Source: an uncultured virus (IMG/VR IMGVR_UViG_3300042549_004140) (lineage: Duplodnaviria; Heunggongvirae; Uroviricota; Caudoviricetes). Taken from it: a DNA stretch of 20,000 nt. The notes under the pieces are model-generated. The model did not search any database. It had not been told where the DNA came from and saw only the letters and a program-made list of their open reading frames with translations. Both the position numbers and the translations under genes were made by a program. Numbering within the stretch: position 1 is the first letter of the stretch; each line of letters opens with the position of its first letter. Shown here piece by piece: positions 1 through 20,000 of the stretch. Location of the stretch: IMG/VR virus record IMGVR_UViG_3300042549_004140; one strand, given 5' to 3'.

Positions 1-228
1 ATGCAGGTAAGCAAGTGGACCCCATCGACTAGGGAATCGCTGGTCATTTTCAGAATGATAGAGAGTGTAGTTAACGTGACGCAGGTTTACGTAGATTTCA
101 TCCTCGTCGGTAACAAAGACCGAAGGATTCATAAGTCCAGTCCCAGCGGTCAACCCCTGAGAAATAACAAGAGGACTAAGTTGCCCGCCACTGGCTACAG
201 ATTTTTGCACAAGATTGTTGTTCGTCAT
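1..228 (-). CDS. 5' part of a phage protein running off the window edge; possible beta-propeller glycosidase-like protein
   Basis: Not in the ORF track. The minus-strand frame from ATG 228 is open to base 1: MTNNNLVQKSVASGGQLSPLVISQGLTAGTGLMNPSVFVTDEDEIYVNLRHVNYTLYHSENDQRFPSRWGPLAYLH. An extended -10 (TGcTAGAAT) lies 7 nt upstream. The NPS-[VI]F start resembles GH130/GH43-type propellers (function is inference). Confidence 0.7.
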   Translation of the reverse strand, partial: MTNNNLVQKSVASGGQLSPLVISQGLTAGTGLMNPSVFVTDEDEIYVNLRHVNYTLYHSENDQRFPSRWGPLAYLH

Positions 229-235
229 TAGACCA

Positions 236-244
236 ATTCTAGCA
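236..244 (-). promoter_or_regulatory. Extended -10 promoter (TGcTAGAAT) for a leaderless transcript
   Basis: TAGAAT (plus-strand attcta, 236-241) with a TG extension, 7 nt before ATG 228; no SD sequence. Confidence 0.55.
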
Positions 245-291
245 CTTTTGCTAGGCCTTAGTGTAGACTTATTCAAAGTGATAGGAACATA

Positions 292-555
292 ATGACAACT
301 AATAATCAAAAACTTTACCGCGTTGACTGGAAGCAATCGACCGACATAATCCCAGGGCAGTTCTTTGACGAGTACTCGTACGTCGCAGCTAAGTCAGAAA
401 CAGAGGCAATCAAAGACCTCTATGGAACTGATTTCAAAGTCAGGGAAGCGACGATTGAAGAGATGGAAGCCTACGTTCGAGGATATGAGGACGGCTATGA
501 CTCAGGCATCCTAACTGAGAGAATCAGAATTGCAGAAACCTCCGAAGAGGTCTAA
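292..555 (+). CDS. Hypothetical phage protein
   Basis: 87 aa ORF with AGGA SD upstream and tight coupling to the next gene. Confidence 0.75.
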   Translation: MTTNNQKLYRVDWKQSTDIIPGQFFDEYSYVAAKSETEAIKDLYGTDFKVREATIEEMEAYVRGYEDGYDSGILTERIRIAETSEEV

Positions 556-557
556 AG

Positions 558-1100
558 GTGATTATTGGACTAAGCGGATACGCGCGCTCAGGCAAAGACA
601 CTATTGCTGATTATCTAGTCGAGCATCACGGATTTATCAAACTATCATTTGCTGCTCCGATGCGCGAAGCACTCTACAAACTAAACCCAGAGATTACGGA
701 TATGACTGGATTAGTTTATGGTTTTAGACAGGCCGTAAATCTATTTGGCTGGGACGATATGAAGACATACTTCCCCACCTACCGAGGGCTCATGCAACGT
801 ATGGGCACGGAGGTTGGCCGAGAGATGTTTGGCGAAAACTTTTGGGTGGAGCAGGCATTGAAGCAGGTAACCGAAGGGTCTAACTTCGTATTGTCTGACG
901 TTAGATATCAAAACGAGGCCAACTCGGTTCAAGCAGTCGGCGGAGAGGTTTGGAGAGTAGAGCGCCCAGGGGTAAAAGCTGCCAACGACCACACCTCTGA
1001 GCACGACCTAGACGACTACAAGTTTGATCACCGCATTATGAACTATGGGCCCGTAGAGGATCTCTATCAAACAGTAACAACTATTCTTACTGACCTATAA
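558..1100 (+). CDS. Deoxynucleoside monophosphate kinase (T4 gp1-like dNMP kinase)
   Basis: P-loop GLSGYARSGKDT, SFAAPMR, RGLMQRMGTEVGR, SDVRYQNEA and HTSE motifs are typical of phage dNMP kinases. Confidence 0.9.
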   Translation: MIIGLSGYARSGKDTIADYLVEHHGFIKLSFAAPMREALYKLNPEITDMTGLVYGFRQAVNLFGWDDMKTYFPTYRGLMQRMGTEVGREMFGENFWVEQALKQVTEGSNFVLSDVRYQNEANSVQAVGGEVWRVERPGVKAANDHTSEHDLDDYKFDHRIMNYGPVEDLYQTVTTILTDL

Positions 1101-1101
1101 T
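1096..1101 (+). promoter_or_regulatory. -10 box TATAAT for a leaderless recombinase transcript
   Basis: Perfect TATAAT 6 nt before GTG 1108; no SD sequence. Confidence 0.6.
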
Positions 1102-1107
1102 TAATAC

Positions 1108-1761
1108 GTGGACATAGAACCTACAGACTTAGCAATACTTTACGCACGCGTATCTACCCAACTACAGGTAAACGACGGCGTATCCCTTGACGTCCAAGAA
1201 CGTCAACTGCAGCAGGCAGCCGAGATGGCTGGCTACACAAACATTGAACTTGTCCGAGAAGAAGGCCGCTCTGGAAAAAATATTAGCGGACGTCCAGCAC
1301 TTACAGACGCACTAAAAAGATTAGATGCCGGAGAAGCTAAAGCACTATTTGTTACCCGCATTGATCGTCTAGCTCGCTCAACACAAGACTTCCTTAGCGT
1401 TGTAGACCGAGCCAACAAGAACGGTTGGCGTCTTGTGATGCTAGATCTAAACCTAGACACTTCTAGTTACCAAGGTCGCTTCGTAGTCACAATCATGTCA
1501 GCCCTAGCTGAGATGGAACGTGGGATCATTGCCGAGCGTCAGAAGGACGTACACAAAGACCGACGTGCACGCGGGGTAGTCTGGGGGGTTGACATGGGAC
1601 CAAAGAATAAGACCCCAGAAGAGATCAAACAGCGCGTTACTGCTGAACGATCTTCCGGGGCCTCATACCGCAAGATTGCAGACGGACTAAACCGAGATCA
1701 AGTGCCTACTCAGAATGGTCGTCAGTGGTATCCGACAACTGTTCGGAATCTTTTACTTTAG
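1108..1761 (+). CDS. Small serine recombinase (resolvase/invertase catalytic domain plus short recombinase-type DNA-binding domain)
   Basis: YARVST with catalytic Ser, SG..RP.L, RIDRLARS, AEMER..I.ER, and C-terminal SYRKIADGLN...W..TTVR. Confidence 0.93.
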   Translation: MDIEPTDLAILYARVSTQLQVNDGVSLDVQERQLQQAAEMAGYTNIELVREEGRSGKNISGRPALTDALKRLDAGEAKALFVTRIDRLARSTQDFLSVVDRANKNGWRLVMLDLNLDTSSYQGRFVVTIMSALAEMERGIIAERQKDVHKDRRARGVVWGVDMGPKNKTPEEIKQRVTAERSSGASYRKIADGLNRDQVPTQNGRQWYPTTVRNLLL

Positions 1762-2497
1762 TAGACATCTCATGTCTAAGCTGGACATCTTGAGCAAACC
1801 GACCACTGAACTGATAGTCACCGGCGTGGACCACATTTACCCACGGAGCGGCATAAACTTTACCGCCCATCTCGCGCCATTTACGGCAGAAGTGGTAGTC
1901 CTCGGATAGCAAAATCCCATCCTCTGTAATACTGGTAGCAAAGAACTCGGTAACCATCCGATCAAAGTCAAACTGACCGTTGGAACCATTCAAAGCATAC
2001 TTAGGACAGAGCGGCTCCATCTCTTCAAACACACTTCGCTTAATCAACATTAGACCGGTAGCAACTTCTGTAACCTCAACCGGCTCATTCAGTTTAATGG
2101 TAGATGTTCCAGGAAGAAGATTCATTGCAAAAATACCAGAGTAGTCAGCTAGGTTTTCTTTCCCAGCCAGCGCAGCGGCACGGACACCGTCCCAGTTAAT
2201 GTTTTTCATAGGATAAATCCCACCAATAACATCGGCCTCAATTTCAATCATTGCCACGACATCTGCAACATTAAAGCCCTCATCGGCATCGATAAAGAAG
2301 AGGTAGTCAGCGTCACTGTCTAAAAACTCCTTGACCAGATTATTTCTGGCCCTTGTGATAAGACTCTCATTGTAGATTTTAGAGAATGATATCTGATAAC
2401 CTTTTCGAGCAAGCTCAAAGGTAAGGTTGATAACGCTGTCCATGTAGATGCCTTTACAGTTCCCACCGTACATAGGTGTTGCAATGCGTATATGCAT
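1706..2497 (-). CDS. Glycosyltransferase (GT-A fold, phage type)
   Basis: Likely start is ATG 2497 (MHIRIATPMYGG) with AGGA SD. Motifs: ESLITRARN, DxD (FIDAD), ATGLMLIKR, LSEDYHFCRKW, VVHAG. Confidence 0.8.
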   Translation of the reverse strand: MHIRIATPMYGGNCKGIYMDSVINLTFELARKGYQISFSKIYNESLITRARNNLVKEFLDSDADYLFFIDADEGFNVADVVAMIEIEADVIGGIYPMKNINWDGVRAAALAGKENLADYSGIFAMNLLPGTSTIKLNEPVEVTEVATGLMLIKRSVFEEMEPLCPKYALNGSNGQFDFDRMVTEFFATSITEDGILLSEDYHFCRKWREMGGKVYAAPWVNVVHAGDYQFSGRFAQDVQLRHEMSTKVKDSEQLSDTTDDHSE

Positions 2498-2510
2498 AAA
2501 AATCCTAACT

Positions 2511-2547
2511 AAAAAGAAGGGGCCGGGAAGGGAGACTACCCGGCCCC
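2511..2547 (-). terminator. Rho-independent terminator
   Basis: GGGGCCGGG/CCCGGCCCC 9-bp stem (2519-2547), 11-nt loop, followed on the minus strand by TTCTTTTT. Confidence 0.85.
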
Positions 2548-2575
2548 ATTGTGCCTCTCTCCCAAGGAGCACAAT
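2511..2575 (-). ncRNA. Putative small structured RNA with two hairpins and complementary (kissing) loops
   Basis: Hairpin A is ATTGTG-CTC[CTTGGGAGA]GAG-G-CACAAT. Hairpin B is the terminator, with loop TAGTCTCCCTT. The loops are complementary (GGGAGA/TCTCCC) and a -10 TAGAAT lies at 2579-2584. Confidence 0.55.
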
Positions 2576-2621
2576 CACATTCTATCGCACAATCGATAGA
2601 AAGTGTTAAATATTTACTTTT

Positions 2622-5246
2622 TTAGTTAGCGAGTCTGCTAGCCAAGTTCCAGTCGATACCATTCGACTCAACAGCACGAGGAGCCATCACATACTCTTTC
2701 AGCTCAGCGCGAGAGCCCTGACCCATAATGGTTAGACCTCGGTCAGATAGCTTACGGTGGAATGCAATCTGAGTCATAGGACGCTCACCACGTTCATCAG
2801 ACCAAACTCGATACACCGCATAGACTTCTTTAACTCGAGTAGTCGCACCCTCAACCTGCTTCATTTCTTCGTTCAAGAACATACCAAGACGGTCTTCGTT
2901 CTTGCGGTACATGTCAGCAGCTTCAGCTACGGCAGTACACCAACCTAGAGGATCACGGGCAGAAGAACCTAGATACTTGATCGCGCCCTCAACGGCCCAA
3001 GCAAGCACGGCTGGCAGACCACCTTCAGGGTCAAACAAGTATGCCTTCAGGTCTGGATCGGAAGATTCAGGAACCTTGCTCCATGGAATCGGACGAATAC
3101 GACGCCACATAGCATCATCAGTGATCATAGGGCGGTGGTTAGTGGTAACCCACAGCTTAGCCTGGGCCTTGAATGTAAACGGCTTCTCGCCAGGCGAACG
3201 CGCCGAGATTTCAGATGAACCAGTCAACTTCTTAATAGAGTTTTCCTTGATGCGCTCAGACTCTGGCAACTCGTCAACCCAAACCATACGCTTACCACGA
3301 AGTTCGGCCCAGTGATATAGGTCGGTGCTGCTGGTAGCTCCACCATTGTCAGCAAGGATGCTTGAATCCAGCGGCCACGAATACTGCTGAGTTCCGAGAG
3401 CCTTAACGATTGCTTCAACAAATGTGTTCTTACCAGAGCCCGGAGGACCGTAGACCAAGAACATAAGGTCCTGATTATTTAGACCGGTGAGTGTGTAGCC
3501 AACAGCGCGCTGAATCCAATCCTGAAGCTCTTTGTCAGCACCGGTAGCAAAGTCTAGGAACTGCTCCCAGCGGACATTACGCATTCCAGGGGTATAGGCA
3601 ACAGGGGTGCGCTTCGTGATATGCAAGTCTGGACGTCCACGCAAAAGCTCACCGGTGCGTAGGTTAATAACACCATTGGCCACACCAAGAAGATACTCGT
3701 CGCCGTCCCATTCTTCTACAGGGACCACAACACGAGGGTCGGAGTTTGCGCTTTCGATTGCAGAGTTCAGGCGTGAGTTTGACTTAGCCTGATTAGCCCA
3801 CTTCAAGACTTCATTCTTTTTATCTTGGTCGTCGTATTTGGCAACCTCAGTGGCAATAATAGTTGGAACACGCTTAGCAACCTCACGCATACCGAGGTCC
3901 TCGGCATCTGGACGCCAGTAGCTGCCGTCCCAGATAAACCAACCGATACCTGGAGTGTATCGAATTGAGGACCCAAACGAGTCTACGATTCGACGACCGT
4001 TACCGATATCAGAGAGCGAACGCCTACCAGGCGAGCCACCCTCATGCTCAGAGATAGCGTCTGGGTCCTTGGGAACGTCAACGTTACCACTGCTGAACGC
4101 ATCGGCAATTGAAACACCGCTGTGGGCGGCGTCGGCCATAGCCGCGCCAATAGTGCCGTACACAACTTCGGAGTGGCGTTCGTTGCCTTCGGAATCTTTA
4201 ACCTTAGGGGCTGGATTAGATGGGGTAGATCTGGTCTCCTCTTGGTTACGCTTAGCCCAATCCTGAGCACCCGGCCAAATCAAATCGCCAACTGGGTTAT
4301 TAGCAACAAAATCAATAGCACGTCGAACGTGCATCAGTAGGCCACCCTGGCCCTCAAGCTCTAGCGGTGGACGAACCTTCTCGTGGTTGAAGCGAATCAT
4401 AAGAGTCTCTACTGCAAGCTTTCCAGCCTCAGAGTCCACGCCCATCTTGTTCGCAATTGCACATGCTAGCTTGTAGATGTCTACAGCACGAGAGCCTTCT
4501 TCAATACCTTCTTCAAGAAACTTGTTAATATCAACGCGCTCGTCGCCAGAGTTCAGATCCCCGAGCCAGCTCCAGTCACCTTGACCAAGGCTTGTCCCAC
4601 CACGGCCACGGCTGCTACGCTTACGGATTGCATTTAAAAGTTCTTCGGGGGCCTCAGCCATACGCATTTCCCATGGAGATTGTCCAGGTGCCCAGTCATA
4701 TGTAACACCAGACCCGTGACGAGACGGCGACACCATAACGTAGCCGTTGTACTTAATGTCGATACCGTTCAAACCATAAGACTTTAGGTTTCCCATAAAC
4801 TGGTCGCCGTCTTCGACCCTGAAGTACAGGTGACGTCCACGGTTTTGAGAACCCTGATAGCTATACAAACCAGTCAGCGCTTCTACAGTCTTTGGAAGAG
4901 TTATCCCAAGTAGCTCTTCAAACTTCTCAAACGACTCGATACCGCCAGAGCGCGGGTCAATGTCGACAACGATAAATCCAGAACCCTGGCAGTAAACACC
5001 AATGTTGTTTTCAGGATTGCGATCCCACCAAGACTCTACGATTTCTATCTCATCCGTAGCGCGGTTATTCCAATCGCCAATCTGGGGGTGCTTACCAATG
5101 TCCTTTGGCTCAGCGTGCTGACCATTACAGGTACAGCGACCTCCATCTGTAATACCGAAGCAAGGGAGAATCTTCCATCCCTGCTTGGCGTACCAAACAG
5201 ACCCTTTTGCTAGTCGTTCAGCGTGCGTCGTTTTGGGAGATGACAT
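2622..5246 (-). CDS. Bifunctional primase/polymerase (Prim-Pol) fused to a D5/P4-type SF3 helicase
   Basis: N-terminal Prim-Pol motifs (GKHP, NIG, VVDID, GRHLYF, GIDIK, GYV..PS.H). D5_N-like region (SDIGNGRR, W..WDG..W). Walker A GPPGSGKNT, Walker B WVDE, IKKLTG, TNHRP, AMWRR. Confidence 0.93.
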   Translation of the reverse strand: MSSPKTTHAERLAKGSVWYAKQGWKILPCFGITDGGRCTCNGQHAEPKDIGKHPQIGDWNNRATDEIEIVESWWDRNPENNIGVYCQGSGFIVVDIDPRSGGIESFEKFEELLGITLPKTVEALTGLYSYQGSQNRGRHLYFRVEDGDQFMGNLKSYGLNGIDIKYNGYVMVSPSRHGSGVTYDWAPGQSPWEMRMAEAPEELLNAIRKRSSRGRGGTSLGQGDWSWLGDLNSGDERVDINKFLEEGIEEGSRAVDIYKLACAIANKMGVDSEAGKLAVETLMIRFNHEKVRPPLELEGQGGLLMHVRRAIDFVANNPVGDLIWPGAQDWAKRNQEETRSTPSNPAPKVKDSEGNERHSEVVYGTIGAAMADAAHSGVSIADAFSSGNVDVPKDPDAISEHEGGSPGRRSLSDIGNGRRIVDSFGSSIRYTPGIGWFIWDGSYWRPDAEDLGMREVAKRVPTIIATEVAKYDDQDKKNEVLKWANQAKSNSRLNSAIESANSDPRVVVPVEEWDGDEYLLGVANGVINLRTGELLRGRPDLHITKRTPVAYTPGMRNVRWEQFLDFATGADKELQDWIQRAVGYTLTGLNNQDLMFLVYGPPGSGKNTFVEAIVKALGTQQYSWPLDSSILADNGGATSSTDLYHWAELRGKRMVWVDELPESERIKENSIKKLTGSSEISARSPGEKPFTFKAQAKLWVTTNHRPMITDDAMWRRIRPIPWSKVPESSDPDLKAYLFDPEGGLPAVLAWAVEGAIKYLGSSARDPLGWCTAVAEAADMYRKNEDRLGMFLNEEMKQVEGATTRVKEVYAVYRVWSDERGERPMTQIAFHRKLSDRGLTIMGQGSRAELKEYVMAPRAVESNGIDWNLASRLAN

Positions 5247-5422
5247 ACGTATAAACCTTTCTGTAGTGTTATCAAAGACGATAATACACCCTAGGCGCTA
5301 AAAATCAAAATTGAATACAGCATCTGAGTGTCTTGAAGTGTAGCACGCCTAGGGCTAATCACTAAGTACAGGCTGTTGTACAATTATACATAGCCCGTGA
5401 AAACCCCATTGGATTCCCTATC

Positions 5423-5755
5423 ATGCCACTTGAGCTCATCTTTACAGTATCAGCTGTAGTCACCGCCATCGGCGTTATCGTCGGTGGCATTGTTGCAATC
5501 TACAGAATAGCACAGACTATTAGCAAATCTATTGGATTGGATGCAAAAGGTAGAACCATTTCTGAACGACTAGACCGGGTAGAGCACCAACTCTGGGAAA
5601 ACGGCGGTAGCTCTCTAGCCGACAGAGTCAATACAATTGAAGAGCATGCAATCAAAACAAGCACTGAATTAGAAATCATAAAAAACTTCTTAATCCCAGC
5701 TCAAACTAGTACAATACAACCAGCTAGAAAAACTAGAGCAAAAAAAGCTAGTTAA
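5423..5755 (+). CDS. Membrane protein with one N-terminal TM helix (holin-like/lysis accessory possible)
   Basis: Hydrophobic residues ~4-27, ENGGSSLADRV coiled segment and basic C-terminus. Confidence 0.6.
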   Translation: MPLELIFTVSAVVTAIGVIVGGIVAIYRIAQTISKSIGLDAKGRTISERLDRVEHQLWENGGSSLADRVNTIEEHAIKTSTELEIIKNFLIPAQTSTIQPARKTRAKKAS

Positions 5756-5826
5756 TTCTTAGCAAAATGGCGTTTTATACGCTAAGATGATTTAAAGACA
5801 CAAATGACGAATGAAGGAGTTACAAC

Positions 5827-6093
5827 ATGTCACTGTCCGACAAGCTTCAAAAAGCTACTCAAATGGCAAAAGTATCGCTATGTAAAGTTGGCATATTGCT
5901 GTCTACCGACATACTTAATCCAAAAGATAAAGAACAGCTAGCAGCAATTCTAGCGGTCTCGATGGGTGACCCTAAACGAGTACCGAACTCTATGTTGGCA
6001 AAAGTCCTCCGAGAAGAGGGTCACGACATCTCAAATAGCGCAGTAGACCGCCACCGTCGCGGAGACTGCAGCTGCGCCCGAAAGGTTATGTAA
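5827..6093 (+). CDS. Small HTH-like, probably Zn-binding protein
   Basis: CKVG...LAKVLREEGHDIS..AVDRHRRGDCSC, with AAGGAG SD. Translationally coupled (TAATG) to the phosphoesterase. Confidence 0.65.
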   Translation: MSLSDKLQKATQMAKVSLCKVGILLSTDILNPKDKEQLAAILAVSMGDPKRVPNSMLAKVLREEGHDISNSAVDRHRRGDCSCARKVM

Positions 6094-7292
6094 TGGGTTT
6101 ATCAGATAAACTAGAAGATTTAGCCAATCCAGGCAAATCTGGATCAGATTTCAAAGCACTTAATACCCCAGAGAACTGGCGTTCAAAGATGGACGTCGAC
6201 GACATCTCTGGAGGTTTTATCGTTTCTCAGCCTCGCCCAGCCGGCGAGCCTCAAGACGCTCGTCAGATTCTTGAGGACTTTGACCTCAACCCTGACGACT
6301 GGAATGTCACTTCAATCCGCCGCGGTAAGTGGCAGAAGTACGACGGCGAGTACCTGGAGTCGCTGCGAGTAAACGTAGTGCCAAACCGAGTCGCATACGC
6401 GGACCGACTAGACGCCGAGAAACTAATTGACGAAATCAAGAAGTGGCGTCCAGAGCGTGGCATTAAAGTAGCCAACGGTACTGGATCATTCCTAGCCGCC
6501 CCAGCTGATCAGCAGATCGGTAAGAAGGCAGGTGGACAAGGCACTCAGCAATCGATTGACCGCATCCTAGCCCTGACTGACGCATCAGTACAAAAATTTA
6601 AAGACTACCAAAAGATGGGTCTAAATCTAGGGTCGATCACCCTAGCACTTCCAGGAGACCACGTTGAAGGTAACGTGTCACAGAATGGACGTCTACAAGG
6701 TCTAGCCGCATCAGACCTAGGCCTCACTGAGCAGGTCCGTGTTGCACGTCGACTTCTTATGGCTCAGATTAAAGCTTTCGCTCCACTAGCAGAGCGTATG
6801 GTTGTTCCGGTCATTAACGGGAACCACGACGAAGTAACACGTCAGGTTGCTGCCGATCCCGCTGATGGCTGGAACGTCGAAATTGCTGCAGCAGTGCAAG
6901 ACGCCTGCGCAGAGAACCCTGCGCTACAGCACGTAGAGTTCAGGTTCCCAGCCTCTGGTCACCAGACTCTAGTTGTAGACATTGAAGGCACACACCTCGG
7001 GCTATTCCACGGCCACCAGGCGAACCAGAACAATGTACTGAAGTATCTATCGGGCCAGGCTGCCGGTCAGACCGCACTCGGTAACGCAGACGTCTGGGTG
7101 TCCGGACACTTCCACAACTTCCGCACAATGGATATCGGTGACCGTCTATGGTGTCAGTGCCCTACAACGGATCCTGGCTCAGAGTGGTTCCGTGACCGTG
7201 CAGGTCTCGAGTCTAAGCCGGGTCTACTGACTATGGTACTAGGCAGAGACTTCGACCCAAGAGAGTTTATTAGCGTACTGCCAGTAAAATAG
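6093..7292 (+). CDS. Calcineurin-like metallophosphoesterase (Mre11-like exonuclease family)
   Basis: Motifs ADQQIG, GDHVEG, NGNHD, FHGH and SGHFH. Confidence 0.85.
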   Translation: MGLSDKLEDLANPGKSGSDFKALNTPENWRSKMDVDDISGGFIVSQPRPAGEPQDARQILEDFDLNPDDWNVTSIRRGKWQKYDGEYLESLRVNVVPNRVAYADRLDAEKLIDEIKKWRPERGIKVANGTGSFLAAPADQQIGKKAGGQGTQQSIDRILALTDASVQKFKDYQKMGLNLGSITLALPGDHVEGNVSQNGRLQGLAASDLGLTEQVRVARRLLMAQIKAFAPLAERMVVPVINGNHDEVTRQVAADPADGWNVEIAAAVQDACAENPALQHVEFRFPASGHQTLVVDIEGTHLGLFHGHQANQNNVLKYLSGQAAGQTALGNADVWVSGHFHNFRTMDIGDRLWCQCPTTDPGSEWFRDRAGLESKPGLLTMVLGRDFDPREFISVLPVK

Positions 7293-7293
7293 T

Positions 7294-8118
7294 ATGAAAA
7301 AAACTAGCAAAATGTATATCCCGATCTGGGACCAGGTCCTGAAGAATGGGATCCGTATCGATGACCAGCTAACTAAAGCCGGGATCGAGTTCCTAATCTG
7401 GGACCTAAACCCAGTTCCTCAAAAACGAACTAACTGGGTTCCGGCAGAGAAAGTTTGGTATTACGGACACTTCTACAACTCACTAGAAGATTTTGCTAAG
7501 ACCGATCACGGCATCTTTATTTTCAATGCTGGAGATGCCTACAGTGACCAGCACGCCGAGTTTGTCAGACTTCTAGAAGACCAGATGACAGCAGACGAAG
7601 ACATCTGGGTGATGTCACCACGTATGGTAAATGACGCCAGCGAGGGGATGTTCTCGCTAATTCAAATGTCCAAAAGCCACGAGAACATGGGGTTAATGTC
7701 ATTCATTAACGGTATCTATGTTGCGATGAATCGAGAAGCTGCATTAGATATTCTGGAATACTACCGCTGGCTTCTAGCGAACGACTACATGGACTTTTCA
7801 AAGATGGTAACCGGCCACTGCCTAGACAAGGTTTGCGGTGCCTGGGCAATCTACAACAATAAAAAGGTATACCGCAAATGGGACTTTTTTATGAGAACAG
7901 AAATCAGCACCTCGTACGCCTTAGAAACTGCAGCCAGTGACTGCAAAAACATTAAAGACAGATTTGCAGAATATCTAGAATATCTAGGAAAAGACTCTGC
8001 ACCACTAAAAGTAATATACGAAGCAATCGAAGACAAAGCCAACTACCACTTCCGCACAGAGTACCCGATTGAAAAAATATACGCCAACTTGAAGAACATC
8101 GAGGATCTAGATTACTAA
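7294..8118 (+). CDS. Hypothetical protein, possibly a divergent glycosyltransferase-like fold
   Basis: 274 aa ORF coupled to the cytidylyltransferase. IFIFNAGD and INGIYVAM segments are loosely GT-A-like; function is weakly supported. Confidence 0.6.
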   Translation: MKKTSKMYIPIWDQVLKNGIRIDDQLTKAGIEFLIWDLNPVPQKRTNWVPAEKVWYYGHFYNSLEDFAKTDHGIFIFNAGDAYSDQHAEFVRLLEDQMTADEDIWVMSPRMVNDASEGMFSLIQMSKSHENMGLMSFINGIYVAMNREAALDILEYYRWLLANDYMDFSKMVTGHCLDKVCGAWAIYNNKKVYRKWDFFMRTEISTSYALETAASDCKNIKDRFAEYLEYLGKDSAPLKVIYEAIEDKANYHFRTEYPIEKIYANLKNIEDLDY

Positions 8119-8546
8119 TGAATACTCCAGTTGTTTACACAGGAGGCACATTCGATCTCCCGCACCCAGGGCACTATCGACTCTTAGAACGAGCTGCAGA
8201 CTTTGGCAAGGTTGTGGTAGCCCTAAACACAGACGAGTTTATCTACAACTACAAGGGAAAATACCCAGTTCTGACCTACAACGAACGCGAAGAGATTCTA
8301 ATGGCCTGTAAATGGGTAGACCGCGTGATCCCAAACTTTGGCGGGGAGGACTCAACTATTTCGATTGATATGGTAAAGCCAGACTACATTATTATTGGGT
8401 CCGACTGGGCACGTAGAGACTACTACAAGCAAATGGGGTTTACTCAAGACTGGCTTGACGAGCGCGGGATTGGACTCATCTACGTGCCGTACACAAAAGG
8501 CATAAGTAGTACCGACATTAAGAAACGTATGAAGGATCTAGACTAA
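8118..8546 (+). CDS. Cytidylyltransferase (TagD/glycerol-3-phosphate cytidylyltransferase-like)
   Basis: YTGGTFDLPHPGH (HxGH), VALNTDEF, KGK.P....ER, IGSDW and GISST. Confidence 0.9.
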   Translation: MNTPVVYTGGTFDLPHPGHYRLLERAADFGKVVVALNTDEFIYNYKGKYPVLTYNEREEILMACKWVDRVIPNFGGEDSTISIDMVKPDYIIIGSDWARRDYYKQMGFTQDWLDERGIGLIYVPYTKGISSTDIKKRMKDLD

Positions 8547-9085
8547 AAAAGTCTACCATCCAAGTCTTCTTCTAGCTCAGCAGCCTCTGCTGCAGCAATA
8601 GCTTCTAACTCTTTACGAAGTTTCTTTTCCGCAATCATAGATTTATAAGCATTTACAGCATTAGCACTAGTGCGACTTCTCCAAGTAAATCCGCAGTCAG
8701 TACAACTGACAAGTCTAACTGTAGTCCAACGACCACCGTCCGGGTTCTCAGCAATCACTGGCTCAAGCTTTTTAGCTGTAGCACCGCAAAAAAGACACTG
8801 AGGGTAGCGGTCCCTGCGAATCTCAGCTCCGTCTGCATTTACAGATAAAGTACGACGAATCTCGTGCTCGTCTTTGCCTCCCCATATCCCCCAGATCTGG
8901 CTATTCTCTAGAGCCCACTTGATGCAATCTTTACGAACGGGGCAGAGGGCGCAGATACTCCGAGCAACTGCTTTTTCCTTAGGATCTTCGGAAAAGAAAA
9001 ATTCTACCTTTTCCATATTTTTATTTTTAGCGCACTCTGCATCAGACTGCCAATCCATGTCCTTGCTAGGAACCCATTCAACCAT
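8543..9085 (-). CDS. whiB: WhiB-family Fe-S transcription regulator with a C-terminal zinc-ribbon extension
   Basis: W...AEC, FF, C..CPV...C...AL and GIWGG, plus extra CLFC...CTDCGFTW. Confidence 0.88.
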   Translation of the reverse strand: MVEWVPSKDMDWQSDAECAKNKNMEKVEFFFSEDPKEKAVARSICALCPVRKDCIKWALENSQIWGIWGGKDEHEIRRTLSVNADGAEIRRDRYPQCLFCGATAKKLEPVIAENPDGGRWTTVRLVSCTDCGFTWRSRTSANAVNAYKSMIAEKKLRKELEAIAAAEAAELEEDLDGRLF

Positions 9086-9464
9086 TAAGCTCTACCCACG
9101 TAATTTCTAGTATTTCATCAACAACATCACCAGAATCAGTTTCTCCAAACTCATTACAGACCGTGAGAAAGATCTCACCGTCAATATATCCACCAAAACC
9201 ATGAGTAATCAACCCAGCATCTGCCAGCCGGTAGCCCTCACCAAGAGATATAGCTATACCATCTCTCTGCAGCGAAGACGCTAGAGCGCGTTTCACAACA
9301 TCAATCTCAACGTCTACATGCTCAAAAGTGTAGAACATAATTGAAGAAGGTCTGAAGGGGACAAACCCTTCTCCAGACCATTCTACCCATAGGCCCTCGC
9401 CTACTCTAGAATCCTTCAATTCACGCTCCTGATATACCTCTATTTTACAAGTTTTTCTGCCCAT
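9078..9464 (-). CDS. Hypothetical phage protein
   Basis: Acidic ORF whose end overlaps the whiB start. ATG 9464 (MGRKT) is preferred over the start at 9488. Confidence 0.7.
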   Translation of the reverse strand: MGRKTCKIEVYQERELKDSRVGEGLWVEWSGEGFVPFRPSSIMFYTFEHVDVEIDVVKRALASSLQRDGIAISLGEGYRLADAGLITHGFGGYIDGEIFLTVCNEFGETDSGDVVDEILEITWVELNG

Positions 9465-9521
9465 AATTACAATAAAACCAAGCCACAAAATTAAAACATA
9501 GGAGATTATAGGGGATGGATT

Positions 9522-9554
9522 TTCGTAGTAAAATTACTGTATACGTACTACGAA
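9522..9554. promoter_or_regulatory. Inverted repeat TTCGTAGTA-N15-TACTACGAA over a -10 TAAAAT
   Basis: Perfect 9-bp inverted repeat in a divergent intergenic region, with TAAAAT at 9529-9534. Confidence 0.5.
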
Positions 9555-9566
9555 TAGGAATACACA

Positions 9567-9734
9567 ATGTCAGACAACACTGAACTTTTCAACAACGTTC
9601 TAGCAGTCACCCGCGATCAACTAAGCAAGTCCATGGGACTAAATGCGGAACTTGAAGCACTGCTCATGGTGGAGCGCAATAAGGTGGCTGAGCTAGAAAA
9701 GCAACTTGAAGAAGCTAAAAAAGAAAAGAAGTAG
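9567..9734 (+). CDS. Small coiled-coil protein (55 aa)
   Basis: Not in the ORF track: MSDNTELFNNVLAVTRDQLSKSMGLNAELEALLMVERNKVAELEKQLEEAKKEKK*. AGGA SD; ends 2 nt before the next ATG. Confidence 0.8.
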   Translation: MSDNTELFNNVLAVTRDQLSKSMGLNAELEALLMVERNKVAELEKQLEEAKKEKK

Positions 9735-9736
9735 TC

Positions 9737-10207
9737 ATGTACGAAGTTAAAGATGGTGCCAGAACTTTACAGTTCAACGGCACTCTTCTAGGCAAGTCTA
9801 CTTCGTGGCGCAGGGGCTCAACCAGATGGATTGAGTTTGAACTTTACAAAACCGAGAGCGGCTCATACATCCTTTCTAGGATTGGAGTCTCTACGGTATT
9901 TCATGGAGCCGCATGCTCACTTGTGAAGCGATACGGACTTAGCGAAGCACACTACTCCTCGCTAAGGAACGACGCCATCCCCTGTGAGGAGTGCGGCCCA
10001 ACCGAAGAAGCAGATCTGATCTTCCCAGAAAAGCACCGCTACTGGGCACAGGTCTCGGATGAACCGGAAGCAGTTTTGGATGCCCTATACAAGTTTGATG
10101 ACGGTGGCGCACGCTACCTTACCAATGTCGCCCAGCGACTACTAGAAGCAGCTGCAGACAAAGATAAGTCAATAGACTCAATCTACAGAGTTGAAGTTAT
10201 CCCCTAA
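9737..10207 (+). CDS. Hypothetical phage protein, possible Zn-binding (H...C / CEEC)
   Basis: 156 aa ORF in an operon arrangement; RW.EFELYKT..G.YIL, HGAAC and CEECGP. Confidence 0.75.
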   Translation: MYEVKDGARTLQFNGTLLGKSTSWRRGSTRWIEFELYKTESGSYILSRIGVSTVFHGAACSLVKRYGLSEAHYSSLRNDAIPCEECGPTEEADLIFPEKHRYWAQVSDEPEAVLDALYKFDDGGARYLTNVAQRLLEAAADKDKSIDSIYRVEVIP

Positions 10208-10225
10208 CCATGATAAGGTGTGCTT

Positions 10226-10483
10226 ATGAATGAAGAAACCCCTCTACCAGATAACATACCTCCTGCTAATTTTCCAATAGTAACTAACCTCGAGATGGCT
10301 GCAACAGACCTACACGAGATGTTTCTCTCGCTTCTGTGGGCCGGCTTCACCGAAAAACAAGCCCTACACATTGTAGGTATGTCAGTGGCTGGCGGTATGC
10401 TGTCTCCATACATAACAAATAGCCGAGAAAATAAAGATTTCGTAGAGAACATGGATTTTGACGACGACGAAGACAACTTCTAA
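10226..10483 (+). CDS. Hypothetical protein with acidic tail
   Basis: ATG 10226 is preceded by TGaTAAGGT-N6 (leaderless). Contains LHEMF.SL..AGFTE.QAL. Confidence 0.75.
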   Translation: MNEETPLPDNIPPANFPIVTNLEMAATDLHEMFLSLLWAGFTEKQALHIVGMSVAGGMLSPYITNSRENKDFVENMDFDDDEDNF

Positions 10484-10547
10484 ATAGCATTGCTTTAGCA
10501 CACTAGTTGTGTTACCATTACAAAGACAAACGACAAAAGGATTAGAT

Positions 10548-12365
10548 ATGGCATCCGGCTTATCTGACGTAAAACTAAATCTAGTTAATAGCGTCAAAAC
10601 CGCTGAAGAGTTTATTAGCTGGCTAGGCGAGCGTCGACCATACAACGCAATTGCAATCGACACTGAAACAGGCGAACTTCCAGGGCACCCACGCGGCGAC
10701 GCCCTATCTCCTTGGCATGGACGTCTACGCTTAGTTCAGGTAGGTGACGGACAGACCGGTTGGTCCATCCCCTGGGACGAGTGGAACGGGGTTTTCTACG
10801 AAGCCATGAGCAAGTTTGATGGATTGATTGTCTGTCACAATATTGCCTTCGAGGCCCGCTGGTTTGATGTGCAATCCCGCTGGGACATGCCTTGGCACCG
10901 GGCGCACGACACCATGATTATGGCTCAGCTTATCGATCCACTGGGGTCAGGCGCGCTAAAACGTCTCACCGCACGGTATGTTGATGCACAGGCTGCCCAG
11001 CTCCAATCAGTACTAGACCAGGAACTAGCTAAAAACGGCTGGACCTGGGGAACTGTGCCTATTAACTTTGAACCTTACTGGGCCTATGGTGCCCTCGACA
11101 CTGTCCTAACTATGCGTCTATTTGAGCAGTTCTGGGAGAAGTGCGGTCCGGGTCAGCCTTATTCTCAGGCGTACGAGCTAGAGATGGCTACCCGAAAGAT
11201 TGTTACCCGTATGGAGATCAACGGCGCTAGGCTAGATCTAGACTACTCTCAGAAGAAGTACGACGAGCTGGTGAACTACACTGAACAGGTAAAGGAGTGG
11301 GGCAAGTCGCATTACGGCATGTCCATAACCAGTAATATCCAGCTAGTCAAGATCTTTGAGAGCCTCGGGGCTGAAATCACAGAGTTCACCCCATCAGGGC
11401 AGAAGTCTGCCTCTGCCGACCAGCTAAAAATCTTCCTACAAGAGGGTAACGCAGAAATCAAGCAGCTGGCTGACGTTGTGCTCAAACAGAGAAAAGCTGA
11501 CAAACTAGCCAACACATATTTCAAGAACTTCATTAATGACAATGTAAATGGTTTTGTACACCCATCTGTAAAGACAATGGGTGCCCGCACCGGTCGCATG
11601 TCCATCCAGAACCCAGCCCTACAGACTCTTCCAAAGGGAGACGACACAGTGCGCCGCGCGTTCTTGCCTAAAGATGACGACCACGTAATCATCACCTCGG
11701 ACCTTGACCAGGTTGAGTTCCGTATGTTCGCATCGCTATCTAAGGATCCAAACCTAATCAGCCTATTTAACTTAGCTGACGCTACTGGCTCTGACCCGTT
11801 CACCGAGATCGGCCGCGAGATCTATCAAGACCCAACAATGCAGAAGTCAGACAAGCGTCGTGGACTTATCAAGGGCGTGGTCTACGGTCGTCTCTATGGA
11901 GCAGGTGTAGAAAAGCAAGCCGTTACTGCTGGTGTAGCCAAGGATCAGATGCAGGCAGTGTCAGACGCATTCGACCTACGATTCCCAGGCATGACCCTGT
12001 TCCAGAAGCAGGTCGAAGACGTGGGTATGCGCCGACTACGCGCAGAAGGTCAGGGCTACGTAAATACTTGGACTGGACGTCGCTTACCTTGTGACGAAGA
12101 CCGAGTGTATACTCTGGTTAACTACCTAATCCAAGGAGGTGCTGCAGAAGTGTTTAAGTCAAACCTAATCAAACTAGACAAGGCAGATCTAACTGAACTA
12201 CTTATTGTGCCCGTACACGACGAAATCGTACTAAACGCACCTCGCGAAGATGCGGCCGAGATCCAACAGATCGTACGCGAGTGTATGACCACCCGCGATG
12301 GCTGGTCAGTGCCTCTTACCGCTGATGTTGACGGACCTCTAGAGAACTGGGGAGCAAAGTACTAA
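10548..12365 (+). CDS. polA: Family A DNA polymerase (3'-5' exonuclease plus polymerase, no 5'-3' exonuclease)
   Basis: ExoI DTETG, ExoII HNIAFE, ExoIII YGALD, TGRMS..NP.LQ, motif A SDLDQVEFR, motif B K...YGRLYG and motif C VHDE. Start ATG 10548 with AAAGGA SD. Confidence 0.96.
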   Translation: MASGLSDVKLNLVNSVKTAEEFISWLGERRPYNAIAIDTETGELPGHPRGDALSPWHGRLRLVQVGDGQTGWSIPWDEWNGVFYEAMSKFDGLIVCHNIAFEARWFDVQSRWDMPWHRAHDTMIMAQLIDPLGSGALKRLTARYVDAQAAQLQSVLDQELAKNGWTWGTVPINFEPYWAYGALDTVLTMRLFEQFWEKCGPGQPYSQAYELEMATRKIVTRMEINGARLDLDYSQKKYDELVNYTEQVKEWGKSHYGMSITSNIQLVKIFESLGAEITEFTPSGQKSASADQLKIFLQEGNAEIKQLADVVLKQRKADKLANTYFKNFINDNVNGFVHPSVKTMGARTGRMSIQNPALQTLPKGDDTVRRAFLPKDDDHVIITSDLDQVEFRMFASLSKDPNLISLFNLADATGSDPFTEIGREIYQDPTMQKSDKRRGLIKGVVYGRLYGAGVEKQAVTAGVAKDQMQAVSDAFDLRFPGMTLFQKQVEDVGMRRLRAEGQGYVNTWTGRRLPCDEDRVYTLVNYLIQGGAAEVFKSNLIKLDKADLTELLIVPVHDEIVLNAPREDAAEIQQIVRECMTTRDGWSVPLTADVDGPLENWGAKY

Positions 12366-12829
12366 TGCGACACATTTTAGCAGTAGACCCAGGAAAAGCC
12401 ACCGGCATGTGCTACTTCACGTGGGACGGTAAAGAGGACCCAACGATGCTTTGGTCCGGAGAGTATCAGCAGCACGAGTACGCTCAGCCTATTCGAGACG
12501 CTTTCAGATTCTCCCAGTCGCACGGGGTAAAGCTTGAAGTTGTGTGCGAGCGATTCACCATCAACGCTCAGACCGTTCGCAACTCGCAGGCTCCGTATTC
12601 GCTGGAGCAGATTGGAATCCTAAAGCAGATTATTATGGACAATGGACGATCTCCCGAAGAAATCTTTTTCCAATCTCCAGCCGACGCAAAAGCAATGTTC
12701 ACTAATGAAAAGATTAGAATCCTTGATTACTGGCATCGCGGAGGCGAGGGGCACGCACTTGACAGCATCCGACATGGCCTGCTAAGATTGGTCAAAAGTG
12801 GCTGGAAACCACTAAAACTTTTAAAATAG
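12365..12829 (+). CDS. RuvC-like/RNase H-fold nuclease (putative Holliday junction resolvase)
   Basis: ILAVDPGKATG, VVCE and HALDSIRH give an acidic catalytic pattern. Confidence 0.7.
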   Translation: MRHILAVDPGKATGMCYFTWDGKEDPTMLWSGEYQQHEYAQPIRDAFRFSQSHGVKLEVVCERFTINAQTVRNSQAPYSLEQIGILKQIIMDNGRSPEEIFFQSPADAKAMFTNEKIRILDYWHRGGEGHALDSIRHGLLRLVKSGWKPLKLLK

Positions 12830-12907
12830 TCGAGATACTATAGCTTTTTGCTAATAATATTTCCTAAAATGTGATAGTATCTATTTAGAGACGAAAGGAA
12901 CAACAAC

Positions 12908-14719
12908 ATGGCAGTAGGAGTAGAGCTGGACGAAACCGGCAAATACATCTTTATTAACGCTGACTGGCGTTACAAAGAACTGTGCAAAAGCCTACCTGGC
13001 TCGTCTTATGACGGAAAATCCCAACTTTGGAAGGTCCCAGCGTCGTGGACATCCTGTCTAGCTTTACGCTCAACGTTTAAAGAAGACCTAGTTCTAGGCG
13101 ATGCCCTTACCGCATGGGCCAGCGCAGAACGCACCAACCGAGTAGACCCAAGCAACGCTCTTCGCGACCTAGAGATTCTTCCAGACGGAGAAGGCGATGA
13201 AGACCTATTCCCTCACCAACGCGCTGGAGTTAAGTACCTAGCAACCGCACGCCGCGCTCTACTAGCCGATGAGCCCGGTCTTGGCAAGACTGCCCAGGCT
13301 ATCCGCGCCCTTAAAAAAATTCAGGACGATGGCGGAGAACCATTTCCAGCACTAGTCGTTTGCCCTAACACTTTGAAAAAGAACTGGAAGCGCGAGTTTG
13401 AGAAGTGGTGGCCAGGCGTACGCGTCCAGGTTATCAAGGGAACCGCTACTCAGCGTCGTAAGCAGTTTGAAGAAGAAGCCGATGTTTACGCAATAAACTG
13501 GGAATCTCTACGCTCACACTCTCGACTATCGCCTTATGGCTCTATTGCACTAGCACGCTGCTCAGCCTGCGGTGGATTAGACGACCGCGTAACCGAGACC
13601 CGCTGCGAGGTACACCCGCGAGAACTTAACAATATTGACTTTAAGGCCGTCATTGCTGACGAGATGCACCGCTCAAAGGACCCTAAGTCTAAGCAGAGCC
13701 GCGCTCTATGGGCCGCCACCGGAGACGCAGACATTCGCTTTGCATTGACCGGTACCCCTATTGCAAATGACGTGCTTGATATGTGGGCAATCCTGCACTG
13801 GCTTTCGCCAGAAGAGTGGCCTAGCAAGACTAAGTGGATTGACCGCATGGTAAACACGATGCTCAACGCTTTCGGTGGCATGATGGTTCTAGGACTAAAG
13901 CCGCATATGGAAGCAGAGTTCCACGCAACTGTAAACCCACGCATGCGCCGCATGCTTAAGTCACGCGTACTTCCTTGGCTACCTGAGATGATGTTTGAAC
14001 GTCGCGACGTCGAGATGTCAGCAAAGCAGGCAAAAGCTTACAAGGACATGCGCGACAACATGATTGCAGAGCTTGAAGGTGGCGGTGGGGCAGTGGTGGC
14101 ACCAAGCGTTCTAACTCAGACAACTCGTCTACACCAGTTTGCTAGCTCTTTTGCAGAAATCACTGTAGACGAAACTACTGGAGAAGAGGTTGTGCTATTA
14201 GCAGAGCCATCGTGTAAAGTAGATGCTCTAATGGATGATATTAAGAGCGGCGACTTTGGAGACGACTCAGTAGCGGTAGCCGCTGTGTCCCGTCAGCTAA
14301 TCGAACTTCTTAGCGCACGTTTGACCAAGGAGGGAATTGCTCACGGCCTAATCACTGGTGCCCAGAATGAGGACCAGCGTCAGAAGGCCATTGACGACTT
14401 CCAGTCTGGCAAGACCAAGTGGATCCTGTTCACGGTGCAGGCTGGTGGTGTAGGTGTGACCCTTACCGCCGGACGTCGCCTAGTGATGCTTCAGCGCCCG
14501 TGGTCGCTAGTTGACCACAAACAAGCTCTAGACCGTATTCACCGAATCGGTTCTGAGATCCACGACTCTGTGATTATCATGGACTACGTGACCGAAGGTA
14601 CCATTGAAGAACGTGTTCTTCAGGTACTGGAAACAAAGGCAGACAACTTCGAGCAGATTGTCAAAGACAAAGATAAACTGTTAGAGTTGCTAAAAGACGA
14701 TAAGGCTGGTAAGCTCTAA
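12908..14719 (+). CDS. SNF2-family DNA helicase/translocase with Zn-finger insertion
   Basis: LFPHQ, LADEPGLGKT, VVCP, DEMH, LTGTP, AGGVGVTLT and QALDRIHRIG. Confidence 0.93.
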   Translation: MAVGVELDETGKYIFINADWRYKELCKSLPGSSYDGKSQLWKVPASWTSCLALRSTFKEDLVLGDALTAWASAERTNRVDPSNALRDLEILPDGEGDEDLFPHQRAGVKYLATARRALLADEPGLGKTAQAIRALKKIQDDGGEPFPALVVCPNTLKKNWKREFEKWWPGVRVQVIKGTATQRRKQFEEEADVYAINWESLRSHSRLSPYGSIALARCSACGGLDDRVTETRCEVHPRELNNIDFKAVIADEMHRSKDPKSKQSRALWAATGDADIRFALTGTPIANDVLDMWAILHWLSPEEWPSKTKWIDRMVNTMLNAFGGMMVLGLKPHMEAEFHATVNPRMRRMLKSRVLPWLPEMMFERRDVEMSAKQAKAYKDMRDNMIAELEGGGGAVVAPSVLTQTTRLHQFASSFAEITVDETTGEEVVLLAEPSCKVDALMDDIKSGDFGDDSVAVAAVSRQLIELLSARLTKEGIAHGLITGAQNEDQRQKAIDDFQSGKTKWILFTVQAGGVGVTLTAGRRLVMLQRPWSLVDHKQALDRIHRIGSEIHDSVIIMDYVTEGTIEERVLQVLETKADNFEQIVKDKDKLLELLKDDKAGKL

Positions 14720-14721
14720 AT

Positions 14722-15687
14722 ATGAACGACGAAACGACACCAGAAGTAAAAACACCTTACACACTCTCCAACTCGGAAATCCAGGTGTTTAAGGATTGCC
14801 GACGTAAGTGGTGGCTCAACTACTACCGACGTCTACAGCCAAAGCAGACTCAGTTTACTGGAGCCCTAGCTCTTGGTTCCCGCATCCACGAGGCTCTAGA
14901 CCGTTACTACTCGTCTGATGGCGAAATCGGTTTGCTAGAGGCTCACGCTACACTTGTAGCCGAAGACATGGCTAAGCTAGTCGCTGACTACCGCGACACC
15001 ACGGACCTAGAGTCTGAGGCAGAGCTAGGTCGCATCATGCTTGAAGGCTACCTCGAGTGGATGGACGAAGAAGGTATTGACTCTAACCTAGAGAAGATCT
15101 CTAACGAAGAGATTATCCAGATGCCACTCTTCGATGGAGAAGTTATTCTTCAGGGTAAGCTAGACATGCGTGTCCGCCGCAAGAACGATGGCGTACGCAT
15201 GTTCCGCGACTTCAAGACTGTGGGTGGCTCGTTCTCGGACTTTGCCAACCAGGCTCAGATGAACGAGCAGATCCTTACCTACATGCTCCTAGAGTCTGCA
15301 CAGAACAAGGAACCCGGCGAACGCTCCGAGGGCGGCATCTTTACCATGCTAAAAAAGGTAAAGCGTACAGCTAACGCACGTCCACCGTTCTACGAACAAA
15401 TCGAAGTTCGTCACAATATTTTCACAATGCGCTCGTTTTGGCAGCGTATTCATGGTACGATTAGTGATCTGATGAACGTCAAGAAAGCTCTTGACGTAGG
15501 TTCAGACCCAAACTTTGTGGCTTACCCAAGCCCAAACAAAGACTGCAAATGGAAGTGTCAGTTCTATACTATCTGTCCGATGATTGACGACGGTAGCGCG
15601 GCTGAGGCGGCTATTGAGCAGCTGTATGTGGTATCCGACCCATACGGTTACTACGGTAAAGACGAAGAGAAGAAAGGAACAGAGTAA
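14722..15687 (+). CDS. Cas4/RecB-like PD-(D/E)xK exonuclease
   Basis: SNSEI..F..C.RKW, G..IHEAL, GKLD, DFKT, Q...Y and CKWKCQFYTIC (Fe-S-type Cys cluster). Confidence 0.88.
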   Translation: MNDETTPEVKTPYTLSNSEIQVFKDCRRKWWLNYYRRLQPKQTQFTGALALGSRIHEALDRYYSSDGEIGLLEAHATLVAEDMAKLVADYRDTTDLESEAELGRIMLEGYLEWMDEEGIDSNLEKISNEEIIQMPLFDGEVILQGKLDMRVRRKNDGVRMFRDFKTVGGSFSDFANQAQMNEQILTYMLLESAQNKEPGERSEGGIFTMLKKVKRTANARPPFYEQIEVRHNIFTMRSFWQRIHGTISDLMNVKKALDVGSDPNFVAYPSPNKDCKWKCQFYTICPMIDDGSAAEAAIEQLYVVSDPYGYYGKDEEKKGTE

Positions 15688-15689
15688 GC

Positions 15690-16463
15690 ATGTCAGATGT
15701 ACAGCGTTCTCTAACCCTTATGGTCTATGGCGAGTCAAAGGTTGGTAAATCAACTTTTGCTGTCACAGCTCCATATCCCCGACTAATGCTAGACGTGGAA
15801 GGCGGCCACCGCTTCCTCCCAATCAACGTTCGGTATTGGGACCCAATGCGCGAAGAGCCACCAGTGGCTGACGGCACATGGGACACAGTAGTTGTGCAAG
15901 TTCGCGACTACGATGTTGTTTTGAAGGCATTCCAGTGGCTTCAGAGCGGCAAGCACCAGTTCAAGTCACTAATCATTGACTCCATCTCGGAGCTTCAGGT
16001 TAAGTGTATGGACAACATTGCAGGCACCGAGCAGATGAAGATGCAGCAGTGGGGCGAGCTACTTCGCCACATGGGCGCGCTTCTACGCGACCTACGCGAC
16101 CTAACGATGCACCCAACCCAGCCTCTCGAGGCAGTTGTGCTCACCGCTATGGCCAAGCGCGGTCAGGATGACCTCATGCACCCCTACCTACAGGGTCAGC
16201 TTGCGGTCCAGGCCCCGTACTTCTACGATGTACTTGGATACATCTCTAACGAGACTATTCCAAACCCAGATCCAACTCAACTGCCTTACCGAGCACGTCG
16301 TATGTATGTGGAGCGTACCGACAAGGTAGAAGCAGGAGAGCGTGTTCAGGGTCGCCTAGGTGCGATTGTTGAGCAGGAAAACCTTGGTGTAGAGCGCATG
16401 CTTGACATCATCTTCGGTGAAAAGACCGAAACCAAAAAGAAGTCTACCCAGGCTTCGGCATAA
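15690..16463 (+). CDS. AAA_24 / Sak4-like P-loop ATPase (single-strand annealing recombinase)
   Basis: VYGESKVGKST, LDVEGG and IIDSISELQ, positioned between the exonuclease and SSB. Confidence 0.85.
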   Translation: MSDVQRSLTLMVYGESKVGKSTFAVTAPYPRLMLDVEGGHRFLPINVRYWDPMREEPPVADGTWDTVVVQVRDYDVVLKAFQWLQSGKHQFKSLIIDSISELQVKCMDNIAGTEQMKMQQWGELLRHMGALLRDLRDLTMHPTQPLEAVVLTAMAKRGQDDLMHPYLQGQLAVQAPYFYDVLGYISNETIPNPDPTQLPYRARRMYVERTDKVEAGERVQGRLGAIVEQENLGVERMLDIIFGEKTETKKKSTQASA

Positions 16464-16496
16464 CCCCCTCTAGAATAGGAAAAATAAAAAACAGCT

Positions 16497-17078
16497 ATGA
16501 GTTCTCTTAACTGGGCCGATTTAGTAAAAGATGCCGGCGAGGCCACCGGCAATTTCGAACCACTACCAGACGGTGACTACGACCTAAAGGTTGTAGAAGC
16601 ACCAGCAGGTACCACAAGCACGGGTAAAACCATGTTTAAGCTCAAGGCACAGGTCGTTAGCGGCCCGTACGCCAACCGCTTCATCTGGGACAACATCACC
16701 ATCTCCCCTGAGAACAAGAATGCCCTAGGTATTTTCTTCTCAAAGATGAGTGCACTGGGTATCCCTCGTGAGTTCTTCACAAACAACAACCCATCAAACG
16801 CGCAGATCGAAGCAAGCCTAGCGGGCCGCACGTTCCGCGCACAGATCGCTTCTGAGCTCTACCAGGGAGCAAAGAAGAACAAGATCAGCCGCTACTACAG
16901 CGGTACCGGTGCTACCCCTGTAACACCAGCAACGCCATATGAGATGCCAGCTCCGGCTGCCGCAGCTCCGGCTCCAGCCCCGGCTCCAGCCCCAGCTCCA
17001 GCTCCAGTAGCTGCTGCTCCGGCTCCAGCCCCGGCTCCGGCTCCGGCTCCTGCAGCACCAGCTGACGCTCCGTTCTAA
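16497..17078 (+). CDS. DUF669-like single-stranded DNA-binding protein
   Basis: FEPLPDGDY...V, TGK.M, G.YANR.IWDN, a Pro/Ala linker and SSB-like C-terminal DAPF. Confidence 0.8.
   Translation: MSSLNWADLVKDAGEATGNFEPLPDGDYDLKVVEAPAGTTSTGKTMFKLKAQVVSGPYANRFIWDNITISPENKNALGIFFSKMSALGIPREFFTNNNPSNAQIEASLAGRTFRAQIASELYQGAKKNKISRYYSGTGATPVTPATPYEMPAPAAAAPAPAPAPAPAPAPVAAAPAPAPAPAPAPAAPADAPF
16947..17063 (+). repeat. Degenerate 6-bp tandem repeat (GCNCCN) encoding an (Ala-Pro)n linker
   Basis: Repeated gctccg/gctcca/gccccg units; a duplicated block gctccggctccagccccggctcc. Confidence 0.9.
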
Positions 17079-17097
17079 CCCCAGACCGGAAGCAAAT

Positions 17098-17125
17098 AGG
17101 GGGCATCGTGAAAACGGTGCCCCCT
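17098..17125 (+). terminator. Hairpin, likely terminator or attenuator after the SSB gene
   Basis: AGGGGGCATCG-TGAAAA-CGGTGCCCCCT, an 11-bp stem with one G-U pair; weak U-tail. Confidence 0.65.
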
Positions 17126-17143
17126 TACTCAAGAAAGAAAAAT

Positions 17144-18166
17144 ATGGCAAAGATATATTTAACAGGCATGACAGCCCCTCAGGCTTCACAAAGATCTAAC
17201 ACGCGCAACTTTGCATTCGCTGGAGCGCTGCACAAAGCCCTAACTACTGCAGGACATGACGTAACTTGGGCAGACCCAAGCCTAGACGTCTCTCAAGATT
17301 TTTTTGACCAGTACGACTCCGTATTGGTGGGCATAGGCCCAATCACTAGCTTGTCGGCTAACCGAGTCTATGGTGCCCTAAATATTGTAGGGCTACTCTG
17401 GGGATCAGACAAGCTCAGGCTTTTTGTTGACGCACCGGGTATGGCCCAGATGTGCGCCAGCTTGAAGTCTATAGACAAAACACCAACCGCCTTGATGAAG
17501 GAGTTCTACTCCTACAGAAAAGGATACAAAGAGGTAGTCTCAAATGTCGCACTGTCGGCACGAATTGCGACAGCTGTCAATAACTTGGCTACAAAAGAGT
17601 GGCCTCAAACAATCTACCCAGGCCTACCGTGGAAGACGGATGAACAAGCCAGAGAAAAGATAACTGTAGACGTCCCTAAATTTAGCGGAATCTCTTTGGA
17701 TGCACACCTGATTTCTGAAGAGACTGCCCACGGCGAGAGATTCGATAAATGGGTAGTGGACTCATTTGCCACTAGAGATACTAAAAAACTAGTTGAAACT
17801 CTTCGCTACCAGACAGACCCAATGAAATGGAATAAAGGGGAGACTGACGATCAGGTTTACGGTCAGATGCTTCAGTCTGCTGGAGCAATCATAACCACCC
17901 ATAAAAACGATGGTAGCTGGTGGAGCTACCGATATGCTCAGGCTCTGAACGCAGGCGTCCCAATCTATACGTCCTGGAAAGAAACAACAGTTCTAGGAGA
18001 GCCATGGTCACACTTGGCACACACCATTGAAGACTTCACTGACTTACAGAAGGCAGAACTATCTGCCAGACAAAAGGCAGAATATCTAAACAACACCCCA
18101 AATAAACAAGAATCTATCAAATACCTAGAGAGCCTACTTAACATCTCTCAGGTGGAAGGAAAATAA
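17144..18166 (+). CDS. Putative GT-B-fold glycosyltransferase
   Basis: Start ATG 17144 (MAKIYLTG). AL..AGHDV N-terminal motif and C-terminal WWSYRYAQALNAGVP resemble GT-B enzymes. Confidence 0.55.
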   Translation: MAKIYLTGMTAPQASQRSNTRNFAFAGALHKALTTAGHDVTWADPSLDVSQDFFDQYDSVLVGIGPITSLSANRVYGALNIVGLLWGSDKLRLFVDAPGMAQMCASLKSIDKTPTALMKEFYSYRKGYKEVVSNVALSARIATAVNNLATKEWPQTIYPGLPWKTDEQAREKITVDVPKFSGISLDAHLISEETAHGERFDKWVVDSFATRDTKKLVETLRYQTDPMKWNKGETDDQVYGQMLQSAGAIITTHKNDGSWWSYRYAQALNAGVPIYTSWKETTVLGEPWSHLAHTIEDFTDLQKAELSARQKAEYLNNTPNKQESIKYLESLLNISQVEGK

Positions 18167-18588
18167 TGCGTAAAATCAACTACGAATGGGTCAAGGAGCA
18201 GTTTGCAGACGCAAAGATCCGAGTCGGTACAGGAAAAGCCGTACTAAAGATGCTTAAAACCTGGGAAGAGATTGAGATGGATCCAGCCCAATCTAAAGAC
18301 GTTCTAGATATCCTATCTAAGGTCGGTTTAGGCCACTCCCTAATCGAAGTAAACAAAGACGAGGTCTGGGTACCGGCCCGGCGCGGTCAGATAGTTGTTG
18401 GCGACGTAGTTCGAGTTGCTCACAATGCCTTTGATATGACAGAAGTTGGCCACCTGCACAACGGCCGCAAGGGTATCGTGGTGGCTATTCGATCCGGAGA
18501 CATCATCTTCAAATCAACAGACGAAAAAGAACCTAAGCTTGACGGAACTCACTACACCCCAGAGAAGCTAGAGAAGAGGATTCGTTAA
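18166..18588 (+). CDS. Hypothetical protein with a C-terminal SH3/KOW-like beta domain
   Basis: VGDVVRV...NGRKGIVVAI; TAATG coupling. Confidence 0.7.
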   Translation: MRKINYEWVKEQFADAKIRVGTGKAVLKMLKTWEEIEMDPAQSKDVLDILSKVGLGHSLIEVNKDEVWVPARRGQIVVGDVVRVAHNAFDMTEVGHLHNGRKGIVVAIRSGDIIFKSTDEKEPKLDGTHYTPEKLEKRIR

Positions 18589-18803
18589 TGACACGTGTCA
18601 AACTAGACATTGTAGTCTTCGGTGACACTCACTCGGAAGTTCTAAGAAAGATAAAAAACTCTTTGATGAACTACCTAGAGATTGACGAGAGCTTTATCGG
18701 AGACATCTCGGAGTATGTCGACATGGAGGTAGAAATCTCTAACGCGGATCTTGAAGACGGGTATGACTACAAAGCCACAGCATACTGCAAACTCAAGAGG
18801 TAG
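18588..18803 (+). CDS. Hypothetical small acidic protein
   Basis: 71 aa, TAATG-coupled, last gene before the terminator. Confidence 0.7.
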   Translation: MTRVKLDIVVFGDTHSEVLRKIKNSLMNYLEIDESFIGDISEYVDMEVEISNADLEDGYDYKATAYCKLKR

Positions 18804-18813
18804 TCGGTTCACT

Positions 18814-18849
18814 AAAATAGGCTGAAAATTTATCTTTTCAGTCTATTTT
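18814..18849. terminator. Bidirectional terminator between convergent operons
   Basis: AAAATAGGCTGAAAA-tttatc-TTTTCAGTCTATTTT. Confidence 0.75.
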
Positions 18850-20000
18850 TATTCGTTCTCTAATCTAGCAATACGAGCGGCTAAGTCCCTAACTACGGCC
18901 TGTAGTGCAACTACATAGGTGCTGTAGTGGATACCCTGAATGTCTCCGTCTGGACCATAGTCCACAAAGTGGGTAAGCCCGGCATCATGTAGGTCTTCAG
19001 CAATCATACCTAGCTCAATAGGGGCGTCATTTCCAAACTGCTCGACGGCTTTGATATATCTAAACTGTTTAGGTTCTACTGACAAAACAGAGTTTATGTC
19101 AATGTTTGCCGAAACAATGTCCTGCTTCTTGGTGCGGCTTGAAGATGCGTAACCCATGACTCCAGCGGACGAGATCCACATGGCTCGACGGGTGGTTGTG
19201 ATGTCGTTGGCATAGGTGTCGTTTGAGTCAAGTAGACCACCAAATACAACAGTCCCGCTGCCAGCACCATTTAAGTTTAGGTTTGCTCCAACCCCGTTAT
19301 TGAGGGCCTCAATTTCATTGTTATCAATTCTAAGGTTGAGGCCGTTGCTTTCTCCAATTTGGAAGTTGTGTTCAGTAGAAGAAGCACTCAGGTCTACAGC
19401 AGGAGTCAGTCGAATCTTATTTGCAGTAATGTTATCTGCAGTTACAGCACCATTTAAGTCAATCATAAGACCATTCAGGGCAATACGAGGTGATTTATCG
19501 TCTTCGTCAATGTAGGCAATGATTGATGACTTTTGAGTATTTACAACAATCTCAGACGAATCTAAACGTTCAAATAGGGCAGACATCTCTACACCAGAAG
19601 CACCGTAAGACGAGACTACGTCAATGTAGCTTCTTGTCCTTGTGTAGACCCCATTTGCATATAGCGTAGTTGGATCAGGAAATTGAAGAACAGCAGAACT
19701 AATGTTTAGATAGTGCAGGTCTGGATCTGTAAACGCAGAAGTGTCAGGTGCATAGGCGACGGTTCCCAGACCCATATACGTGTTTATATTAGCTGGAGCT
19801 CTGTAGGAATAAGCATAGGTTTTAGACGAGAACCCAATGTAGTCCAAACCATTTAAATTAAATGTGTTTGAATCAAGATTTAGATCAATCCAGTATGTTC
19901 CAAGTACGCTAGCAGACACGCTGGACGGAGCACTAGCTGATGTCTTCCAGTCATAGTTTGAAAGTGCCCCTATAGTGTCTCCATAAAATGGAGTACTAAC
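18849..20000 (-). CDS. Tail fibre/spike protein, C-terminal part, with intramolecular chaperone (peptidase S74-like) domain; 5' end outside the window
   Basis: The frame stays open from 19919 up to 20000. SSSRTKKQDI, P..FRY, GMIAEDL, I.Y...VVAL.. and a terminal coiled coil LAARIARLE. Confidence 0.85.
   Translation of the reverse strand, partial: VSTPFYGDTIGALSNYDWKTSASAPSSVSASVLGTYWIDLNLDSNTFNLNGLDYIGFSSKTYAYSYRAPANINTYMGLGTVAYAPDTSAFTDPDLHYLNISSAVLQFPDPTTLYANGVYTRTRSYIDVVSSYGASGVEMSALFERLDSSEIVVNTQKSSIIAYIDEDDKSPRIALNGLMIDLNGAVTADNITANKIRLTPAVDLSASSTEHNFQIGESNGLNLRIDNNEIEALNNGVGANLNLNGAGSGTVVFGGLLDSNDTYANDITTTRRAMWISSAGVMGYASSSRTKKQDIVSANIDINSVLSVEPKQFRYIKAVEQFGNDAPIELGMIAEDLHDAGLTHFVDYGPDGDIQGIHYSTYVVALQAVVRDLAARIARLENE

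What the first reader, a model, noticed from the sequence alone, without database searches (positions are those of the whole stretch)
2511..2584. Candidate ~62-nt kissing-loop small RNA with its own promoter and terminator, between the primase and a glycosyltransferase
Seen: the minus strand reads TAGAAT-gtgatt-GTGCTCCTTGGGAGAGAGGCACAAT-GGGGCCGGG-TAGTCTCCCTT-CCCGGCCCC-TTCTTTTT. This gives a -10 box, a predicted start near 2572, two abutting hairpins and a U-tail. The first loop (GGGAGA) is perfectly complementary to the terminator loop (TCTCCC). A plain terminator needs neither an 11-nt loop nor a partner hairpin. Inference: this is a discrete phage ncRNA that forms an intramolecular loop-loop pseudoknot. 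Alternatively, if the stems stack coaxially, it could form intermolecular kissing oligomers, as phi29 pRNA does. It might partner the neighbouring primase or serine recombinase, or act as a decoy or anti-defence RNA. I do not recognise it as a named Rfam family.
Basis: partly seen in the sequence, partly recalled or inferred. Interest (0 to 1): 0.8.

Follow-up and report, generated by a model that had tools for sequence, protein, structure and literature searches.

The report
Conserved phage small RNA behind primase
Behind the primase gene of a large family of uncultured freshwater phages sits a small RNA module, unmatched in Rfam, whose first hairpin always shows the loop GGGAGA, and in some lineages that loop matches the start of the primase message itself.

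Summary
The sequence is exactly as described (window 2511-2584, minus strand): TAGAAT, a 22-28 nt hairpin (hp1), a 9-bp GC hairpin with an 11-nt loop (hp2) and a U-tail.

It is a real, conserved element:
- One copy per genome, always just after the PrimPol/D5 primase-helicase gene, in dozens of lineages of probably actinobacterial phages.
- The hp1 loop GGGAGA is nearly invariant and the hp1 stem covaries.
- A TAnnnT hexamer sits at a fixed distance upstream in 46 of 54 distinct sequences.
- There is no Rfam match.

Only 7 of 59 distinct hp1/hp2 pairs keep 5 or more complementary bases, and many hp2 loops are tetraloops.

New here: the hp1 loop is complementary to a CU box (UCUCCCAA) at codons 3-5 of the primase mRNA. 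This holds in the window and in 11 of 47 distinct hp1/start-region combinations (0.79 expected). The box is encoded in two different reading frames and once lies in the 5' leader.

Best reading: a small regulatory RNA, sharing the primase 3' end, with a G/A-rich seed loop. No RNA data could be obtained, so its function is inferred.

This scan found the same element before on other DNA (e1-6088840), with the same verdict on the loops.

The parts
2579..2584 (-). -10-like hexamer TAGAAT (promoter of the small RNA; predicted start about G2572)
   Evidence: Sequence. A TAnnnT hexamer ends 10-18 nt before the loop motif in 46 of 54 distinct relatives, against 12% at random places in the same loci and 21% in AT-rich stretches. 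The commonest forms are TAGAAT, TAGTAT and TAGAGT. The transcription start itself is inferred; no RNA data exist.
2548..2575 (-). hp1: hairpin (AUU)GUGCUCCUU-GGGAGA-GAGGCAC(AAU). The conserved part of the element; the loop GGGAGA lies at 2558-2563.
   Evidence: Folds. Covariance model R1 finds one copy in 25 of 30 sources. Inner helix on 54 distinct sequences: 80.1% of cells paired, and 39 double-change cells against 13.2 in shuffles, 0 of 500 shuffles as high. The five loop columns G14, G16, A17, G18 and A19 are at least 90% conserved and G15 is invariant.
2519..2547 (-). hp2: GC hairpin GGGGCCGGG-uagucucccuu-CCCGGCCCC. The loop UCUCCC at 2530-2535 is complementary to the hp1 loop.
   Evidence: Every relative has a strong GC hairpin here (-18 to -40 kcal/mol), but with a different sequence and loop.
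2511..2518 (-). U-tail UUCUUUUU. Together with hp2 it forms a canonical intrinsic terminator in this phage.
   Evidence: Among relatives only 6 of 48 (same-strand downstream gene) and 2 of 8 (convergent downstream gene) have 5 or more U in the 8 nt after hp2.
2581..2600 (-). hp0: upstream hairpin UCUAUCG-auugug-CGAUAGA. Its 3' arm overlaps the -10 hexamer. Role open: 3' structure of the primase mRNA, or an operator-like inverted repeat.
   Evidence: The stem shows compensatory variants: UUUACUG/CAGUAGA in L005, UCUACCG/CGGUAGA in L170, UCUACAU/AUGUAGA in L186. Folding z is below -2 in 13 of 41 lineages, so it is frequent but not universal.
2622..5246 (-). Primase-helicase gene (874 aa). The RNA module always follows its stop codon.
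   Evidence: Pfam Prim-Pol 1.8e-30, D5_N 6.5e-29, DUF5906 1.8e-13. PHROG 1156 DNA primase, 4e-120.
5233..5240 (-). CU box UCUCCCAA in codons 3-5 of the primase mRNA (+6 to +13 from the A of AUG). It is complementary to UUGGGAGA of hp1 and is the candidate target site.
   Evidence: It is the only complement of 8 or more nt to the hp1 apex that lies at a gene start in the 75.6-kb record. In relatives, 11 of 47 distinct combinations have 7 or more nt, against 0.79 expected.
1706..2497 (-). Downstream gene (263 aa, phrog_1574, function unknown). It starts 13 nt after the U-tail, so it can only be transcribed by read-through of hp2.
   Evidence: The same gene (N-terminal motif PMYGG) follows the module at 17-33 nt in 48 of 57 distinct relatives.

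Best explanation
This is a small regulatory RNA gene that shares the 3' end of the primase gene. It belongs to a family of large (about 130 kb) uncultured freshwater phages, probably of Actinobacteria.

Proposed anatomy and action:
- An actinobacterial-type -10 (TAGAAT) starts transcription at the foot of hp1, near G2572.
- The RNA is hp1 plus hp2. In this phage it ends at the U-tail, giving about 61 nt. Some read-through into the downstream gene is needed for that gene's expression. Primase transcripts that run to the same terminator carry hp0, hp1 and hp2 as their 3' UTR.
- The working part is the purine-rich, Shine-Dalgarno-like hp1 loop (GGGAGA), which acts as a base-pairing seed for CU-rich partners.
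- The one partner that sequence evidence supports is the CU box UCUCCCAA at codons 3-5 of the primase mRNA. Pairing there lies inside the ribosome footprint and would lower primase translation. That would be a feedback on the replication protein.
- The hp2-loop UCUCCC that pairs with the same seed is a feature of this clade (a possible built-in competitor), not of the family.

Shown: the conservation, covariation, single copy, position and complementarities.
Inferred: the transcription start, the discrete RNA, the pairing in vivo and the direction of the effect.

Step odds: real selected RNA structure about 0.9; own transcript about 0.55; primase start as a true target in the lineages that carry the box about 0.4.
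For: Family and copy number
- Primase relatives were fetched (42 loci; 80 loci; 80 loci).
- Model R1 finds exactly one match in 25 of 30 sources, always after the primase stop.
- It finds one strong match in each of 5 whole records, including a complete 132.6-kb genome.

Structure
- Double-change cells are 16 against 6.1 in shuffles on 24 sequences and 39 against 13.2 on 54 sequences, each with 0 of 500 shuffles as high.
- Stems are fully replaced in distant lineages. Examples are GCGCCA/UGGCGC in the published genome DSL-LC01, and CGCUCG/CGGGCG and GACGUCU/AGGCGUC.
- 50 of 216 inner-helix cells are G-U pairs. These would be A-C mismatches on the other strand, so the folded strand is the primase-sense strand.

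Promoter
- TAnnnT lies at a fixed distance in 46 of 54 distinct sequences, against a background of 12-21%.

Independence from the downstream gene
- 8 of 57 distinct sequences have convergent genes after hp2 and still keep the hexamer, hp1 and hp2.

No conserved ORF
- Start codons after the loop are not conserved (read by eye).

Target
- A perfect complement of 7 or more nt lies within -40..+30 of the primase start in 11 of 47 distinct combinations, against 0.79 expected. The binomial tail is 3e-10, not corrected for phylogeny.
- The box is read as Ser-Pro (TCT CCC) in most of these lineages but as Leu-Ser-His (CTC TCC CAC) in L170 and L186. In L012 it lies at -29 in the leader, as a 10-nt match.
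- 0 of 11 lineages without hp1 have 6 or more nt.
Against: - No transcript evidence exists. No RNA run was listed, so the start, the end and the very existence of a discrete RNA are untested.
- 36 of 47 combinations lack the CU box. These include all five stand-alone lineages whose primase start was seen (L007, L008, L194, L199, DSL-LC01). Primase pairing therefore cannot be the universal reason why GGGAGA is conserved.
- The 11 positives fall in about 6 clades and at least 3 configurations, so the number of independent events is small.
- Most relatives have no U-tract after hp2, and the same downstream gene follows in 48 of 57. In many lineages the transcript may therefore simply be that gene's leader.
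- Some lineages lack the hexamer at the usual spacing (L012, L080, L081, L120).
- In the minimum-energy fold part of the seed is paired.
Confidence: 0.45

Rival explanations
1. Cis-acting leader. The TAGAAT promoter is the promoter of the downstream phrog_1574 gene, and hp1 plus hp2 are its structured 5' leader. hp1 would be a 5'-terminal stem-loop that shows a Shine-Dalgarno-like sequence and protects the mRNA by binding a ribosome. This is the aprE-leader / STAB-SD type known from Bacillus (recalled; I saw only the title of the aprE paper, in the reference list of PMC10470900). hp2 would be an attenuator or decay barrier.
For: - The same gene follows hp2 at 17-33 nt in 48 of 57 distinct sequences, and only 6 of those 48 have a U-rich tail.
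- There is no room for another promoter between hp2 and the start codon.
- The fixed distance between the hexamer and the hairpin foot is what a 5'-end protector needs.
- A second promoter plus GGGAGA-hexaloop hairpin stands before another ORF in one relative (L049, 21.7 bits).
Against: - 8 of 57 distinct sequences have no same-strand gene downstream. They keep hp1 with perfectly compensated, highly diverged stems and mostly keep the hexamer.
- The window's hp2 is a strong canonical terminator.
- There is only one strong copy per genome, although a general stabiliser could serve many genes.
Confidence: 0.2
2. Decoy or sponge. The G-rich loop titrates a C-rich host partner. That partner could be a C-rich-loop small RNA of the 6C/B11 type found in Actinobacteria, or the anti-Shine-Dalgarno end of 16S rRNA.
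For: - GGGAGA is nearly invariant across lineages that must infect different hosts. That fits a universal partner.
- All loop variants keep GGAG or GGUG.
- B11/6C represses targets through C-rich loops that pair with G-rich ribosome-binding sites in mycobacteria (PMC10470900, passages read).
- The module persists without the primase CU box and without the downstream gene.
Against: - There is no direct evidence. The host is unknown, and no host RNA could be compared.
- There is only one G-rich loop.
- Exact GGGAGA is not the usual ribosome-binding sequence in this genome: 0 of 53 gene starts have it, although GGAG is enriched at 8 against 2.4 expected.
Confidence: 0.15
3. The two loops pair with each other, either within one molecule (a pseudoknot) or between molecules (pRNA-like oligomers), and this contact is what the RNA is for.
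For: - There is a perfect 6-bp loop-loop complement in the window.
- UCUCC is kept in the hp2 loop of the window's close relatives L004, L005 and L055. It is also kept in L056, whose hp2 stem differs.
- CUCUC occurs in L022 and L029.
- Overall 7 of 59 distinct pairs have 5 or more nt, against 3.27 in loop shuffles, P = 0.016.
Against: - 52 of 59 distinct pairs lack it, and many hp2 loops are stable tetraloops.
- The sister lineages L002 and L006 have lost it.
- Some lineages carry a purine-rich hp2 loop of the same sense (L072, L087, L205).
- For 6 or more nt there is no excess: 1 observed against 0.77 expected.
- The link between the two hairpins is only 0-3 nt, which strains a side-by-side arrangement (inference).
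- There is no Rfam pRNA match.
Confidence: 0.07
4. DNA-level signal. The hairpins form in single-stranded DNA and serve as a priming or origin signal for the neighbouring primase.
For: - The element lies next to the primase gene in every lineage.
- There are three hairpins in a row.
- Stem covariation alone does not tell RNA from single-stranded DNA.
Against: - 23% of inner-helix cells are G-U/G-T wobbles, which are poorly tolerated in DNA hairpins.
- The layout of a -10-like hexamer followed by a hairpin and U-tail is that of a transcription unit.
- There are no iterons or an AT-rich unwinding block beyond ordinary intergenic composition, and no GC-skew turn at 2.5 kb.
Confidence: 0.05

Closest known systems
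3'-end-derived small RNAs with their own promoter (type I, such as DapZ and MicL of enterobacteria; recalled, not tested here)
   Same: The promoter lies at or inside the end of the upstream gene, the terminator is shared with that gene's mRNA, and a short conserved seed sits in an otherwise variable RNA.
   Different: This one is phage-encoded, in a probable actinobacterial host. The seed is purine-rich, and the candidate target is the parental mRNA's own start region. No expression data exist.
G-rich sponge small RNAs RosA (Bacillus subtilis) and RsaI (Staphylococcus aureus).
   Same: A small RNA that shows an unpaired G-rich motif able to pair with C/U-rich partners.
   Different: Here there is a single G-rich hexaloop, the RNA is phage-encoded, and no C-rich partner RNA has been identified. 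The only partner with sequence support is an mRNA start region.
Phage antisense and short regulatory RNAs: lambda OOP, P1/P7 c4, P4 CI (recalled)
   Same: Short phage RNAs of about 60-80 nt with their own promoter or processing and a terminator hairpin. c4 and CI act by short complementarities on targets in the same transcription unit.
   Different: This RNA is not antisense to an overlapping gene and has no sequence or Rfam relation to them. Its target box lies 2.6 kb upstream, at the start of the preceding gene.
phi29 pRNA (Rfam RF00044)
   Same: A phage RNA with two loops that can pair.
   Different: - No covariance-model match.
- About 61 nt rather than 117-174 nt (pRNA size recalled).
- It lies after a primase gene of a roughly 130-kb phage, not in a phi29-like packaging context.
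- The loop complementarity is not conserved.
icaR mRNA 3'UTR-5'UTR pairing in Staphylococcus aureus (recalled)
   Same: A motif in the 3' UTR pairs with the translation start region of the same mRNA and lowers translation.
   Different: The polarity is reversed. Here the 3' end carries the Shine-Dalgarno-like motif and the start region carries the CU box. A separate promoter would also let it act in trans.

Membership tests
phi29 pRNA (RF00044) | Match to the Rfam covariance model | tested here: not met
   There were no matches at gathering score in the window or in 20 related loci. pRNA was also not among the 5 weak matches at E up to 10 on 2440-2680.
phi29 pRNA (RF00044) | Conserved complementary loops that interlock neighbouring molecules | tested here: not met
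   7 of 59 distinct hp1/hp2 pairs have 5 or more nt of complementarity, and 1 of 59 has 6 or more, against 0.77 expected.
Rho-independent terminator (hp2) | GC-rich stem followed by a U-tract | tested here: met
   The window has a 9-bp all-GC stem followed by UUCUUUUU. In relatives the tail has 5 or more U of 8 in only 8 of 56 (6 of 48 plus 2 of 8), so this holds for the window but not for the family.
Independent small RNA gene | Own promoter | tested here: inconclusive
   A TAnnnT hexamer lies at a fixed distance in 46 of 54 distinct sequences, against a 12-21% background. No -35 element was sought and no start-site data exist.
Independent small RNA gene | Discrete transcript of the predicted size | not testable with these tools
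   No RNA run was listed for the region.
Independent small RNA gene | Conserved structure with covariation and no conserved ORF | tested here: met
   Covariation is shown. Start codons after the loop are not conserved among lineages (read by eye).
Base-pairing regulator of the primase mRNA | Seed complementary to the target's translation start region, kept across lineages | tested here: inconclusive
   11 of 47 distinct combinations have 7 or more nt, against 0.79 expected. The box occurs in two reading frames and at one leader site, but it is absent in 36 of 47.
ANTAR dual-hexaloop RNA | Two hexaloops with A at position 1 and G at position 4 (definition recalled) | tested here: not met
   The hp1 loop is GGGAGA, with G at position 1 and A at position 4. 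The hp2 loops vary in length from 3 to 22 nt.
CsrA/RsmE-binding hairpin | GGA in a hairpin loop together with a CsrA-family protein | tested here: inconclusive
   GGA is present in the loop. No CsrA (PF02599) was found in the phage record, which is only 51% complete. The host is unknown.
Any Rfam 15 family | Covariance-model match at gathering score | tested here: not met
   0 matches. The best sub-threshold matches were atoC at 18.1 bits (cut-off 50) and CyaR at 16 bits (cut-off 47).
G-rich sponge small RNA (RosA/RsaI type) | Pairing with C-rich small RNAs of the host | not testable with these tools
   The host genome is unknown and no host RNA was compared.

The most novel reading that the evidence does not exclude
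The module is a replication-dosage feedback device. A small RNA made from the 3' end of the primase gene uses a Shine-Dalgarno-mimic loop to pair with a CU box at codons 3-5 of the primase mRNA and throttle its translation. In lineages without the box, the same loop would act on other C/U-rich partners, such as host 6C-type RNAs or the ribosome.
Probability: 0.17. Interest if true: 0.7.

Novelty: new member of a known kind. Interest (0 to 1): 0.55.

Why it matters
Little is on record about regulatory RNAs of actinobacterial phages; the searches and papers I checked describe none at this locus. This element is a clean, widespread and easily recognised RNA family with no Rfam match, found in abundant freshwater phages. 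It has an invariant seed and a testable candidate target, the start of the phage's own primase-helicase mRNA. If the pairing is real, it would be an RNA feedback on a phage replication protein. It would also be an example of a 3'-end RNA acting on its parental gene. If it is instead a decoy for C-rich host RNAs or for ribosomes, it would be a new phage take-over tool. Either way, the covariance model and the list of lineages make the question directly testable.

Tried and rejected
- Expression data: no RNA holder was listed for window 1700-5300, so no reads were laid.
- T7-type promoter (the GGGAGA start): rejected. There is one copy per genome and the flanks covary as a stem.
- Small ORF behind the loop: rejected. 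Start codons are present in some lineages (window, L005, L007) and absent in others (L004, L006, L010, L016).
- PyrR site, CRISPR-repeat mimic, riboswitch: nothing in Rfam even at E up to 10. The exception is a chance CRISPR-DR22 match on the other strand, inside the primase gene.
- Other targets in the own genome: the two 10-nt complements lie on the non-coding strand of a giant ORF and inside a coding region, not at gene starts.
- RNAduplex ranking of all gene starts: uninformative, because the 5' arm CUCCUU of hp1 itself pairs with ribosome-binding sites.
- Alternative targets in lineages without the CU box: only scattered 7-9-mers, and nothing recurrent.
- Co-occurrence of the CU box and a complementary hp2 loop: 3/8 against 2/30, Fisher P = 0.096, not significant.
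- Isolated Microbacterium phages (primase 50-53% identical): they lack the module, and convergent genes abut the primase.
- Primase starts of the metagenome-only lineages: could not be fetched, because the records are not held.
- csRNA catalogue (PMC10690425): six contig numbers were not found in the supplementary files that could be searched. Three files were not searched, so the motif may still be listed there.
- Literature searches: searches found no description of this element.

Full report
**1. Observation**

The parts are:
- TAGAAT (2584-2579) and a 6-nt spacer.
- hp1 (2575-2548), with GGGAGA at 2563-2558.
- hp2 (2547-2519), with an 11-nt loop holding UCUCCC (2535-2530).
- UUCUUUUU (2518-2511).

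The 71-nt stretch folds into the two abutting hairpins at -34.6 kcal/mol. The z-score is -3.6, and 0 of 200 shuffles are as stable.

A third hairpin, hp0 (2600-2581), lies upstream, and its 3' arm overlaps the TAGAAT.

The 6-nt loop-loop complement is real but weak as evidence. It arises in 1.0% of random 11-mers and in 5.8% of shuffles of the same loop.

The upstream gene is a Prim-Pol/D5_N/DUF5906 primase-helicase. The downstream gene is phrog_1574, of unknown function. It has no Pfam, NCBIfam or PDB sequence match, so 'glycosyltransferase' is unconfirmed.

**2. Source**

- The window lies in a 75.6-kb virus record estimated to be 51% complete.
- The nearest named relatives by primase are the metagenome-assembled Actinomycetia phage DSL-LC01 (66% identity over the part held) and Microbacterium phages of 186-195 kb (50-53%).
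- The DSL-LC01 paper predicts an actinobacterial host and mentions no non-coding RNA (PMC10611076, passages read).
- An actinobacterial host fits a promoter that rests on a TAnnnT -10, and terminator hairpins without U-tracts. Both points are recalled knowledge.

**3. The element is a conserved family**

Primase relatives were collected from IMG/VR (42 loci; 80 loci) and from metagenomes (80 loci).

*Position and copy number.* In most of them the stretch after the primase stop holds the same three parts: a TAnnnT hexamer, a short hairpin with GGGAGA in its loop, and a strong GC hairpin.
- A covariance model of the hexamer plus hp1 (R1) finds exactly one match in 25 of 30 sources, always at the primase 3' end.
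- It finds one strong match in each of five whole records, one of which is a complete 132.6-kb genome.
- DSL-LC01 also carries the element, with a fully different stem (GCGCCA-GGGAGAGA-UGGCGC). R1 missed it and I found it by eye.
- The isolated Microbacterium phages lack it.

*Loop and stem.* On 54 distinct hp1 cores, G15 of the loop is invariant and five further loop columns (G14, G16, A17, G18, A19) are at least 90% conserved.
- The four inner pairs are paired in 80.1% of cells.
- There are 39 double-change cells against 13.2 +/- 4.4 in shuffles (0 of 500 as high), and lower values for every slid control.
- The 24-sequence set gave 16 against 6.1.
- The outer helix could not be put into common columns, because bulges differ between lineages.
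- 50 of 216 inner-helix cells are G-U pairs. The folded strand is therefore the primase-sense strand, and RNA is more likely than DNA.

*Promoter-like hexamer.* A TAnnnT hexamer ends 10-18 nt before the loop motif in 46 of 54 distinct sequences. The rate at random places is 12%, or 21% in AT-rich stretches.
- Four of the eight misses (L057, L059, L060, L061) have an enlarged loop that shifts the distance.
- L012, L080, L081 and L120 lack it at that spacing.

*Rfam.* No Rfam 15 family matches the window or 20 diverse loci. The best sub-threshold scores are 18 and 16 bits.

**4. The kissing idea**

I took the minimum-energy hairpin loop of hp2 in each of 59 distinct hp1/hp2 pairs.
- 7 pairs have 5 or more Watson-Crick complementary bases to the hp1 apex: the window, L004, L055, L056, L010, L022 and L029.
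- Loop shuffles give 3.27 on average (P = 0.016).
- For 6 or more bases there is 1 pair against 0.77 expected (P = 0.56).
- The other 52 have unrelated loops. These are often tetraloops such as GAAA, GCAA and GUGA, or even purine-rich loops of the same sense (L072, L087).

Within the window's own clade UCUCC is kept while the rest of the loop changes, and in L056 the hp2 stem changes as well. The sister lineages L002 and L006 have lost it.

The contact is therefore at most a clade-specific extra.

**5.

In the own genome, the only complement of 8 or more nt to the hp1 apex that lies at a gene start is UCUCCCAA. It occupies codons 3-5 of the primase gene (window 5240-5233).

I then took every locus that holds the whole primase gene, 91 loci, of which 77 had an hp1 candidate. 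I set the start codon by the conserved WYA motif and compared the hp1 apex (14 nt) with -40..+30 of the start.
- Of 47 distinct combinations, 11 have a perfect complement of 7-10 nt.
- The expectation from all other 70-nt windows of the same loci is 0.79. The binomial tail is 3e-10, not corrected for shared ancestry.
- The 47 include two doubtful hp1 calls (L030, L189), one wrong hp1 pick (L205) and one mis-set start (L026). All four count as negatives.

The positives fall into about six clades:
- L002/L003/L005.
- L022/L029.
- L016, with weaker 5-6-nt matches in L014, L015 and L034.
- L012.
- L149/L151/L156.
- L170/L186.

The box is read as Ser-Pro (TCT CCC) in most of them but as Leu-Ser-His (CTC TCC CAC) in L170 and L186. 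In L012 it lies at -29 in the leader or upstream ORF, as a 10-nt match. That match includes a pair with a base found only in that lineage's hp1.

Conservation of the nucleotides across reading frames and positions argues for selection on the RNA, not on the protein.

None of 11 lineages without hp1 has 6 or more nt.

Against a universal role, 36 of 47 combinations lack the box. These include every stand-alone lineage whose primase start I could see, and DSL-LC01. No recurrent alternative site was found in those loci.

**6. Small RNA or leader?**

After hp2, 48 of 57 distinct sequences have the same same-strand gene (phrog_1574) 17-33 nt away. Eight have convergent genes and one has another gene.

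Only 8 of 56 have 5 or more U in the tail. The window is one of those 8.
- For the window a terminated RNA of about 61 nt is plausible.
- In many relatives, transcripts may run on into the downstream gene.
- In the window itself that gene can only be reached by read-through, because only 13 nt separate the U-tail from its ATG.

The eight lineages with convergent downstream genes carry some of the most diverged yet perfectly compensated hp1 stems, and most of them keep the hexamer. The module is therefore under selection without any downstream gene.

This is why I rank 'small RNA' above 'leader', though not by much.

**7. What the loop resembles**

- GGGAGA contains GGAG, and every variant keeps GGAG or GGUG.
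- In some relatives GGGAGA is used as a real ribosome-binding site.
- In the window's genome the usual sites are of the AGGA/AAGG/GGAG type, and exact GGGAGA occurs at 0 of 53 starts.
- A Shine-Dalgarno-like loop could pair with CU-rich mRNA boxes, with C-rich host small RNAs, or with 16S rRNA. B11/6C of mycobacteria acts through C-rich loops on G-rich ribosome-binding sites (PMC10470900, passages read).

It named the G-rich sponges RosA and RsaI as closest. I could not test the sponge idea.

**8. Verdict**

- The reading 'discrete phage ncRNA with promoter and terminator' is supported by comparative evidence but not by RNA data.
- The kissing or pRNA reading is not supported as a family trait.
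- The element is a new RNA family of a known kind, a phage small regulatory RNA at the 3' end of a gene.
- My best mechanism is seed pairing with the primase start region. It rests on complementarity statistics in a minority of lineages and needs the experiments listed under decisive next steps.

I found no description of this element in searches. It may still be among the unnamed candidates of PMC10690425, whose supplements I could only partly search.

Noticed in passing
window 2581-2600 (-): hp0 is an inverted repeat (UCUAUCG/CGAUAGA) whose 3' arm covers the -10 hexamer. Its central bases change in a compensatory way between lineages (L005, L170, L186). It could be a 3' structure of the primase mRNA or an operator. 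Folding z is below -2 in 13 of 41 lineages.
   Followed up: partly
window 5281-5296 (-): A conserved motif CCTAGGGTGTAnTAT lies about 35-45 nt upstream of the primase start in many lineages (window, L002, L007, L008, L018, L022, L029). It is probably the primase promoter. The promoter scan lists TTGATT-16-TATTAT at 5308-5281.
   Followed up: no
L012, L014, L016, L034: about 45 nt before the primase start: A short upstream ORF (MKRQ.../MERH..., 10-13 codons) ends just before the primase start in several lineages. In L012 the CU box lies inside it.
   Followed up: no
L049:1501-1547 (-): A second TAGAAT plus a hairpin with a GGGAGA hexaloop (21.7 bits with R1) lies in the leader of an 87-aa ORF in the genome of L010. 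It has no GC hairpin after it.
   Followed up: partly
L057-L061, L137-L147; L081, L083, L090, L199: In these variants hp1 has an enlarged loop, with 8-11 extra bases inserted 5' of GGGAGA (GGGAUCUAUUC-GGGAGA and GGGCCAAU-GGGAGA).
   Followed up: no
L072, L087, L205 (hp2): The hp2 loop carries a second purine-rich motif (AGAGAUA; in L205 UUGGGAGAGAUA). This has the same sense as the hp1 loop rather than being complementary to it.
   Followed up: no
window 1108-1761 (+) and 1706-2497 (-): A 217-aa serine recombinase (Resolvase domain plus only the first 44 positions of the Recombinase domain) converges on the phrog_1574 gene and overlaps it by 56 nt. DSL-LC01 also has a recombinase next to the module.
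   Followed up: no
own genome G000:C1:16069-28953 (+), outside the window: A single open reading frame of 4294 codons.
   Followed up: no
L052:1770-1960 and L206 (about 250 nt after the primase stop): In DSL-LC01 and L206 the module lies 220-250 nt after the primase stop, with an unannotated stretch in between that may hold a small ORF.
   Followed up: no
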